Shown here piece by piece: positions 1 through 64,000 of a stretch of DNA of 64,000 nucleotides. Origin of the DNA: a virus; IMG/VR virus record IMGVR_UViG_3300009093_000036, positions 1 through 64,000 of that record. One strand, given 5' to 3'. Every line of letters starts with the position of its first letter. The first letter of the stretch is position 1. The position numbers and the translations under genes were made by a program. Below the pieces are notes generated by a model. The model made no database searches and was not told the DNA's origin. It saw nothing but the letters and a program-made list of their open reading frames with translations.

Positions 1-1
1 C

Positions 2-70
2 CTGCTCATGCAGGTCATCTCTCCTCCGAAGGTGAAGGTGCCACCGTCGGGCCTCGTGGTTCCGGGATGA
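2..70 (+). CDS. 3' end of a gene running in from the left edge (partial, LLMQVISPPKVKVPPSGLVVPG*)
   Basis: Open frame to TGA 68-70, which overlaps the ATG at 67 (ATGA coupling). Confidence 0.5.
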   Translation: MLMQVISPPKVKVPPSGLVVPG

Positions 71-792
71 CCCCGAGCCATCGTCTGAAGGTGCTCGCAG
101 CGGAGTGGCACGGATGCACCCGCTGCGGGCTCCACGAGATGCGCAACGGCCCGAACATCTTCTTCAGTCACGGCGCGACCCCTGCGAAGTACCTCATCGT
201 CGGCTCAGTGCCGACCGACAGCGACGAGATCTTCAACGGTCTCTTTTCTGGTGATGAAGGTGACCTCCTCTTCGCACTGCTGAAGGAGGTCGGCATCTCC
301 CTGGAGGAATGCCACTTCACGTACTCCGTGTCGTGTCGCCCGAAGGTCTTCATCCCGGCGACCGACACCGAAGACGAACGTGTCGAAGGAAGAGCTCCCG
401 GCAAGGATGAAGTCGTGGCGTGTCGGCCACGCCTCTACGAGATCCTCTACCAGGTCGACCCGCGCGCCATCATCACCTTGGGCGAAGTCGCCACGAAGTC
501 GATGGTACGTGGGCGTCTCCCCAAGTTCTCGGAGGTGGTCGGCAAGCAGTTCGTGTCGATGCTTCCGGCAGCCACTCCCGAAGATCATGCCGATGGGAAC
601 GTTCGGGGAAAGGGTCGGCACCACGACCTGACGTACCCGGTGTTCGCAGTCCCCGACATGTCCGCCATCATCAACAACCCGAGCACGGCTGCGCATGGTC
701 CGCACAACGTTGCGATGAGGACCCTGCTCCGAGCTCATGACACCGCAGAGTTCGTGTTGCAGAACGAACACGCCACCATGAGAGGTTCCTGA
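67..792 (+). CDS. Uracil-DNA glycosylase family 4-like Fe-S protein with degenerate active site
   Basis: CTRCGLH...CRP...C cysteine pattern, plus IVG..P, LL..LL..VGI and DPRAIITLGEVA segments align with family-4 UDG. GEGPG is GSVPT, NVVKC is YSVSC, and HPSY is DMSA. Confidence 0.75.
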   Translation: MTPSHRLKVLAAEWHGCTRCGLHEMRNGPNIFFSHGATPAKYLIVGSVPTDSDEIFNGLFSGDEGDLLFALLKEVGISLEECHFTYSVSCRPKVFIPATDTEDERVEGRAPGKDEVVACRPRLYEILYQVDPRAIITLGEVATKSMVRGRLPKFSEVVGKQFVSMLPAATPEDHADGNVRGKGRHHDLTYPVFAVPDMSAIINNPSTAAHGPHNVAMRTLLRAHDTAEFVLQNEHATMRGS

Positions 793-1211
793 TGTCCAAG
801 CAATCCCTGTACGCCGCACAGTCCGCCTACGAGAGCTCGCTCGCCACGTACGAGGCCTTCCGCACCCAGAATGCGGATGTCCTCGACGAGCACGATCACC
901 TCGCGGTCAGCCTGAACGAGTCCCTCGAAGTCCTGAAGAACGAGCTGCGAGACAACGCCGCCACGATCGGAAAGAAGTTCGGCTCGTTCTCGATCTCGGT
1001 GCCGCGCATCTACGACGTGGAAGCTCTTCGCAGGAGCCTCGGCAAGAAGGCCGACCCGTACGTGAAGGTCGTCGAGAGCGTCGACAGCAAGAAGTTCGAG
1101 GAAGCCGTCGAGAAGGGTCTCGTCGACCGTTCGGTCGAAGAGGTCGTCGTCGGGCAAGGCACTCCCCGCATCTCCGGTGGCCCGAAGCCGCCGTCGATTT
1201 TCCAGCGGTGA
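792..1211 (+). CDS. Hypothetical phage protein
   Basis: Coupled ORF in the operon with strong C/G third-position bias. Confidence 0.7.
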   Translation: MSKQSLYAAQSAYESSLATYEAFRTQNADVLDEHDHLAVSLNESLEVLKNELRDNAATIGKKFGSFSISVPRIYDVEALRRSLGKKADPYVKVVESVDSKKFEEAVEKGLVDRSVEEVVVGQGTPRISGGPKPPSIFQR

Positions 1212-1573
1212 GCTTCGAGATCATCCAGTTGGTCGAAGTGTGGGACGTCGAGGGAGAGCCCGTCGAAGAGCTCAGCTCGAAGTCCTACTTGACCGAGAAA
1301 GACCTGTACATGTCCGCCGACAAGTTCGCCTCGCTGACCGCTGGCAACAAGCTCGCTCGTGTTCGCCGTGAGATCTCCGAGAGCATCGGAGGGCCCGGCT
1401 ACAGCTCGATCCGGGTCTCGACCAGCATCGAAGTCGCCTGCGACCAGCACGAGGCCTCCATCAAGGCCGCCGCAGAAGCAACGATCGCCGAGTGCACCAT
1501 CCTCAACGAGGAAGCGATCCTGAAGGCCTACGACGGCCTGAAGGCGCACCGCAAGACCCTGGGCCTCGAATGA
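1208..1573 (+). CDS. Hypothetical phage protein
   Basis: GTGA overlap with the upstream stop; coding-like codon bias. Confidence 0.7.
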   Translation: MSFEIIQLVEVWDVEGEPVEELSSKSYLTEKDLYMSADKFASLTAGNKLARVRREISESIGGPGYSSIRVSTSIEVACDQHEASIKAAAEATIAECTILNEEAILKAYDGLKAHRKTLGLE

Positions 1574-1896
1574 ACTCGGGGTACAAGGGTTCTCGCGTCG
1601 GCATCACGAAGACCACGATCGAGAACACCACGCTGGTGTACGAGGTTCAGTTCGTCGACGAAGATGGTGTTGTGCACGGCATCATGCGGCACGGCGTCCC
1701 TCTCGACAACGAGTCCGAGATCAGCATCAAGACCAACGAGCTCCTGGACGTCCTTCGCAAGCGCGCTGAGGCCTTCCACTTCGCGTCGCCTGCGAGCGGC
1801 GTCCTACCCTCAGCGATCGGAGGACCGCGTGGAATCGCAGAGTCCCTGGGAAATACCGGCCAGACGCCTGATGAGCCTGAAGGAACTCAAGGGTAA
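1570..1896 (+). CDS. Hypothetical phage protein (MNSGYKGSRV...)
   Basis: ATG at 1570 overlaps the upstream TGA; in frame with track ORF 1492..1896. Confidence 0.65.
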   Translation: MNSGYKGSRVGITKTTIENTTLVYEVQFVDEDGVVHGIMRHGVPLDNESEISIKTNELLDVLRKRAEAFHFASPASGVLPSAIGGPRGIAESLGNTGQTPDEPEGTQG

Positions 1897-2908
1897 CGTC
1901 GACGCCGACGCCGCCCTTCACCTTCCGGATCTCATCTACGACGTCAGCAGCGACGACCACAGCATCCGCTTCGAGCCCATCCCGCTCTCCACGCTTCTCG
2001 GCGAGGAAGAGCAGGATGTGGTCGGGGCCACGATCGAGCGCGATCGAAACGCAGAGGGTAGGCGCGAGGACAAGTACATCTTCACGCGCTGGAGCCGCTC
2101 GCAACTTCTTTCCCTACTGGGGACGAAGGAGAAGTGGTTCAGCTTCGTCGGGCTCGACCGTCAAGCCGATGAGCTCAACGCACGCCTGCACGGGATGAGT
2201 GGCCACAACCTCCGGACGCAGAGTGCCGTCGAGGACAGTTTCCCCGTGAAGCTCATCCGCGGCCTGGTGAGCCGAGAGTACGCCGACATCCCGAACACCG
2301 AGATCATGAAGGCGGTAGTCGACACCGTTCCCGAGACCTCGATGGCGCTTCGTCATGCCAGTGGCATCACGGACCGTGCCTTCTACGCGTACATCATCTC
2401 GCCGACCCCCATCACGATCCCCAACACGAAGTTCTTCGCGTACCCGGGAGCTGTCGTGAAGAACAGCGAGGTCGGCTACACCTCCCTGTGGGTGATCCCG
2501 TCGCTCGTCGTTCGTGCCTACGGGGTGCCGATCGTCATCGAGAGCCAGGCCGTGCTGCGGCGAATCCATCGCGGCAAGGTCGACCTCCCCACCAAGTTCA
2601 AGGAGGCCTTCGAGAAGTGCGCAGCCTCCTGGACCGACATGGCGTCGAAGATCCCGGTGCTCGCCTCGAAGTCCTACTTGAACGAAGACGATGCTGTGGC
2701 CGCCATGGAGCGCCTCCTCTCCTCGTGCCTGTCCAGGAAGGACTTCATCGACCTGTGCCGAGACACCTACCGCTCCCAGACCCGACTGCACACCGCGCTC
2801 GACATCTTCGAGTCGATCACCGAGGCGTGTGCCTCGTACACCAACCGCGACGAGAGCTATGAGGTAGGTGCCATCGCCGGCGCCGTCCTCTACCGCCTCG
2901 TCTTCTAG
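1871..2908 (+). CDS. DUF932-like phage protein
   Basis: IRGLVSREYADIPN and VVKNSEVGYTSLWVIP...RRIHRG resemble the DUF932 NSE.G.S...H.G pattern. Start placed at ATG 1871. Ends in TAG. Confidence 0.55.
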   Translation: MSLKELKGNVDADAALHLPDLIYDVSSDDHSIRFEPIPLSTLLGEEEQDVVGATIERDRNAEGRREDKYIFTRWSRSQLLSLLGTKEKWFSFVGLDRQADELNARLHGMSGHNLRTQSAVEDSFPVKLIRGLVSREYADIPNTEIMKAVVDTVPETSMALRHASGITDRAFYAYIISPTPITIPNTKFFAYPGAVVKNSEVGYTSLWVIPSLVVRAYGVPIVIESQAVLRRIHRGKVDLPTKFKEAFEKCAASWTDMASKIPVLASKSYLNEDDAVAAMERLLSSCLSRKDFIDLCRDTYRSQTRLHTALDIFESITEACASYTNRDESYEVGAIAGAVLYRLVF

Positions 2909-3028
2909 CCGCTGCCGCCTGTGCCATGCGTGACGTGACCATCACTACAGGTGGTGGTGCTCACGAAGGCCTTGCGGTGAGCGGTGGTCATCAACAAGAT
3001 GCCCTTCCCAAAAAACGGAGGCCTGTGA

Positions 3029-4564
3029 GTGTCAACGATCGCTCTTGAGCTCATCGCCGCCATGATCAAGGTCGGCGACATCGGCCCGATTCACCGCGGA
3101 GAGTTCCGCAAGGAGCACTGCACAGACGCTGGATCGGAGTCGCTGTTCGACTTCCTTTCGCACTACCGACAGATCACCGACGGCCAGGGGCATGTCCCTG
3201 CGATGTCCGTCATCAAGGATCGCTTCCAGCACATCAACCTGCCGGAGACCGCAGAGGTCATCGACCTGCCTGCTCTCGTGTACGAGGCTCGGTCCTACCG
3301 TACGAAGCTGAGCATCCAGGCTCTCACCGAGAAGATGGTCGCAGCCATGGATGCCGTCGACCCCATCGGCGAGCTTCGCATCGTTAGAGCCGAGTTCGAC
3401 GAGATCATGAAGGACGCGGGGTCGAGCCGCGACATGGACTTCCACGAGTCCGCCTTCGAGATCCTGGAGGACTACAGCAACAAGACGATCCTCAAGCAGG
3501 GCCTCCCGTGGCCGTGGAAGGGGTTGAACGACTCCACCCAGGGCCTGCACGCCGGAGAGTTCTACATCATCTCGGGACGCCCGAAGTCGAGGAAGACCTT
3601 CGTCGCCCTCTACATCGCGGCGTACATGATGCGTTACCACAAGCTGCGCATCTTGTTCATCTCGCCCGAGATGCCTCCGCGACAGATCATGTTGCGGTTC
3701 ATGGCCTTCCTCGCGGAGGTCCACTACAGCCAGTTCAAGAAGGGCGAGCTGGATGCGTTCGAGGAGCAGCAGCTCTTCGACATCATCGGCATGTTCTTGG
3801 ACGAGCTGCAAGGCTCGCTCGACCCCGAGTTCACGTCCTACACGGACGAGCCTTCTGCGATCCAGGCTCCGGGCAGCCAGGGCGCGTTCATCGTCACGAA
3901 AGCCACCGGACAACCGGTGACGTTCATCGAGGCGAAGATCAAGGAGCACCGCCCGCACGTCGTCATCGTCGACTCGTTCTACCGCCTCGGCGTGTCCGGA
4001 GGTCAGAAGTATGACTCGGACTGGAAAGCTCTGACGTCCGTCAGCCGTCTGCTGAAGGACATGGCGATGGAGCACGAAGTCGCGCTCATCGGAACGCACC
4101 AGCTCAACCGCGACGCGGAAGAGAAGGTCGGAACGCTGGCCAACCTCGGGTACTCGGACGCCATCGCGCAGGACTGCGACATGGCTCTCCGGGTCATCAC
4201 GGCGAAGCGGAAGGGCGGAGATCGCTCCGCTCTGTACGTCCTCGGTGGTCGTGAAACCGAATGCGAGGGTGTCATCATCCACAACGAGCCCTGCAACAAC
4301 TTCGGGGAGATCGAGCCGATCCTCCCAGGCACCAAGAAGAAGTTGTTGTCGATGCTCGCCTCGGAAGAGGATGCAGAAGCAACGGCCGAGAAGGAAGCTG
4401 CGGACGCAGAGGCTGCGAAGCGCGGACAGCCGAAGAACTTCGGGAATCGTGCGAACAGCGCGATGAAGAACAAGTTGGCGAACGCGAACCCGGGGCTCAG
4501 CTCCGTCGAGCTCATCCGTCCCGAAGACCTCGGGGAAGAGGAGGCGGATGGCGCAGAGCATTGA
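3029..4564 (+). CDS. DnaB-like (SF4) replicative helicase
   Basis: Walker A variant SGRPKSRKT, FISPEM, Walker B VVIVDS, HQLNR and DAIAQDCD (H3/H4 motifs). Confidence 0.9.
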   Translation: MSTIALELIAAMIKVGDIGPIHRGEFRKEHCTDAGSESLFDFLSHYRQITDGQGHVPAMSVIKDRFQHINLPETAEVIDLPALVYEARSYRTKLSIQALTEKMVAAMDAVDPIGELRIVRAEFDEIMKDAGSSRDMDFHESAFEILEDYSNKTILKQGLPWPWKGLNDSTQGLHAGEFYIISGRPKSRKTFVALYIAAYMMRYHKLRILFISPEMPPRQIMLRFMAFLAEVHYSQFKKGELDAFEEQQLFDIIGMFLDELQGSLDPEFTSYTDEPSAIQAPGSQGAFIVTKATGQPVTFIEAKIKEHRPHVVIVDSFYRLGVSGGQKYDSDWKALTSVSRLLKDMAMEHEVALIGTHQLNRDAEEKVGTLANLGYSDAIAQDCDMALRVITAKRKGGDRSALYVLGGRETECEGVIIHNEPCNNFGEIEPILPGTKKKLLSMLASEEDAEATAEKEAADAEAAKRGQPKNFGNRANSAMKNKLANANPGLSSVELIRPEDLGEEEADGAEH

Positions 4565-5561
4565 GGAGGTCCTGCGTCAGCTAGCTCCGCAGTCCCTCAT
4601 CGGCGCGGTTCTCTCGACCAACTACGTGATGGTCCGCTGCCCGTTCCACGGCGGCGGTCTTGAGCGTACGCCGTCGTGCTCGGTGTCCCGAGTGAAGCCC
4701 GTCTTCTTCTGCCATGGATGCAGCGTCGGCGGAAACATCGGGAAGTTCCTGCGTCAGGTAGGGGCTCCGTCAGATGTCGCGAAGTCGATGGTCGAGAAGA
4801 TCGCCTACGACTACAGCGAGTACGGAGACGGCAAGAACGCCCACTCCATCTTCACGGGAGCGAATCCCTACCGAGGGAAGTTCATCCTGGATGACGAGAT
4901 CCTGGATGGATGGCGTCTGCGTCCAGAATCCCTCTACCGGGCGGGCTTCAAGGAGCGTACGCTCCGGCACTTCGAGGTCGGGGTCGACCACACGATGGCC
5001 CGTGTGACCTTCCCCCTTCGCAACCTGTACGGTGAGCTCGTTGGCGTATCCGGCCGCACGATGGTCAAGGACCTCGAACCTCGGTACAAAATCTACTCCG
5101 AGAAGGACCTGGCTCGGTTCGGCGTCAGTCCGAACTACTCCATGGCGTCTATCAAGGGTGCGCTCCTCTGGCATGCCCACCTCATCTTCCCGATCTGCTT
5201 TCGGGATCGCTCCCCCATCATCGTGTGCGAGGGCTTCAAGGCCGCGATGTGGGTCTGGCAGATGGGGCACCACAACGTCGTCGCCCTCGTCGGCGCGCAC
5301 TTGACCAAGCTCCAGGCGGAGCTCCTCGCCCGTACTGCGAGCGAGGTCACGCTCTTCCTCGACAACAACGAAGCAGGACACAAAGGAACGCACGCAGCAG
5401 GAAAGCTACTCGTCAACAAGAACATCGTGAAAGTCGCTAAGTACCCCGACCTGAGACAGCAGGCCGATCAACTTCAAGAAGCAGAGATCCAGTCCGCACT
5501 AAGCAACGCTCCGTACTACGTGAAGTGGAAATCAGAGAACAAGGAAAAGAGAACATCATGA
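4548..5561 (+). CDS. DnaG-type DNA primase (CHC2 zinc finger + TOPRIM)
   Basis: CPFH...FFCHGC zinc finger, RVTFPLRNLYGELVGVSGR, TOPRIM VCEG and FLDNNEAG. Confidence 0.9.
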   Translation: MAQSIEEVLRQLAPQSLIGAVLSTNYVMVRCPFHGGGLERTPSCSVSRVKPVFFCHGCSVGGNIGKFLRQVGAPSDVAKSMVEKIAYDYSEYGDGKNAHSIFTGANPYRGKFILDDEILDGWRLRPESLYRAGFKERTLRHFEVGVDHTMARVTFPLRNLYGELVGVSGRTMVKDLEPRYKIYSEKDLARFGVSPNYSMASIKGALLWHAHLIFPICFRDRSPIIVCEGFKAAMWVWQMGHHNVVALVGAHLTKLQAELLARTASEVTLFLDNNEAGHKGTHAAGKLLVNKNIVKVAKYPDLRQQADQLQEAEIQSALSNAPYYVKWKSENKEKRTS

Positions 5562-6811
5562 GCACCAACAGCTTTCAGCCCCGCATGCGCGGTCATCAGC
5601 CCCAGTCCCGGTTCGCCAACTCGGCGAAGGCGGCGAAGGCAGCCTCGGCCCGCACGCAGTTCAAGCGCCCCGATGGCGCGTTCGATCGTCTCGTGCTCGG
5701 CTCCACGCCGATCTGGGTGCGGCTGAACCCGGACCAGCTCTACGAGCAGCTCCTCTACAGCCGTGAGGAGAAGAAGCTCATCGAGACGAAGATCCCGACG
5801 AAGGAGAACCCGACGCCGGAGTACACGGCCCGTCCCTGGTACGAGTACACCGGGCACTACGTCGTGGCGCGCAAGCGTCCGTTCATCTGCTCGTCCGGCC
5901 CGGGCCGTGACCAGCCGTGCCGAGGCTGTGCGATCCGCGCGAAGTTCTACGACATCCTGCGCGATCAGGAGAAGGCGACGTCCGTGAAGGACGAGGAGAA
6001 GCGGAAGCACCCGCCGATCCAGGCCAGCACGCGCTACGGCATGGCCTGCACGTGCGTCGAGAAGATCTTCGAGATGCCGGTGATGAAGGACGGCAAGCCC
6101 CGCAAGGGCAAGAACGGCCAGGACATCACCTCGTTCATGCCGGCTCCGCTCAGCGGCGTGCCGATCACGAAGCAGGGCTCGATGCCCTTCGAGTTCGGGC
6201 GCAACTTCCACTGGAGCTTCGGCCCCGTTCACCTCGCGCAGCTCGCGGAGATGGACATGGACCTCTGGAACTCCTGCGCGAACTGCAAGAGCGATCTCAT
6301 GACGACGGAGATGCACTGTGCCGAGTGCAACGCCGTCACCTTCGAGATCCCCGAGGGCGTCACGGGCTCGGATCTGCGCGCTCTCCGCGAGCAGCCGATC
6401 AAGTGCAACGCATGCGGCACCGAGGGGAACTGCCTCCCGGTCATCCTGTGCACGGGCTGCGACACCCCGGAGGAGGGCTCGATCCTCAAGTTCGACCTGC
6501 GCCTCAAGACGGTGCCGATCGACGACAAGAAGTCGGACCTGAAGCTGGAGGACTTCCGCGTCCCCAACTACGTCACCATCTTCAAGCAGAACCCGACCTG
6601 GGCCGAGCGCATCTCGGAGCTCGTGATGAGCCCGCTCGACATCGTCACGATCCTCGCGCCGGACAGCATCGATCAGCAGGCCTGGACGCTGCCGGACGAT
6701 CTCAAGGCCGTCGACGCCGGCTACCACCTCAAGGAGAAGGCGAGCCAGCCCTACGGCAGCGACGAGGGCGACGCGGATCAGATGTCCTTCAGCGACGACA
6801 CGTCGAGCTGA
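5558..6811 (+). CDS. Probable single-stranded DNA-binding protein with multiple CxxC motifs
   Basis: Sits between primase and polymerase; aromatic-rich N-half; several CxxC pairs; acidic C-terminal tail (SDEGDADQMSFSDDTSS); very strong codon bias. ATG at 5558. Confidence 0.55.
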   Translation: MSTNSFQPRMRGHQPQSRFANSAKAAKAASARTQFKRPDGAFDRLVLGSTPIWVRLNPDQLYEQLLYSREEKKLIETKIPTKENPTPEYTARPWYEYTGHYVVARKRPFICSSGPGRDQPCRGCAIRAKFYDILRDQEKATSVKDEEKRKHPPIQASTRYGMACTCVEKIFEMPVMKDGKPRKGKNGQDITSFMPAPLSGVPITKQGSMPFEFGRNFHWSFGPVHLAQLAEMDMDLWNSCANCKSDLMTTEMHCAECNAVTFEIPEGVTGSDLRALREQPIKCNACGTEGNCLPVILCTGCDTPEEGSILKFDLRLKTVPIDDKKSDLKLEDFRVPNYVTIFKQNPTWAERISELVMSPLDIVTILAPDSIDQQAWTLPDDLKAVDAGYHLKEKASQPYGSDEGDADQMSFSDDTSS

Positions 6812-6822
6812 GCTGACGAGGC

Positions 6823-8823
6823 ATGCCCAGACTTCGTCTGCTGCCCCCGGTAGAGGAAGTCCGGTCGTGGGAGGCATGTATCCCCGTGTTGCATCTTCTG
6901 ATGCAGCGCGGGGGTACTATCGCCATCGACACCGAGACGACCGGCCTGAAGATCATGGAGGATCGCATCCTCTTCTGGTCGATGGCTACCGAGGACAATC
7001 GGTGGTGCTTTCCAGCGGAGTTCATCTACGCGTTCGAGCGCCTGTTCGCCCGCACCGACATCAGTTGGTGTATGGCAAACGCGAAGTACGACCTGCACAT
7101 GCTTCGCAACGCCGGCATCGTGATCGCTGGCAAGGTCCTCGACATCATCGTCATGGACGCGATGATGGACGACACCCGCCCGCACGGTCTCAAGGACCAG
7201 GCGTGGTTGTCGTACGAAGCGAAGTGGGGTGAGTTCAAGGAGCTCTTCCTCGACCCGCTCGTCGTAGGTCAGAAGCTCGGCCTCGACAAGAACGCGTTCC
7301 GCGACTTCAAGAAGATGACGGGAGGCGACAAGCTCCTGTACGTCTACCAGCAGGCTCCGCAGTTGCTGGTCGACTATGCGAGCTGCGACGCCTACTTCAC
7401 CTTCCTCCTGCATCAGGACCTCTCGAACCAGCTTGCAAGCGAGCTGCTGCCCGTGGAGATCGCTCCCGGCTTCGAGACCCTGTACGACTACTTCCAGGTC
7501 CTGGAAGTTCCGATGACCCGCACGCTCTGGAACCTGGAGCGCCGTGGTGTCCTCGTCGACCTCGACTATGTGAAGAAGATCGATGAGCCCATGCGGAACG
7601 GCATCGCTGCCGCAACGCGCGAGCTCCACGACATGATCGGGAGACAGTTCAACCCGAAGTCCTCGGATCAGCTCCGAGACATCCTCTATGGAGGAAACAG
7701 CACGTTCAACTTGAAGCCCGTGAAGTACACGAAGGGCGGCAAGAAGGCGGCTGTCGAGGGCACCGACGAGAAGTCCCTCAAGATCCTCATGGAGCGCAGC
7801 TCCAACAGCATGGCTGGCAAGTTCATCTTCAAGCTCCTGGAGTTGAAGAAGCTGGTCAAGCTCCACGGCACGTACGTCAAGAACATCGGAGACCACCTCG
7901 GCCCCGATGGGCGTATCCACACCCGGTACAACCAGGCCGGCGCTCGAACGTCACGCCTGAGCTCGTCTGACCCGAACATGCAGAACCTGCCGCGCCCCGA
8001 CCCGAAGAGCGACCCCTACGGCATCCGAGGGATGTTCGTGTCGTCGCCTGGCAAGGACCTGCTGGACGGAGACTACCCGCAGATCGAGTTCCGCGTCGCT
8101 GCCGTGCAGGCAGACGAGGAGTCGATGATGGATGCCGTCCGCAAGGGCTGGGACATCCACAACGCCAACACGACGAACATGTTCGGCATCCCGTACGAGG
8201 ATGTGGCTGCCGCCAAGAAGAAGTCCAAGGCGGAGCTGACCAAGTACGACCTGGAAGTGCTGGCACGTCGTAACGAGTCCAAGACCGTTGGTCTCGGCAC
8301 CCTCTTCGGTGAGGGCGAGACGAAGATGGCCTTGCAGCTCAACATCTCGAAGGAGCGCGCCGGCGAGCTGAAGAATGCATTCTTCTCCGCCTACCCCAAG
8401 ATCTACGACAACATCATGTTCTGCCATGGGTACGCCATGGAGAAGGGGCACTCCTTCACGATGTTCGGCCGCATGCGCCGTTTGCATCGTATCGGAAGCC
8501 CCTTGAGCAACGGCCGCATCATCGCTCAGGAACAACGTCAGGCGTACAACATGCACGTGCAGGGCAGCGCAGCCGAGCTGATGAAGCTCGCCATGCTGCT
8601 CGTCGACAATGACCCTGACTTCAAGAGCCTCGGTGGAGAGCTCCTGCTCACCGTTCACGATGAGCTGGTAGGCGAAGCACCGAAGGACACGTCCAAGGAC
8701 TGTGCTGAGGTGATGGCGCAGTTGATGGGCAGGCCGATTCAGTGGGGTCCCCTCCAGATGGAGTACCCCGTGCCCATCACGCCCGACATCGGTCGGGCCC
8801 ACCGTTGGAACGAAGCAAAGTGA
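6823..8823 (+). CDS. polA: Family A DNA polymerase with 3'-5' exonuclease
   Basis: ExoI DTETTG, ExoII NAKYD, ExoIII YASCD; RTSRLSSSDPNMQNLP; motif A DYPQIEFR; motif B RNESKTVGLGTLFG; motif C TVHDE. Confidence 0.97.
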   Translation: MPRLRLLPPVEEVRSWEACIPVLHLLMQRGGTIAIDTETTGLKIMEDRILFWSMATEDNRWCFPAEFIYAFERLFARTDISWCMANAKYDLHMLRNAGIVIAGKVLDIIVMDAMMDDTRPHGLKDQAWLSYEAKWGEFKELFLDPLVVGQKLGLDKNAFRDFKKMTGGDKLLYVYQQAPQLLVDYASCDAYFTFLLHQDLSNQLASELLPVEIAPGFETLYDYFQVLEVPMTRTLWNLERRGVLVDLDYVKKIDEPMRNGIAAATRELHDMIGRQFNPKSSDQLRDILYGGNSTFNLKPVKYTKGGKKAAVEGTDEKSLKILMERSSNSMAGKFIFKLLELKKLVKLHGTYVKNIGDHLGPDGRIHTRYNQAGARTSRLSSSDPNMQNLPRPDPKSDPYGIRGMFVSSPGKDLLDGDYPQIEFRVAAVQADEESMMDAVRKGWDIHNANTTNMFGIPYEDVAAAKKKSKAELTKYDLEVLARRNESKTVGLGTLFGEGETKMALQLNISKERAGELKNAFFSAYPKIYDNIMFCHGYAMEKGHSFTMFGRMRRLHRIGSPLSNGRIIAQEQRQAYNMHVQGSAAELMKLAMLLVDNDPDFKSLGGELLLTVHDELVGEAPKDTSKDCAEVMAQLMGRPIQWGPLQMEYPVPITPDIGRAHRWNEAK

Positions 8824-8829
8824 GGACAG

Positions 8830-10155
8830 ATGCCGTCGAAAACAGCACAGCGAAAGCAACAGAAGCGAGACACCGAGAAGGCCAAGGCGAAGGTCGCCGA
8901 GATGGTGAGCGCCGGCAAGAAGCCGGCGACCCCCAAGAAGAAGGCGGCCGAGAAGAAGGCGCAGATCACGCCGGCCGAGCGCATCGATCAGATCATCGCA
9001 GCGACGAACGCGACTCACGAGTCGGTCGTCATTCGGCGAGCGTCGGAGTCCACCACCTCCCACGTGCTGCGCCGTCCCACGGGCATCCCCGACTTGGACA
9101 TCGCCCTCGCGGGCGGTTTCCCGGGCGGGGCTCTCAGCCTCATCACGGGCCCGGATGGTGCCGGTAAGGACTACATCCTGAACTGCATCATCCGTGAGCT
9201 TCAGAAGAACTACGGCGAGGAGATGCGGGTCGCCATCTTCTCAACCGAGTTCCCGTACGACAAGGACTTCGCTCGCGAGAAGTGCGGGGTCAAGGTCGCG
9301 GACACCGACGAGGAGATCGCGGAGAAGCAGCTCTCACGCATGCAGCGAGGACAGGCTCCGCTCACGGACGACGAGATCGTCGAGCTCCAGACGCAGGTCG
9401 GCAGCATCTACCTCATCCAGGGCATCATCGTGGACCACGGTCTCGATCTCGTTCTGGAGTGCCTCGGTACCGGCATGTTCCAGATGATCGCCATCAACTC
9501 CCTCGGCGTCTTCGAGACGCAGGCGAAGGACGACACCGAAAGCGTGTCTGAGCACGCCATCCAGAGCAGCGAAGCTCAGCTCCTTGGACGCTTCATTCCG
9601 AAGATGTTCATGATGCTGAACCGGACCACCGAGCTCGGCGGGAGGAACGAGACCACCCTCATCGCGACGAACCAAGTTCGTGCGAATCGTGACCAGGTCC
9701 GTATGAAGCCTGGCGTCCCGGTCCCCGCGCACATGAAGTACCAGCCCGGCAGCGGGTCTCGGGCTCTCGCGCACGGCAAGGCCATCGACGTCATGCTCCA
9801 CAAGGGGCCGGTCATCCTCGACAAGGCCGACGACCCGCCCACGCAGATCGGCAGGACCATCAACTGGGAGCTCACCAAGGGCAAGCTCGGGACTCACGAC
9901 GGACTGAAGGGGTCGTACGAGTTCTACTACGACTTCGGCGCGGACATCCCCTCCAGCCTCCTCACGGCTGGTGTCCGCTTCGGAATCATCGAGCAGGCCG
10001 GTGCCTGGTACTCGTACGAGGACGAGAACGCTGACCTCTCATGGCGTGCGCAGGGCGCCAACGCTGCCCGCACCCCTCTCACGAGGGCTGACATCGCTGC
10101 GGCGATCTACCAGAAGATCATCGCTGCGGCGAAGATCTCGTGCAGGTTCGTGTGA
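8830..10155 (+). CDS. recA: RecA/UvsX-like recombinase
   Basis: TGIPDLDIALAGGFPGG, Walker A GPDGAGKD, STE (catalytic Glu), TNQVR, and C-terminal GIIEQAGAWYSY. Confidence 0.9.
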   Translation: MPSKTAQRKQQKRDTEKAKAKVAEMVSAGKKPATPKKKAAEKKAQITPAERIDQIIAATNATHESVVIRRASESTTSHVLRRPTGIPDLDIALAGGFPGGALSLITGPDGAGKDYILNCIIRELQKNYGEEMRVAIFSTEFPYDKDFAREKCGVKVADTDEEIAEKQLSRMQRGQAPLTDDEIVELQTQVGSIYLIQGIIVDHGLDLVLECLGTGMFQMIAINSLGVFETQAKDDTESVSEHAIQSSEAQLLGRFIPKMFMMLNRTTELGGRNETTLIATNQVRANRDQVRMKPGVPVPAHMKYQPGSGSRALAHGKAIDVMLHKGPVILDKADDPPTQIGRTINWELTKGKLGTHDGLKGSYEFYYDFGADIPSSLLTAGVRFGIIEQAGAWYSYEDENADLSWRAQGANAARTPLTRADIAAAIYQKIIAAAKISCRFV

Positions 10156-10655
10156 AGAAGACGGCGAAGCAGACCGTCCGCGGGTCCCTCCGAGCCACGA
10201 AGAAGTTCGTGTCGCAGCTCGGAGGGAGGCCCACGGCCGCGTCAGGGGCTGGTCTGGAGAAAGCCGATGGGCGTGTCCCGGGCAAGTTCCGGATCGAGAC
10301 GAAGTGCCCTCCCACGGGCAAGTACAGGTTCACGTACGTGGAATGGGCGAAGCTTCGTGCTGCCGCAATCTCCGCGAACGAGATCGCAGTCTTCCACTTG
10401 AAGTTGCACGGCATCGAGGTCGTGGTGCTTCGGATGGAGGACTACAACGGGCTCTGGCCCAACAGTCTGGCGACGATGTCAGTCGAGCTGGGCGTGAAGA
10501 AGGGCCGCACCTTCTCGAAGGAGGGGTGGGCGTCAGTCCTGACCAAGGCTGACCGTCTCCACTTCGCGATCCAGGACACCCACGGCATCCTGCACCACTT
10601 CGTCGCCATGCCCTCCATCACCTTCATCACCACCCTGCCGGAGGACGCATGCTGA
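10152..10655 (+). CDS. PD-(D/E)XK nuclease, Holliday-junction-resolvase-like
   Basis: SGAGLEKADG...RIETK motif. GTG at 10152 overlaps the recA stop. Confidence 0.6.
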   Translation: MKKTAKQTVRGSLRATKKFVSQLGGRPTAASGAGLEKADGRVPGKFRIETKCPPTGKYRFTYVEWAKLRAAAISANEIAVFHLKLHGIEVVVLRMEDYNGLWPNSLATMSVELGVKKGRTFSKEGWASVLTKADRLHFAIQDTHGILHHFVAMPSITFITTLPEDAC

Positions 10656-11464
10656 GCGCAGTCACGCGAGCAGACCGTTTCCTCATCACGGACACGGAGA
10701 CCCAGGTCTTCGACTTGGAGAACACGTACGTCGAGTGGGTGGAGAGCCAGCCACAGGACGATCGCCGTGGCCACTTCCACCCATCAGCCGTCGGCATGTG
10801 TGGTCGTCGGAACGTCTACGAGTACATCGGGACCCCTCGTGTCCAGGCCGCCAAGGCCGACGACATGGAGATCTTCCGCATCGGACACGCCGTACATCAT
10901 CTTGTCCAGACCATCCTCGGGGACCTGGACCGAGTGCTTGCGCCGCAGGGCATCGAGTACACCTTCCGACCGGAGGTGCCCTTCGATCCCGAGACGGACA
11001 CCCTGTACCAGGACCTCGGCATCGGTGGGACTACGGACGGGCTCCTGGAGCTCTACCACGCCAAGGAGGGCTGGACGCAGCGTGGAGTCGTCGAGATCAA
11101 GACGATCAAGGACGAGCACTTCAACTCGCTGAGAGCTCCGAAGCCTGACCACCTCATGCAGGCGAACTTGTACGCGTTCCGCTACAACATGCCCATCCTG
11201 TGGTTCTGGTACTACAACAAGAACAACAGCCGCCGTAAGGTCTTCCGCAGAGCTGCAAGCGACGAGAGCCTCAACGCCGCCCTCGACCGCTTCATCGTGC
11301 AGCGTGGGCATGCAGATGCCGGCACGCTCCCCGATCGCGAGGAGAGCTTCTACATGTGCCCGCGCTGCGAGTACGGGCACATCTGCAAGCCGGACACGCT
11401 GGAGCGGGTCCGAAGCCAACAGAAACTCGCGCAGGTCCGCAAGAAAGGGTTCGGTCGGAAATGA
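10649..11464 (+). CDS. Cas4-like / RecB-family exonuclease
   Basis: HPSAVGMCGRR, GTTDGLL, VEIKT, H..QANLY, and C-terminal CPRCEYGHIC (4-Cys Fe-S staple). Confidence 0.85.
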   Translation: MLSAVTRADRFLITDTETQVFDLENTYVEWVESQPQDDRRGHFHPSAVGMCGRRNVYEYIGTPRVQAAKADDMEIFRIGHAVHHLVQTILGDLDRVLAPQGIEYTFRPEVPFDPETDTLYQDLGIGGTTDGLLELYHAKEGWTQRGVVEIKTIKDEHFNSLRAPKPDHLMQANLYAFRYNMPILWFWYYNKNNSRRKVFRRAASDESLNAALDRFIVQRGHADAGTLPDREESFYMCPRCEYGHICKPDTLERVRSQQKLAQVRKKGFGRK

Positions 11465-12126
11465 GCGACGAAGATGAACTGGAGCTGGAAGAAGAAGTCG
11501 AGGAGGAGAACTCGGAGGAGCTTGCTCATCCAGGAGGCCTCAGCTTGGGGCGCACCGCCGTCATCGACGAGGGGAAGGTGCGGCACGCGAAGGAGAAGAT
11601 CGACAGCCTCCTTCGAGACGTCGAAACGGACCTGGCCCGCCGGGGCATCCCGGAGCCCCCTCGTCCGAAGAACCATCCTGCTGAGCTTGCGGACATGGAC
11701 ACCGCCTTGCTCACGAACGCGGACCTCGGTTCGCTCTACACGCAGTACGTGGCCTACGCCTCGTACATCGGGGATGAGCTCGCCAAGATCGAGGGCATGG
11801 AGGAGTCCGCCAAGCGACTTCTACGGGACACCTTCGCTGAGCTGAAGGACGCCGCCTTCGCCAGAAACATGAAGGGTCCCGAGGCAACCTCGGCGGCTGT
11901 CAGCGACGAGCTCTACCGAGCTCTCAGCATGGAGCATCTGCGTCTGTACTTCATGAAGGCCATCATGAAGCGGCGCTACCGTGGCTACGTCTCGAAGGCG
12001 GCTGCCCTGTCCCGAACCATCGAGCTCCGCAAGCTCGACTTCGAGCAGGTGCGTCGGGATGGCAACATCGGGTTCGGTGGGAAGCGCCCCGCCGTTCCTG
12101 GTGGCTTCGGGGCCAAGAAGAAGTGA
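11461..12126 (+). CDS. All-helical protein, possibly a UvsY-like recombination mediator
   Basis: Helical core with Y..Y...L and a C-terminal ALSR.IELRK resembling the UvsY layout; adjacent to RecA. Inference. Confidence 0.45.
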   Translation: MSDEDELELEEEVEEENSEELAHPGGLSLGRTAVIDEGKVRHAKEKIDSLLRDVETDLARRGIPEPPRPKNHPAELADMDTALLTNADLGSLYTQYVAYASYIGDELAKIEGMEESAKRLLRDTFAELKDAAFARNMKGPEATSAAVSDELYRALSMEHLRLYFMKAIMKRRYRGYVSKAAALSRTIELRKLDFEQVRRDGNIGFGGKRPAVPGGFGAKKK

Positions 12127-12659
12127 GCCTTCACGTGAAGGGTGACCTCAGCATCATCACGCTGAACCCGGTCCTGGACGCCCTCCTGACCCACTTCATG
12201 TTGGTCTACGGGAACGCGGTTTTCGTGGGGGCGGTCATCGAAGACCCCCAGCCCGTCAGCATCAACCTGCTGTACTCCACGTTCCACGGCAAGAAGGCCT
12301 TGACCAACGCCGGGAGGGCCTATAGAGACGCTTTGGCCTCTGCTGTAGCGCGTTCCACGCACGATTGGAAAACGGCACACCGGCTGGTCTATCAGGAAGG
12401 TGGAGGGGCTACCTTGCTCCTCGCACTGTACTTCGAGCAGATGAAGAACAAGTCCTGGAAGCCGAACGGAAAGACTGAGAAGGGCGAGCCCACGCAGCCC
12501 CACAAGAAGCAAGACTCGTCCAACTACATCAAGATCGCCGAGGACGCCGTGGCCAGAGGCTGTGGAATCGACGACTGCAACAACATCAACCACCTCATCC
12601 ACAAGGGCGAAGACCCCAAGAGGCCGAGGACCGAGTTGATCTACATCGTGCACCCCTGA
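12123..12659 (+). CDS. RusA-like Holliday junction resolvase
   Basis: P.PVSIN.LY...G.AY, DSSNYIKIAED and GIDD match the RusA PS.N / D.DN..K...D / DD motifs. Confidence 0.75.
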   Translation: MSLHVKGDLSIITLNPVLDALLTHFMLVYGNAVFVGAVIEDPQPVSINLLYSTFHGKKALTNAGRAYRDALASAVARSTHDWKTAHRLVYQEGGGATLLLALYFEQMKNKSWKPNGKTEKGEPTQPHKKQDSSNYIKIAEDAVARGCGIDDCNNINHLIHKGEDPKRPRTELIYIVHP

Positions 12660-12660
12660 A

Positions 12661-12912
12661 ATGAGCAAGACCACCGAGATCGTTGACCTAGCTACGGAGC
12701 AGACCTCGTCCAAGTACGGCGTCTGCTACGCGAGCGGGTCCACGTTCAAGCCAACGGGCAAAGGAGCCACGACGTTCGTCGTGGAAAGCGGCAAGAGGCG
12801 CCTCGTCAGTCGCACGCTGTGCGTGACGCAGTACTTCAAGTCGCGGTGCCAGCACTGTCCGTTCAGCCAAGGCGAGCTCACCCTCGCCGCAACTGGAGCG
12901 GCCGGTGGCTGA
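12661..12912 (+). CDS. Small hypothetical protein with Cys pairs
   Basis: ORF in the operon; C...RCQHCP. Confidence 0.6.
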   Translation: MSKTTEIVDLATEQTSSKYGVCYASGSTFKPTGKGATTFVVESGKRRLVSRTLCVTQYFKSRCQHCPFSQGELTLAATGAAGG

Positions 12913-13258
12913 CGCAAACTGGAGTTTCCTCGACGAGCTCAACGCGTCGGAGCTCGGGCTGATGGCCTGGTACATGAACCCGGGGGCCCACCGCGGGCTT
13001 CCGCGGGAAGTGCTCTACGCCATCATTCGAGGCGAGGAAGTCGAACTTCCGGAACGTCACATCGACATCTGGAGGGCGACCATCTTCAAGTACTGCGACT
13101 CGCATTGGGATCAGGTGTCTCCCCTGATCTCGTGCCCCATGAAGTCGCGCAAGCCCCACGCGTGCTTTTCGTGCCCTGACGTTCAGGTCGCGGAGTGCAC
13201 GCTGGACAATCACCGTAACCTGGTTCTGGACACAAAGAAGAGAGGATCGAAGACATGA
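12905..13258 (+). CDS. Hypothetical protein with Cys cluster
   Basis: ORF in the operon; SCP...CFSCP...EC. Confidence 0.65.
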   Translation: MADANWSFLDELNASELGLMAWYMNPGAHRGLPREVLYAIIRGEEVELPERHIDIWRATIFKYCDSHWDQVSPLISCPMKSRKPHACFSCPDVQVAECTLDNHRNLVLDTKKRGSKT

Positions 13259-13803
13259 GCAACGCGAAATGGCCCGAGAACATCCCGATGCGCACGCAGG
13301 CCGAGTGGGAGCAGCTCGGTGCGACCTGGACCGAGAAGGATTCGCGCGAGGCGATCGTGGCGGCGCTCAAGGAGCTGAAGGTGCCGGCGACGGAGTACGC
13401 CCGCATGCAGCCGACCGAGCGTGCGCAGCGCATCGCGGCGATCCAGGAGGAGCGCGTCCCGGGCTCGACGACGGGCGCGAAGAAGGCGGCGGCTGCACCG
13501 GCCGCGGGGGCGAAGAAGGCTGCGACGCCGGCGACGGCGGGCAAGGCCACGACGACGGCCGCTGCGGCGTCCGGTGGTGGGGGCGGCGGAAGCGTCGACC
13601 TCTCGCCGGTCATCGCGAAGCTCGCCGAGATGGACGCGAAGATCGACGGTCTCGCGGCCACGAGCACGAGCGTTGAGACGCTTCTCAAGCTCATCCTCCT
13701 GAACCCGAGCATGGCGGACAGCCTCCAGCTCGCGGCGGACCCCGACGTCCTCGCCGAGTTCGCGGGGAAGAGCATCGGTGAGCTCGCCTCGGGAAACGGC
13801 TGA
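13255..13803 (+). CDS. Hypothetical protein with an AKKA-rich linker and C-terminal coiled coil
   Basis: GAKKAAAAPAAGAKKAATP linker, poly-Gly run, heptad C-terminus; extreme codon bias. Confidence 0.75.
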   Translation: MSNAKWPENIPMRTQAEWEQLGATWTEKDSREAIVAALKELKVPATEYARMQPTERAQRIAAIQEERVPGSTTGAKKAAAAPAAGAKKAATPATAGKATTTAAAASGGGGGGSVDLSPVIAKLAEMDAKIDGLAATSTSVETLLKLILLNPSMADSLQLAADPDVLAEFAGKSIGELASGNG

Positions 13804-13829
13804 GCGAGCCGTCGGCTCCGCAAGTTGAT

Positions 13830-14024
13830 GTGGGGTCAGTCATCGAAGGACTGACCCCACTCGACGCCGACCAGCTCATCAACCTCTCGGTTGAGGACCT
13901 GCGGGGGATGTCGATACAGGACCTGGTGGGCCTCGCCTACCAGATCGGTGTCAACGTCCGAAAAGTGCAAGCGGAGCGCGGCAAGCTCCTCACCGAGATC
14001 ATGAACCACATCCACGAAGCGTGA
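13830..14024 (+). CDS. Small hypothetical protein (start uncertain)
   Basis: Short ORF ending just before a terminator hairpin. Confidence 0.5.
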   Translation: MGSVIEGLTPLDADQLINLSVEDLRGMSIQDLVGLAYQIGVNVRKVQAERGKLLTEIMNHIHEA

Positions 14025-14031
14025 TGGGGAG

Positions 14032-14069
14032 ACGGGAGTGCTACGATTCGTGGCGCTCCCGTTTCTTTT
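14032..14069 (+). terminator. Rho-independent terminator ending the replication operon
   Basis: Stem ACGGGAGTGCTAC / GTGGCGCTCCCGT followed by TTCTTTT. Confidence 0.8.
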
Positions 14070-14089
14070 GCCCCTCTCAGGAGAACATC

Positions 14090-14767
14090 ATGAAGCCCAT
14101 GATCGACGGCATCACCAACCCGCGCCTTCTCGGCATGATCGACCTCTGCGACGCCGAGGTCCCCGGGTTCGAGCTCCGGTTCAAGGATGAGTCGGACTGG
14201 ATGAAGTTCCTCAACTTCTTCACCCAGATCTTCAACAAGAACTTCATGAAGACGTTCACGACCACCTCCGGCACGATCGTGTACGCCCCGTCTCGCGAGT
14301 ACCTCATCGCGAACCAAGAGGTGTTCGCCTCCATCCTCGCGCACGAGCTCGTCCACATGAAGGATGCTCAGAAGGAAGGGAACGTCTCGATGTTCCTGCG
14401 CAATGCCTTCCCGCAGATCTTGGCGGTGCTCGCCATCCCGGTCTTCGGGGCGTTCTGGAACCTCTGGTTCCTGCTCTCGCTGGTCTTCCTGCTCGCGCTC
14501 CTGCCTCTGCCGTCCCCTGGCAGACGCGACATCGAGTTCCGCGGCTATTCGATGAGCATGGCCATCCGCTACTGGACCGGCGGCGAGTTCACGAACGCGG
14601 ACTACGAGTTCTACGCGAGCGAGTTCACGGGCCCCTCGTACTACTTCATGTGGCCGTTCCGGGACGACATCATGAACCGGCTGAAGATGCAGGCGATCGC
14701 CATCCGGACGAACGCCGTGTTGCAGGACCCGCTCTACCGCAAGGTCTTCAACATCTACAAGGCCTAG
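14090..14767 (+). CDS. Membrane-associated zincin-like metallopeptidase
   Basis: AHELVH (HExxH), a hydrophobic hairpin, then E.R.Y. Start at ATG 14090 after GGAG. Ends in TAG. Confidence 0.65.
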   Translation: MKPMIDGITNPRLLGMIDLCDAEVPGFELRFKDESDWMKFLNFFTQIFNKNFMKTFTTTSGTIVYAPSREYLIANQEVFASILAHELVHMKDAQKEGNVSMFLRNAFPQILAVLAIPVFGAFWNLWFLLSLVFLLALLPLPSPGRRDIEFRGYSMSMAIRYWTGGEFTNADYEFYASEFTGPSYYFMWPFRDDIMNRLKMQAIAIRTNAVLQDPLYRKVFNIYKA

Positions 14768-15252
14768 TGCGCGAAGATGGCGGCAGCGACGACACCAACG
14801 ACGACTGCAACGACGAGGGCGCCCATGCCGAACGCGAAGCCCCAGGACTCCCAGAACGGCTGGTTCCTGTACCGCGCGAGCTCGCCCTCGTACCGCGCCG
14901 CCTGATCTCGAAGGTCGGTCCTCAGCCCGTCGATCTCACGACCGTAGGACTGCGCCTGAAGGTCCAGACGCTGTGCAATCGAGGACTCGTACGCTGACCT
15001 GGTCGTGACGAGCTCGTCTTCGAGGAGATGGATGCGCATGCGGTAGCGCACGATCCGGTTCCCCCAGCGAAGGGCTGTCGCCTGGTCGAAGAGCTGCCCC
15101 GTGATGGGGGCCGGAACGCCCTCCCGAGCCACCACGATGACATCCGGGCCCGAAGGGACGTCCACGTCCCCATCGGGCACTGGAGCGCCGTCCTGAGCCT
15201 GCACAGGGGCCGCAACCAGCAGGACCACCAAGAAGGCCGCCAGGACCCTCAC
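14764..15252 (-). CDS. Exported protein with signal peptide, coiled coil and C-terminal TM helix (spanin-like?)
   Basis: MRVLAAFLVVLLVAAPVQA signal peptide; hydrophobic C-terminus; no lipobox Cys. Confidence 0.6.
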   Translation of the reverse strand: MRVLAAFLVVLLVAAPVQAQDGAPVPDGDVDVPSGPDVIVVAREGVPAPITGQLFDQATALRWGNRIVRYRMRIHLLEDELVTTRSAYESSIAQRLDLQAQSYGREIDGLRTDLRDQAARYEGELARYRNQPFWESWGFAFGMGALVVAVVVGVVAAAIFAH

Positions 15253-15587
15253 AGCGACTTCAGCCAGGTGTTGAGGGCCTCGGGGTCGTCTTCGAGCGAT
15301 GCGGCGTGGTCGAGCTGCTCACTCGTGAGCTGCTGGAGCTTCTGGGCGTGCTCGGCCCGCACTGCATCGAGCTGAGCTCGGAGCTGGGCCTCGGCTGCTG
15401 CTTGCTGCTGACGACGAGTTTCCTCTTCCGCCTTCGCCCGGTCGTCGGCCTTGGCCGTCGGGTCGGTCGTGATGACGTCACGCTGGGTGCTGACGCGACC
15501 GAGGACGAAGAGAACGATGCCGACCGGGAACAGGATCCACTGCCAGTGCAGCTTCACCCACTCCCAGGCCTTCTTGAGCGACTCCAT
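15249..15587 (-). CDS. N-terminal TM + coiled-coil protein (i-spanin-like?)
   Basis: WQWILFPVGIVLFVLG TM segment followed by a Q/A/E-rich helix. Confidence 0.6.
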   Translation of the reverse strand: MESLKKAWEWVKLHWQWILFPVGIVLFVLGRVSTQRDVITTDPTAKADDRAKAEEETRRQQQAAAEAQLRAQLDAVRAEHAQKLQQLTSEQLDHAASLEDDPEALNTWLKSL

Positions 15588-15589
15588 GT

Positions 15590-16093
15590 TCAGTTCCCCG
15601 AGCCCGCGCCCTCTTCAGGCGGGACCTCTGCCGTGACCGCGACAGCTTCGGTGACCGCAACGACTTCCGACGGCGGCCTCGATGGACGCTTCGGCGCCAT
15701 CGCCTCCATGACCCCCTTCACCTTGCTGAAGATGTAGTCGGAGAACTGACCACAGGCGGCGCCCCAGCTTGCGTAGATGAGGGTGGCCTGCCAGCCGACG
15801 ATCGCCTTCGTGGTGACGAAGGTCGTGATGGTGTCGGGGCGGGCCGGGATGATCGCCGCGCACGCCATGCCGAACACGATCGGGAGCGTGGGGAACACGA
15901 CGCGGTTCAGGAACAAGTTGCTCTTGCGGACGTCCTTGCCCACGGCCGTCATGTCCTTGAGGGTCGGCGTGGGCGCCGGATCGACGTGACCGAGCAGGAC
16001 GTCGAGCGAGACCTTGATGAGCTGGGTCATGCCCGTCGCCGCACACGCGATGAGGACGGCCTGCCAGCAGTAGAGGATGTCGAGAGGGTTCAT
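15590..16093 (-). CDS. Multi-TM membrane protein, putative holin
   Basis: Start MNPLDILYCWQAVLIAC at ATG 16093; three hydrophobic segments; charged C-terminal tail. Confidence 0.55.
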   Translation of the reverse strand: MNPLDILYCWQAVLIACAATGMTQLIKVSLDVLLGHVDPAPTPTLKDMTAVGKDVRKSNLFLNRVVFPTLPIVFGMACAAIIPARPDTITTFVTTKAIVGWQATLIYASWGAACGQFSDYIFSKVKGVMEAMAPKRPSRPPSEVVAVTEAVAVTAEVPPEEGAGSGN

Positions 16094-16284
16094 GACTTCT
16101 CCTTCGGCTGCTCGATGCAGGGACAGCCCTCGGGCTTGGAGCAGCCGCTCCAGGTGCCGTCGGGGTGCTTGGTCCAGCCGTTCTGCGTGGCCTGCATCTC
16201 GACCTCCTCGACTGTGAGGGTGTCGGGATGATCGAAGGTGTTCGTGCAGTTCTTGGTACTGCACGTGATGACGGTGAGCTTCAT
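16090..16284 (-). CDS. Small Cys-containing hypothetical protein (MKLTVITCSTKNC...)
   Basis: Fills the gap between the fibre gene and the holin-like gene; its stop overlaps the next ATG. Confidence 0.55.
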   Translation of the reverse strand: MKLTVITCSTKNCTNTFDHPDTLTVEEVEMQATQNGWTKHPDGTWSGCSKPEGCPCIEQPKEKS

Positions 16285-16286
16285 GT

Positions 16287-18563
16287 TCAGGTTCCCATCC
16301 CGCCCGGTCCGATGAGGCCGTAGCGCACGACGCACTTGACTGCCTGGAGGAGGTCACCGACGCGCTGACCACGGATGCGGATCGAGTAGCCGGCGGTGGC
16401 GTGCGAGATCGTGGTGCCGGAGCCAGCTCCGTGGCTGATGAAGTTCTCGCCCCACGCCCCGTTGGCGAAGATGATCGTGGCCTCGTTGGCGTTGACGACC
16501 GTCGGAGGAGTGGCGGGGGTGCCCCACGCCGGCGTGTTGATGCGGAGGGCCGCGAGAACGCTGTGCGTGCTGCCCGAGCTGGCGAATGCCTGCACGGTCG
16601 TCGTGCGCAGAACGCCCGAGAACGTGATCGGGATGTAGAGCGCGGAGTCGCCGCCACCGCCGAGCGTGATGAGCTCCCAGCGCTGGTTCGTGCGATCGAA
16701 GCGCCAGAGCGGCGTACCCGTCGCGTCCTCCTCGGACATCGCGAGGCTGAGGTCGAGGTTGATCGTGACGTCCGTGTTCGGGATCGTGATTGTCGGGTCG
16801 GTCGTCAGCGTCATGCCCGCGGCATGGACGCGACCACCTGTGTAGAACTCGCCGTCCTCTCGGAGATACCAGCTCTCCTGAAGGTAGTGATCGCCAGCGA
16901 CGTTCGACTGGTCGAACTGGATGCCCGCGAGATCTCCGTTGAAGCCGATGGTGCGCACGTGAGCGGCCGAGCTGGAGCTTCGTCCGAGCACGTGGGAGTA
17001 CGAGACCGGGTCGTTGGCGACCACGGTCGGATCGAGGCTCGTCTTGAGCTGCGATGCCGGCATCTTGTAGCCGAAGACGTCGCGAGCGATGAAGCGGAAC
17101 GTGAAGTTGCCGGCGGTCGGGAGGCCGGGCGCACCACCGTCCATGTCGGTGACGACGATCTCGTCCGGAACGGTGTCCGACGGGCCGGTGCCCGTCAGCG
17201 TGACGTGGTTCAGGAGGTAGATCTGCCCCTGGTTCGAGCCCGAGAGCATCTCGATGGCGGTGACACCCGGAGTCATCGGGATCGCCCACGTCCACTTCAA
17301 CTGACCCGTCGGGGCCGCCGGCGTGCCGTCCGAATCCGGCATGATGATGCGTCCGGATGGGGAGGCGAATGTACCGTTGATCGACGGGTTGAGGCCGAGG
17401 ACGGTGGTCTCGGTGATGCGCTGCCAGTTCTCGACTGCCGAGCGAGAGGTGGAGGCGTTCAGGTCGTCCTTGACGATCAGACCGACCTCGTGCGAGTTCG
17501 CAGCCGCGCCCGCGTGATCGAAGATCATGTTGGCGATGCCACCGTACGAGCGCATCTCCAGGTCGGAGCTGATACCGAGGTAGGTCGAACTCAGCGTGGA
17601 TCGGAACTGCGCGAGAGCGGCGAACCGCGCCGGGATCAGGTCTGCGCCCGTCTTGGTTCGGGCGTGGAACTCGACCGCCTTGTCGGACCCCGTGCCGAGG
17701 TAGCCGTTGTCGTGCGTGAAGATTCCGAGAGCTGCCGTCTGACCTTCGATGGAGGCAGCCATGACCCCGAACGAACCCAGGGCCATGTTCGCCGGCGACA
17801 TGAACGACGCACGGAAGAGACGTACCGAGCACGAGACCCCGGACCCGAATGTGGGAGACGACCCATCGAGCTTGCGGAGATGGAAGTCCGACGCCGTTGG
17901 CCCGAACGTGTGGACGTAGTAGAGCCCGTTGACGCCAACGGAGGCCCCGCTGATTTCCAGCATGTCGAAGTCGAGCTGGACGTCGGTATCCGTGCCCGTG
18001 TACGCGGTGGCCGAGGTGAAGCGCAGGAGATCGACCCCGAGCCCTCCGGGATTGAGCGTGGCGGCTTCGACGTAGCTGATGTTGCTGTTGACGAGTGCGG
18101 CGACGGAGTTGATCCGCGACATGAACCCGTACGCGGGGTCGACCGTCGATCGCGTCCCCTTGAAGTCGAAGCCGCCCCCAGGGACGACATCGCCCATCGC
18201 GTTGGCTCGGAAGTGGGCGTTGGCGACGTCGTCGGCGAACATCGCAGAGAGGGACGACTGCGTCTCGACTGCTCCGCCGTCCTTGATGATGACGCGGCCT
18301 CCGCCGGCGACGGCGACGACACCCTGGTCGTACGCCGCATCGAGCCCGCCGGTCTCGAACAGCGCGAGGCGCGTGTTCAAGTCGTCGGTGTTCAGGGCAA
18401 GGGCCCAGTGGGAACGGTTCGCGACCGCGGACGTGAGCTGCTCGCCGAAACCGATGCCTCGGTTCGCCGCCCCATACCCGGCCGGGTTGGACACGCTGAT
18501 CGGCACCTGCGTGCCGTGCGCACCGTTGTCGCCGAAGAGCTGTACGGAGGTGAAGAAGGACAT
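16287..18563 (-). CDS. Virion structural protein, probable tail fibre/appendage
   Basis: 758 aa, G/S/T/A-rich beta-type composition, immediately downstream of baseplate genes. Confidence 0.65.
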   Translation of the reverse strand: MSFFTSVQLFGDNGAHGTQVPISVSNPAGYGAANRGIGFGEQLTSAVANRSHWALALNTDDLNTRLALFETGGLDAAYDQGVVAVAGGGRVIIKDGGAVETQSSLSAMFADDVANAHFRANAMGDVVPGGGFDFKGTRSTVDPAYGFMSRINSVAALVNSNISYVEAATLNPGGLGVDLLRFTSATAYTGTDTDVQLDFDMLEISGASVGVNGLYYVHTFGPTASDFHLRKLDGSSPTFGSGVSCSVRLFRASFMSPANMALGSFGVMAASIEGQTAALGIFTHDNGYLGTGSDKAVEFHARTKTGADLIPARFAALAQFRSTLSSTYLGISSDLEMRSYGGIANMIFDHAGAAANSHEVGLIVKDDLNASTSRSAVENWQRITETTVLGLNPSINGTFASPSGRIIMPDSDGTPAAPTGQLKWTWAIPMTPGVTAIEMLSGSNQGQIYLLNHVTLTGTGPSDTVPDEIVVTDMDGGAPGLPTAGNFTFRFIARDVFGYKMPASQLKTSLDPTVVANDPVSYSHVLGRSSSSAAHVRTIGFNGDLAGIQFDQSNVAGDHYLQESWYLREDGEFYTGGRVHAAGMTLTTDPTITIPNTDVTINLDLSLAMSEEDATGTPLWRFDRTNQRWELITLGGGGDSALYIPITFSGVLRTTTVQAFASSGSTHSVLAALRINTPAWGTPATPPTVVNANEATIIFANGAWGENFISHGAGSGTTISHATAGYSIRIRGQRVGDLLQAVKCVVRYGLIGPGGMGT

Positions 18564-18573
18564 CGTGAGCTCC

Positions 18574-19224
18574 TCAGAAACGGTACTCCCAGCGCACTTC
18601 GATGCTGAAGAGGCCGGACTTGTGGATCGTGTTGAACGTGTCGTACGCAGCCATCAGGCCGCCAGCACCGGGGTAGACGCCACTCGCGCCATTCGGCAGA
18701 GCAGGATCCGCGGCACTCGTGAAGAGGCCGATCTCGGAGAGGGGAACGCTTGCATACGAGCCGAAGTTGATGTCGGTCTCGGAGAAGATGGCGGTGAAGC
18801 GGACCGAGGTCGCCGTCGGAAACGTCGAGGGCGCCGTGATCTCTCGGACCCACAGAGGCGCGCTCGTGACCTTGACCGGGCGCTGGAGACCAGTGACCGT
18901 GAGGTCGGTGTCGGTCTGCGTGTTGACGCCCGGGTAGTCGGTGCTGAACGGAGCCGAGTTCGCAATCGACGAGTTCTGCCGGCTGCCACCGATGCCGAAC
19001 CCGATGTAGCGGATGACGGTGTTCTGGTGCCGAGTGATGACTGGAGCCGGAGTGTCCGAGACGATGACCTCGGCCAGCATCTGCCGACCGATGTTCGTCA
19101 CGATGTTGTGGGTGCGCTCGCGCTGCACGATCTTGCCGCGCTCTCGGACATCCAGCTCGATGTTGACCAACCCGATGATGGCATCGGGCGGGAGCATCAG
19201 GAACTTCTTCGCGGCTTTGCTCAC
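18574..19224 (-). CDS. Baseplate/tail-fibre attachment-type structural protein
   Basis: HNIVTN.GR..LA, YIGFG.G and LSEIGLF resemble the N-terminal motifs of phage tail-collar/fibre-socket proteins. Confidence 0.6.
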   Translation of the reverse strand: MSKAAKKFLMLPPDAIIGLVNIELDVRERGKIVQRERTHNIVTNIGRQMLAEVIVSDTPAPVITRHQNTVIRYIGFGIGGSRQNSSIANSAPFSTDYPGVNTQTDTDLTVTGLQRPVKVTSAPLWVREITAPSTFPTATSVRFTAIFSETDINFGSYASVPLSEIGLFTSAADPALPNGASGVYPGAGGLMAAYDTFNTIHKSGLFSIEVRWEYRF

Positions 19225-22200
19225 GGCAGCACTTGATTTCCTGCGTCGATCATGGGGCAGATCTCGTACGTCCCTGCTGGGAGAGTCATATCATAGGTCG
19301 GGGTGAATGTGTTCCCGGGGATCCCCGTGAAGGCCCCGCTGACATCGATGACGTCGGTATCGAAGAAGAAAACCGAGTCGTAGGTGATGGGGCCGCCGGG
19401 CCACGTCAACACGAGACAGAACTGAATCCAGTCCTGCGGGCAGTCCACGTAGCCGTCGTAGTACGTGATGCCGTCGTCGAAGCTCGACCAGATCGTGCCG
19501 TCACCACGATAGTCGTCGTACATGAACGCGCGGCCTGAGCCACATGCGCTGTCGTAGAGATGGAGGGTCACGCCCATGTTCAGGACGTCCACCACATCGA
19601 CATCATCCACAACATCCTTCGCCCCCAGAAGGATTGGATGCGTGTACGTCGGCTTGATGCGGAGGATGAGCTGCGAGATCAGCGAGATGTTCGCCAAGGA
19701 CACCAGGTCCAAGTTGAACGTGACCAGGAAGTAGAAGAACTTCTCCAGCTCCGTGAGGAGCCCCGAGCTCACGAAGGGGACGAACCACTTCGGGCTGTTC
19801 TTGTAGTCCTCGATCCGGATGCCAGTACCGATGGGAGCGAACTGCTCGATGCGATCGCCCACGACGTAGGGGACGCCGGTCACCGGGTTCACTTCGAGAC
19901 CCGAGGTCGCGGACGGATCGAGTGGGTCCTTGCGGTAGACGTAGCTGCGGATGATCTCCGAGCGCGAGGGCACGTTGCCGTCGTCATCCTGGATGAGGAT
20001 GCGGGAGAACTCCGGGCTGTAGTCCTCACGGATCTCCGTGACGAAGCCAGCGACCTCTGCGAAGGGCTGCCCGAAGAGGATCTGCGCTCCGACACGCATC
20101 GCGTACGGAGTCGGTCCCCGCTGCGTCGCGTACATCAAGCCGGCGACACCGCTCAAGTACGAGAAGTTCTCTCCGAGCGGAGCTGCATCCTCACGCAGGA
20201 AACCTACCAGACGTCCGAAGAGGTCTTCGATGTTCTGGTCGTTGCTGAAGTTGACGAGCTCCGCCCACAGGATGTCCGGTGGCTCGATGTCGGGGATGAT
20301 GAAGACTTCATCTCGGAACTGAAGCTGCGGGATCGGCTGCTCCAGGTCGTCCCGGTAGAAAGGCTCCAAGACGTAGTCGATGTTCTCCAGCCACATCGTG
20401 GGGTTCTGCGACTTCGGAATGATGTCCTGAAGGCGGGGGATGCCAACGACGTCGATCGGGAGCTCGACACCCTTGCGGCGCTTCACGCCGAGCCAGCGGA
20501 GCTCGAAGAGGGGGTCCTGGAGCACAGCGAAGAGGCCGTCCAGGTTGCCCGCCACGACGGTCGCCTTCTGAGCGACCACGTAGCCCTTGTGGTCGACGTA
20601 CGTGCTCGTTCGTGGGTCGAACGACTCCACCTTGATCAAGTCGCCCGGGTAGGCGCCCGCCACCTCGTAGTCGACCTCCTCGCTCGTGAGAACGCTCGGG
20701 ATCGTCCAGACGTTCGTTGCATCGAACGGGAGCGGGTCGATCAGCAAGAGGCGCTGGTTGGTGCCTGCATCGCGAGGGTCGTTCAGGACACGGTCGATGC
20801 GGAAGGACTGACCATTGTTCAGCACCAGGAGGTCGCCGTGCTTCACGCCCTGAGCGAGAAGGTCGACCCCGTTGTCGACGCGGTACGTGTTGTCGGTGAC
20901 CTTCGCTCCACGAACGCCGCTCAAGTAGTTGTAGACGCCCGTCGGGATCCCGAGCACTGCGGCAGCCGAAGAGGTCAGCCCGAGCCGGAAGGCCAACGTC
21001 TCCGAGGACAACAGCAGGAGCAGCTTCGGCCCATCCGTGACGCTGTGAGCCTGGATGTCGAGGCCAGCGAGACCAGCGGTCAGGCTCGCGATGATCGCCG
21101 AGACCGTGCCGGTGCCGAGAGTGATCGTCCGCTGCGTGAAGGTGCCATCAACGTTCGGAGTCTCGATCACGATCGTCGAACCAGAGACCGAGGCCGGTCC
21201 CATGTTGAAGTCGTAGGTACCTTCGAGCTTGCCGTAGCGCGGGCTGATGGTTGCAAACTCGGGAAGGGTCTCCGTGATCATCGTGCGGAAGGCCACCCAC
21301 TTCCTCTGAAAGACACGCTGGGCGTCACGGAGGCTCATGTTGTAGTGGTGCTGCCAGACCTCCAGGAGACGAGCCCCCAAGATCTGGGTGGTGCCGCGCC
21401 AGAACTCCGTGAAGATCTCCCGGTTCTCGACCAACCGCCACTCGTCGCCGAGGACGTCCCAGAGGAACTCGACGGACGGTTCGATGCCGAGAGGAGCGCG
21501 AGCTCCGACGACGTTCACCAGAACTTCCGCCTCCTCGGAGTCGATCTCGCCGTCGTTCACGACGAGCGTGAAGCGGTAGATGCCGGGGATGTCCGGCACC
21601 ACGATGGGCGTCTCGGTGTTCGCACCGATGAGCACGCTCTGTCGGATGACGCGGAATGGAGTCCCCGTGAGATTGTCGGGGATCGTGTCGGTCTCGACGG
21701 TCAGCGTCCCTCCGGCGTTGTTCACGGTGTCGATGACGTGTCGCGTCCCAGCGATGATCAGGACGTCGCCGTGAGCCACCCACGCTGGAAGCGTCGACGG
21801 AGGGAAGGACAGCAAGTTGGTGACGCCATCCGCATCACCGTTGTCCACTGTGGTGCCCGAAGAGGCGTCGTACGCGAACTGGGAGAGGTAGGGCGCATCG
21901 ATCGCCAGCCAGCGGTAGGAGAGCGGGGCCCCTTCCGGATCGAAGCTGGCACGTGCGTCGAGGCGAGCCGAGTTGCCGGCGGCGATGACGCGATCGGCCC
22001 CCGGATTCGCAACAGGAGGGAGGTTCGGCAGAAGCAGAGCTCCTGCGACCTGGATGATGCGGTACTCGATCGTGACGGGCTGTGCAGGAGTCCCCTTAGC
22101 CACGATGCGGAAGCGGTCGTTGACACCCGGAGGAGTCGCCTCCACCGGCAGGATGAAGCGAAGCGGAGGGAACGGATCGCTCTCACGGCCGATGAAGACG

Positions 22201-22673
22201 TAGGCCCGCCCATCGCCGGAGTTCACCGCAACACGAACACGATGGAAGTACGTCGCAATCTCTTCCGTGTAGACGGTGCTGTCCGGCAGAGGAGCGACGC
22301 TCCCGAAGTCATCGATGCGGGCGATCGCGATGCCTGTCTGCGAGAAGTAGATGCCGACGCCACGGCCGGCATCATCAGCAAGCTGGATGCCGGCATGGTG
22401 ATCGGAGAGGTCTGCGACGTCGTGAGGCAACGACGGGAAGCGCACCACGAAGTCGATGGTGTACTCGGCGGGCATCGCGACGTTGAAGTCGGCGTAAGCA
22501 TCCGTGCTGTCTCCGCTGGAGACCACCAGGAGCTGTCGGTCTGCGTCGTACGTGAAGTACGGGGCAGCTCCAGGTACGAGCGAGAGGTCCGACGGACCAA
22601 GCCCGAGGAGGAGCGGCATCGTGGAGACGTTGAAGTCCGCGATGTTCCAAGTAGCTGATGTCGGGATCGCCAT
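19221..22673 (-). CDS. Large baseplate wedge-like protein with PKD-like domain
   Basis: PPVANPGADR...LDARASFDPEGAPLSYRW and GIYRFTLVVNDG (PKD/Ig-like); downstream of the baseplate J-like gene. Confidence 0.65.
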   Translation of the reverse strand: MAIPTSATWNIADFNVSTMPLLLGLGPSDLSLVPGAAPYFTYDADRQLLVVSSGDSTDAYADFNVAMPAEYTIDFVVRFPSLPHDVADLSDHHAGIQLADDAGRGVGIYFSQTGIAIARIDDFGSVAPLPDSTVYTEEIATYFHRVRVAVNSGDGRAYVFIGRESDPFPPLRFILPVEATPPGVNDRFRIVAKGTPAQPVTIEYRIIQVAGALLLPNLPPVANPGADRVIAAGNSARLDARASFDPEGAPLSYRWLAIDAPYLSQFAYDASSGTTVDNGDADGVTNLLSFPPSTLPAWVAHGDVLIIAGTRHVIDTVNNAGGTLTVETDTIPDNLTGTPFRVIRQSVLIGANTETPIVVPDIPGIYRFTLVVNDGEIDSEEAEVLVNVVGARAPLGIEPSVEFLWDVLGDEWRLVENREIFTEFWRGTTQILGARLLEVWQHHYNMSLRDAQRVFQRKWVAFRTMITETLPEFATISPRYGKLEGTYDFNMGPASVSGSTIVIETPNVDGTFTQRTITLGTGTVSAIIASLTAGLAGLDIQAHSVTDGPKLLLLLSSETLAFRLGLTSSAAAVLGIPTGVYNYLSGVRGAKVTDNTYRVDNGVDLLAQGVKHGDLLVLNNGQSFRIDRVLNDPRDAGTNQRLLLIDPLPFDATNVWTIPSVLTSEEVDYEVAGAYPGDLIKVESFDPRTSTYVDHKGYVVAQKATVVAGNLDGLFAVLQDPLFELRWLGVKRRKGVELPIDVVGIPRLQDIIPKSQNPTMWLENIDYVLEPFYRDDLEQPIPQLQFRDEVFIIPDIEPPDILWAELVNFSNDQNIEDLFGRLVGFLREDAAPLGENFSYLSGVAGLMYATQRGPTPYAMRVGAQILFGQPFAEVAGFVTEIREDYSPEFSRILIQDDDGNVPSRSEIIRSYVYRKDPLDPSATSGLEVNPVTGVPYVVGDRIEQFAPIGTGIRIEDYKNSPKWFVPFVSSGLLTELEKFFYFLVTFNLDLVSLANISLISQLILRIKPTYTHPILLGAKDVVDDVDVVDVLNMGVTLHLYDSACGSGRAFMYDDYRGDGTIWSSFDDGITYYDGYVDCPQDWIQFCLVLTWPGGPITYDSVFFFDTDVIDVSGAFTGIPGNTFTPTYDMTLPAGTYEICPMIDAGNQVLP

Positions 22674-22694
22674 GAACCATGCGATAGTACCGGC

Positions 22695-23000
22695 ATGAGA
22701 CTTCGTACGCTACCGCTCAGCGTCCGCCGCAAGCTGATCGAGAACCAGCCCGACATCCTGACCCCGCTGGCCGTGGCTCGTGCCACGAAGTACTCGACGC
22801 CGTGTCCGCGCTGCGGCGGGGCGATGCACCAGCATCTGGCGCCGCGTGCATTCACGGCAGAGAGCGTGCTTCCTCGCACGGTGGCCCGCTGTGTCGACTG
22901 CTCCTACGAGGTCGACACGCAGTCGGGGATCGTGACCAACACCGGGAACCCGGCGAAGGTCGAGGAAGCCCTCCCGATCATCGGGCAGCAGAAGAGCTAG
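22695..23000 (+). CDS. Small zinc-ribbon protein, inverted within the tail module
   Basis: CPRCGG...RCVDC; divergent from the 22673 gene. Ends in TAG. Confidence 0.65.
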   Translation: MRLRTLPLSVRRKLIENQPDILTPLAVARATKYSTPCPRCGGAMHQHLAPRAFTAESVLPRTVARCVDCSYEVDTQSGIVTNTGNPAKVEEALPIIGQQKS

Positions 23001-23310
23001 GACGGCGCGACGCCTGCCTCGCTGCGAGGGCGGCGTTGTACGTCTGCATCCGGCGCTCCTGGCCTCGACGCACCGAGGGATGTGGACGGCGCTCGCGAGA
23101 CTTCGTGTCGGAGAGGACTTTCTTGAAGGCCTGCTCGACGCGAAGCTGATGTTCGAGCTGCTTCGTGTTCCCCTCGAACTCCTTCAGGAGCTGCGCCAGC
23201 TCCCTCTCTCGCCGCGTCTTGGGCGGGGAGTAGTACGGCATGTTCGAGGAGTACGAGCTGTAGTCGAAGACCCAGCTCGTACCTGTGACGTTGGGGTAGT
23301 TGGCGATCAA
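22978..23310 (-). CDS. Hypothetical basic protein
   Basis: TTGA overlap with the baseplate J stop; weaker coding signal. Confidence 0.45.
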   Translation of the reverse strand: MIANYPNVTGTSWVFDYSSYSSNMPYYSPPKTRRERELAQLLKEFEGNTKQLEHQLRVEQAFKKVLSDTKSRERRPHPSVRRGQERRMQTYNAALAARQASRRPSSSAAR

Positions 23311-26300
23311 CGCAGGCCTCCAGGAGCGATGCGCTTGATGGCGAGGTCGTCGCCGATGAAGCGTTGCGTGCGGCTGGTCTGAACGTAGTCGCGAACGATC
23401 GCGACGCGCACGTTCCGATCGACGTCGTGGTAGACGACGATCATCACCGGAGCGTTGCGGCCGCTCGGCGACTCGGGATCGAGGCTGTAGATGCTGGTCG
23501 CACCACGCGCCGTCATGACTCGCGACAGGTCGATGACTTCGAGCTGCTCGTTGGCCTCGACCGTCTCCAGAGCAGCGTTGAGGGCAGCCCGCATCGCCGT
23601 CTCGGTGTCTCCGCCGGCGTAGCGCCAGGAGAGATTCACGTAGTGCGGCAGCAGGTGCCGAACAAGGATCTCTTCGTTCACGACGCGGTGAAAGTCGGAG
23701 TCGCAGAAGCTCTGCACGTCGTCGACGAGCTGGCTCTGGTCGTAGCTGACCTGAACGTTCTGACGGCTGAGCTGCACGTACTCCGAGGGGCTGTCGGACG
23801 AACCGACGAGGAGAATGGTCCGGCTGATCCCTGCGAACAGGCGCTCCGCACGGCTGTACGAGAGCGTGTTGTTGTTCACGTAGAGCCGGTAGCCGTCCGA
23901 CACCACACCCGTGGCGTCCATGACGAGCGAGGACGGGGCGTTGTTCCGGTCGCCCGGAGCCAACGACAACATCTCGACGTCCACGTAGTAGAGGCCGGTC
24001 TCGTCCTGGTTGTTGTTCATCTCGGTCGAGCTGATGCGCTGCAACGCTCGGCGGATGCGGTAGCTGGTATCGGAGACCGCCGTCGAGCTTCCGAAGGGCG
24101 TGTCGACCGAGAGGGTGAGCACTGTGGGCTCGACCCCGTTGATGATGTACGTCCCGGCACGAGGATGTGCCGAGCTTCGCGGAGCGCCGTTGAGGAACAG
24201 CGTGTCCGGAGAGAAGATCGTGCTGTCCCCGCGGAAGGTGATGAGCGACGAGCTCTGAAAGACGAGGTAGCCCGAGCCGTCGATCACTGCGACGTCTTCA
24301 CCGACCTGCGTGTTGATGTAGTCGACGAGGTCGCTGCGCGTCAGCGCGATCGGGAAGGCGATGGTGATCCACGGGTTCTCATCGAGCCGCAGGATCAAGT
24401 TCTTGCCGACGATCGCCGAGATCGTCCCGGGAGACGGAAGAGGCGAGGTCGACTTGATGGGGCGGTAGAGGACGTCGAGATAGTCGCCCTCTTCGACCCC
24501 GAGGGCCTGGAAGTTCACGGTCGTGTCCTGGAACGCCGTCGTCAGCGAGCCCGAGGATGTGGTCCCGTTGTCGGGGAGGGTGGTGAGCGGCGGGGGCGGC
24601 TGGATGACCCGATCGTTCTCGGGGTCGGGTCGATAGAGCAGGGTGTCCGTGCCCACCAGCACAGAGAACTGCGTCGTGAGGTAGCGGAACTCCGCCGACG
24701 TGGGGGCGAGGAAGTAGACCCGCGCCGAGCCCACCGAGGGGCGACCGACGCGGATCCGAACGCCGACTTCCGGAAGAAGAACTTGCACCTGGTGCAGAGG
24801 CAGCGAGTAATCCTCGTCCGTGGGGCCAGGCCCGACGAGTGCGGAGAGGTAGCCCGTGTCGTCGTGCCCTCGAAGGACTCGTGTCGTGCCTCGGTTGTTG
24901 CCGTCGACGAACTCGACGAGGTCGCCCTGACGCGGGTTGAACGTGGGGAGGCCGATGTCCGCGTTCGTCGCACCACGCCCACTCGTCGGGAACCCGAGCA
25001 AAGAGTTGGCGGTGCCACTCGTGCCGATGATCACGAACTCGGGGCAGTAGATGCCGACGTACGTGCTGCCGTTGTAGTTCAGCACGGTCGCACGCACCTG
25101 GCGCTCCACGAGCTCGGGCGTGGTGTTGATGATCGTGGCGATGGCAGACGGCGTCTGGACTCCGGAGAGGTTCAGCGTGTACGTGCCCGAAGGAGTCAGC
25201 GGCTTCGACGAAGGGCCTGCGAAGACCTTCGAGGGCTTGCGGAAGTTGAAGATGAGGGTGGCTCCACCTCCGAAGTTCACGCTCGTGACGATCGCTCCCG
25301 TCACCAGACCGAGCGATAGCGGGAAGCCCTCGAACTCGACACCGGAACCCTCGTTCTGGAAGCCACGAGTGATGATCGCGACCGGGTCACGGTACGGGAT
25401 CTTCACTCCGTTCGGAGCCCCACCGCTGTCGAGGAGGTCGAGAGCGGTGATGCGAACCACCGGCGTGAGCACGTTTCCGCTCGGTCGGAAGATCGTGTAG
25501 CTCAGGTTCGACAGCGTCCGGATGGGGACCGGGGAGACCTGAAGGGAGACGGCGCCGACGACCTGAACGGTGAAGTCTCCACCGGCGTCATCGGCGTCGA
25601 CTCGAACGATGTCGTTCTGCTGAACGTTCGCATCGATGAAGTTCGTCGACGAGAAGGTCGTGATCAGGTTGTTGCCCGCCACCATCACGAGGTCGGACCC
25701 CTGAAGCTTGATGTCCTTCGTCTCGGTCAGCTCGATGTTGATCTCGTCGACGATCTTCCAGAGAAGATTCGCCACGACACCCGTCATCGCGACGGGAACC
25801 CGGATCTGGAGCGTGGAGCCCGAGACCACGCTGTCCCGGATGTCGTAGCTCCCGACATCGACACCTTCGTCGAGGACGATGCTGAAGCTGCCATCCGAGA
25901 TGAGGGCCTGTAGAGCCGCAGCTCCGCCAGGCGGATCGTTGATGATGATCCATTCGAGCGTCGACGGAGAGCCGAGAGGAACGCCGGTCTGTGCGTTCGA
26001 GCCGCGAGCGATGGGCAGCTCATCGGAGATGCCATCGATCGCGACCGTCTGAGCCACCACTTCGCCGGCGAGGTAGAGGTCGGTCTTGCCTCCGATGTGG
26101 ACCTCATCGGACTTGATGATGAGCTGCCCGTTCGGCGTATCGGGAAGGGTGATGCCCCCGGGGATGTCGGAGATCGTCAGCTCACGCTTGCGGATCATCC
26201 AGTTCACGTTGAGCGGGAACGAGGGGAACTCGTAGTTGAGCAGCAAGTCGGTGTCGGAAATGACCTCCAGCACCTGCGCATCCACCAGCACGGGACCGGA

Positions 26301-27341
26301 GTTGTCGTAGGAGAGGGTGAGGTAGAAAGCCGACGGGTCCGAACCCGCCGACCCGATGCGCGACACGAAGTGCCCCGTCGGCGCCGTGATGCGGTGGGTG
26401 GTGACGTTGCCGTCCCCGTCATCGACAGCCGTTGCTGCTCCGTACACCGGACCGAACGTGTCGGGGGCCAGAGCGGGCCCGAGACCTCCGCCCTTCACGA
26501 TGTCGCGAAGCATCTCGGGGTCCTTGAACCCGATGACCTGGATGCGGCGCACCGCCGGGAAGTTGTCCGTGAGCTCCGAGAAGATGCCTCGCGTCGTCGT
26601 GAGCGTGCGATCGCCCTGCTTCGATTCGACGCGAGCGACGTAGTCGATGCTGTTCTCGCGCGGGATGCCGTTGTCGAAGCGGTTGAGGTTCCGGACTCGG
26701 GAGGCAGCCGGCAGGTTCGCGATCGAGATGATCTCGCCGCGATCGACGTTGTACTCGTCGCCACGCTTCTCCGCGACGTAGCTGATGTCGCAGTAGAACT
26801 CCTGACCATCGCGGTTCAGGAGCATCTGATCAGCCGTGATCGTCTGCGCCGGCGATGGAAGGTAGCGAAGACCTCCTCGGGTCGAGGCGACCTGGATCAG
26901 GGTGAACGAGACCGTCGTGGGGGCCTGGAAGCTCACCCGAACGACACCGCGAGAGTAGCCACCCGCCTTGCGGGACTCGAAGAAGTTCGTGACGACGGCA
27001 TCGACTTCATCATCCCCGAGCCGTTCCGCGTTGGCGATGGCGGCCTGACGGAGCTTGACCAGCTTCACCTCGCGGATGATCGGCTCCAGGAGCACGCGCA
27101 TCGGGCTGATGAGGGTGTCATCGAGCGCCGTGGTCTGCGTGATGTTGAGGTTGGGGAACGACTGCGTGATGCGTTCTCGAACGAACGTCTCGATGTCGGT
27201 GTCGAAGGGGTCGGTGCCGATGCGGCCCAAGATCGGCTGAATGAGCTCGGTCTGCGCACGGCTGCCGTCCGACAAGTCGATCGACGGGTCGTAGCGAACC
27301 AGCAGGTCCTGCAAGAAGGTCTGGATGTCAGTCTGGGCCAT
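23307..27341 (-). CDS. Baseplate J-like wedge protein (extended, 1344 aa)
   Basis: N-terminal region with RKAGGYSRGVVRVSF, AEKRG.EYNV..GEI.SI, GIPRENSI.Y..R, RTLTT.RGI...L; typical of baseplate J/gp47-like proteins. Confidence 0.75.
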   Translation of the reverse strand: MAQTDIQTFLQDLLVRYDPSIDLSDGSRAQTELIQPILGRIGTDPFDTDIETFVRERITQSFPNLNITQTTALDDTLISPMRVLLEPIIREVKLVKLRQAAIANAERLGDDEVDAVVTNFFESRKAGGYSRGVVRVSFQAPTTVSFTLIQVASTRGGLRYLPSPAQTITADQMLLNRDGQEFYCDISYVAEKRGDEYNVDRGEIISIANLPAASRVRNLNRFDNGIPRENSIDYVARVESKQGDRTLTTTRGIFSELTDNFPAVRRIQVIGFKDPEMLRDIVKGGGLGPALAPDTFGPVYGAATAVDDGDGNVTTHRITAPTGHFVSRIGSAGSDPSAFYLTLSYDNSGPVLVDAQVLEVISDTDLLLNYEFPSFPLNVNWMIRKRELTISDIPGGITLPDTPNGQLIIKSDEVHIGGKTDLYLAGEVVAQTVAIDGISDELPIARGSNAQTGVPLGSPSTLEWIIINDPPGGAAALQALISDGSFSIVLDEGVDVGSYDIRDSVVSGSTLQIRVPVAMTGVVANLLWKIVDEINIELTETKDIKLQGSDLVMVAGNNLITTFSSTNFIDANVQQNDIVRVDADDAGGDFTVQVVGAVSLQVSPVPIRTLSNLSYTIFRPSGNVLTPVVRITALDLLDSGGAPNGVKIPYRDPVAIITRGFQNEGSGVEFEGFPLSLGLVTGAIVTSVNFGGGATLIFNFRKPSKVFAGPSSKPLTPSGTYTLNLSGVQTPSAIATIINTTPELVERQVRATVLNYNGSTYVGIYCPEFVIIGTSGTANSLLGFPTSGRGATNADIGLPTFNPRQGDLVEFVDGNNRGTTRVLRGHDDTGYLSALVGPGPTDEDYSLPLHQVQVLLPEVGVRIRVGRPSVGSARVYFLAPTSAEFRYLTTQFSVLVGTDTLLYRPDPENDRVIQPPPPLTTLPDNGTTSSGSLTTAFQDTTVNFQALGVEEGDYLDVLYRPIKSTSPLPSPGTISAIVGKNLILRLDENPWITIAFPIALTRSDLVDYINTQVGEDVAVIDGSGYLVFQSSSLITFRGDSTIFSPDTLFLNGAPRSSAHPRAGTYIINGVEPTVLTLSVDTPFGSSTAVSDTSYRIRRALQRISSTEMNNNQDETGLYYVDVEMLSLAPGDRNNAPSSLVMDATGVVSDGYRLYVNNNTLSYSRAERLFAGISRTILLVGSSDSPSEYVQLSRQNVQVSYDQSQLVDDVQSFCDSDFHRVVNEEILVRHLLPHYVNLSWRYAGGDTETAMRAALNAALETVEANEQLEVIDLSRVMTARGATSIYSLDPESPSGRNAPVMIVVYHDVDRNVRVAIVRDYVQTSRTQRFIGDDLAIKRIAPGGLR

Positions 27342-27344
27342 GGT

Positions 27345-27998
27345 TCACCTGATGATCGTTGCCGCGGCTGCCGTGCCCGCATGAGAGGTCACCGAAACGG
27401 ACATCGTCACCGATCCCTCACGGGGCTGGATCGACAGGCCGATGACCTCTGCCGACAAGAGACGTTCCTCGGGAGGGATCCTACGGTCCGGCGTCTGCGA
27501 CGCAATCATCAACTGCCGGGTCCGGGCAACAGCGACGACCACTTCAGCGCCAACACGATCACGGGCGTTGCTGCCGATGACCTTGCCGACGTTCTTGAAA
27601 AGGCCTCCTCCGCTCTGTCGATGGAAGATGTTCGAGCCCGGCGTTCGCAGAAGGATGCGGGTGAACTGCTGCACCAACGAAAGCGTACCTTCGACGGTTT
27701 GCGGTCGCGTCCCCATACTGAGCTCCACCAAGCTGCGACTCGTGAAGCTGATGCGGGTCGAGAGGACGTAGGCGTCCGTGATGGCCTGCTGGACCTTGTC
27801 CGCTGGCACCTGCGCCAAGATCTCCGAGTCCGACAGGATGATGAACTCCGGCGATGCCGAGCTGTTGATGTACACGGACTCGACGTTCTTGAAGTCGCGC
27901 CCTGTGAGCCTCACGGTGCGCGGACGAACACCAGGCACCGCAGTGATGCCGGTGATCGGAAGCACATCGCTCAGGCGAACGACCTGGATGTCGATCAC
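27345..27998 (-). CDS. IPT/TIG-like domain + gp25-like baseplate wedge protein
   Basis: N-terminal LTGRDFKNVESVYIN (IPT-like); C-terminal ILL.TPGS..F...GG and E.LLS (gp25/GPW-like); directly upstream of the J-like gene. Confidence 0.6.
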   Translation of the reverse strand: MIDIQVVRLSDVLPITGITAVPGVRPRTVRLTGRDFKNVESVYINSSASPEFIILSDSEILAQVPADKVQQAITDAYVLSTRISFTSRSLVELSMGTRPQTVEGTLSLVQQFTRILLRTPGSNIFHRQSGGGLFKNVGKVIGSNARDRVGAEVVVAVARTRQLMIASQTPDRRIPPEERLLSAEVIGLSIQPREGSVTMSVSVTSHAGTAAAATIIR

Positions 27999-28321
27999 GT
28001 CGTCGTTCCCGTGTCGGAGGTGTTGGCGTCGGTGTCCGGGTCCGGCTGACGGAAGGCATCCGCCGGGGTCTCTCGGATGCCGTCGATCGCAGCCGTGAAG
28101 TCGTTCTTGATCTTGTCGAGGCGGGCGATGAGCCCGGGCTTCTCCCCAGAGACCGGAGCCTCGATGCGATCGATGCGGTTGTCGATCAGCTCTTCGAGGC
28201 TGATGCTGGTGAAGGTCCGCGTGACCTCCTGCGAGCGAAGAACGCCGACCACATCAGCCACCACCTCCCGGTAGTGCTGCATGGTCTCGCGTGACGCTTC
28301 GGAAGACGTCTGCTCGGGCAT
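27995..28321 (-). CDS. Hypothetical protein
   Basis: Coupled ORF preceded by the TGATAG-N9 motif. Confidence 0.65.
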   Translation of the reverse strand: MPEQTSSEASRETMQHYREVVADVVGVLRSQEVTRTFTSISLEELIDNRIDRIEAPVSGEKPGLIARLDKIKNDFTAAIDGIRETPADAFRQPDPDTDANTSDTGTTT

Positions 28322-28330
28322 GCCGAGAAT

Positions 28331-28336
28331 CTATCA
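28331..28336 (-). promoter_or_regulatory. TGATAG-N9-ATG element
   Basis: TGATAG attctcggc ATG (gene start 28321). Confidence 0.5.
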
Positions 28337-28348
28337 CTCCCAGAGCCG

Positions 28349-30877
28349 TCAGGTCATCCGGCGGGAGCGCAAGCGCACTTCTGGGCTGTTGATGACGGAC
28401 TTCGCGAAGCGGGACACTGGGGCGACCTGGCGGGTGACATCAGCCGCAACGCGAATCAGGTTCGTCGAGTAGGACGACCCATCCGGGTGCATGCTGAAGA
28501 ACTCGATGACCTGGAGCGAGGTGAAGAGGTCTGCGGCGCGATCCAGGCCTTGTTCGACCAGCATGCGCAAGATGTTGTCGACCGTCCGCTCGAACGGGAC
28601 GACGTAGTTCTGAATGCTCGCCAACGACGTGATCTGCGTCGAGAACGTCCCCACAGGACCTCCTCCGGAAAGCAGCGCCGTAGGGTCAGCTCCGCTGAGG
28701 ATGCGGGTGATGGCGAAGTCGGCCGCCTCGAAGTCGACGGCGTTCACGAACGACGTGACGGCGTTCACGAGGATGGTCCACGCCACATACCTCGCACTCT
28801 GCACGGTGAACCCTACCGACCCCGCGAAGAAGGGCACGGGCTCGGTGATGAGCTCGTCCAGGAAGACCTCAGTGATGGTGGTGACCGAAGCAGAGGGCGA
28901 GGTCTGAAGGGTGAGGATGTCGCCCACTCCCACACCACGAGAAAGGAAGTCGATCGTCCCTCCGGAAACGAAGTCGGTGAGGCCGGGCTTGGTCTGCGTG
29001 GGCGTGACCGTGTACCCGATCGCAGTCGCTCCTGCGCTCGACGGATTGGCTGTGATGCCATCTGCTGACGAAGCAGCCGGGGCCGTGGCCTGCAAGTACG
29101 ACGTGAAGACCGTCAGGGAGACGGGGTCACTGGTCACGAAGAAGGCGCGATTGACAGTGAGCTGTCCGATCGTGCCCGACACGACTCGATAGGGCCCGCG
29201 GTTGAGCGGAACGGCCGTGGACCCCACCAGCACACGAGCTCCTGCCGGAACAGAGCGGAAGTCCGGACCGATGCGGTAGGACACCGCTCCGACATCCGAC
29301 ACCGCAACATCAACCTCGAAGCTTGCCCCAGTGACACTGGTGAGCTTGCCGATCTGAGCGGTGCCTGTCGGATCGATGATGATGAAGTCCCCGGCCTTCA
29401 CCCCAGCGTTCTCGATGTTCTCGGCTGCCGAGAACGACGTCCCTCCGCCCGCCGTGTCGACGGTCCCCGTCAACGTGGAGACCTGCACGACCGAGGCTGC
29501 CTGGGTGATCCCGTCTCCGGTGAAGTACTCCGTGCGGAGCTCCGAGAGGCGGACACCCGGGGCCGAGGTCGCAGCAGCAACGATCGTCCTAGCCTCCACG
29601 CCTCGGCACACCGAGTACGGAACGAAGCCGGAAGTCGCAAGGAACGCTGCCTGCCCGAGGGTGGCGGTCACGACCTCGATGCTGCTGATGTCCGTCGAGC
29701 TGTTGCTGCGGATGAAGACCTGTGCGCCGATGCTGAAGGCCGTCGCCGGGACAGAGTTCGTCGTCAGGTAGTTCTGTACGGCCGTCAGGAACAGCGCGAC
29801 AGAGGCGTAAGAGCTGCTGCCGAACGATCCATCAGATGGATACAGGACACCATCGACGCGAAGACGGAGCGCCGCGCCCGCAGGGAAGACGATGGGGAGG
29901 GTGGTGAACTGACGGGACGGCGTTTCGGCGTTGCTATAGGCCCCGATCGTGATGCTCGACGAGACGATGGGGCTGCCCGACTCGAAGTCGAGTGTCGCCG
30001 CCGGCGCGACGTTGAAGGGGCCGCTGTTCGTTCCGACGATCGCCGCCGGCGAGATCCCTCCGGTGCCCGAGAGCTGCGCGAAGTCTCCGACCAGCGGGGC
30101 CAGAAGCTGCTGAGGGGTACGGAAGCTCGACACGCGGGCCAGCAGCGTCCGCATCGTCAGGAGGTCGAGCATGGCCTCTCGGTGCGTGGAGACATCCTTG
30201 TCGGTCTGGAGCTGGGTCGTGAGCTCGGTGAGGCGGCTCTGAAGCTTCGAGATGACGTCCGTGACCGCCTTCTCCGGCAGCTTCACAGAACTCAAGTTGC
30301 TGATCGCGTCGATGATCAACTGGCAGAGCTCCAGCATCTGCGCGTGCGTCGTCTTTACCGTCGCCCACGAAGTCGCGATACGAGCTTGAGTCTCTCCAGC
30401 GGTCTCCGTGGGGACGCCGTTGCTCACGACGTTCTTCTTGAGCTGCGTGTTGATGAAGCTCTCGATGCTGTTGCGGAAGCGTGTCACCTCGGGACCAAGG
30501 TCTCGGGTCTGAACGCCCTGCCCCTGGTTTATGCCGGCGGTGACGTTCACCAGCGCCGCCTGAGCGTTCGTGAGTTCGGCCGTGGAGGTCACCGGCTTCC
30601 CACGTCGACGGAGTGAGGCCAGCGTGGACGGATCGAGGATGGTGGCGAGTGCAGCAGCTTGCTGACGGCGAAGGGCTTCGAGCTGATTCTTCGCCAACCA
30701 GATCACGTAGAAGTAGCTGTCCGGGCGAAGGAGGAGCGTTGTCGTCAAGAGGGCGTAGATGTCCGCCCGCGCTGCCAGCACGTCGCGTGCACCGAGGTTC
30801 GTCTTGGGCGTCGTGACCGTGCTCAAGAGGAACTGGTCGATGCTCGCCTGGAGCTCTTCTGACGTGTAGCCCGCCAT
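28349..30877 (-). CDS. Large virion structural protein (baseplate/tail-associated)
   Basis: 842 aa; helical ends with a T/S/G/V-rich beta-type middle; lies in the structural operon. Confidence 0.65.
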   Translation of the reverse strand: MAGYTSEELQASIDQFLLSTVTTPKTNLGARDVLAARADIYALLTTTLLLRPDSYFYVIWLAKNQLEALRRQQAAALATILDPSTLASLRRRGKPVTSTAELTNAQAALVNVTAGINQGQGVQTRDLGPEVTRFRNSIESFINTQLKKNVVSNGVPTETAGETQARIATSWATVKTTHAQMLELCQLIIDAISNLSSVKLPEKAVTDVISKLQSRLTELTTQLQTDKDVSTHREAMLDLLTMRTLLARVSSFRTPQQLLAPLVGDFAQLSGTGGISPAAIVGTNSGPFNVAPAATLDFESGSPIVSSSITIGAYSNAETPSRQFTTLPIVFPAGAALRLRVDGVLYPSDGSFGSSSYASVALFLTAVQNYLTTNSVPATAFSIGAQVFIRSNSSTDISSIEVVTATLGQAAFLATSGFVPYSVCRGVEARTIVAAATSAPGVRLSELRTEYFTGDGITQAASVVQVSTLTGTVDTAGGGTSFSAAENIENAGVKAGDFIIIDPTGTAQIGKLTSVTGASFEVDVAVSDVGAVSYRIGPDFRSVPAGARVLVGSTAVPLNRGPYRVVSGTIGQLTVNRAFFVTSDPVSLTVFTSYLQATAPAASSADGITANPSSAGATAIGYTVTPTQTKPGLTDFVSGGTIDFLSRGVGVGDILTLQTSPSASVTTITEVFLDELITEPVPFFAGSVGFTVQSARYVAWTILVNAVTSFVNAVDFEAADFAITRILSGADPTALLSGGGPVGTFSTQITSLASIQNYVVPFERTVDNILRMLVEQGLDRAADLFTSLQVIEFFSMHPDGSSYSTNLIRVAADVTRQVAPVSRFAKSVINSPEVRLRSRRMT

Positions 30878-31221
30878 CAGTCTTCGTCTTCGTCAGAACC
30901 GATCGTGTCGTCGGTCTCGGGAGGGGTCATGCGAACCAGGTCGTCCTTCGTCAGCGTGAGGATGCGCCGGCGGACGTCCTTGTAGTTCATGTTGAGGGAG
31001 GTACAGATGTGGCGGAAGGTCATGTCCTCCTTCCCGTCCCAGAAGATCCATCCTGCGGCGTCCTCCGCGATACGAATGGAAGGGGTCCCCTTCTTCGAGT
31101 CGCGGTAGTTGACGAAGTCTCGGATGGCTCGCACCAGGATCGCGGTCAGCAGCCGCTGTCCTGTGTCGCGGAGGAGCGCCTCCTCCGCATCGACTTCATA
31201 CGACGTTGATTGTCGTAGCAT
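30877..31221 (-). CDS. Small helical protein (L.AIL..AI.D...A..W...TF..IC..L pattern)
   Basis: Start placed at the in-frame ATG 31221; its stop overlaps the next ATG. Confidence 0.55.
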   Translation of the reverse strand: MLRQSTSYEVDAEEALLRDTGQRLLTAILVRAIRDFVNYRDSKKGTPSIRIAEDAAGWIFWDGKEDMTFRHICTSLNMNYKDVRRRILTLTKDDLVRMTPPETDDTIGSDEDED

Positions 31222-32119
31222 CGCCGACGATGGGGGAGTCGGGTTCATACGCGAGGCTTGAGTCCTTCCGCTTGACGAAGAGGGTAGAAGCGCCGGTGGT
31301 GAGTCCACGAAGAAGGAGTCGATCATCGAGTACCTGGAGATCAACGGACGGGTTCCCATCTGGCTGGCTGTAGTCGATGTCGTCGGAGGCCGTGCCGTTG
31401 ATGACGTACCCCGAAGTGAGCTGGACCTGGACGTTGACGGTGAGCGTCGTGCCGACGTTCACTTCCAGAGTGGACGGGGTGAACACGACCCCGTAGACGC
31501 GAGGGAAGAGCACGAGGTTGATGTTCGCCGCCCCGAGGTCGGGGATGAAGACGTCGCGGGCCACGTTCTCGTGGCTCTGCACGATCGCGTGGTAGCAGCC
31601 CTTCCGGTAGAGGTCGATTTGCAGGTAGCCGTCCTTGTCGGTGCGGATGACGGCGCGCTCGCCCAACACCCCGACAGAGTCGTCCGGCCCCGAGCCCACG
31701 ATCAGGGGCTTGAAGCGGTGGATGAAGTGGATGTCGAGGCCACGGCGAGCTCGACCTGCCGGATCACGCACGTAGCCACTGAGGCGACAGAGCGCGGGAT
31801 CGACGGCGGGAGGCAGCGTAAAGACCTCGGCATCGAGGCGGAAGTTGTTCGTCCCGGTGGGCGAGCTCGCGGGAGGCGAGTAGACGTCGATGTACACCGG
31901 CTGCGGCAGAGACATGCCGACCTTGAACGTGCGGAGCTGATACCGGATGAAGCTGGTGCCGCCGTCCAACATGAACGACACGTGACCTGTCATGTCCGTC
32001 GTTCCGGACGTGATCAGCGTCGTGCCCGTGACGTCGTAGACCCGAACCAGCACACCTGCTGTTGCCGGATTCGGAACGAGAGCGCTCCGGACCAAGACAT
32101 CGACGACTTCGACTGCCAT
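31196..32119 (-). CDS. Structural protein with prealbumin/Ig-like (carboxypeptidase-regulatory-like) domains
   Basis: GVLVRVYD...SGTTD.TGHV and LSGYVRDPAG...TDKDGY repeats. Confidence 0.6.
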   Translation of the reverse strand: MAVEVVDVLVRSALVPNPATAGVLVRVYDVTGTTLITSGTTDMTGHVSFMLDGGTSFIRYQLRTFKVGMSLPQPVYIDVYSPPASSPTGTNNFRLDAEVFTLPPAVDPALCRLSGYVRDPAGRARRGLDIHFIHRFKPLIVGSGPDDSVGVLGERAVIRTDKDGYLQIDLYRKGCYHAIVQSHENVARDVFIPDLGAANINLVLFPRVYGVVFTPSTLEVNVGTTLTVNVQVQLTSGYVINGTASDDIDYSQPDGNPSVDLQVLDDRLLLRGLTTGASTLFVKRKDSSLAYEPDSPIVGDATTINVV

Positions 32120-32128
32120 GGCCGGAGG

Positions 32129-32134
32129 CTATCA
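32129..32134 (-). promoter_or_regulatory. TGATAG-N9-ATG element (overlaps the helicase stop)
   Basis: TGATAG cctccggcc ATG (gene start 32119); no Shine-Dalgarno. Confidence 0.5.
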
Positions 32135-33631
32135 CACAGCCGTCATCAAGTCGCTGTACGCCACCACTGCATCAGCGAGGCCAGCGTTCTTCGAGTGCTG
32201 CTCGGTCGTCGTCTTCAGGATGTCGCGCACCTGCTGGTTGAGCTCGTCCTTCTGCGAAGAGAGCGTACGCAGGTACTCGTCGATGCTGCCCGGACGCTTC
32301 GCTCCGAAGGCTCGACGGATGATGTTCGGCTTCGGGAGTTGCGAGACGTAGTGCTCGACAGCGACGTTCCGCTGGTCTTCTGGGAGATGCTCGTGGCTGC
32401 CGTAGCGGATGCCGCGAGCAATCACCTGCTCCAGCTTCTCCTTGTTGAAATGGGGCTCCAGCACCTGGATCTGCCGTGTCCCCTTCAGGTCGAGACCTTC
32501 ACCGCCGGCGCTCGACAGCAGCAAGGCCTTCAGCTTCCCCTCGTTGTAGTCCTTGACCATCTGGTCGCGTTCGCTCTTCGAGAGCTCGCCGGTGAACTTG
32601 CCGTACGGGACCTTGCCCTGCTGGAGCATCGTCTCGTACGGATGGAGCCCGGACTCCAAGAAGTTCGAGTACACGAGAGCTCGATGCTGTGGGTTCTTCT
32701 CGATCTGACCTGAGAGCCGCTGGTAGGCGGTCTGAAGCTTCGGGCTCATCGCTGCGGCCTGGTCAGGAGTCACCCCCTCCTGGAAGCCTGCCGGGCTCAA
32801 CGAGACCTGGCGAACTCCGCTGGAGAACGCGTTGAGGTCCTTCGACTCCTGCTTGTTCGGTGGAAGTCCGTGTTGGACCTTGTACTTGATCCACGCAGGA
32901 GCCTCTCCCATCAGGGAGTTGTAGACGTTCTGCTGCTCCTTCCCGAGCGTGGTGTTCACGACCTCGTCGTGCCGTGCCGGGAAGTTGTCGGTCGTGTTCT
33001 CGTGGAAGTCGACCCACTGCCCGAGGATCTTCGAGAGCTCGTCCTTGCGCTTGAGCTCGGCCACGGACCCCGGCTTCACACCACGGAACGTTCGAGCAAT
33101 CCAGCCTGGATCAACCTTCCGTTCCCCGATGTAGCGCTTCTCGAAGTCGGCCTGCGCTGGTGGCAGGACGTTCTCGCCGGCGGCGACGTTGACCAACGAC
33201 GCGAGGTCGTAGGGGCGGTTGTAGAGCGGTGTGCCGGTCAGCAGCATCCGCTTCTTCGCCTCGGCTCCACGCACCACCTTCCTCGACATCGAGGAGGGGT
33301 CACGAATCCGATGCGCTTCATCGACGATCAGGTTGTCCGTGGGCTCGATGCTCCCGTGGAGGGCCTGACGCTGGAGGCTCTGGATGTCGTACTTGGAGTT
33401 CGGAGTCCCCTTGAGGTGCTTGTCGAGCTCCTTCTGGTAGTTGCTCTGAAGAGCCGCAGGCACGACCGCTGTCGTGTTCCCGCCAAGACGTTCAGCCGCC
33501 GCGATCGAGGTGAGGGTCTTGCCCGAGCCCATGCCGTGGGCGACGACGAGGCCCGGCTGTTTCTGGATGCGGTCCACCACACGCTGTTGGTGCGGCTTCA
33601 GCTCCGAGATGATCTCCGAGAGCTTCTTCAT
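32132..33631 (-). CDS. SF2 SNF2-like DEAH helicase (D6/D11/NPH-I-like signature)
   Basis: LKPHQ (Q motif), HGMGSGKT, IVDEAH, LTGTP, SAGGEGLDL, EPHFN, QVIARGIRYGSH. Start at ATG 33631 (MKKLSEII). Confidence 0.9.
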   Translation of the reverse strand: MKKLSEIISELKPHQQRVVDRIQKQPGLVVAHGMGSGKTLTSIAAAERLGGNTTAVVPAALQSNYQKELDKHLKGTPNSKYDIQSLQRQALHGSIEPTDNLIVDEAHRIRDPSSMSRKVVRGAEAKKRMLLTGTPLYNRPYDLASLVNVAAGENVLPPAQADFEKRYIGERKVDPGWIARTFRGVKPGSVAELKRKDELSKILGQWVDFHENTTDNFPARHDEVVNTTLGKEQQNVYNSLMGEAPAWIKYKVQHGLPPNKQESKDLNAFSSGVRQVSLSPAGFQEGVTPDQAAAMSPKLQTAYQRLSGQIEKNPQHRALVYSNFLESGLHPYETMLQQGKVPYGKFTGELSKSERDQMVKDYNEGKLKALLLSSAGGEGLDLKGTRQIQVLEPHFNKEKLEQVIARGIRYGSHEHLPEDQRNVAVEHYVSQLPKPNIIRRAFGAKRPGSIDEYLRTLSSQKDELNQQVRDILKTTTEQHSKNAGLADAVVAYSDLMTAV

Positions 33632-33633
33632 GT

Positions 33634-34596
33634 TCAGCTCAGACGGATCGCGAAGTCGATGTCCGGCTGCTGGATGCCGAACTCGTCCTCGTCGCTCAGC
33701 GACGGGTCGAAGAGGTTGATGAGGTCGGTGGGGTCTCCGACCGCAGGGAGCTTCACGCGCCGAGTGAAGTTGGTTCCTTCGACGTGCACATCGAGGACAG
33801 ACCCACGGATGAGACGAACGACTGCGTAGCCGGTCTCGTCGGTCTCGATGTCTTCGTAGTGCCGGAAGATGTTGTAGGAGCCGACGGTGTTGGGGAGGAA
33901 CACGTTCGCGATGACGACGCTGCGCCCCTCGATGGGGCGGCCTCGCATGTCGGTGATCTTCACGTACGCCGAGATCATCAGGTCGTACGCAAGGACCGGA
34001 ACCTCGACGCCTGGCAGCGGGACGCTCTGCGGAGCCACGGCCATCGTCGTGTGGTGCAGGAGCTGCGTCTTGTACCAGTAGGACGTCGCTGCGTTGCTGT
34101 CGGTGAAGAAGTACTCGTGCACCGTGCTGCTGAGAGTGCTGTCGACCCCCTTGCCGATGGCGAAGTCCCCGGTCTGGAAGCCGAGAGCGAGAGCTCCATC
34201 CGACTCCATGATCTCGATCGATGCCCCGGTGCCGGTCAGCGCCGTCGTCAGAACGAGATGCGAAAGGCCGTCCGCGGAGGCAACTACAAGTGCCGTCGCC
34301 CCGTTGATGTCCGAAATCGCCGAGGACGTGCTGTACGGGTCTGATCCCGAGAACGTGACGTCGACCTGCGTCGCACCGTTCACCTTGAACGACAGCGTCT
34401 TGCCGTTGAGGGCGTGGGGCTCGCGGAACGTTCCAGTGAGCACCGCCGGCTGAGCGGTATGCGCCGAGATCTCCTCGTACACGCCGTTCGGACCCGTGAT
34501 GGAGCGGAACCATCGAATCGAGTCGTACGTCGTGAGCGCGGTGACCGGGTCCACGACCACCTGAGCGAGCGTCAACTGCATGTTCGTGATCGGCAT
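33634..34596 (-). CDS. Virion structural protein
   Basis: T/S/G-rich 320 aa ORF in the structural operon; TDETGYAVVRL Ig-like segment. Confidence 0.6.
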   Translation of the reverse strand: MPITNMQLTLAQVVVDPVTALTTYDSIRWFRSITGPNGVYEEISAHTAQPAVLTGTFREPHALNGKTLSFKVNGATQVDVTFSGSDPYSTSSAISDINGATALVVASADGLSHLVLTTALTGTGASIEIMESDGALALGFQTGDFAIGKGVDSTLSSTVHEYFFTDSNAATSYWYKTQLLHHTTMAVAPQSVPLPGVEVPVLAYDLMISAYVKITDMRGRPIEGRSVVIANVFLPNTVGSYNIFRHYEDIETDETGYAVVRLIRGSVLDVHVEGTNFTRRVKLPAVGDPTDLINLFDPSLSDEDEFGIQQPDIDFAIRLS

Positions 34597-34597
34597 G

Positions 34598-34819
34598 TCA
34601 CCCCGCGAGGAAGCTCTCGATGTCGTTGGTCACGAGCACTTCTGCCTCCGCCGTGTTCTGGCGAGACAAGCGCTCGGAGCCGGTGCGGCCGCGCAAAACC
34701 GACTTCAGGTACGTGGCCTCGTCCGTGAGCCGTGCATGCTCATGGTCGTAGAACTCGTTGAACGCAGACTGGAGGCGGTCCAGTTTCGCGTTGCGGTCGG
34801 TGGTGCGGTCGTCGGGCAC
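34598..34819 (-). CDS. Small hypothetical protein
   Basis: GTG start after the terminator; fills the gap. Confidence 0.5.
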   Translation of the reverse strand: MPDDRTTDRNAKLDRLQSAFNEFYDHEHARLTDEATYLKSVLRGRTGSERLSRQNTAEAEVLVTNDIESFLAG

Positions 34820-34849
34820 CGCTGAAGTCTACGCTGAGATGGGCAAAGG

Positions 34850-34870
34850 AAAAAGGCGGCCGTAGCCGCC
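34850..34870 (-). terminator. Rho-independent terminator after the sigma gene
   Basis: GGCGGC-tacg-GCCGCC hairpin followed by a U-tract on the minus strand. Confidence 0.8.
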
Positions 34871-34874
34871 CCCT

Positions 34875-35663
34875 TCACACGCCGCCGAGATGCGGCTTCA
34901 CCTTCTTGTAGATGGCTCCACGAAGCCGGTAGACCTGGTTCTGGTTCATCCCCGTCTTCTTCGCGATCTGCATGATGCTCGGGGGATCGCCGACCGTCGG
35001 AAAGAGCTGGTCGAAGACCTTCTGCTCTTCGCTCGTCAGCAGCGCCGGCATCAGCGAGATGATGCTCCGGACCTGGCTCGGGGCATGACCCAAGCTGCCG
35101 TCCTCGGCGTCCGGGTTCGGATTGCCTCCGATGAAGTGCTCGGTACGGAACTCCGACATCATCGGCCGCAAGTCGCTGGCCGGGATGTCGGGAAGCAGCT
35201 TCTTCATGTCTTCGTACATGGGCTCGTGCCCGTGCTGCTCCATGAACTCGTGTCGAGCGTTCATGAACTTCTGGAACTTCTCGACACGCGGCTTCGGGAC
35301 GTACGCGAAGTTGCGGTTGCCTCCGACGAAGTCGGTGATGCGCTGGAAGTTCGTGATGACGTGCGTGCGGATCTTCGTCCCCTTCGTCGGGTCGTAGGAC
35401 TCCAGCCCCTTCTTCGCCGCGACTCGGAGCTGCTGCTCCAAGGCCGAGTAGGGGATCGAGCCACCGAGACCGTTCAGCTTGCGCTTCGCGAACGACTGGA
35501 TGGTCGGTTCGAGAGCATCGAGAAGCGGTTCGAGATGCTTCGCCTTCTTCCCGCTGTCGTTCCAAGCCTTCCAGAGCGCGTAGTGCGGGTCGGAGACTCC
35601 TCCGCCCGTGATCTTCCGCGCATCCTGGTTGAACTTGTCGAACGGGCTTCGCGTCTTGGTCAT
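34875..35663 (-). CDS. Phage-encoded sigma-70-family RNA polymerase sigma factor (FliA/SigB-like size)
   Basis: Region 2 (KGLESYDPTKGTKIRTHV), region 3 (EFMEQHGHEPMYEDM) and region 4 HTH (LTSEEQKV...SIMQIAKKTGMNQNQVYRL). Confidence 0.85.
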   Translation of the reverse strand: MTKTRSPFDKFNQDARKITGGGVSDPHYALWKAWNDSGKKAKHLEPLLDALEPTIQSFAKRKLNGLGGSIPYSALEQQLRVAAKKGLESYDPTKGTKIRTHVITNFQRITDFVGGNRNFAYVPKPRVEKFQKFMNARHEFMEQHGHEPMYEDMKKLLPDIPASDLRPMMSEFRTEHFIGGNPNPDAEDGSLGHAPSQVRSIISLMPALLTSEEQKVFDQLFPTVGDPPSIMQIAKKTGMNQNQVYRLRGAIYKKVKPHLGGV

Positions 35664-35992
35664 GCCGAGCGATGACGCGTCAGCGCCTGCGACGCCGCAG
35701 TCGAGCCCGAGATCTCGTCGATCTTCGCGTGCATGAGCCCTCCGATGGAGGCACGGAAGTCGTTGACGCTCGGGATGTAGTTGTCGAAGGCACGGGCGAG
35801 CTCGCCCTGCATCGTGTCGCGATGACGCTCGACCGTGAGGTCGGTCATCGGGCCCTGCACGTCGGCCTTCAGCCCGATCGACGGCGACATCGGATCCGAG
35901 GGCCGGATGTCGTTCGGGCCGGAGATGAGCGGGCTGTCACCACCACGAGCGGTGACGTCCCCTGCGAGTTCGAGAGCGAGCTTCCTGATCAT
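35660..35992 (-). CDS. Hypothetical protein
   Basis: Shine-Dalgarno GAGG; ATGA-coupled to the sigma gene. Confidence 0.65.
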   Translation of the reverse strand: MIRKLALELAGDVTARGGDSPLISGPNDIRPSDPMSPSIGLKADVQGPMTDLTVERHRDTMQGELARAFDNYIPSVNDFRASIGGLMHAKIDEISGSTAASQALTRHRSA

Positions 35993-36007
35993 GTTGTCCT
36001 CATCGAT

Positions 36008-36015
36008 CTGATAGG
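36008..36015 (-). promoter_or_regulatory. CCTATCAG element
   Basis: Exact 8-mer on the minus strand, 15 nt upstream of ATG 35992. Confidence 0.6.
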
Positions 36016-36019
36016 GGAT

Positions 36020-36703
36020 TCAGGCCTTATACGCCTGCATTGCGTCGCTCAGACTGCGGCGCGGATTCATCGGGTCACTGCTGGCCGAGCGGGTCACGCC
36101 CGACTTCGCTGCGATCGGCGTGTTGCCGACCCGCTGCGACTTGTTCGAGCTGCCACGTAGCACGCCGAGCGTAGGCGCAGAAGGCACCGTAACCTTCGGG
36201 GTACCCGGCCCCGAAGGAGGACCTCCGAAGAGGCTGCTCAGCTTGTTCTCGGCCAAGTAGCTGTGGATGGCCTTGCGGGCGTGATGGAGCTCGATGCCTT
36301 CCTTCGCCGCGGCGAGCACGCCTCCACCGAGACCCGAGGTCAGGGCCTTGGCGGCGAGGTCTCCGCCGGTCTGCTGTGCGAGCTCCTTGGTGCCGCCGGC
36401 GAGTCGCGAAGAGAGGCCACCCTTGGCGTTCACGAAGCCCTTGGTGAAACGACCTGCGGTGTCGATCGCCGGCGCCGCAACGGAGGCGAGGCCAGCGGTC
36501 TGCCCGATGATCTTCCAGGGCTTCGGCTTCTGGAGCTTCGCTGCGGCCTGCTCGACTTCGTGTTCGTCGACCGACAGCTTCTGGACCTCGTCGACGAAGG
36601 CCGCCATCTGGGCTTCCTTCATCAGCGTCTGGACGTTCGTGGGGATGGAGCCCTTCCGGGACTTCAGCCGCTTGTCGTCGATGTCGAGGCCGTGCTGTTC
36701 CAC
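36020..36703 (-). CDS. Hypothetical protein with a Gly-zipper-like segment (possible internal/ejected virion protein)
   Basis: GTG start; ALTSGLGGGVLAAAK; in frame with the upstream gene across a single TAG. Confidence 0.6.
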   Translation of the reverse strand: MEQHGLDIDDKRLKSRKGSIPTNVQTLMKEAQMAAFVDEVQKLSVDEHEVEQAAAKLQKPKPWKIIGQTAGLASVAAPAIDTAGRFTKGFVNAKGGLSSRLAGGTKELAQQTGGDLAAKALTSGLGGGVLAAAKEGIELHHARKAIHSYLAENKLSSLFGGPPSGPGTPKVTVPSAPTLGVLRGSSNKSQRVGNTPIAAKSGVTRSASSDPMNPRRSLSDAMQAYKA

Positions 36704-36712
36704 CCCACAAGA

Positions 36713-39700
36713 CTATCCGAGGATGCCCCGCGTAGCCAAGACAGCTTGCACGTAGAGGAACACCGACAGGCGCTTCTCTTTCCGGGTGTCGAGACGGGCT
36801 GCCCGAGCAGTGTCCCGAGACGAGCGCTGGGCCGCCGCCGGATCGTCGGTTTCATTCGCATCCGTGGTCGTTAGGCCCAAGATGGTGTCGACACGATCGC
36901 CCTCAACGTTCGTCGTGAGCTGACGAAGGTCGTCGAAGTCTCCGAAGGCGCGAGAGTGGAAGCCCTCAACGCCTCGGGTGACAGACCCATCGTCGTCGAT
37001 CTCCAAGTTCGCGGTCCCGAACATGTCGACCATCGAAGCAATGGGACGCCACGTGTACGACTTCAAGAAGTCGTCGACGTCGAAGCGATTGCGGCGGATC
37101 ATCGAGTAGCCGTCGACCAGAGACGAGACCGCCTCCTCGATCGTTCCTCGTGCCGAGATCTCCGACAGCGTCGCCGGCGCTCCGATCTCAGAGGGTGTTC
37201 CAGCGGGGCCCGTGATCTCCGACGGATTGCTGTCGAGGGTCTCCGGAGGCTGCTCGGGCAGCGTGACCGGGGTGCTTGCTCCCAAAGTGACCGGAGAGTC
37301 GGGAGTCACCGAGCTCGCCCCAGAGGGATCACCACCGTCAGCCGATCGAGTCGACCGTCCTGTGGGATCGACGATCACGGTGGGGTCGACGATGCTGCCG
37401 GTTCCGAAGAAGTACGAGTAGAGGGACCCGATGTTCTGGCTGCGGTAGTTCTCGCCGTACCACGGCGGGAACGTGAGGTCCTCCGCCGGCAGATCGACGG
37501 TCGTGCGCTGATAGACGCCCAGCGTCTCAGTGATCTGGTATGCGCGGAACGTCACCGAGACCTCGCGCAACGCCGCATCGTCGCCGGCGTTGCCGGTACC
37601 TGAAGTTGCAACGAAGGACGACTGCGTGTCGCCCACGCTTCCAGCAAGAGCTGCGACCTCGGGAACCGACGATGCAGGCACCGCTGTGCCGACGACGACG
37701 CGAGTTCCTCGAATGCGCCCGGCACCTCCTCCAGGAACGAAGAGAGGCAGCGTCGTGCTTGATGTGTAGCGCTGCGAGCCTGTGGCGGAGGTAGAACGAC
37801 GACCTCGAACTGGACGCACCCGCTCGGAGCGAGCGTACTGATCGGTGACGTCCGTGACCGCTGTGATCTCCCCACCACGGGGTCCCGTAGTTCCAGTTGC
37901 AGGGGTATCCAGCATCGCCACGACGCTGCGCACCGAGGTGTTGCGTGTCCGCCGATAGCGACGAGGAGCTGCACGGTCATCGCCGAGGAACTCGGTCCTC
38001 TCATCCGTGACGCGGCCGTACATCATCTGGATCATGGTCTGGCCGCCGGTCTCGGCCGAGATGCTGTGCGTGATGGATGCCGGAGTCCCCAGGTAGTGAC
38101 TGTTCGGCTGCTGTGCCGTGAGGGCCTGCACGAGGTCTGCCGTGCGCTCGTCCGCCATCTCGCGCTGACGATTCTGCTCCTCCGCCGGCAAGTCAGATTG
38201 GACACCCACACCTTCGCCCTGCGATGCAGCTTCGGCGATCCGACGTGCGATCTCCTGGTTGACCTCCGTATCCGCGGAGTTGATGTCGTCGGCCTTGTAC
38301 TTGTCGATGACGAGCGCCGGGAAGCCGAGCACGACGAAGGGGTTGAACTTGCCCTGCACCTGGAGCTGCCGAGAGCGGAAGCGGTACTGGAAGAAGATGT
38401 GGTTCGCAGCAAGCTGAGCGTAGCCGACTCGCACACCGTCGATCATCACACTGCCACCACGCAGTGCATGCAAGTTCAAGTCGCTCATGCGCTCGAACTT
38501 CGGGATGATGCCCGTGTAGAGCTCGTGGTCCATGAGGTCCCGGATGAACCACGCCGGTGCATCTGCGAGGTCAGGAGGCTCGACTCCAGTACGACCGCGA
38601 CCGATGCTGGCCCCCGACCGCGATCCCAAGATCCTCGATGGCGCCATGTAGTAGCCATCGAACAAGAAGTCGGAGCCGAAGAACGCCGACGACGTGCGGA
38701 GCATGAGCCGCGAGACCTCGTCCATGAAGGTCCGGCCGTAGCTGAAGCTGCTGTAGAGCTCGGGGAAGAGAACGTTGCAACGTGGAGGAGCAACCATCCA
38801 GACGTCCGGCCGGTAGATCTGCGTGATGAGACGTGCCGGAGGATCGGGCTGCCGGTTGCCGGTCGCGACACGGCGCTGAAGCTGCGCGTTGACGATCGTC
38901 TCCATGTCGGCTGCGATCTGATCGCAGTACGAGGTGACCTGCTGCCCTTCAGAAGAGTCCGGAGCTCCGAAGGTGTTGTGAGAGGAGGGCCTTCGCGTGA
39001 GCTGTTCGATGCGCTGGAAGCGGACTGCGTTGACCACCAAGATCTGATGGACCTCCAAGTCACCCACGAACCGAGAGCGCTGGCTCACGGCAAGACGACG
39101 AGCGACACCAGCGGCCGTTCCACAGAGCGAGGCCAAGCGCGGAAGTTCAACTTGAAGGCCTCCGTTCTCCGAAGATAGACGGCTTGCCTCATCGGGCGTC
39201 GTCGACCGTGACTGACGGTCCTTCAGGTCGAGAGCTCGCTGCTTCAAGCGACGAGCTGCATTCACGACCGGCGTGTACGAGTCATTCGTCGTGATCGACA
39301 CCGTCTCGTACTGCGGTCGGTTCGGGTCGACCAGCGCCGGGATGTAGTGCGGCGACGTGATCGGGATGACCTCGTGGAAGATGTAGCGCTGAAGGGCGCT
39401 CAGGACGGCTCGAATGGAGACCTGCCGACCAAGACCTGAAAGAGCTCGGCGGAACAAGCTCCCGAAGCCGTTCGCCGACATCAGGCGGACCTCGTTCTGC
39501 TGCTCGAACGGATTCGCTCCGAGCATCTGCGTGATCTTCAGCCGGAGCTCCGCGATGCTGAAGAAGTCGTTCACGCCTCGGATGGCTCGGGTCCCGAAGT
39601 TCACACCTCCGATGGCTTCGATGATGTGGGTGATCGCTCCGAGCAGCGTGCCTCGCAGGTTCGGGTAGTTGCGAGGTGCTGTGTTCATCAGCCCGACGAT

Positions 39701-40261
39701 GATGTCGCCGTTGCCCTCCAAGAAGGAGTTGAAGACGGTCGTGGCGGCTCCAGTGAACGCAGCGCTGATGCCGCCGCCGTCGAGAGAGAAGCCCTGCACC
39801 TGGTACTGGAACGCGTAGTCCCAGTACATCGACCAGTCCATGCACTGGAGCACGATGCTCCGTGAGCTCCCGGTCTTGTCGACGGTGAAGCCGACGAGTT
39901 CGCCTCCGAAGAGGAGACGGTAGTTCTCGTTCTCCAGATCGGTGTCTTCCTGGGCGTCGGTCTGCTCCAGCCTCTCGGGCGGGATGATGCCGTCGAGGTC
40001 GGGATCACGGTCCTGGTTCTGGATGGCGATGTTGTCGCCGGCGACCCATGCCCGATCCGATGCAGGAGCTCCGCGATAGAAGTCGTAGAAGAAGAGATGG
40101 ACGAGCGTGCGAGGGCGAAGCTGAAGAGCGAGGTCGTTCGCCGGGATCTGAATCGAGCACACCGCGGGCTGGTTGGGCTGCGACTGCACCACCGCCGAGA
40201 TCACGGGAACCTCCACCCCTTCCAGGAAAAGGCGGATGTGGAGCTTCTGGGCGATCGTCAT
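36713..40261 (-). CDS. Large tail/baseplate hub-like protein
   Basis: 1182 aa; N-terminal RLFLEGVEVPVISAVV...CSIQIP and LLFGGELVG...SIVLQC.D fit hub-type (gp27/gp44-like) beta architecture. Ends in TAG. Confidence 0.6.
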   Translation of the reverse strand: MTIAQKLHIRLFLEGVEVPVISAVVQSQPNQPAVCSIQIPANDLALQLRPRTLVHLFFYDFYRGAPASDRAWVAGDNIAIQNQDRDPDLDGIIPPERLEQTDAQEDTDLENENYRLLFGGELVGFTVDKTGSSRSIVLQCMDWSMYWDYAFQYQVQGFSLDGGGISAAFTGAATTVFNSFLEGNGDIIVGLMNTAPRNYPNLRGTLLGAITHIIEAIGGVNFGTRAIRGVNDFFSIAELRLKITQMLGANPFEQQNEVRLMSANGFGSLFRRALSGLGRQVSIRAVLSALQRYIFHEVIPITSPHYIPALVDPNRPQYETVSITTNDSYTPVVNAARRLKQRALDLKDRQSRSTTPDEASRLSSENGGLQVELPRLASLCGTAAGVARRLAVSQRSRFVGDLEVHQILVVNAVRFQRIEQLTRRPSSHNTFGAPDSSEGQQVTSYCDQIAADMETIVNAQLQRRVATGNRQPDPPARLITQIYRPDVWMVAPPRCNVLFPELYSSFSYGRTFMDEVSRLMLRTSSAFFGSDFLFDGYYMAPSRILGSRSGASIGRGRTGVEPPDLADAPAWFIRDLMDHELYTGIIPKFERMSDLNLHALRGGSVMIDGVRVGYAQLAANHIFFQYRFRSRQLQVQGKFNPFVVLGFPALVIDKYKADDINSADTEVNQEIARRIAEAASQGEGVGVQSDLPAEEQNRQREMADERTADLVQALTAQQPNSHYLGTPASITHSISAETGGQTMIQMMYGRVTDERTEFLGDDRAAPRRYRRTRNTSVRSVVAMLDTPATGTTGPRGGEITAVTDVTDQYARSERVRPVRGRRSTSATGSQRYTSSTTLPLFVPGGGAGRIRGTRVVVGTAVPASSVPEVAALAGSVGDTQSSFVATSGTGNAGDDAALREVSVTFRAYQITETLGVYQRTTVDLPAEDLTFPPWYGENYRSQNIGSLYSYFFGTGSIVDPTVIVDPTGRSTRSADGGDPSGASSVTPDSPVTLGASTPVTLPEQPPETLDSNPSEITGPAGTPSEIGAPATLSEISARGTIEEAVSSLVDGYSMIRRNRFDVDDFLKSYTWRPIASMVDMFGTANLEIDDDGSVTRGVEGFHSRAFGDFDDLRQLTTNVEGDRVDTILGLTTTDANETDDPAAAQRSSRDTARAARLDTRKEKRLSVFLYVQAVLATRGILG

Positions 40262-40298
40262 CGGGGCTTGATCCTACGCGAATCGAGTACGTGAAGCA

Positions 40299-40306
40299 CC
40301 TATCAG
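40299..40306. promoter_or_regulatory. CCTATCAG element in a divergent gap
   Basis: Exact 8-mer between the hub gene start (40261, -) and 40345 (+). Confidence 0.6.
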
Positions 40307-40344
40307 CAAGATGAAGGGCACGGTGCCCTGAAGGAGCGAAGAAC

Positions 40345-40809
40345 ATGGACCCCGACGATGTGCAGAACAAGAACCTGATGACCCCGGGCGATGCGATGGC
40401 CGAGCTGGAGCGCACGCTCCCGAAGCTCGATGTCACGCCGAAGACCCTCTTCCCGACGAAGCCCAGTTTGCTGGCGCCCGGCCACCGCGTCATCGCGGTG
40501 TCGAGCAAGGTGATCGGCGACAACTCGTTCGTGAACCGCTTCGAGAACTACCGGCCGGTCGTCGAGGTGTGGGATCTCCCGGAGAACGGCGACATGGCCG
40601 AGGCCAAGCTGTTCGGTGTCTTCCGGCACGTCGAGGTGCTCGGCGCGTCGTGGATCCATCACGACCCCGAGAACGGGCTCCAGTACCAGGCGCGTCGTGG
40701 TTCCGTGCTCGTCACGAAGAGCGCGCTGCGCGTCTACGAGGACACGCCGGAGAACGTGGCCCGCATCGCCGAGTCCGAGAAGGCGGTGCCGAAGCGCTTC
40801 GGCTGCTGA
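40345..40809 (+). CDS. Hypothetical protein, inverted within the tail module
   Basis: Shine-Dalgarno AGGAG, strong codon bias, and its own terminator. Confidence 0.7.
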   Translation: MDPDDVQNKNLMTPGDAMAELERTLPKLDVTPKTLFPTKPSLLAPGHRVIAVSSKVIGDNSFVNRFENYRPVVEVWDLPENGDMAEAKLFGVFRHVEVLGASWIHHDPENGLQYQARRGSVLVTKSALRVYEDTPENVARIAESEKAVPKRFGC

Positions 40810-40834
40810 GCTCGACGAAGTTCCGGTTCGTGTG

Positions 40835-40864
40835 GAAGAACGGGCGTGTGCTCGTTCTTCTTTT
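40835..40864 (+). terminator. Rho-independent terminator between convergent genes
   Basis: GAAGAACGGGC-gtgt-GCTCGTTCTTC stem followed by TTTT. Confidence 0.85.
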
Positions 40865-40866
40865 GC

Positions 40867-42093
40867 TTACAGGTTCAGGCCCGGGACGCCGGCGGCGAGA
40901 TTGAGGGCTCCATCCGCCTGTCGAATGCCGAAGCTTCCGAAGAGCTGAATGCCGGCGAAGGCGGCTCGACCCAGCAACAGGTAGTTGGCACTTGGACGAC
41001 CGACGTTGACCCCTAGCTTCGCGAGCTGGCCACGGGCCTGGTTGTCGAGCTCCTCGGGGCTGTTCAGACGAAGGAGCTCCTGGACGCGGTTGAGCTCCTC
41101 CTGGTCGTACTGCGGCTGTGTGGTGTCGTGGACGAACGCTGTGTACTCGTCCTTCTGCTGCCAGATCGGGACACGCTCACCGTTCGACCCAGGAGCGGAC
41201 GGGAAGCTCGCCTGGTTCTCGATCGGCGGGACGTAGAGCTGGTTGCCGATGCCCTTGTTCGGGAAGGCGAGGCTGCGGCCGTAGAGCGTGTTCTTCGCCT
41301 GCTCGATCGCACGCTGGATCGTGAACGTCGCATCGTTCGCGAACCGCTGAGCGTCGGCGAGGAAGCCGGTGAGGCTGTCCTGATTGCCCAAGGACGACTG
41401 GACATCCGCGGTCGCTGCCGGGTCGTCCGGAGGAACGGTCGTGGGCGTCGGTCCGGGCGTCCGATCCGCCATCTCGTCGTTGTAGATGGGCGAGAAGATG
41501 CTGCCGACGTCGCCGATGATCGAGTAGTTCGTGCAGAACACCTGGAACGTCAGCGGGAGCTTGTACGGGTCCTCGACTGTCTGCACCGCCTGCGCCTGGA
41601 GCATGTAGCCCTCGATGACGACGTCATCGAAGTACAAGTACATCCGGGCGTTGCGTTCGAGCAGCTTCGTTCCTCGCAACGTGTCGTTGTAGTTCTTCCA
41701 CCACTCCGACTTCCAGTTGAAGTTCCGTGCGTTCAGGATGACAGCGTTGAAGGTGTAGATGCGGGGGCGCTCTCCGAAGAAGAAGATGTAGTCCTCTCCG
41801 AAGGTCTCCACGATCTGCTGCTTCTCGACGCGCTGCTCCTGAACGGACTGAAGGATGAAGTTCGAGTACTCGATGCTCTGACCGATGCCGTTGACATCAG
41901 TGGCGCTGCTGCTGTCGACGAGCGGGATGGGGCGACCGACGGCGTCGATGACCTTGATCGTGGCGTAGGTGTCCTTCTTCACCTCGATGCCACGCGTCGG
42001 TCGCCGCACGTTCTGTGAGGTACGGGTCTCCTGCGCGGCGTCGTTGAAGACGTCCTCGAAGGGAGAGGTCGTAACGCTGATGAAGACCGCCAC
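40867..42093 (-). CDS. Tail tube-like / tube-initiator baseplate protein
   Basis: NFILQSVQEQRVEKQQIVETFGEDYIFFFGERPRIYTF...LTFQVF; lies between the tape measure and hub genes. Confidence 0.55.
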   Translation of the reverse strand: MAVFISVTTSPFEDVFNDAAQETRTSQNVRRPTRGIEVKKDTYATIKVIDAVGRPIPLVDSSSATDVNGIGQSIEYSNFILQSVQEQRVEKQQIVETFGEDYIFFFGERPRIYTFNAVILNARNFNWKSEWWKNYNDTLRGTKLLERNARMYLYFDDVVIEGYMLQAQAVQTVEDPYKLPLTFQVFCTNYSIIGDVGSIFSPIYNDEMADRTPGPTPTTVPPDDPAATADVQSSLGNQDSLTGFLADAQRFANDATFTIQRAIEQAKNTLYGRSLAFPNKGIGNQLYVPPIENQASFPSAPGSNGERVPIWQQKDEYTAFVHDTTQPQYDQEELNRVQELLRLNSPEELDNQARGQLAKLGVNVGRPSANYLLLGRAAFAGIQLFGSFGIRQADGALNLAAGVPGLNL

Positions 42094-42101
42094 GCCGGAA
42101 T

Positions 42102-42109
42102 CCTATCAG
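42102..42109. promoter_or_regulatory. CCTATCAG element in a divergent gap
   Basis: Exact 8-mer between 42093 (-) and 42128 (+). Confidence 0.6.
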
Positions 42110-42127
42110 GAAGCTGAGGAAGCATCC

Positions 42128-43123
42128 ATGCCGCGCGCAGAACGACCGGAGCGAGCCTTCAAGGCTTGGTCCGACGTCGAAGTCGACAAGCTCAGCTTCT
42201 GGTGGGGCGTCTTCTCCATCCAGACGATCGCAAAGCGCCTCGGCAGAACCCCGGCCGGCGTATCAGAGAAAGCTCGCAAGACGAAGTTGGGGGCCTTCGC
42301 CCAAGACACCATCTCGATGAGAGAGTTCGTACGCTTGAGCGGGTACGAGGACTCTCGCATCCTCGCCAGCGCAGAGGCCATCGGTATCAAGCTCCAGCGC
42401 ATCGGCGTCGGGAACCCGAAGCGTCCGAAGGCGAAGAGGGCCTACGCAATCACCGAGGAGCAGCAAGAGAAGCTGCTCGCACACTTCGCAGAGCATCCGA
42501 ACACCTTCTATCCGAACAAGCCCGGCTCCGGTAAGACGACCCAGGGCGTCTGGGGCATCGGCCGGAAGCCTCCGCAGTGCCTCGACTGCAAGAGAAACGA
42601 CAGACCTCACTACTCCAAGGGCTTGTGCGATGGCTGCTACCAGAAGGTCATGCGCAGCAACCGAAAGAAGAACATGAACAACCCGCCGATTACCCACTTC
42701 CAGGGGAGCTACCGCTTCCTGTCGAACTTCTTTCCCGCCACCATCACGTTCGGAGGACTGAAGTACTACAGCGTCGAGCACGCCTTCCAAGCCGCCAAGA
42801 CGTTGGACCCTGTGAAGAGGGCCCCGCTCACCTTCGCACATGGCACCGAGCTGAGCTGGAATCCCGGCAAGGCGAAGGTGTACGGGCGCAGTCTCGAACT
42901 TCGTCCTGATTGGGAGGACGTCAAGTTCAAGGTGATGGGGCAGCTCCTTCGCGAGAAGTTCACGGAGCACGCCGATCTCGGGAAGAAGCTGATCGCCACT
43001 GGAACCCGCGAGCTCATCGAAGGCAACTACTGGGGCGACCGCATCTGGGGTGTCTGCGACGGCGAGGGGGAGAACCGCCTCGGCAAGTTGCTGATGGAGA
43101 TTCGAGAGGAACTACAGAAATGA
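42128..43123 (+). CDS. Fusion: HTH-like + CxxC..H..C zinc finger + C-terminal NADAR (YbiA-like) domain
   Basis: NADAR motifs FLSNF, SVEHAFQAAK, AKVYGR, RPDWE.VK..VM...L..KF, LIEGNYWGDRIWG, GENRLGKLLMEIR. N-terminal WSD.E..L...SI..IAKRLGRT..GV and CLDC...HYSKGLCDGCY. ATG at 42128. Confidence 0.85.
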   Translation: MPRAERPERAFKAWSDVEVDKLSFWWGVFSIQTIAKRLGRTPAGVSEKARKTKLGAFAQDTISMREFVRLSGYEDSRILASAEAIGIKLQRIGVGNPKRPKAKRAYAITEEQQEKLLAHFAEHPNTFYPNKPGSGKTTQGVWGIGRKPPQCLDCKRNDRPHYSKGLCDGCYQKVMRSNRKKNMNNPPITHFQGSYRFLSNFFPATITFGGLKYYSVEHAFQAAKTLDPVKRAPLTFAHGTELSWNPGKAKVYGRSLELRPDWEDVKFKVMGQLLREKFTEHADLGKKLIATGTRELIEGNYWGDRIWGVCDGEGENRLGKLLMEIREELQK

Positions 43124-43668
43124 CTACGCCCGAAGAGAAGATCAAGAAGCTCGACTTCACGAAGGTAACGCGGGACGCCGACAAGACGCGCACCAGGATT
43201 CTCATCAAGCCCCGCTACGGGATGCAGAGCTTGGAGATCGTGTGTGGTCGCACCAACCTGAACCGCAACCGAGACCGTACGCCTTCATACGAACGGCTCA
43301 CGGCCCGGGCTTCATACGGTGTCATCGACTTCGAGCACGACAGCGCGTACATCTTCCAGATCCCGCTCGTCGGTGTAGCACTCGACTTTGTCGAAAACTC
43401 GACCGTCTACTACAGCGGGATCCTGTTGGGACGCGACCCCGAAGACCTCCGCATCTCGTTGGACACCGACTACGATCCGACGAAGCTGAAGGGCGCCTAC
43501 AAGTGCAACGGGAAGGAGTGTCGCTCAGGCAAGTCGCACATGATCGTTCCCGAAGGGTACTGGGCGGGCCCGGAGATGAAGGTCCAGACCCTCTACTTGC
43601 AGCTCGTTGGTGCCGAGGTTTCCGTGATCTTGAGCACGCCAAGCAAGGAGGACCCTGACCACGGCTGA
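43120..43668 (+). CDS. Hypothetical protein (MTTPEEKIKK...)
   Basis: ATGA-coupled to the NADAR fusion; Shine-Dalgarno GAGG. Confidence 0.65.
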   Translation: MTTPEEKIKKLDFTKVTRDADKTRTRILIKPRYGMQSLEIVCGRTNLNRNRDRTPSYERLTARASYGVIDFEHDSAYIFQIPLVGVALDFVENSTVYYSGILLGRDPEDLRISLDTDYDPTKLKGAYKCNGKECRSGKSHMIVPEGYWAGPEMKVQTLYLQLVGAEVSVILSTPSKEDPDHG

Positions 43669-43675
43669 GACGCCT

Positions 43676-43746
43676 GCCCCCGTAGCTGAGCGGGAAAGCA
43701 GCGGATTCTAAATCCGTGGTCGTGGGTTCGATCCCCACCGGGGGCG
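43676..43746 (+). tRNA. tRNA with CUA anticodon (amber suppressor), CCA not encoded
   Basis: Acceptor GCCCCCG/CGGGGGC + G73; D arm GCT..AGC with GG; anticodon stem GCGGA/TCCGT with 7-nt loop TT-CTA-AA (anticodon 43708-43710); short variable loop; T arm GTGGG-TTCGATC-CCCAC. Confidence 0.9.
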
Positions 43747-43815
43747 AGCAGAAGCAATCACGTTTCTTCCTATAAAACAGATAGAAGAGACAACCTCTTC
43801 CGGAGAAACACGAAC

Positions 43816-44241
43816 ATGAACCAGAACATTCAGAAGGTCCTTCAGCTCGGCGCCCTCATCGATCGCAACAACGAGACGGTTCGCCGACTTCAAGAAGAGA
43901 ACAAGCAACACATGGAGGTCATCGAGTCCCTCGTGGTCCACAAGAGGGACAACCAGCGTCCCTCGAAGAAGATCGAGGACCGTCTCGTCAAGCAGATCAA
44001 GCGCGCCTTCTTCCGTTCGGAGGAGGAGTACGAGAAGACGATCGTCCAAGCGCTCAAGGGCGGGCCTCCCCTCTGCCGTGCGGACTTGGTGCGAAAGACT
44101 CACATCTCGATGAAGACGCTGGCCAAGCTGATGCCACGGCTGGCCGAACGAAACGTGGTGAGGCCCGTGTCAGCCCTCAAGAAGCTGAGTGACGGGCGTG
44201 AGATCAAGGTGCAGGGATGGTCCGCCGGAAAAGCGGCCTGA
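43816..44241 (+). CDS. Coiled-coil + C-terminal winged-HTH-like protein
   Basis: LCRADLVRKTHISMKTLAKLMPRLAERNVV resembles a wHTH. Confidence 0.55.
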   Translation: MNQNIQKVLQLGALIDRNNETVRRLQEENKQHMEVIESLVVHKRDNQRPSKKIEDRLVKQIKRAFFRSEEEYEKTIVQALKGGPPLCRADLVRKTHISMKTLAKLMPRLAERNVVRPVSALKKLSDGREIKVQGWSAGKAA

Positions 44242-44888
44242 ACTACCCCGGAGACAACCCGCAGAAGGCCGACTCCCGCAACCTGCTCTACCGGACCGTG
44301 ATGTCTTACTGGAAGGCCGCCAAGCCTTCTGGAGACATCATCGTCTTGGCAGGGCATGAAGCGAAGGACGTCGGCCCTCTGCGAGATTATCTTCGGTGGC
44401 CGGCATCTCGCGTCCTTTTCGTGGACATCGACGAACGAGGACTGACCCAAGCTCAGAAAGACTGGCCAGGCGTACGTGTTCATCACGGCGACCTCAGCGA
44501 AGCCGTCAAGCAGGTCAAGCAGATCGCATTGCTGAACTTGGACTTCATGGGCAGCTTCAACGATGACGTGGAGGCTGCCCTGACTGCGGCTGAGGGAAAA
44601 GTCAGTCCACATGGGGTGGTCGCGTACACGTTCTACCGAGGAAGAGAGCACCGATCTCAGCATTCCTTGCAGAAGAACTTGTTCGCAGCTCGCCGTCACA
44701 TCGACCTGAAGAGCTCCGACTACGAGACGATGCGCTGGGTGGCAGCAGGGGCACGACTACAGCGTGGTCTCGTGTTCGAGAACCCTGAGCTCCTGTTGAC
44801 CCATCGCTATCGTTCATCGAGTGCAGCCATGGGCATGCTGGCCATCGCCAACGAGCCGAAGGCCAAGGGGAGTCGACGCAGCAGGTGA
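44217..44888 (+). CDS. Class I SAM-dependent methyltransferase-fold protein (substrate unknown)
   Basis: VLAG loop, VLFVDID (acidic end of beta2), HHGDL, LLNLDFMG, VSPHGVVAYTF. Start uncertain. Confidence 0.5.
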   Translation: MVRRKSGLNYPGDNPQKADSRNLLYRTVMSYWKAAKPSGDIIVLAGHEAKDVGPLRDYLRWPASRVLFVDIDERGLTQAQKDWPGVRVHHGDLSEAVKQVKQIALLNLDFMGSFNDDVEAALTAAEGKVSPHGVVAYTFYRGREHRSQHSLQKNLFAARRHIDLKSSDYETMRWVAAGARLQRGLVFENPELLLTHRYRSSSAAMGMLAIANEPKAKGSRRSR

Positions 44889-45163
44889 CGTCCCTGCGGA
44901 GACACAGCGATCGCAGTGAGGGCGTTTCCGAGATCGGGTTCCAAGAACTCGGACACGGGAACGCCCTCTGCGCGCGCAGACGAAACGACTCGGCGAAGTT
45001 CTTCTTCGTTTGCCGTCTCCAGAAGCACGAGCGTGTTGGATGTCGTGAACCACTCCCGGTCCACGGCAGGATGCTCCTCCGTGAACGCGCGGATGGCGTG
45101 ACAGAGCTGCGCCGCTCGGAGTCCCGGAGCGAGGTCCTGTCGCGAGACCAGGAAGAGCTTCAT
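44807..45163 (-). CDS. Peptidyl-tRNA hydrolase type 2 (Pth2)-like protein
   Basis: MKLFLVSRQDL.PG..AAQLCHA, W....NTLVLL, F.EPD.G...TAIA..P, LLRRLPL. ATG at 45163 overlaps the upstream TGA. Ends in TAG. Confidence 0.75.
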   Translation of the reverse strand: MKLFLVSRQDLAPGLRAAQLCHAIRAFTEEHPAVDREWFTTSNTLVLLETANEEELRRVVSSARAEGVPVSEFLEPDLGNALTAIAVSPQGRHLLRRLPLAFGSLAMASMPMAALDER

Positions 45164-45588
45164 GCGGCCCTCCGGGGACGCCCAGAGGCCTTCATCTCGC
45201 GAGCTCTTTCCTTTGCCTGCCGGAGATGCTCGGCGTACGACGCGAGCTCCTCGTCGCTGGGCTTGGCCTCCAGCCACGCCTTCACCGCACCCTCGTCGAC
45301 GTCAGCCCCCGCCCAGTAGGCGACGCTGCTCGCGCTGGGCGGCTCCTTCGTGAAGCGCTCGACCTCCCAGTACCTGCGCCCGCGCACGAAGGCGTACGCG
45401 AGCCCCGTGTACCGAATCTGCGAGCGCAGATCGGAGCCATGGCCCCAACACATGAGCATGGTGCTGTGCTGCTGTGCCGTGCGCTCCGCGAACGGGATGC
45501 GCTTGAGCGAGAGGCGCTCCTGAGTGTTGGCGACCTTCGACTTCACGAGCTCACCGAGCTCGAACTTCAGAACCATCTTCTCTTTCAT
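45160..45588 (-). CDS. Hypothetical protein (MKEKMVLKF...)
   Basis: Shine-Dalgarno AGGAG, ATG at 45588, strong codon bias. Confidence 0.7.
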   Translation of the reverse strand: MKEKMVLKFELGELVKSKVANTQERLSLKRIPFAERTAQQHSTMLMCWGHGSDLRSQIRYTGLAYAFVRGRRYWEVERFTKEPPSASSVAYWAGADVDEGAVKAWLEAKPSDEELASYAEHLRQAKERAREMKASGRPRRAA

Positions 45589-45682
45589 CGTGAATCTCCT
45601 GCATCTGGTTGCTGTTCGGGTGAGGGAACAGCCCAGCAGGAGGGCCACGGGGAAGGTGGAGCTACGTCCAGGTCATGTGCGC

Positions 45683-45711
45683 ATCATCGCCATCGTCCAG
45701 CGCGACGTCAA
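45683..45711 (-). promoter_or_regulatory. Host sigma-70-like promoter candidate
   Basis: Minus strand TTGACG-N17-GATGAT, about 95 nt upstream of ATG 45588. Confidence 0.5.
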
Positions 45712-45728
45712 GCCCGACAACGTGCTCT

Positions 45729-45932
45729 TCACACGAACAGGTTCGACTTGATGATCCAGTCCTTGACCTCACGAGGAACCGGCTCAGCCAGGTTCTCCCC
45801 GGTTGCGATGCGGTGGACCGCCGCCCGCACCAAGACGTCGTAGCAGTCCTCGACCCCGACGCTGTCGAGCGCGGTGACGGTGACTCGTCGCTTGCCGACG
45901 AGATAGTTCATGACGGCTTTCTGACGAGCCAC
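45729..45932 (-). CDS. Small hypothetical protein
   Basis: Shine-Dalgarno GAGGTG; directly downstream of the tape-measure gene. Confidence 0.55.
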   Translation of the reverse strand: MARQKAVMNYLVGKRRVTVTALDSVGVEDCYDVLVRAAVHRIATGENLAEPVPREVKDWIIKSNLFV

Positions 45933-45940
45933 GGTTCACC

Positions 45941-48900
45941 TCATGCGGCAGGAGTTGCAGTCGGAGGCGTACCACCACCCGCAGGCGCCGGCAGGCGCTC
46001 GCTGAGTGTGGTGCTGATGGTACGGAGGGTCGCGAGGGATTCACGCCCGATCGGGTCACGAGCCTCGGCCTGAGACAGCGAGGCCGCCTGCTGTCGCTGC
46101 TGAGCTCCCTGGATTGCTTGCTGGATGTCTTCACGGCCCGTGAACTGACGGATCGCATCGCGATCGGCAGCGGCGAAGCCACCACGCGAATCGCGACGAG
46201 AGAGCGCTCCACGAAGAAGGTCTCGGGCTTGGGTCGCCTGCTCGGTGCTGAACCCGAGGCCTTCGGGATCGGAAAGCTGGTGCTCGAACTGCCCCATGAT
46301 GTCGAGACGTCGAGAACGGCTCATCCCACCGCCACCCGACAGCGCCTGCTCGAACATCCGCTGAGCTCGGGTGCCGCTGACGCTGCGCCCTCCGATCGAG
46401 AGCTCCATGCTCCCCATACCGAAGCCCGTCACCTGACCGAAGGCAGCATCAACGGCTCCACGGCCACGACGGCGCCCCTGTCCACTGAGCTCGCGCTCCG
46501 TCGAGCGCATCTGGCTGAGACCCGTGAAGAAGGCTCGGCCTGCTTCATCGATCTCACCAGTCTCCGAGCGCATCGCCCGAGACGAGTACTGCCGGAACTC
46601 GGAGTCGGACATCGCCATGAAGCGGCTCTGCATCTCGCTCTGAGCTCGCATCGCGGTGTCGGTGTCACCGGAGGCGAGGGCGGCACTGTAAGCACGCACA
46701 GCACGGCTTCCTGCGCCACGTCCACCACGGCGAGCGATGTCGGCGAGATCGGCCTGGTACTGCTGGAACTGAGCTCCGGCTGCACGCATCGAGGGATCGT
46801 TCTGGACGAACGAAGCGAACTCGGAGCCGAGAGCTCCACCGTTCGTCGCCATGCTCTGCTGCATCTGCATGAGCATCGAGCGAGCTGCGATACCTTCGCG
46901 GGACGCCGGGTCCATGCCGCCGATCGTGGCGCGAAGATGTGCCATCGCGGACTGACGTTCGGCATCGCTACCTGCACCGACCGCAGTACGAACTCGGCGC
47001 ATGAAGTCGGAGTTGCCCTGCAACGACTCGATGTCCTCACGGCTGACACCCGAAATCGCAGCCTGCGTCGCTCGCTGAGCCTCGGTCATGTGGACCTGGC
47101 CGCCGCCGAAGTACGCCGAGGTGCTGAGGCGATCGAGGCGCTCTCGAACGTGGCCGCCGCGAGCGATGAACGAGGTCGCATCAGCACCCGGCTGACGCAG
47201 CGCTTCCATGACTTCGGAACGCATCCCACCGATGCCGAAGGCCATGCCGCCGATGCCCGCCGCAAGACCAACTGCGGCTCCGAGCGGACCGCCGACTGCG
47301 GCGCCCATCATGGTGGCACCTCCGAGAGTCGCGAGGTCTCGTCCGATGCCGCCCATCGTGAGGCGGCCTCCACCACGACCCAGAAGCTGCCCCTCTCCAG
47401 GAGCAGTCGCCGCGTTCGTGATGCCATGCTGGCGCATGAAAGCCGACGTCGCGTTTCCGTTTCCGCCCATGAAGCGGTAGACGTCGTCTGCATTGCCGCT
47501 ACCTGCGGCGGCGAGCTGCGCTTCGAGGATCCGACTGGTTGTTCCCTCCGCGTCACCACGAAGGCCACGTAGAGCACGGATGTCCGCCCCTTGCGTGAGG
47601 ACACCAGCATCAGCAGCACGAGCAATCTGGAGAGCACGAGACGCCCCAGAGAACGTGTTGATCCCCTCGGTCGACATGCCGCGAGCGCGCAGACGAGAGC
47701 CCACGGAAGGTCCCACCTCGAACATGCCCTGCTGGTCGATGTTGAAGGCAGCCTGCGGAGCCGAGAAGCCACCACGCCCGAAGCCCATCGACTCGAAGTC
47801 CTGGCGGGTTGCGCGGCTCTGTCGAAGGTGCCGCATCGCGGTCTGACCTTCCGTAGACATCGAGTCGGAACTGATGCCGAGGACGTCGTTCATGACGCGC
47901 TCCGCCAAGCTCGACACCCTCGTCACGAACGAACGACCTGCATCACGAGCCGCGTTCATGCCCGTCGCATCCTGAACATGATGTTCCAGGTTCCGCATGA
48001 AGGCGTCGACCGAACGACGTTCCGTGATGTCGGAGCGCAGAGCTCCTTCGCGACGAGAGCCCACGGAGTCCGCAGCCTCACGGCTCGCGATCTCTCCCTG
48101 GTTGCGCATCATCGACATCATCACTTCGGACTGCGGGCGGCTCATGTGGAAGCGGCGCTGCAAGACCAGGGAGCCCAGGTCATCTCCCTGGTCCATGGCG
48201 CGTTCGCCCAACATCATCCTCATCATGCCGAGCTGGCCGGCGATGCCACCCTCCTCCATGAGAGAACCGCGGAGAAGACCTTCTCGGTTGATCGCCCGAG
48301 CTCGGCCCATGCCTCCGACAGCAGTGTGAGCTCGCCGGCTCAGATCACCAACGCTCATGCTGCCGGTCGTGAAGTCCATCATGGCGCCAGCATCGAGCCC
48401 GGTGCCTTCACGATTCGACAACCCGAAGATGCTGTAGCGACCTGCGGCGGTGCGGCTGAAGCGGCCCGTCTGCGCCATCATGTCGGTAACGAATGCCTGC
48501 ATTGCGTCGGTGCCCGTACGACCGCCGGTGGCTTCCGAGAGCAGGCCCTCGTTGATCATACCGCCCTGCATCATCGTGGAGACCTGCGAGATGCCTCGCA
48601 GAGCTCCTTGAGCTCCTTGCTGGCCGCGACCACCGAACGATCGAGCGATCTGAGCTCCGTTCGACGCGAGCTGGAGGAGCTGCCCCTGATCCATGCCGGT
48701 CGAGGCGGAGGTCTGCCGGATCGTTGCGGCGAACCGAGTCGCCTGCGTCGAGCCGAAGACTCCGGCCTGGCGGCTCTGGTTCACGAACTCCTGGGCCTCC
48801 TGAAGCGATCCGCCGAGCTCGCGCTGAACGGTGCGCAGGGTCGTGATCATCTCGCGGAAGCGGGTGCGGAAGCCCTCGACATCACGGATGCCCGTGAAGG

Positions 48901-49624
48901 TCCCCATCTCGGCTCCGCCGGCGATGAGCTGGTTGAGCTCCCCCATCGACGTGAACGGGTTCTGGCGGGCCGTCTGAGCGACGGTACTGCCGATCTGACC
49001 CATCTGCTGCTGGTTGAACCCGCGACCGAAGGCGCCCTGGCCTCCCATGAAGTTGAAGTTCTGCCGCAAGTTGGAGTTCAGGGCCATCTGGTCCTGCATG
49101 CCTCCGTAGAAGTTGCGACCCAGAGCTCCGGCGTACTGAGCTCCGGCGTACATCGGAAGAGCAACTGCACCAGCAGCAAGACCGCCGGCGGCGAGCCCAC
49201 CCATGCCTCCGCCGGCCATCCCGAAGGCGCCCATGCCGGCACGCATCGCGAGACCCATCGGGTCCGCCATCGCACCGAGAGCTCCGAGCGGACCACCGAC
49301 AAGACCGAGGCTGCCCGCCATGCCCAGGCCGGCCATCCCGACCCCGGCCATGCTCATCCCCATGTGCCCGGCGTTCGCAAGACGACCCGCCATCACCTCG
49401 CCGTACGCACCTGCCGTCGGTCCGCCGGCGTAGCCGCCATAGCCCCGCATCACACCCATCGCAGAGGGTGGAGGCGGAGGGGGCATCTGCGGCATCATCT
49501 GCGGCGGAGGCCCGCTCATCATGCCGGCTCCGTAGGATGCCTGCTGGGCGTAAGCCTGCATGCCCTGGAACATGGAGTTCTGGGCCATCACCGACTGCGA
49601 GATCCAGGAGGACGAGAACACCAT
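45941..49624 (-). CDS. Tape-measure-like protein
   Basis: 1227 aa, helical A/G/Q/M/R-rich, with Gly/Ala-rich membrane-like stretches; upstream of the tube-like and hub genes. Confidence 0.7.
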   Translation of the reverse strand: MVFSSSWISQSVMAQNSMFQGMQAYAQQASYGAGMMSGPPPQMMPQMPPPPPPSAMGVMRGYGGYAGGPTAGAYGEVMAGRLANAGHMGMSMAGVGMAGLGMAGSLGLVGGPLGALGAMADPMGLAMRAGMGAFGMAGGGMGGLAAGGLAAGAVALPMYAGAQYAGALGRNFYGGMQDQMALNSNLRQNFNFMGGQGAFGRGFNQQQMGQIGSTVAQTARQNPFTSMGELNQLIAGGAEMGTFTGIRDVEGFRTRFREMITTLRTVQRELGGSLQEAQEFVNQSRQAGVFGSTQATRFAATIRQTSASTGMDQGQLLQLASNGAQIARSFGGRGQQGAQGALRGISQVSTMMQGGMINEGLLSEATGGRTGTDAMQAFVTDMMAQTGRFSRTAAGRYSIFGLSNREGTGLDAGAMMDFTTGSMSVGDLSRRAHTAVGGMGRARAINREGLLRGSLMEEGGIAGQLGMMRMMLGERAMDQGDDLGSLVLQRRFHMSRPQSEVMMSMMRNQGEIASREAADSVGSRREGALRSDITERRSVDAFMRNLEHHVQDATGMNAARDAGRSFVTRVSSLAERVMNDVLGISSDSMSTEGQTAMRHLRQSRATRQDFESMGFGRGGFSAPQAAFNIDQQGMFEVGPSVGSRLRARGMSTEGINTFSGASRALQIARAADAGVLTQGADIRALRGLRGDAEGTTSRILEAQLAAAGSGNADDVYRFMGGNGNATSAFMRQHGITNAATAPGEGQLLGRGGGRLTMGGIGRDLATLGGATMMGAAVGGPLGAAVGLAAGIGGMAFGIGGMRSEVMEALRQPGADATSFIARGGHVRERLDRLSTSAYFGGGQVHMTEAQRATQAAISGVSREDIESLQGNSDFMRRVRTAVGAGSDAERQSAMAHLRATIGGMDPASREGIAARSMLMQMQQSMATNGGALGSEFASFVQNDPSMRAAGAQFQQYQADLADIARRGGRGAGSRAVRAYSAALASGDTDTAMRAQSEMQSRFMAMSDSEFRQYSSRAMRSETGEIDEAGRAFFTGLSQMRSTERELSGQGRRRGRGAVDAAFGQVTGFGMGSMELSIGGRSVSGTRAQRMFEQALSGGGGMSRSRRLDIMGQFEHQLSDPEGLGFSTEQATQARDLLRGALSRRDSRGGFAAADRDAIRQFTGREDIQQAIQGAQQRQQAASLSQAEARDPIGRESLATLRTISTTLSERLPAPAGGGTPPTATPAA

Positions 49625-49647
49625 CGAGCCGGAGTCTAGCGCATCCT

Positions 49648-49655
49648 CCTATCAG
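49648..49655. promoter_or_regulatory. CCTATCAG element in a divergent gap
   Basis: Exact 8-mer between the tape-measure start (49624, -) and 49695 (+). Confidence 0.6.
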
Positions 49656-49694
49656 AAGCGTGGGGATGCAGATGCCCCTATCCAAGGAGATCCT

Positions 49695-50015
49695 GTGACC
49701 GACGAAAAGACGCCCCCTGCCCCGACGACCGATCCGACGAAGTCGGTGACGCCGACGTCCATCATGACCGCCGGACCTCTGAACCTCATCATCGTCCGAC
49801 GCGATACCACGGACTCGAAGCCCGAGTTCTTCATCAGCATCAAGCGCATCCCGACGGCCCCGGGCGACGACCCTGGCCTGATTCCGTTGATCGAGGTGCC
49901 TGCCCTTCAGCGCATGCTGGAGGAGGCCTTCACCCCCGCACTCGGCCTCCGCTCTCTTCTTCCCCAGCCCACGCCTCCCGTCCAGCAGAAGACGAAAAAG
50001 CGAGGACGCAAGTGA
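49695..50015 (+). CDS. Hypothetical protein (MTDEKTPPAP...)
   Basis: Shine-Dalgarno AAGGAG, GTG at 49695; GTGA-coupled to the kinase. Confidence 0.6.
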   Translation: MTDEKTPPAPTTDPTKSVTPTSIMTAGPLNLIIVRRDTTDSKPEFFISIKRIPTAPGDDPGLIPLIEVPALQRMLEEAFTPALGLRSLLPQPTPPVQQKTKKRGRK

Positions 50016-50680
50016 AGACCATCATCGCGATGTGCGGGCTCGCGGGCAGTGGCAAGGACACCGCCTGCGACTACCTCGTCAAGAACTACGGCTTCATGAA
50101 GACGTCGTTCGCAGCCCCGATGAAGGAGATGGTGAAGATCGCCTTCGGCTTCACGGACGAGCAGCTCTACGGGTCGAGCTCGAAGCGCGAAGAGGAGGAC
50201 AAGCGCTACCCGTTCAGTGGCATTTGCACGCACTGCGGGCAGTCCTGCAACGACTGGAGCGATGTCCTGCCCGAGGAGCGTGACATCCCGGAGGGGTTCC
50301 GCTGGAGCTGCGTGAACTGCGAGATCAACTTCAAGGAGTTCGTCACGCCCCGCCTCGCTCTTCAGACCCTCGGCACGGAGTGGGGTCGTCGTCTGAACGA
50401 CGGTCTCTGGGCGAAGGCGACCCTCAACCTCATCATGAGCTCGACCCACGACAAGTGGTGCATCAGCGACCTGCGCTTCCGCAACGAGCTCGACACCATC
50501 CTCGATGCTGGAGGCAGGGTCATCCGCCTCACTCGCGGGAAGCCCAAGCACAACCATGCGAGCGAGACCGACCTCCTTCGGATCCCGCTCAGCCACTTCA
50601 GCACCGTCATCGAGAACGAAGGCACCGTCGCCGAGCTCGAACGAGAGCTGGATCAGATCTACAGGAACTCGATCCGATGA
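50012..50680 (+). CDS. Deoxynucleoside monophosphate kinase (T4 gp1-like) with zinc-ribbon insertion
   Basis: CGLAGSGKDT, SFAAPMK, TPRLALQTLGTEWGR, ISDLRFRNE, HASE; inserted CTHC...CVNC. Confidence 0.85.
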   Translation: MKTIIAMCGLAGSGKDTACDYLVKNYGFMKTSFAAPMKEMVKIAFGFTDEQLYGSSSKREEEDKRYPFSGICTHCGQSCNDWSDVLPEERDIPEGFRWSCVNCEINFKEFVTPRLALQTLGTEWGRRLNDGLWAKATLNLIMSSTHDKWCISDLRFRNELDTILDAGGRVIRLTRGKPKHNHASETDLLRIPLSHFSTVIENEGTVAELERELDQIYRNSIR

Positions 50681-50716
50681 GCGACACGAAGGTCCTCAGC
50701 TTCACGACCCCCGAAG

Positions 50717-51082
50717 GTGAGGTTGGTGCTCATCGAGAGCCCACTCGCTGCGAGCGCGACGCACACCATGGAGCAGCACAAGGAGTACGCGAAGGCGTGC
50801 ATGCGCGACAGCATCTGGCGAGGGGAAGCTCCGTACGCTTCGCACCTCCTCTACGCGCAGCCTGGCATCCTCGACGACCTCATCCCGGCGGAGAGGGAGT
50901 ACGGGATCGAGGCCGGCCTGGCGTGGGGTGACAGGGCGGACCTGACCGCGGTCTACACGGACCTCGGCATCTCCGGAGGCATGCAGCGTGGTATCGAGCG
51001 CGCCCAGAAGGCTGGCAGGCCCATCGAGATGCGTCAGGTGGACCCGTCGCACCTCCGCGTTCACTGGAAGTTCCACTTCTAA
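50717..51082 (+). CDS. DUF7768/DUF4406-like (nucleoside-deoxyribosyltransferase-fold) protein
   Basis: VLIESP, RGEAPYASHLLY.Q, D...P.ERE.GIEAGLAW, AVYTDLGIS.GM..GI..A...G.PIE.R. Confidence 0.6.
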   Translation: MRLVLIESPLAASATHTMEQHKEYAKACMRDSIWRGEAPYASHLLYAQPGILDDLIPAEREYGIEAGLAWGDRADLTAVYTDLGISGGMQRGIERAQKAGRPIEMRQVDPSHLRVHWKFHF

Positions 51083-51140
51083 CAGGCGTTCTTTTTCGCC
51101 TATAAGTAAGGTGAAGGGACTTCCTCTTCACCAGGAGAAC

Positions 51141-52031
51141 ATGAACATGACCAACAAGAAGATCTACGCGAAGGGCGACTACCTGGAGCTCAGCCGCGAC
51201 GAGATGTACGGCGCGCTGCGGGACATCGACCCGACGCGTGCGAAGGGGAAGTCGCGCGCCAAGAAGGAAGAGCTCGTCGACCTCTACAGCGCGGCGCTCC
51301 AGGAGCACGCGAAGGTCCACTTCCAGACCGAAGAGGACCGAACCAAGGGCTCGGACTTCGAGGAGAGTGCCGAGCTCGTGCAGGACCCGACCCCCATCGT
51401 CGAGATGGATACGATCCTGAAGAAGGGCGACCACCAGGTCGTCGTGGTGGGAGACGGCTCTCACGGCGAATCTCTTCGTCAGGCAGCACTCGACCGTGGC
51501 CACTCCGTGGTGATGGTGCCCGAGGATCACGGACATCACGTCCACGGCCCCAACTGCGTCCATCTCCATGGCAGTGCGCTCCCCCTGCTCGCCGGAACCG
51601 AGGAGTTCGAGCGCGTCAACCCGGAGATGCCGGGACTCATCGGTGATGGAGGCATCCTCCACGTCCCATCGGAAGAGGACCGTCTCTTCACCTTCAAGAA
51701 CGGCGATCGCGAGCTCACCGAGAAGGAGAAGTTCATCATCGACCGCCTCTCCAAGAACTTCGACGCGTTCTGTGCGAACCCCGCGAACAACGAGGCGAAG
51801 CGTGATGTCCTGGCCGACATCTACTCGCTGAAGGTCAGCGGCATCATCGCCAACCCGAAGTTCGCCGAGACCCTGAAGAAGGGGCGTACCGACGTACGCG
51901 ACTTCCGGCGCCAACAGAAGATGGGCATCACGGGCGACCTGCTGAAGCAGGCGATGGCCGACGTGAAGCGCGACCAGGCCGCGACACAGCTCGAAGGAGC
52001 GGTGTCCGCCGAGCAGCAGGCGGGGGCCTGA
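51141..52031 (+). CDS. Hypothetical protein
   Basis: Shine-Dalgarno AGGAG, ATG at 51141; upstream CCTATAAG motif. Confidence 0.7.
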   Translation: MNMTNKKIYAKGDYLELSRDEMYGALRDIDPTRAKGKSRAKKEELVDLYSAALQEHAKVHFQTEEDRTKGSDFEESAELVQDPTPIVEMDTILKKGDHQVVVVGDGSHGESLRQAALDRGHSVVMVPEDHGHHVHGPNCVHLHGSALPLLAGTEEFERVNPEMPGLIGDGGILHVPSEEDRLFTFKNGDRELTEKEKFIIDRLSKNFDAFCANPANNEAKRDVLADIYSLKVSGIIANPKFAETLKKGRTDVRDFRRQQKMGITGDLLKQAMADVKRDQAATQLEGAVSAEQQAGA

Positions 52032-52032
52032 C

Positions 52033-52248
52033 ATGGGCAACGGCCGAACCTGTGATAGCTGCGGCTGCTCGCGCCACGAGTGCGAGTGCTGCAACGGCTG
52101 TCATCGCCTTCGCTGCATCTGCGAGGAGCGGCCGGGAGATGTCAGGACTGCTGCGGACCTCACCCGTCTCGGGACGGAGCAGGAGCTGCTGCAAGACCTG
52201 ACGTCCAGAGGGTCTCTGAGCATCGACGACGACATCGCGATGTTCTGA
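52033..52248 (+). CDS. Small Cys-rich protein
   Basis: CDSCGCSRHECECCNGCHRLRCIC. Confidence 0.55.
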   Translation: MGNGRTCDSCGCSRHECECCNGCHRLRCICEERPGDVRTAADLTRLGTEQELLQDLTSRGSLSIDDDIAMF

Positions 52249-52256
52249 CGAGGGAG

Positions 52257-52289
52257 GGAGGCGTGCCACATGGCACGCCTTCTTCTTTT
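52257..52289 (+). terminator. Rho-independent terminator
   Basis: GGAGGCGTGCC-acat-GGCACGCCTTC stem followed by TTCTTTT. Confidence 0.8.
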
Positions 52290-52310
52290 GCCACTATTGG
52301 GCTGCTTTTA

Positions 52311-52327
52311 CCTATCAGAGAGATAGG
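52311..52327 (+). promoter_or_regulatory. CCTATCAG element within the inverted repeat CCTATC-N5-GATAGG
   Basis: Lies after the 52257 terminator and upstream of 52340. Confidence 0.6.
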
Positions 52328-52339
52328 AGGAGCCCCAAC

Positions 52340-52810
52340 ATGAACACGAACAAGCGTCTCGACCCCAGCGGCACCAACCCCGTCAACAGCATCCCCGATC
52401 CCCTCAAGAATGACATCCTCTGGGACAAGTTCCTCTTGTCCGTGGGCACCGAAGCTCGTCGTATGTACGAGGAGAAGGGCATCACGTCCTTGCAGTTGGC
52501 GGGAAGCATCAGGCAGATCGCCCTCAGCACGGGGAAGCACGCCCCCTTCGTCTACGACCATCAGGGGGCCGTGGTCTTCACTGCCTTCGCGTACCACCTC
52601 CACATGCACGAGATTCTCATCCGGGAGTTCGCGACGGCAGCAGTTGCGTTGCACCATCCCCGCAAAGAGATCTTCGTGCTCGTGCTCTACAGCAAGTTCG
52701 GGCTTACTCCGGCCGATCTCGATCCGCACTTCTCCATGGTGGAGGGGTGGTTCAACGATTGGCTGGGTACGTTCGGACCGGACATCCTGCGTCCGGAGAA
52801 AGAAGAGTGA
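52340..52810 (+). CDS. Hypothetical protein
   Basis: Shine-Dalgarno AGGAGG; follows the terminator and the CCTATCAG element. Confidence 0.7.
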   Translation: MNTNKRLDPSGTNPVNSIPDPLKNDILWDKFLLSVGTEARRMYEEKGITSLQLAGSIRQIALSTGKHAPFVYDHQGAVVFTAFAYHLHMHEILIREFATAAVALHHPRKEIFVLVLYSKFGLTPADLDPHFSMVEGWFNDWLGTFGPDILRPEKEE

Positions 52811-52811
52811 G

Positions 52812-53210
52812 ATGATCAAGAGCATCGGGGAAGAAGAGCTGTCCGAGCACGACGACGCGAACATCACCTGCAACGTCTTCATCACGAAGATCAGCGAGAA
52901 TGATCACGAGGAGCTCGACGAAGATTGGGACGAAGAGGAGGGGGAGCCGCCCAGCAAGTGGGCGAAGTTCCAGCTCACGGCGGACGTCTTCATGCCTCGC
53001 AAGGGCCTGCACGACGGCGCCTACAAGTACATCGCAAGCACGCGGGCGGAGCTCCAGGAGCTCGTTCGCGAGAAGATCCTTCCCAGCTACGAGATCGGCC
53101 TCCAGGCCGTGAAGGACCTCGCGGACGGGAAGCGCACGGGCTTCTACTACTGGACCCCGACGACGCCGGAGGACCATCCGGACATCGCGGATGCGGAGGA
53201 TTCGGACTGA
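52812..53210 (+). CDS. Acidic hypothetical protein (MIKSIGEEEL...)
   Basis: ATG at 52812 right after the upstream stop; followed by a terminator. Confidence 0.65.
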   Translation: MIKSIGEEELSEHDDANITCNVFITKISENDHEELDEDWDEEEGEPPSKWAKFQLTADVFMPRKGLHDGAYKYIASTRAELQELVREKILPSYEIGLQAVKDLADGKRTGFYYWTPTTPEDHPDIADAEDSD

Positions 53211-53214
53211 GCGC

Positions 53215-53250
53215 GAAGAGGGACTGGCTGATGCCGGTCCCTCTTCTTTT
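53215..53250 (+). terminator. Rho-independent terminator between convergent blocks
   Basis: GAAGAGGGACTGGC-tgat-GCCGGTCCCTCTTC stem followed by TTTT. Confidence 0.85.
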
Positions 53251-53255
53251 GCTGC

Positions 53256-53519
53256 TCAGCCTCGCGTCGAGCTCTTCTTCTCGCGCTTCTTCGAGATCTC
53301 CGCGATCGCCTTCGAGACCTGCTGCTCACACGGGTCACAGAGGTTCGTGTACGCCACGACCACCTTCCCGTTGCTGCTGATCTGATACCGCGGCGGAGCG
53401 TCCGCCTTCGGCGGCGCGTACTTGTTGTTCTTGATGTCCTCGGCGGTCACCGGGATCTCCTTCACCGCCGGGCACCGCTCGCACTGTCGCTTCATCACCA
53501 TCACGTCGCTCATGATCAA
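53256..53519 (-). CDS. Small zinc-binding protein
   Basis: CERC...CDPC. Confidence 0.65.
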   Translation of the reverse strand: MIMSDVMVMKRQCERCPAVKEIPVTAEDIKNNKYAPPKADAPPRYQISSNGKVVVAYTNLCDPCEQQVSKAIAEISKKREKKSSTRG

Positions 53520-53731
53520 CCTTTCGTCTTCGCGTAGATGAGAAAGGCCTTCAGGATGCCGCGCTCGGGGGTCATCAGGCGGTCGTTCCCGCTGAGGCCC
53601 TGCTCACGCTGCTTCTGCTGAAGGTACTTCTCGAACTCCGAGATCTCACCGTCCATCAGCCGATCGATGTTGGCTCGATCGAGCTCGGGGGGATCAACTC
53701 GGACGACCACCTTGAGGGCGGGACTTCCCAC
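53516..53731 (-). CDS. Small hypothetical protein
   Basis: GTG at 53731 after AAGGA. Confidence 0.55.
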   Translation of the reverse strand: MGSPALKVVVRVDPPELDRANIDRLMDGEISEFEKYLQQKQREQGLSGNDRLMTPERGILKAFLIYAKTKG

Positions 53732-54119
53732 TGGGATTTCCTTTCTGTTCTGCTGCCGTCTTCTTCGCCGCGTCGGCGATGGCAGCGTCTTCGGCAACCT
53801 TGGCTGCCGGCTGCTCGCCGGCGGTGTTCGGCTGCTCAGCCGCGGGAGGCGTTCCTCCGCCCACGGGCTGATTCTGGAGCTCTTCGAGCTCGGCATCGAT
53901 CTCGTCGATGCGCTGCTCCATCTCGATGAGGGAGAGCTCGATGTGCTCCTCGGGAACGGAACCCATGTCCTCGCGTTGCATCACGAGTTCGGCGGGACCC
54001 GCGTCGGTCTTGCGGTAGAACGCACGCAGGTGGGAGATCGAGACGCCGTACACGGCCTTCCTCGACTTCAACTTGGAGATGAGCTCCAAGACCTCGGCGA
54101 TCGTCTTCGGTGTGGTCAT
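53694..54119 (-). CDS. Coiled-coil hypothetical protein (MTTPKTIAEV...)
   Basis: ATG at 54119; heptad EQRIDEIDAELEEL. Confidence 0.65.
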   Translation of the reverse strand: MTTPKTIAEVLELISKLKSRKAVYGVSISHLRAFYRKTDAGPAELVMQREDMGSVPEEHIELSLIEMEQRIDEIDAELEELQNQPVGGGTPPAAEQPNTAGEQPAAKVAEDAAIADAAKKTAAEQKGNPSGKSRPQGGRPS

Positions 54120-54124
54120 CTTGT

Positions 54125-54838
54125 TCACGCGCGCAGGAAGGCGTTGAGTCGAGATTCCAGTGTAGCACCGGAAGCTCCATCCCTGATGAGATCCTTCAGG
54201 TTGTAGCGGACCCACTCGCGACTGGAACGCACGAGCTCCAGCTTCTCACCACGGTGTTCGCGCTCCTGCTCCTGCTGCGTCGTCTTCATCAGATCGCCGC
54301 GCATGATGCCGATGCGGATGTCCGCATTGCATTCGAGCCTGAAGAAGTAGCGCTCGATGACCGGCGCCCAGTTCTCCATGGGCAGCTTGAAGAAGACTTC
54401 GCCGACGAGGTCGCGGTCGCGGCTGGGAGTCCGGCATGACAGGCAGATCCCCATCCTGTGCTTGATGAGCGCCGGAGGCATCGGAGCCGCACACCGCCGG
54501 CGCTGACCGTCGACCTCGATGACGTTCGGACAGAAGTAGACCTTCTCGTCCCCTCCGCCGTGCGCGAAGCCACCATTCGTCCAGGCCATGAGGAAGCCGC
54601 TGAACGGGCGGAACTTCGAGCGTTCCTCGTTGAAGTAGACCTCCAAGAGGAACTTCGAGGTGTGATTCTCGGTCTTCAGAGCCCCCATGAGGCGCTGAAC
54701 CTGCTCTTCGACCTCGGGGGTGACCTTCAGCTTCTCCCCGACCGCGACCATGTCGTAGATCGAGGCGTCCCCGGTGAGCTCGCCGATGCCGGACGTGCCG
54801 TCCGCCTTGACCGAGCCCTTCACGTTCGTCGATTCCAT
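54125..54838 (-). CDS. Hypothetical protein with zinc-binding Cys cluster
   Basis: YFCP...RRC...CLSC; ATG at 54838 after GAGG. Confidence 0.65.
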   Translation of the reverse strand: MESTNVKGSVKADGTSGIGELTGDASIYDMVAVGEKLKVTPEVEEQVQRLMGALKTENHTSKFLLEVYFNEERSKFRPFSGFLMAWTNGGFAHGGGDEKVYFCPNVIEVDGQRRRCAAPMPPALIKHRMGICLSCRTPSRDRDLVGEVFFKLPMENWAPVIERYFFRLECNADIRIGIMRGDLMKTTQQEQEREHRGEKLELVRSSREWVRYNLKDLIRDGASGATLESRLNAFLRA

Positions 54839-54852
54839 GTTCGTGTTTCTCC

Positions 54853-55302
54853 TCAACCTGCGATGAAGGCGCTGGCGACTGCCTGCGACCCACGGTCCTC
54901 ATCGTCGCGCGGGTAGGCGCCCTTGAACTTGCCGTTCTTCGGGTCGGGCACGAGATTCGACTGACCCACGAGAGGGACCTCGTTGACCTCGTTGCCGATG
55001 CGCAGGGTGTTGATGGTCGCCTGCGTCAGCGAGATCTGACAGTCCTTCAGGTTGCCGCGCATGATGATGCGCCACATCCAACGGACGCTCCCGCGCTGCG
55101 CATAGAAGCGCTTGCTGATGTCGATGCTCCAGGTCTTCGCCTCCTCCGCGGTGATGAGGATGTGGTCGACCAGCGCCCGCCAACGAGCGGGGACCAGAGG
55201 GTTCTCCGGCCTCACACGAACGGAGATGACGATCTCCTTGCCGTCGGCCTTCGCATCGACGATCTCGAAGCCAGCCTTCGCGAACGCTTGATCGACACGC
55301 AT
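54853..55302 (-). CDS. Hypothetical protein (MRVDQAFAK...)
   Basis: ATG at 55302 immediately after the upstream stop. Confidence 0.65.
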   Translation of the reverse strand: MRVDQAFAKAGFEIVDAKADGKEIVISVRVRPENPLVPARWRALVDHILITAEEAKTWSIDISKRFYAQRGSVRWMWRIIMRGNLKDCQISLTQATINTLRIGNEVNEVPLVGQSNLVPDPKNGKFKGAYPRDDEDRGSQAVASAFIAG

Positions 55303-55303
55303 C

Positions 55304-55813
55304 TCAGACTCCGAGGTCGATCGCCAGCCCGAAGGTGACGTCGGTGAGGAAGAGGGAAGAGGGTGGAGCTCCCAAGACAATGACGCGCTCGTTCGTGACG
55401 AGAGGAGACACGTACGCCGTCTTGATGCCGAAGACGTGGGTTGGTGGCTGCTGCGTCTCTTCGACGCCGAGCCATGCCGCGAAGAGAGGCCATCCCGGGA
55501 CCACGAGCTCGAACGTGAGGAGCTTCTTCTCCGACATCTTCTGCGTCGCCCCGTAGAGCGTGTAGATGCCGTGCTCCTTCGGATTGAACGGGTACTGCTC
55601 GATCTCCAGGTGGTTGAGCAGGAAGGTGTGGTCGACCTCGTTCTGTCCCTCGGGAACGACGGGGGTCTGCTCGTCCGCCATCTCACGCGAAACGAGGATC
55701 CCCTTCTCGGTGATCACGACCTCGTGGACCTTCGGCTGCGAGACGGCACGCTTCACGTACTGAAGCAACGCCGACATCGTGTTCGGCAGCGGCTCGGTGT
55801 GGAGACGCTTCAT
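55304..55813 (-). CDS. Hypothetical protein (MKRLHTEP...)
   Basis: ATGA-coupled; Shine-Dalgarno GGAGG. Confidence 0.65.
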   Translation of the reverse strand: MKRLHTEPLPNTMSALLQYVKRAVSQPKVHEVVITEKGILVSREMADEQTPVVPEGQNEVDHTFLLNHLEIEQYPFNPKEHGIYTLYGATQKMSEKKLLTFELVVPGWPLFAAWLGVEETQQPPTHVFGIKTAYVSPLVTNERVIVLGAPPSSLFLTDVTFGLAIDLGV

Positions 55814-56043
55814 CGGATGGCCTCCAGGACGATCTGGCGTTCCCGGTCCTTGTGGGCGCGGTAGAACTTGACGGCGTCCCGCATCACCCCCGTGAACCCC
55901 TTCGGGTGGTTCTCGGCCTTCGCGAGGGACTCCAGCCACTGCTCGTCATCGCGAGGAAGACGGATCGTCCGTGGGCTGGACATCGTGTCGAGAGGCTCTG
56001 TCTTCTCAGGAGCCTTCTTTTTGGGCTTGGGCTTGGGAGCCAT
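55810..56043 (-). CDS. Ribbon-helix-helix (CopG/Arc-like) DNA-binding protein
   Basis: RTIRLPRDDEQWLESLAK...TGVMRDAVKFY: a beta-strand followed by two helices; basic N-terminal tail. Confidence 0.55.
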   Translation of the reverse strand: MAPKPKPKKKAPEKTEPLDTMSSPRTIRLPRDDEQWLESLAKAENHPKGFTGVMRDAVKFYRAHKDRERQIVLEAIR

Positions 56044-56076
56044 GGCCCAGAGCATACGAGAGCATACAGCGCCTCG

Positions 56077-56337
56077 TCAAGCGAGTTCGAGCGCGTGCAT
56101 CCCGTTCAGGTAGCTGTCGAGGCCCTTCACCTCGGGGAACATCTCCTGAAGACGACGCACTACATGCTCGTGGATGGCGTCGAGATCGGCAGCGGTGTCG
56201 GTGACGCCATTCATCGCGATGATCGTCTTGAGCTCGTTCTCCAGCGACGACTTCAAGAGCGGGTTCGTCGCGAGCCAGAGAGGCAGCCACGTCCAGCGGA
56301 TCTCGAACGCCCCGTCGATCAGCTCCACGATCCTCAT
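56077..56337 (-). CDS. Hypothetical protein
   Basis: Shine-Dalgarno GAGGG; in the operon. Confidence 0.6.
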   Translation of the reverse strand: MRIVELIDGAFEIRWTWLPLWLATNPLLKSSLENELKTIIAMNGVTDTAADLDAIHEHVVRRLQEMFPEVKGLDSYLNGMHALELA

Positions 56338-56347
56338 GCGGCCCTCT

Positions 56348-58000
56348 TCATGACGAGCGGACGGTAGCAGCGATCAGATGCGCCGTACCAGGCATCGTGT
56401 CGTTGATGTTCTCCCAAGCCCGCTCCACCGAGAACCAGAAGGGGGCGTTCGCAACCAGCCCACTGAGCTGGAAGGGAACCTCGACGATGACGTTCTTCGC
56501 GGAGAAGTTCGCTGTCGCCTCGACGATCGTCGCCGACCCCAAGTTGTACGGGTTCGTGCCCGGGCCCAGGGAACCGTAGCGGACACGGAAACGAACGGTC
56601 GTGCCCGGGCCAGCATCAGCGTCGCCCGAGAACGAGAGACGAAGCACGGGGGCGGCAGCAGACGCGTAGCTGCGGAAGAACGCCCGCACGAACCGCCCGC
56701 CGATGCTCGCGACGATGTTGCGCAGGTACGACTGAAGCGTCGAGCCCTCGAAATCTCCGAAGGCCATGCGGAACGTCGGGCTCGCTCCGCCAGGTTCTCC
56801 AGAACCCCAGTTCGACGGAGCAACAGGGCCCGTCAGGATCGGGATAGCAAGCACACCCTCCGAGGCCCCGATCTTGAGGCCCGCGTAGAAGGTCACCCAC
56901 GCCGAAGGCGGTGGAGAAGTGACGTCGTGAAGTGTGCTTCCGGTGAGAGTCTGCATGTTGAGCAGCCCCGCACGAGAGCGCATCTTTATGCCGTGGTAGT
57001 TCGCGGATGCCCCAGGAGCACCATCTGCAAGCAGACCGAACCCCTTCTCATCCGAGACCACCGAGGAAGAATCGGTACGGACCTGCGCATACAGGTGGAT
57101 CTCGGTGAAGGCAGAGCCGAGCGTGACTTCCTTCAGGAATGCATCAGCGACCGTGGTGGTGATGGAGAGGACGCCACCGTCGATCAGCGTGTACACACCT
57201 CCGCTTCCGAACCCCGTGAACCCCGCCGCCAGAGGCAACTGCCCGAAGCGAGCGTCGTACTCGATGACGACGTCGCACTTGTCGAACGGGATCGTGGAGA
57301 TCGCGCTCGTGCCGGGCTGCGAGACCGGGTTCGCAGCGCGCAGGTTCTCCTCGACGACGATCGGAGGAAGGCCGTTGAGATCTGCTTCGTGGGGGTAGTG
57401 AATCTGCACGGCGGACTCCAAGAGGATGTTGGCGAGCGGGGAGGACGTCCCCGAGCACACGTCGACCAAGGAGACCACGAAGGTGCCGTCGTAGTCCACA
57501 TCGGGCAGGAGAGCTCGCAGGATCCCGGCCACGGGAGTTCCCGGGCTCTCCGCGGTGACGTCCGGGGTCGGAGCTGCGAGAGGAAGGGGGTCGCCACTGT
57601 AGATCGTGGGGCTGACGTCCACACGAATCCCCAAGGTAGCGTTCTCGAAGCGGATGCGGACGCACCCCAGCAGTGTCGTGTCGGTCACCAACACGAAGAT
57701 GCTGTCACCGAGGACGTAGCTGCCGAAGAAGCCGATGCCGCTCAGGACGACGTCGCTTCGCACCCTCGAACAGCTCTCGCAGACGATCTGCTTGTGGGTC
57801 CGTGCAACATCGACCTCGAACTGCCCCCAGGTGCCGGAAGCTCCCGAACCGAAGTAGGTGCCGTACGGCGTCGACCCGAAACCACCGTAGGCGCCGTTGT
57901 CGAAGAGCACCCACTGCGTCGCCGGCTCGATGAGCGTGATTCGTTGGTCCCGGAACTTCCGGTACCCACACACGCACTTCATGTTCGGATCGGCGGTCAT
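56348..58000 (-). CDS. Probable virion structural protein with an N-terminal Cys motif and a lectin/beta-sandwich-like C-half
   Basis: ATG at 58000 overlaps the upstream TGA; CVCG...CESC; G/S/T/A-rich beta composition. Confidence 0.6.
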   Translation of the reverse strand: MTADPNMKCVCGYRKFRDQRITLIEPATQWVLFDNGAYGGFGSTPYGTYFGSGASGTWGQFEVDVARTHKQIVCESCSRVRSDVVLSGIGFFGSYVLGDSIFVLVTDTTLLGCVRIRFENATLGIRVDVSPTIYSGDPLPLAAPTPDVTAESPGTPVAGILRALLPDVDYDGTFVVSLVDVCSGTSSPLANILLESAVQIHYPHEADLNGLPPIVVEENLRAANPVSQPGTSAISTIPFDKCDVVIEYDARFGQLPLAAGFTGFGSGGVYTLIDGGVLSITTTVADAFLKEVTLGSAFTEIHLYAQVRTDSSSVVSDEKGFGLLADGAPGASANYHGIKMRSRAGLLNMQTLTGSTLHDVTSPPPSAWVTFYAGLKIGASEGVLAIPILTGPVAPSNWGSGEPGGASPTFRMAFGDFEGSTLQSYLRNIVASIGGRFVRAFFRSYASAAAPVLRLSFSGDADAGPGTTVRFRVRYGSLGPGTNPYNLGSATIVEATANFSAKNVIVEVPFQLSGLVANAPFWFSVERAWENINDTMPGTAHLIAATVRSS

Positions 58001-58410
58001 CAGTGCCCAAGGATGGACTGAAGCAGGGCCACGATGCCAGTGATCAGTCCGAAAATGCCCGTGACGACCGCGATGATGATCGGGGCGGTGGTCTTCCACC
58101 ACTCCAGGCCGATCTTCTTCTCCTCGTGGTGCTGCGTACGCACCTCTTTGACCTCGGCGAGCGTGCGTGCCGTGTCCTCTCGTCCATCCCGAACACCCTC
58201 CTGGTGCCCTTCGAGCTTGGCGAGACGAACAGCGATCGCACTGACGTCCTTCTCGATGTCGTCGGCCTTCTTGGTGAAATCCTTCTGCGAGCTCTCGACG
58301 TGCTCGACGCGGGTCGTCAGCCCAGTGAGCATGAAGTTGAAGCCCGAGAAGCCGCGGCGCACCCGCTGCTCCAGTTCACGAAGCTTGGTGATGAAGTCTT
58401 CACCCGACAC
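58000..58410 (-). CDS. Coiled-coil protein with a single C-terminal TM helix (holin/antiholin- or XhlA-like topology)
   Basis: Heptad N-terminal region; APIIIAVVTGIFGLITGIVALL TM segment. Confidence 0.6.
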   Translation of the reverse strand: MSGEDFITKLRELEQRVRRGFSGFNFMLTGLTTRVEHVESSQKDFTKKADDIEKDVSAIAVRLAKLEGHQEGVRDGREDTARTLAEVKEVRTQHHEEKKIGLEWWKTTAPIIIAVVTGIFGLITGIVALLQSILGH

Positions 58411-59221
58411 GGTCGGCCTCCTCCTCGCTGATCATGTCTAGCACCGCGGCGCGAGCTTCCGAGAGGTTCGTGGGCATCGGCATGCCCGGAGGAACCGAAG
58501 CCTCCCGTACCGCCTTCAGCGCCGCCTCCGAAATCGGTTTCGTTCGGGGCGGAGACTCGTCGTCGAGCTGGAGGTAGCTGCGGATCTCCCGCAACGCGAT
58601 GTACGCCCCGTCGTTCGTGAGGATGTCCTGAACCGCCTCCGCCTGCGATGGAGCGTTCTTCATGAGATGCAGCCGCACCTTCGCGATCGCCTCCTCGATC
58701 GTCGAGATGTGCCGAGACAGGATCCCCGTGTCGACCGGCGGCGGTGTCGAAGACCGTCCGGGGCGCTCTTCGATGGTCCGAAGACTCGCCATGGAGGCTC
58801 GCGTGAGCTTCTTGGCGGTGAGGTCGTTGATCTTCCGCTCTCGGGCGTAGAAGATCTCGCGTTCGAGCTGCTCGGGGGTCAGGCCCGGCTTCTTCACGAG
58901 GTAGCTCTGAGCTCCGGCACGAACTGCCAGAATCGCCGTCTCCATGTCCTCGCGGCCCGAGAGCACGATGACCGGAACGTTCGGCGACACCTTCAACACC
59001 TCGACGAGGGTGTCGATGCCCTGGCTGTCCGGAAGTCCGAGATCGAGCAGCACGACGTCGAACTTCTTGTTCGACAGGAGCATGGTGGCCGTCTTCAGCC
59101 AGGTCGCAACCTCGACTCCGACCCGCAGCAACGTGGCCTGAAGGAGCCTCGACTCGATGAAGGCGGCGTCGGGAGCACTGTCCTCGACGAGAAGCACGTG
59201 GATGGGGATGGCCATGTTCAC
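58400..59221 (-). CDS. Response regulator: REC domain + unrecognised C-terminal domain
   Basis: VLLVED, LLDLGLPDSQG (phospho-Asp), VIVLSG, YLVK; about 140 aa of extra C-terminal sequence. Confidence 0.9.
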   Translation of the reverse strand: MNMAIPIHVLLVEDSAPDAAFIESRLLQATLLRVGVEVATWLKTATMLLSNKKFDVVLLDLGLPDSQGIDTLVEVLKVSPNVPVIVLSGREDMETAILAVRAGAQSYLVKKPGLTPEQLEREIFYARERKINDLTAKKLTRASMASLRTIEERPGRSSTPPPVDTGILSRHISTIEEAIAKVRLHLMKNAPSQAEAVQDILTNDGAYIALREIRSYLQLDDESPPRTKPISEAALKAVREASVPPGMPMPTNLSEARAAVLDMISEEEADRVG

Positions 59222-59625
59222 CTCGCCGGTAGCTTCGAGACCTGGAACCAGTACGCGCCCAGGATAGCTACCATGTCCCGAAAAGTCGTGAGCGACATCG
59301 GCTTGATGAGGTAACCCGAAGCTCCAGCTCGATACGCTCGTTCGATGTCATCGAGTGACGACGAGCTCGTGATGACGACCACGGGGATCGACTTCGTGAG
59401 CTCCTCGACCTTCAACTTCGCGAGGAGCTCGAAGCCGCTGATCTTCGGCAAGTTCAAGTCGAGCAAGATGAGGTCGACGAGCTCGTGCTCCAGCATCTTG
59501 CTGGCTTCGTCGGCTGTCACCGCTACACGCATCTCTACGCGATCGAGCGCCGAGAACGCCTTCCTGGCGAGGACGACGTCGGGAGCGTTGTCCTCGACCA
59601 GTAGAACGCGGTGCTGCACGGTCAT
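59218..59625 (-). CDS. Single-domain response regulator, Rcp1-like
   Basis: VLLVEDN, LLDLNLPK, PVVVITSS, AY..GA.GYLIKP, C-terminal YWF.V.KLP. Confidence 0.92.
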   Translation of the reverse strand: MTVQHRVLLVEDNAPDVVLARKAFSALDRVEMRVAVTADEASKMLEHELVDLILLDLNLPKISGFELLAKLKVEELTKSIPVVVITSSSSLDDIERAYRAGASGYLIKPMSLTTFRDMVAILGAYWFQVSKLPAR

Positions 59626-61085
59626 GCCTTGGGGAGGGTAAAAGAAAGGGTCGTTCCGTGGCCCTTGCCTCCCGATTCCGCCCAGATGTCACCGCCGTGA
59701 GCTCGGACGATTCTCTGGCACAGCGAGAGCCCGATGCCGGTCCCATCATACTCCGCCGTCGTGTAGAGGCGGTAGAAGGGAGTGAAGATCTTCGTGAGGA
59801 AGGCGGGCTCGATCCCGAGTCCTCGGTCTGTAACCTTGATCAACCACATGCGACCCGCGTCGCTCGCCGTCACACGGATGTGCGGAGGCGCCTCACTGTC
59901 ACCCTTAGGGGTGAACTTCACGGCGTTGCTGAGCAGGTTCTGGAAGACCTGCACCATCATGCCGGCATCGCATGTCACCGAGGGAAGGTTCTCCGTCGTG
60001 ATCTCCGCCTTCGACTCGTTGATCGAGACGCGAAGGTTCTCCTTCGCGATCTGAACGAGCCGCTCCAGCGACACGTTCTCCTGCGGGTTCATGTTGTTGC
60101 CGGCCCGGCTGAACCGAAGAAGGTCGTCGACGAGGTCCATCGCCCTCTTCGAGGCTGTCTCGATGAAGCCTCGATACTGCTGGGCCTCCGGAACGTTCTC
60201 GAAGAGGTGCCCGTACTCCTCGAAGAGGAGCTGCGTGTAGTTGCTGATGACTCGCAGGGGCTCGCGCAGGTCGTGCGAAGCGACGTGGGCGAAGTTCTTC
60301 AAGTCGGAGTTCGACTGCTGAAGCTTCTTGGTGAGCTGGACCTTGTCGTCGATGTCGATGAGGACGTGCATCATCTGCACGAGCTTCCCACCCTCGCGAT
60401 AGATCTGTGCTCGATCGATCACGGCCACCACACGGCCATCCGGCTTCACCAGCGAGAACTCCAACTCGACGTTGGAGACCTCCGGGTTCGCGAGGGCACG
60501 TTCCATGAGCGCACGAACGTCCGTTACGTCCGCCGGTGAGATCTTCGAGTAGAAGAGGTCGAGCGACGTTCCCAGAGACGTGGATGCAGCTCCGAGGTCG
60601 AGCATCTGTCCGACGCCAGCGTCCCAGCTCTGCATGTTCATGACGTAGTCGAACCACCACATCCCAGCCTTGGCAGATTCCAACGCCAGCGAGAGGCGGC
60701 GGTTGGTGTCGTGGACCTCCGTGATGTCCTCGAACATCGACGCAGCGACGCGAGTCCCCATCGGCAGAAAGTACATGCGGTACGTCCTTCCGAAGATCGT
60801 CCCGAGCTCCACCTGCTTCGGGTTCTGTGACTGAGCGGTCTCGTAGAGCGTCTGAACGAAGTCGGCGTTCGGCTCCTTGCCCTGCTCGGCCGTGATCTCG
60901 CGGAAGGTCTTCCCTTCCACGTGCTCGCGAGCCATGCCGTATCCCGAGACGATGCTCTTGACGCCCCACTCGTTCATGAAGACCAACTTCATATCTTGCG
61001 GGGAGGTTGCGCCTTCGGCATCCCAGACACCGATCGCGATCGGCACCTGGTGAAGCAGGGCATGGGCGAGTACTTCGTTCATCAC
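59622..61085 (-). CDS. Cytoplasmic PAS-PAS sensor histidine kinase
   Basis: PAS_3-like AGMWWFD...KPDG; H-box ASHDLREPLR; N-box QNLLSNAVKF; G1 DRGLGI; F-box; G2 GTGIGLSLC. No TM segments. Confidence 0.95.
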   Translation of the reverse strand: MMNEVLAHALLHQVPIAIGVWDAEGATSPQDMKLVFMNEWGVKSIVSGYGMAREHVEGKTFREITAEQGKEPNADFVQTLYETAQSQNPKQVELGTIFGRTYRMYFLPMGTRVAASMFEDITEVHDTNRRLSLALESAKAGMWWFDYVMNMQSWDAGVGQMLDLGAASTSLGTSLDLFYSKISPADVTDVRALMERALANPEVSNVELEFSLVKPDGRVVAVIDRAQIYREGGKLVQMMHVLIDIDDKVQLTKKLQQSNSDLKNFAHVASHDLREPLRVISNYTQLLFEEYGHLFENVPEAQQYRGFIETASKRAMDLVDDLLRFSRAGNNMNPQENVSLERLVQIAKENLRVSINESKAEITTENLPSVTCDAGMMVQVFQNLLSNAVKFTPKGDSEAPPHIRVTASDAGRMWLIKVTDRGLGIEPAFLTKIFTPFYRLYTTAEYDGTGIGLSLCQRIVRAHGGDIWAESGGKGHGTTLSFTLPKA

Positions 61086-61089
61086 AGCC

Positions 61090-61374
61090 TCACGACCGGA
61101 AGATCTTGGAGATGCAGTAGTCCGACGTCGTCACGCCGAACACACCGGGCCCAGGGTAGCTCTTGCCTGTGGTGTCGGGATAGAGCGTGGTCCACGACAC
61201 CAACTTGGTGGCCACGGAGTCGTAGACGCGATTCTCCACAGCGAAGACGGAAGGGTTCCTCCAGAACTCGCGAGGAGCCCACCTTACCGACAACGAGAAG
61301 GCCGGCTCTTGGTTCGCGCGAAGCGTCCAGAACTCCAGCGGGGCCCACCGAACTGAAAGCGTCGTCAGAGCCAT
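61090..61374 (-). CDS. Small hypothetical (possibly structural) protein
   Basis: ORF between the paralog pair and the histidine kinase; 3-4 nt gaps on each side. Confidence 0.55.
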   Translation of the reverse strand: MALTTLSVRWAPLEFWTLRANQEPAFSLSVRWAPREFWRNPSVFAVENRVYDSVATKLVSWTTLYPDTTGKSYPGPGVFGVTTSDYCISKIFRS

Positions 61375-61377
61375 GGC

Positions 61378-62427
61378 TCACCCGAGGCTGGGAAGGGTGT
61401 TGGCGAGCCAGGGGACCAAGAGGCAATCGACGAAGACACGGGCCTCCGTGGCGTTCGTCGGGTCGTGACGAGCCGGCCACGAGCGGAAGGCGACGCCACT
61501 TCCCCGAAGTCGAAGAGAGGTCCCCTTCGTTCCCTGGCGAGCGGCATAGCTCGATGCGGGACGAACCCACGCGAGCTCGATGCTTGGCTCTGCCAGATCG
61601 TTGGGATCCGGCCCTACCCCCGTCAGCGTGTTCAAGCCCGAAGCCGGAACGTACGTCGAAGAGGAGTTCGTTCCTTGCGCCACCAACACCCACTCGTCGA
61701 AGCTCTCCGACGTGAGGTTCATCTTGTACCAGCCGAACCAGGTCGTGCTGTTGAAGAGAGAGGTTGCGCTCAGCGGACCACCACTGGCCGGGAACCAGGT
61801 CATGATGATGGGGTCGGCATCGAGGGCGTTGAACGAGCGGAGGGTCTCGAACATGACGACCATAGAGATCGAAGAGTTCGATGGGCCCGTGGCCCATGCG
61901 TAGAACGTGTAGCAGTCCGTGTTCGCGGCATCGGAGTATGCGAGACAGTGGAAACGCGTACCCGAAGTGGTGGACGGGTTGGTGACGCTGGTGAACGCGT
62001 TCGCAGCGCCGAGAACCTGACCCTGATCAGTGGCACTGGGAGGCACGGTCGCGCTGATCGCACCGAACCCAGTGCCGATGAACGTATCGAGGGCGGAGTA
62101 GTAGATACGCCACTGCGTGTTGCTCGTGCCGCGCTGGATGAGGATCTGCCGCTTGTTCGCCGGACAGCGCAGAACGATCCATGCGTTGTTCCGATCGAAA
62201 CCTCCTGTGCCCGTTCCCGTCCCCGTGATCTGGTTGTTCACGTTGCCAGGCGTCGTAGAGAACGTTCCGCCGGTACCTGTTCCCGAGGCGAAGTGAGTCC
62301 AGCCCGCGGTGAGAAGCGTCTGGATGATGTTCCACAGGAACTCGACGACACCGGAGCCCGAAGGCTGCGGGTTCGGAAAGTTGATGGAGCTCGCACTGTC
62401 GATGGAGCGTGTCGTGATCTTCGCCAC
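61378..62427 (-). CDS. Virion structural protein, paralog of 62438..63430
   Basis: Shared L..AGWT..ASG.G, GTGTGG.D....W..LR.P...R.I.I.R, W..YYS and P.ATD motifs. Confidence 0.6.
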   Translation of the reverse strand: MAKITTRSIDSASSINFPNPQPSGSGVVEFLWNIIQTLLTAGWTHFASGTGTGGTFSTTPGNVNNQITGTGTGTGGFDRNNAWIVLRCPANKRQILIQRGTSNTQWRIYYSALDTFIGTGFGAISATVPPSATDQGQVLGAANAFTSVTNPSTTSGTRFHCLAYSDAANTDCYTFYAWATGPSNSSISMVVMFETLRSFNALDADPIIMTWFPASGGPLSATSLFNSTTWFGWYKMNLTSESFDEWVLVAQGTNSSSTYVPASGLNTLTGVGPDPNDLAEPSIELAWVRPASSYAARQGTKGTSLRLRGSGVAFRSWPARHDPTNATEARVFVDCLLVPWLANTLPSLG

Positions 62428-62437
62428 TTCGTCCTCC

Positions 62438-63430
62438 TCACGGGCTCGGCGTCGTGCCCTTGGGCCACGGGATGGCGAAACCGTTGTAGTAGACCCATGC
62501 GAGGTCGCTCGACGGGTGCTGCACGACGTCCGGGTAGTTACGAGCGATGATCGTCTTCTCGGACAGGTGATGCGAGAGCCCGAAGAAGAGCCCCGGGTTG
62601 CCGCTGCCCTGATTCAGGAAGCGCATGTACCTCACAGCGATGATGTCGTCACCACCGTCGTAGTCGTTCGCCCCCATACCTCCGGCGCTGATGCCGCTCG
62701 CATCGCTGATCGTGTTGCCGGAGCCGTTGTTGGTCCCGAACCGAGCGCAGATGATGGGGATGAGCGTGCGAGTGCTCAGGGTGGGCGAGTAGAGAAGCTG
62801 CATCGTGACCGAGAGCGAAGAGCTCGACCCCGCGGGAGAAGCCGTGCCCTGGAAGGCATGCCAGACGCACGGGTCGATCACACTCCCCAAGCTCGCGTAG
62901 CGGCTCTCGTCGGTTCGTGAAGAGAGCGGATCGCAGCAGATGAAGTCAGCGCGAGTGCTCGTGCTCTGGATGGTCCGGATGAGCCAGAAGCCCCACACAC
63001 CGTTGATGGCGGTGTCTTCGACGACGGCATGCGTGTAGATCAACGCGCTGGTGTTGAAGTTGCCCGAGCTGATGATGGTGACCTCATCCGTTGCCGTCGG
63101 ACGAGCGGAGGCTCCTGGAGAGCCACCCGTGAAGCGAGCCGAGTAGCTGTAGTAGAGGCTCCAGACTGACGCCGAGCTCTCGCGCTTGATGATGATCTCG
63201 CGGTTCCCGCTCGGGTCACGTAGACGCACCCAGCGGTTCGTGCCGTCGAGTCCTCCGGTACCCGTGCCACCGGAAACCACAGGCCCAGCCGCGCTGTTCG
63301 AGAACGTTGTGCCGTCCCCTGAGCCCTGCTGCGTCCAGCCCACGGAGAGAAGCGCGGTGACGAGGGTGTACCAAGACACGCCCATGGTGGCCGCCACCTG
63401 ATTCACGAGCGAATGTGTCGAGACCGTCAT
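62438..63430 (-). CDS. Virion structural protein, paralog of 61378..62427
   Basis: Same shared motifs, plus a shared C-terminal ...IPW. Confidence 0.6.
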   Translation of the reverse strand: MTVSTHSLVNQVAATMGVSWYTLVTALLSVGWTQQGSGDGTTFSNSAAGPVVSGGTGTGGLDGTNRWVRLRDPSGNREIIIKRESSASVWSLYYSYSARFTGGSPGASARPTATDEVTIISSGNFNTSALIYTHAVVEDTAINGVWGFWLIRTIQSTSTRADFICCDPLSSRTDESRYASLGSVIDPCVWHAFQGTASPAGSSSSLSVTMQLLYSPTLSTRTLIPIICARFGTNNGSGNTISDASGISAGGMGANDYDGGDDIIAVRYMRFLNQGSGNPGLFFGLSHHLSEKTIIARNYPDVVQHPSSDLAWVYYNGFAIPWPKGTTPSP

Positions 63431-63999
63431 CAGCTCACCTCGATGCCTGCCCAGTGGATCTTGACGAGATCACCGAGGGTGGCGGCATCCAAAATAGCAC
63501 GGAGCTCGTATACCCGAGCGGTGTTGAAGATGGTGTTGGTGTTGACACCCGGAGACGCCGTCTTGGTGAGACCCTGCTGACGGTCGAGGATGTTCGAGCC
63601 CGCCGAGAAGTTGATGGAGAGCGTCGACCGAAGGACCGGCGTGATGGCGGCTCCACCCACGGGCCCTGTGTCGTAGAGGCGAACACGAGCATCGCCCGAG
63701 GTCGCAGGACTGAAGCGGCCGAACATGTGGAAGACGCTCGTCTGCTTCGTACTGCCGTCGAAGATGAAGCCTCCGATGACGACCTCGACGTTGATGAGCG
63801 AGATGTCCTGATTCAGCGCCCCGACGAAGGTGCCCTTCGCTGCGGTGCCGACATCCGACCACGTCGCCGGGTACGTCGCGCTGTCGCACTTGCGGTAGAG
63901 CAAGCTCGTCGTGTTGTAGTAGATGTCGCCCTGTCGCAGAAGTGGTTCAGCCGCAGCCGTACCGTAGTCCGTGGTGGAGGGCGGCCAGAAGCGGTTCTG
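63430..63999 (-). CDS. Structural/fibre-type protein, 5' end outside the window (partial)
   Basis: The frame stays open to the window edge (QNRFWPPSTTDYG...QGDIYYNTTSLLYRKC); GD.YYNT fibre-like motif. Confidence 0.6.
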   Translation of the reverse strand, partial: QNRFWPPSTTDYGTAAAEPLLRQGDIYYNTTSLLYRKCDSATYPATWSDVGTAAKGTFVGALNQDISLINVEVVIGGFIFDGSTKQTSVFHMFGRFSPATSGDARVRLYDTGPVGGAAITPVLRSTLSINFSAGSNILDRQQGLTKTASPGVNTNTIFNTARVYELRAILDAATLGDLVKIHWAGIEVS

Positions 64000-64000
64000 C

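Follow-up and report, generated by a model that had tools for sequence, protein, structure and literature searches.

A conserved candidate amber suppressor tRNA and a neighbouring Pth2-type peptidyl-tRNA hydrolase gene in a standard-code, high-GC phage

Introduction

Suppressor tRNAs are encoded by phages that use the standard genetic code as well as by phages that have recoded a stop codon. The Xanthomonas jumbo phage XacN1, a standard-code phage, carries two CUA tRNAs together with a peptidyl-tRNA hydrolase; its genome uses 18 amber stops, and no target of the two tRNAs was found (PMC5852040). A tRNA(cta) is also annotated in the Sinorhizobium phage Phosso (PV764938.1), and Atu_ph07 combines an opal suppressor with two Pth genes (PMC6102473). 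Borges et al. (bioRxiv 10.1101/2021.08.26.457843) found suppressor tRNAs both in gut phages that are recoded and in a relative that uses the standard code, and proposed low GC together with stop loss as a route to recoding. Peptidyl-tRNA hydrolases of phages have been placed in another context. The Pth2 of jumbo phages was read as a ribosome rescue factor (PMC7824862), and the same reading was given to the PTH2-like gene and the tmRNA in the tRNA arrays of cluster C mycobacteriophages (PMC5966550). We found no literature linking suppressor tRNAs with Pth2.

Here, we analysed a 64-kb stretch of DNA (the window), which comprises the first 64 kb of a 195,355-bp IMG/VR virus genome from a rhizosphere metagenome. 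The genome is rated 100% complete, has a GC content of 62.5% and encodes a single tRNA, with the anticodon CUA. The phage resembles XacN1 and Phosso in its high-GC soil or plant setting, the standard code, the retained TAG stops, the failure to find a read-through target and the presence of a peptidyl-tRNA hydrolase gene. In contrast to these phages, in which the suppressor stands among dozens of arrayed tRNAs, the tRNA described here is alone in a small accessory island and displays compensatory conservation. The initial annotation had presented such a tRNA in a standard-code phage as a rarity. Its occurrence in a phage of this kind stands, and the claim of rarity has to be softened, since suppressors of high-GC-host jumbo phages have already been published (XacN1, PMC5852040).

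Recoded phages (crAss-like, Lak and others), which read TAG as Gln, share with this phage the dependence of tRNA-CUA on host synthetases. They differ in composition and stop usage: recoded phages have a low GC content, prefer TAA and have almost lost the TAG stop, whereas this phage prefers TGA and retains TAG at 12% of its stops. In the model proposed for recoded phages, a rare and dangerous stop is followed by a suppressor and then by in-frame stops, and the one TAG/CAG correspondence of this phage fits the first step. The rescue kit of jumbo phages and mycobacteriophages is likewise related to the present case, because there, too, a large phage encodes both a tmRNA and a Pth2 of the archaeo-eukaryotic type. 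However, suppressor tRNAs are not mentioned in these two studies (PMC7824862, PMC5966550), and the partner of Pth2 in this phage is a lone CUA tRNA without an array.

Results

The CUA tRNA of the phage

ARAGORN located the sole tRNA of the window at 43675-43747 on the plus strand with the anticodon cta; the printed name, tRNA-Pyl, is the label that the program gives by convention to any CUA anticodon. No second tRNA was found in the whole 195-kb genome with Infernal and ARAGORN. The general tRNA model of Rfam (RF00005) aligned end to end with 43676-43746 (model positions 1-71) at 66.7 bits, against a cut-off of 29, with an E value of 2.5e-12.

The acceptor stem comprises 7 bp (GCCCCCG/CGGGGGC) and is followed by a G at the discriminator position. 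U8, A14, G18 and G19 are all present. The anticodon stem is formed by 5 bp (GCGGA/UCCGU) and closes the loop UUCUAAA, which provides U33, the anticodon C34-U35-A36, A37 and A38. The gene thus has the CUA anticodon in a 7-nt loop, the U33 and the purine at position 37 that define an amber suppressor tRNA. A36-A37-A38 is the context found in natural tRNAs that read UNN codons. The variable loop consists of 4 nt, the T arm reads GUGGG-UUCGAUC-CCCAC, and the CCA end is not encoded in the gene. A canonical cloverleaf with a CUA loop had been recognised from the sequence beforehand, and every detail of that description that could be checked with ARAGORN, Rfam and a reading of the sequence was right. 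The phage tRNA has the anticodon in common with tRNA-Pyl. Unlike the atypical pylT structure, its cloverleaf is ordinary, as indicated by G18-G19, the UUCGA sequence of the T loop, the 5-bp anticodon stem and the score on the general tRNA model.

Conservation of the tRNA in relatives

The tRNA was compared between the phage of the window (G000), its sister phage G001 and the clade loci L045, L046-L049 and L173-L175. The clade has more than 300 members in all. G001, which comes from another sample, is 195,774 bp long with terminal repeats; it shares 85% nucleotide identity with the phage over 161 kb, and the median protein identity is 84.5%. This genome encodes exactly one tRNA, which has the anticodon CUA and occupies the syntenic place. 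Both a search with the 1226-aa protein and a PolA alignment search returned G001 as the only relative. L045 (195,992 bp) is 77% identical in the amino acid sequence of the neighbouring 408-aa protein and carries a CUA tRNA at the same site; it also has a tRNA-Gln(CUG), which is unrelated to the suppressor. Every orthologue has CUA, and a sense anticodon was found in none, so that the comparison with related contigs proposed in the initial annotation speaks for it.

The three syntenic copies differ at about a quarter of their positions. Two-sided changes were observed in the acceptor pairs 2:71 (C-G to G-C) and 3:70 (C-G to U-A), in the anticodon stem pairs 30:40 (G-C to A-U) and 31:39 (A-U to U-A), and in the T-stem pair 50:64 (U-A to C-G). 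All three copies have the same loop, UUCUAAA, and the same discriminator, G73. The compensatory changes in the stems and the fixed loop and discriminator indicate a tRNA under selection and not a decaying gene. Among eight CUA tRNAs of the same build, compensatory changes affect 10 of the 23 pairs; five of the eight were found with a pattern that fixes the loop, so that conservation of the anticodon is independently attested by the three syntenic copies alone. At this site, L173 (at 81%) and L046-L049 lack the tRNA, and no tRNA lies within 10 kb in L046 and L048. As these close relatives lack it at the site, the tRNA is either dispensable or present at another place of their genomes.

One contig from a metagenome may contain errors, and the CUA loop might in principle result from misassembly or misreading of a sense tRNA; the gene might also be a pseudogene or a tRNA-like signal for attachment or processing. 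We consider these explanations, under which there is no functional suppressor, extremely unlikely. In an independent Logan assembly of the source run, the island lies in one 52-kb contig and the tRNA is identical. Because the two assemblies agree and the relatives from other samples have the same loop, an assembly error, which the initial annotation had named among the outcomes that would undo its proposal, is excluded. The cloverleaf is full-length and high-scoring. A pattern scan of 185,579 prokaryote species genomes gave no match to the build of the tRNA and pointed to neither a prophage nor a host, and its absence from the bacterial genomes scanned argues against an attP copy of a host tRNA. 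All sequencing runs listed with the stretch are DNA runs; small-share matches in one soil run and one freshwater run represent tRNAs of other organisms or short pieces. Taken together, the sequence data indicate that the tRNA is real and probably functional.

The accessory island and its transcription unit

The tRNA belongs to an island that is opened by the NADAR gene and occupies a variable hotspot flanked by conserved structural genes (Table 1). The NADAR domain forms the C-terminal half of the encoded protein, which also matches phrog_1017 and has a D5-like N-terminal part. This gene is kept in G001, L045 and L173. The 182-aa protein has no match in Pfam, PHROG or the Atlas, and a homology search found no relatives of its gene; its place is taken by a 176-aa gene in L045 and by no gene in G001, in which the tRNA directly follows NADAR. 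The 141-aa gene has an orthologue of 51% identity in G001 and a 146-aa counterpart in L045. For the 223-aa protein, structure neighbours from methyltransferase families (TM 0.6-0.78) were found in the ESM Atlas, and no Pfam match was found.

Table 1. Features of the accessory island, in window coordinates.
Feature	Position	Strand	Basis and remarks
Promoter-like motif CTATCAG with purine-rich stretch	42103..42122	+	Sequence; directly before the NADAR ATG
NADAR-domain protein gene, 331 aa	42128..43123	+	Pfam PF08719, 87.3 bits on ORF 41969-43120; ATG at 42128
182-aa gene	43120..43668	+	Gene call; start overlaps the NADAR stop (ATGA)
tRNA, anticodon CUA	43676..43746	+	71 nt; amber suppressor type by anticodon; ARAGORN, Rfam and sequence reading
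141-aa gene	43816..44241	+	Gene call; downstream of the tRNA, part of the island; sub-threshold Pfam/PHROG matches only
223-aa protein, predicted class I SAM-methyltransferase fold	44217..44888	+	ESM Atlas structure neighbours
Pth2-type peptidyl-tRNA hydrolase gene, 118 aa	44807..45163	-	PF01981; convergent with the tRNA unit; TAG-ended
142-aa gene	45160..45588	-	Gene call; translationally coupled (ATGA) to the Pth2 gene; sub-threshold Pfam match only

The 5´ end of the tRNA is located 7 nt past the TGA (43666-43668) of the 182-aa gene, which confirms the position behind the NADAR operon given in the initial annotation. From this position, the tRNA is most likely cut from the 3´ end of the operon mRNA, and this transcript probably starts at the promoter-like motif before the NADAR gene.

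An island of this kind could also house a weapon against the host or a competitor. A suppressor in a counter-defence island would hit UAG-ended genes of the host (defence, toxin) or of a co-infecting phage, their products would be extended and disabled or would overload quality control, and Pth2 and tmRNA would shield the translation of the phage. The location in a variable hotspot between structural genes, with the NADAR gene first, is consistent with such a role. The unrelated phage G002 has its CUA tRNA between a gene for a caspase-like peptidase and an Acb2/Tad1-hairpin gene, and the authors of the XacN1 study found no phage target for the CUA tRNAs (PMC5852040). However, at least 30 genes of the phage itself, including that of Pth2, end in TAG, so the phage would be hit too. 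We regard a weapon as unlikely.

Stop codon usage and genetic code

Genes were called with a simple codon-usage caller trained on long ORFs of high GC3. Under the standard code, 254 genes were obtained with 94% of the genome coding, and the stops are TGA in 212, TAG in 30 and TAA in 11 genes; the caller missed at least two real genes, namely the NADAR gene and the TAG-ended Pth2 gene. TGA is thus the dominant stop genome-wide, as had been noticed within the window, and the six TAG stops listed there (2908, 14764, 14767, 23000, 36713 and 44807) are all real. Reading TAG as a sense codon does not systematically lengthen ORFs across the genome. A stop-recoded genome of the 'code 15' type is not observed: 94% of the sequence is coding in code 11, TAG ends 30 genes and no block of recoded genes is present. 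In 25 orthologue pairs of TAG-ended genes compared with G001, 18 keep TAG, 3 have TAA and 4 have TGA, and swaps in the reverse direction occur too. These comparisons show TAG in its usual role as a stop, and the tRNA is no sign of an alternative code in this phage. The view of the initial annotation, that a CUA tRNA resides here in a high-GC phage with the standard code, therefore holds. In loci with the tRNA, TAG stops are less frequent (5/69 versus 17/96, p=0.06), which is only a hint.

A tmRNA gene was identified by ARAGORN at 129,513-129,899 of the genome on the minus strand, with a Rfam score of 154 bits over the full model, and the sister phage has a tmRNA as well. No genes for a release factor, a CCA-adding enzyme or SmpB were found in the genome, and the phage must depend on its host for all three. 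A megablast search of the island against cultured phages gave no match, and no cultured relative above 30% identity was found in a PolA tblastn search; hence, no host is named.

Charging and origin of the tRNA

In E. coli, when the anticodon of a tRNA is changed to CUA, charging is mostly by LysRS or GlnRS, both of which read U35. The best full-length match of the phage tRNA in cultured phages is the tRNA-Lys(CUU) of Arthrobacter phage Atuin (81%), which shares the unusual D arm and the variable loop of 4 nt. For Arg(UCU) and Asn(GUU) tRNAs, the match to the body of tRNA-CUA is up to 78%. The discriminator is G73, not the A73 expected of a suppressor derived from tRNA-Lys. The orthologue in G001 exceeds 72% to no isotype, and the nearest neighbours among 156 labelled phage tRNAs yield no decisive isotype. 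An origin from tRNA-Arg(UCU), which had been suggested from the resemblance of the two bodies, is not favoured, given the closer match to Lys(CUU) (81% versus 78%) and the lack of any good match to the G001 copy. The accompanying statement that sequence does not reveal the charged amino acid agrees with the indecisive isotype comparison.

In-frame TAG codons and read-through

Only one TAG of the genome has a sense codon as its counterpart in a frame that is open in the sister phage. This in-frame TAG, at genome position 111,755, is opposite a CAG in a 117-aa ORF of G001. A third homologue of this ORF, from an unrelated contig and 60% identical, is one unbroken ORF. The TAG is located in a variable, Lys-rich linker, three codons ahead of a conserved internal ATG that has a Shine-Dalgarno-like sequence. 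Suppression of the TAG and a simple, tolerated split of the gene are equally conceivable. The TAG/CAG correspondence is compatible with the insertion of Gln and proves nothing.

For 11 of the 30 genes that end in TAG, the frame stays open from the TAG into the gene that follows. Such junctions might be sites of programmed read-through, which would yield minor forms with C-terminal extensions or fusions; the 1182-aa protein (36713-40261) with the in-frame 227-aa ORF three codons downstream is one example, and ten other TAG-ended genes are candidates. G001, L045, L046 and L048 share the in-frame spacing of 9 nt behind the 1182-aa gene. However, the stop at this junction does not follow the tRNA: it is TAA in L045, which has the tRNA, TGA in L047 and L049, and TAG in L046 and L048, which have no tRNA within 10 kb. 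A conserved read-through fusion of 1182+227 aa was rejected on this ground. TAG is replaced by TAA or TGA in 7 of the 25 orthologue pairs, including three in-frame junctions. Most TAG junctions have their own Shine-Dalgarno sequence and start codon, and one has a terminator hairpin. An in-frame downstream gene follows 11 of 22 TAG-ended genes versus 22 of 82 TGA-ended genes, a difference that is not significant (p=0.07). This excess after TAG is partly explained by the spacing of Shine-Dalgarno sequences and start codons. We consider programmed read-through very doubtful, and the timed read-through of particular genes suggested in the initial annotation finds no support, since the stops of candidate junctions become TAA or TGA in relatives.

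No back-up stops were found after TAG, and the median extension would be 62 codons, compared with 31.5 after TGA, which suggests that read-through should be costly. The phage's codon usage favours nonsense mutations to TAG. GC3 is about 85%, and the neighbours of TAG (GAG, AAG, CAG, TAC, TCG, TGG and TTG) are very common codons. Among the single-base nonsense mutations that are possible under this usage, 70% create TAG, 14-19% TGA and 11-16% TAA, whatever the transition bias. With 70% of the nonsense target at TAG and only 12% of the genes ended by this codon, an amber suppressor would cover most nonsense mutations and touch few true stops; this argument is a calculation and no proof of a benefit.

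Association of the tRNA with Pth2

The initial annotation of the tRNA made no connection with the Pth2 gene and the tmRNA, a connection that provides the most telling context of the tRNA. The Pth2 gene of the island was identified with PF01981 at 32.7 bits (33.1 in a second search), above the cut-off of 23. It lies 1.06 kb from the tRNA in the window, and the range is 1.1-2.2 kb in G000, G001 and G002. In the unrelated contig L029, a Pth2 gene (65 bits) directly follows the CUA tRNA, and its third codon is TAG. This neighbourhood is covered by ten clade loci, of which three (the window, G001 and L045) have both the tRNA and Pth2 and seven (L046-L049 and L173-L175) have neither; the seven include L173, which keeps NADAR. 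This co-variation is that of the whole five-gene island and not of the two genes alone.

The association was also observed in two samples beyond the clade. In the first, drawn from IMG/VR and a phage collection, all five CUA-bearing records have Pth2 versus none of 22 tRNA-bearing controls. In a second, independent pattern scan, Pth2 was found in 12 of 34 CUA records and in none of 41 searchable records without a CUA tRNA, which mostly carry Arg(UCU) (p=2e-5). The two samples together give 17 of 39 CUA records versus 0 of 63 controls, where the CUA records amount to 4.1 Mb of DNA, twice the 2.0 Mb of the controls, include more jumbo phages, a group already known for Pth2, and may in part be related to each other. 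The distance between Pth2 and the tRNA is up to about 3 kb in 9 of the 12 records and up to about 1 kb in 7. In five of those nine records, the CUA tRNA is the only tRNA of the fetched locus.

Many of the Pth2 genes linked to a CUA tRNA contain a TAG near their start. An early in-frame TAG, at codon 3-8, is present in 8 of 11 such genes, one of which comes from a phage of 68% GC. The Pth2 genes of G000, G001 and L045 start with Met/Val-Lys-Leu-Phe and have no early TAG. In the window, the ATG at 45163 overlaps the TGA of the upstream gene, and no in-frame TAG precedes the stop. The encoded protein is most similar to Pth2 proteins whose genes have the early TAG. As read from these gene starts, the clade carries an ungated form of the tRNA-CUA/Pth2 unit. 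A search for the early-TAG gate (a start, a few codons and a TAG) before all 254 genes gave no convincing case; two genes have an ATG 2-3 codons upstream, with either no Shine-Dalgarno sequence or an ORF that is not conserved in G001.

The same observations could describe a nearly neutral passenger, a unit taken from TAG-recoded phages or from phages with an early-TAG Pth2, in which the gate has been lost and the tRNA is poorly charged or expressed. Phage contigs of 50% GC (L002, L029, L050 and L051) whose long ORFs grow with TAG as sense contain CUA tRNAs of this build, and the anticodon arm is identical. The contrast between the early TAG of most linked Pth2 genes and its absence in G000, G001 and L045, as well as the patchy presence of the unit within the clade, is also consistent with a passenger. 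On the other hand, about a quarter of the positions have changed in three lineages with all stems compensated and the loop and discriminator fixed, which is unexpected for a drifting gene, and tRNA-CUA is the only tRNA that the phage keeps. A passenger therefore appears rather improbable.

Discussion

On balance, the sequence evidence favours a working UAG (amber) suppressor tRNA that is part of a recurrent phage unit of tRNA-CUA and a Pth2-type peptidyl-tRNA hydrolase. The anatomy and the conservation of the gene were observed, and from here on we infer the steps of transcription, processing, charging and competition with RF1. A phage-type promoter would drive transcription of the NADAR operon with the tRNA at its end. 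The tRNA would be released by RNase P and 3´ processing of the host, and a host enzyme would add CCA. A host synthetase that reads U35 would charge the tRNA, with Lys or Gln as the likeliest residues, and the charged tRNA would compete with RF1 at UAG. Because the genome is on the standard code, the effect would be partial read-through and not reassignment. Its by-products would be ribosomes that enter 3´ regions or run to mRNA ends, and dropped peptidyl-tRNA, which Pth2 and the phage tmRNA may clear.

The likeliest benefit to the phage would be the tolerance of in-frame UAG. Selection for the buffering of nonsense mutations is a second-order effect and usually weak. The one in-frame TAG opposite CAG would represent the state that is proposed to precede TAG reassignment in phages. 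A more far-reaching account, which we put forward tentatively, is that tRNA-CUA and Pth2 form a mobile two-gene unit that is exchanged among phages of very different GC content and size. Pth2, with tmRNA, would recycle the leftovers of read-through and make the suppressor affordable. In most carriers, the early UAG would allow Pth2 to be made only when the suppressor works; in this clade the unit would be ungated, in a genome that is just starting to gather in-frame UAG.

Distinctive of the present case are a suppressor that is the lone tRNA of a high-GC phage, the purifying selection on it and an ungated Pth2 partner. Genetic-code change in phages has been proposed to begin with suppressor tRNAs, a model based on low-GC gut phages that already make almost no use of TAG. 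The conserved suppressor described here occurs in a TGA-preferring, high-GC soil phage in which one gene in eight ends in TAG. If the reading as a two-gene unit is true, a route to stop reassignment exists that needs neither low GC nor the prior loss of TAG stops. The link between CUA tRNAs and Pth2, together with the phage tmRNA, provides a testable idea of how a phage affords a suppressor, and it might account for orphan suppressors in the literature, for example in XacN1. When a phage genome is annotated with a single 'tRNA-Pyl', Pth2 and in-frame TAGs are worth looking for. For the phage itself, the gain may lie in tolerating nonsense codons, a first step towards reassignment, or in interfering with the host.

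An in-frame TAG codon and scarcity of the TAA/TTA trinucleotide

A small gene of G000, the record that holds the window, carries TAG at codon 50. Its counterpart in the sister phage G001 is a single 117-aa ORF with CAG in place of this TAG, and a third homologue from an unrelated contig (P0123) is likewise a single ORF. No second case of an in-frame TAG opposite a sense codon was found beside this gene. The TAA/TTA trinucleotide occurs 139 times on both strands of the whole of G000 versus approximately 2,500 expected from base composition, and 356 times in G001; TTA is used once in the 61,209 codons of G000.

In L045, a relative with tRNA-CUA and Pth2 (peptidyl-tRNA hydrolase) at the same site, the TAG stop of the gene upstream of Pth2 lies in frame, two codons ahead of the Pth2 GTG start (L045:6900-7030). 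TAG read-through would join the upstream gene to Pth2 in L045, but not in G000 or G001.

Many large structural genes of G000 have TAGGAT or TAGACT 7-10 nt upstream of their start codon. This motif is a candidate -10-like element for late transcripts with short leaders. Because it sits there, TAG is often the nearest in-frame stop upstream of gene starts.

Coordinates of the features described
Feature	Location	Strand	Assignment
Small gene with in-frame TAG	G000 genome 111548-111904 = L054:149-505, outside window	-	TAG = codon 50
TAGGAT/TAGACT sites	window 36703-36720, 49625-49660; others e.g. genome 139892, 175833, 186646		before gene starts
tmRNA, one-piece, full-length	G000 genome 129513-129899 = L031:511-900, outside window	-	Rfam RF00023, 154 bits
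223-aa protein, between tRNA-CUA and Pth2	window 44217-44888	+	class I SAM-methyltransferase fold (ESM Atlas structure neighbours)
Genes flanking tRNA-CUA in G002	L002:10-711		caspase-domain PF00656, 70 bits
	L002:1276-1779		Acb2/Tad1-hairpin PF24729, 51 bits
Second tRNA-like gene, 8-nt anticodon loop	L029:2057-2134	-	ARAGORN 'gtaa'
	L050:10395-10472	+	ARAGORN 'gtaa'
408-aa structural protein	window 40867-42093	-	homologues in clade
tRNAs of relatives	L045:11243-11393; L046:11290-11365; L048:11285-11359

tmRNA and the surroundings of tRNA-CUA

G000 encodes a tmRNA with the tag peptide ANDSSYAQPVLANAA (ARAGORN prediction). A tmRNA is also present in G001, and neither phage has an SmpB gene. The ESM Atlas neighbours of the 223-aa protein reach a TM of 0.78 and include a tRNA G26 methyltransferase family (TM 0.71).

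Four contigs of approximately 50% GC (L002, L029, L050 and L051) share the tRNA-CUA build of the window. When TAG is counted as a sense codon, the fraction of their DNA covered by long ORFs rises from 0.67-0.82 to 0.82-0.89, and they may come from TAG-recoded phages. In L029 and L050, the second tRNA-like gene comes behind tRNA-CUA and a Pth2 gene whose codon 3 is TAG. In the unrelated phage G002, the surroundings of tRNA-CUA look like a counter-defence neighbourhood.

The clade and its tRNA sets

The window phage belongs to a large uncultured phage clade, to which the nearest cultured PolA shows <30% identity. Its 408-aa structural protein has >300 homologues, which are carried by 160-200-kb contigs of soil metagenomes. 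On the other side of this gene, three relatives (L045, L046 and L048) encode tRNA-Asn(GUU), with tRNA-Gln(CUG) also in L045, and the window contains no tRNA there; therefore, the tRNA sets of the clade turn over quickly.
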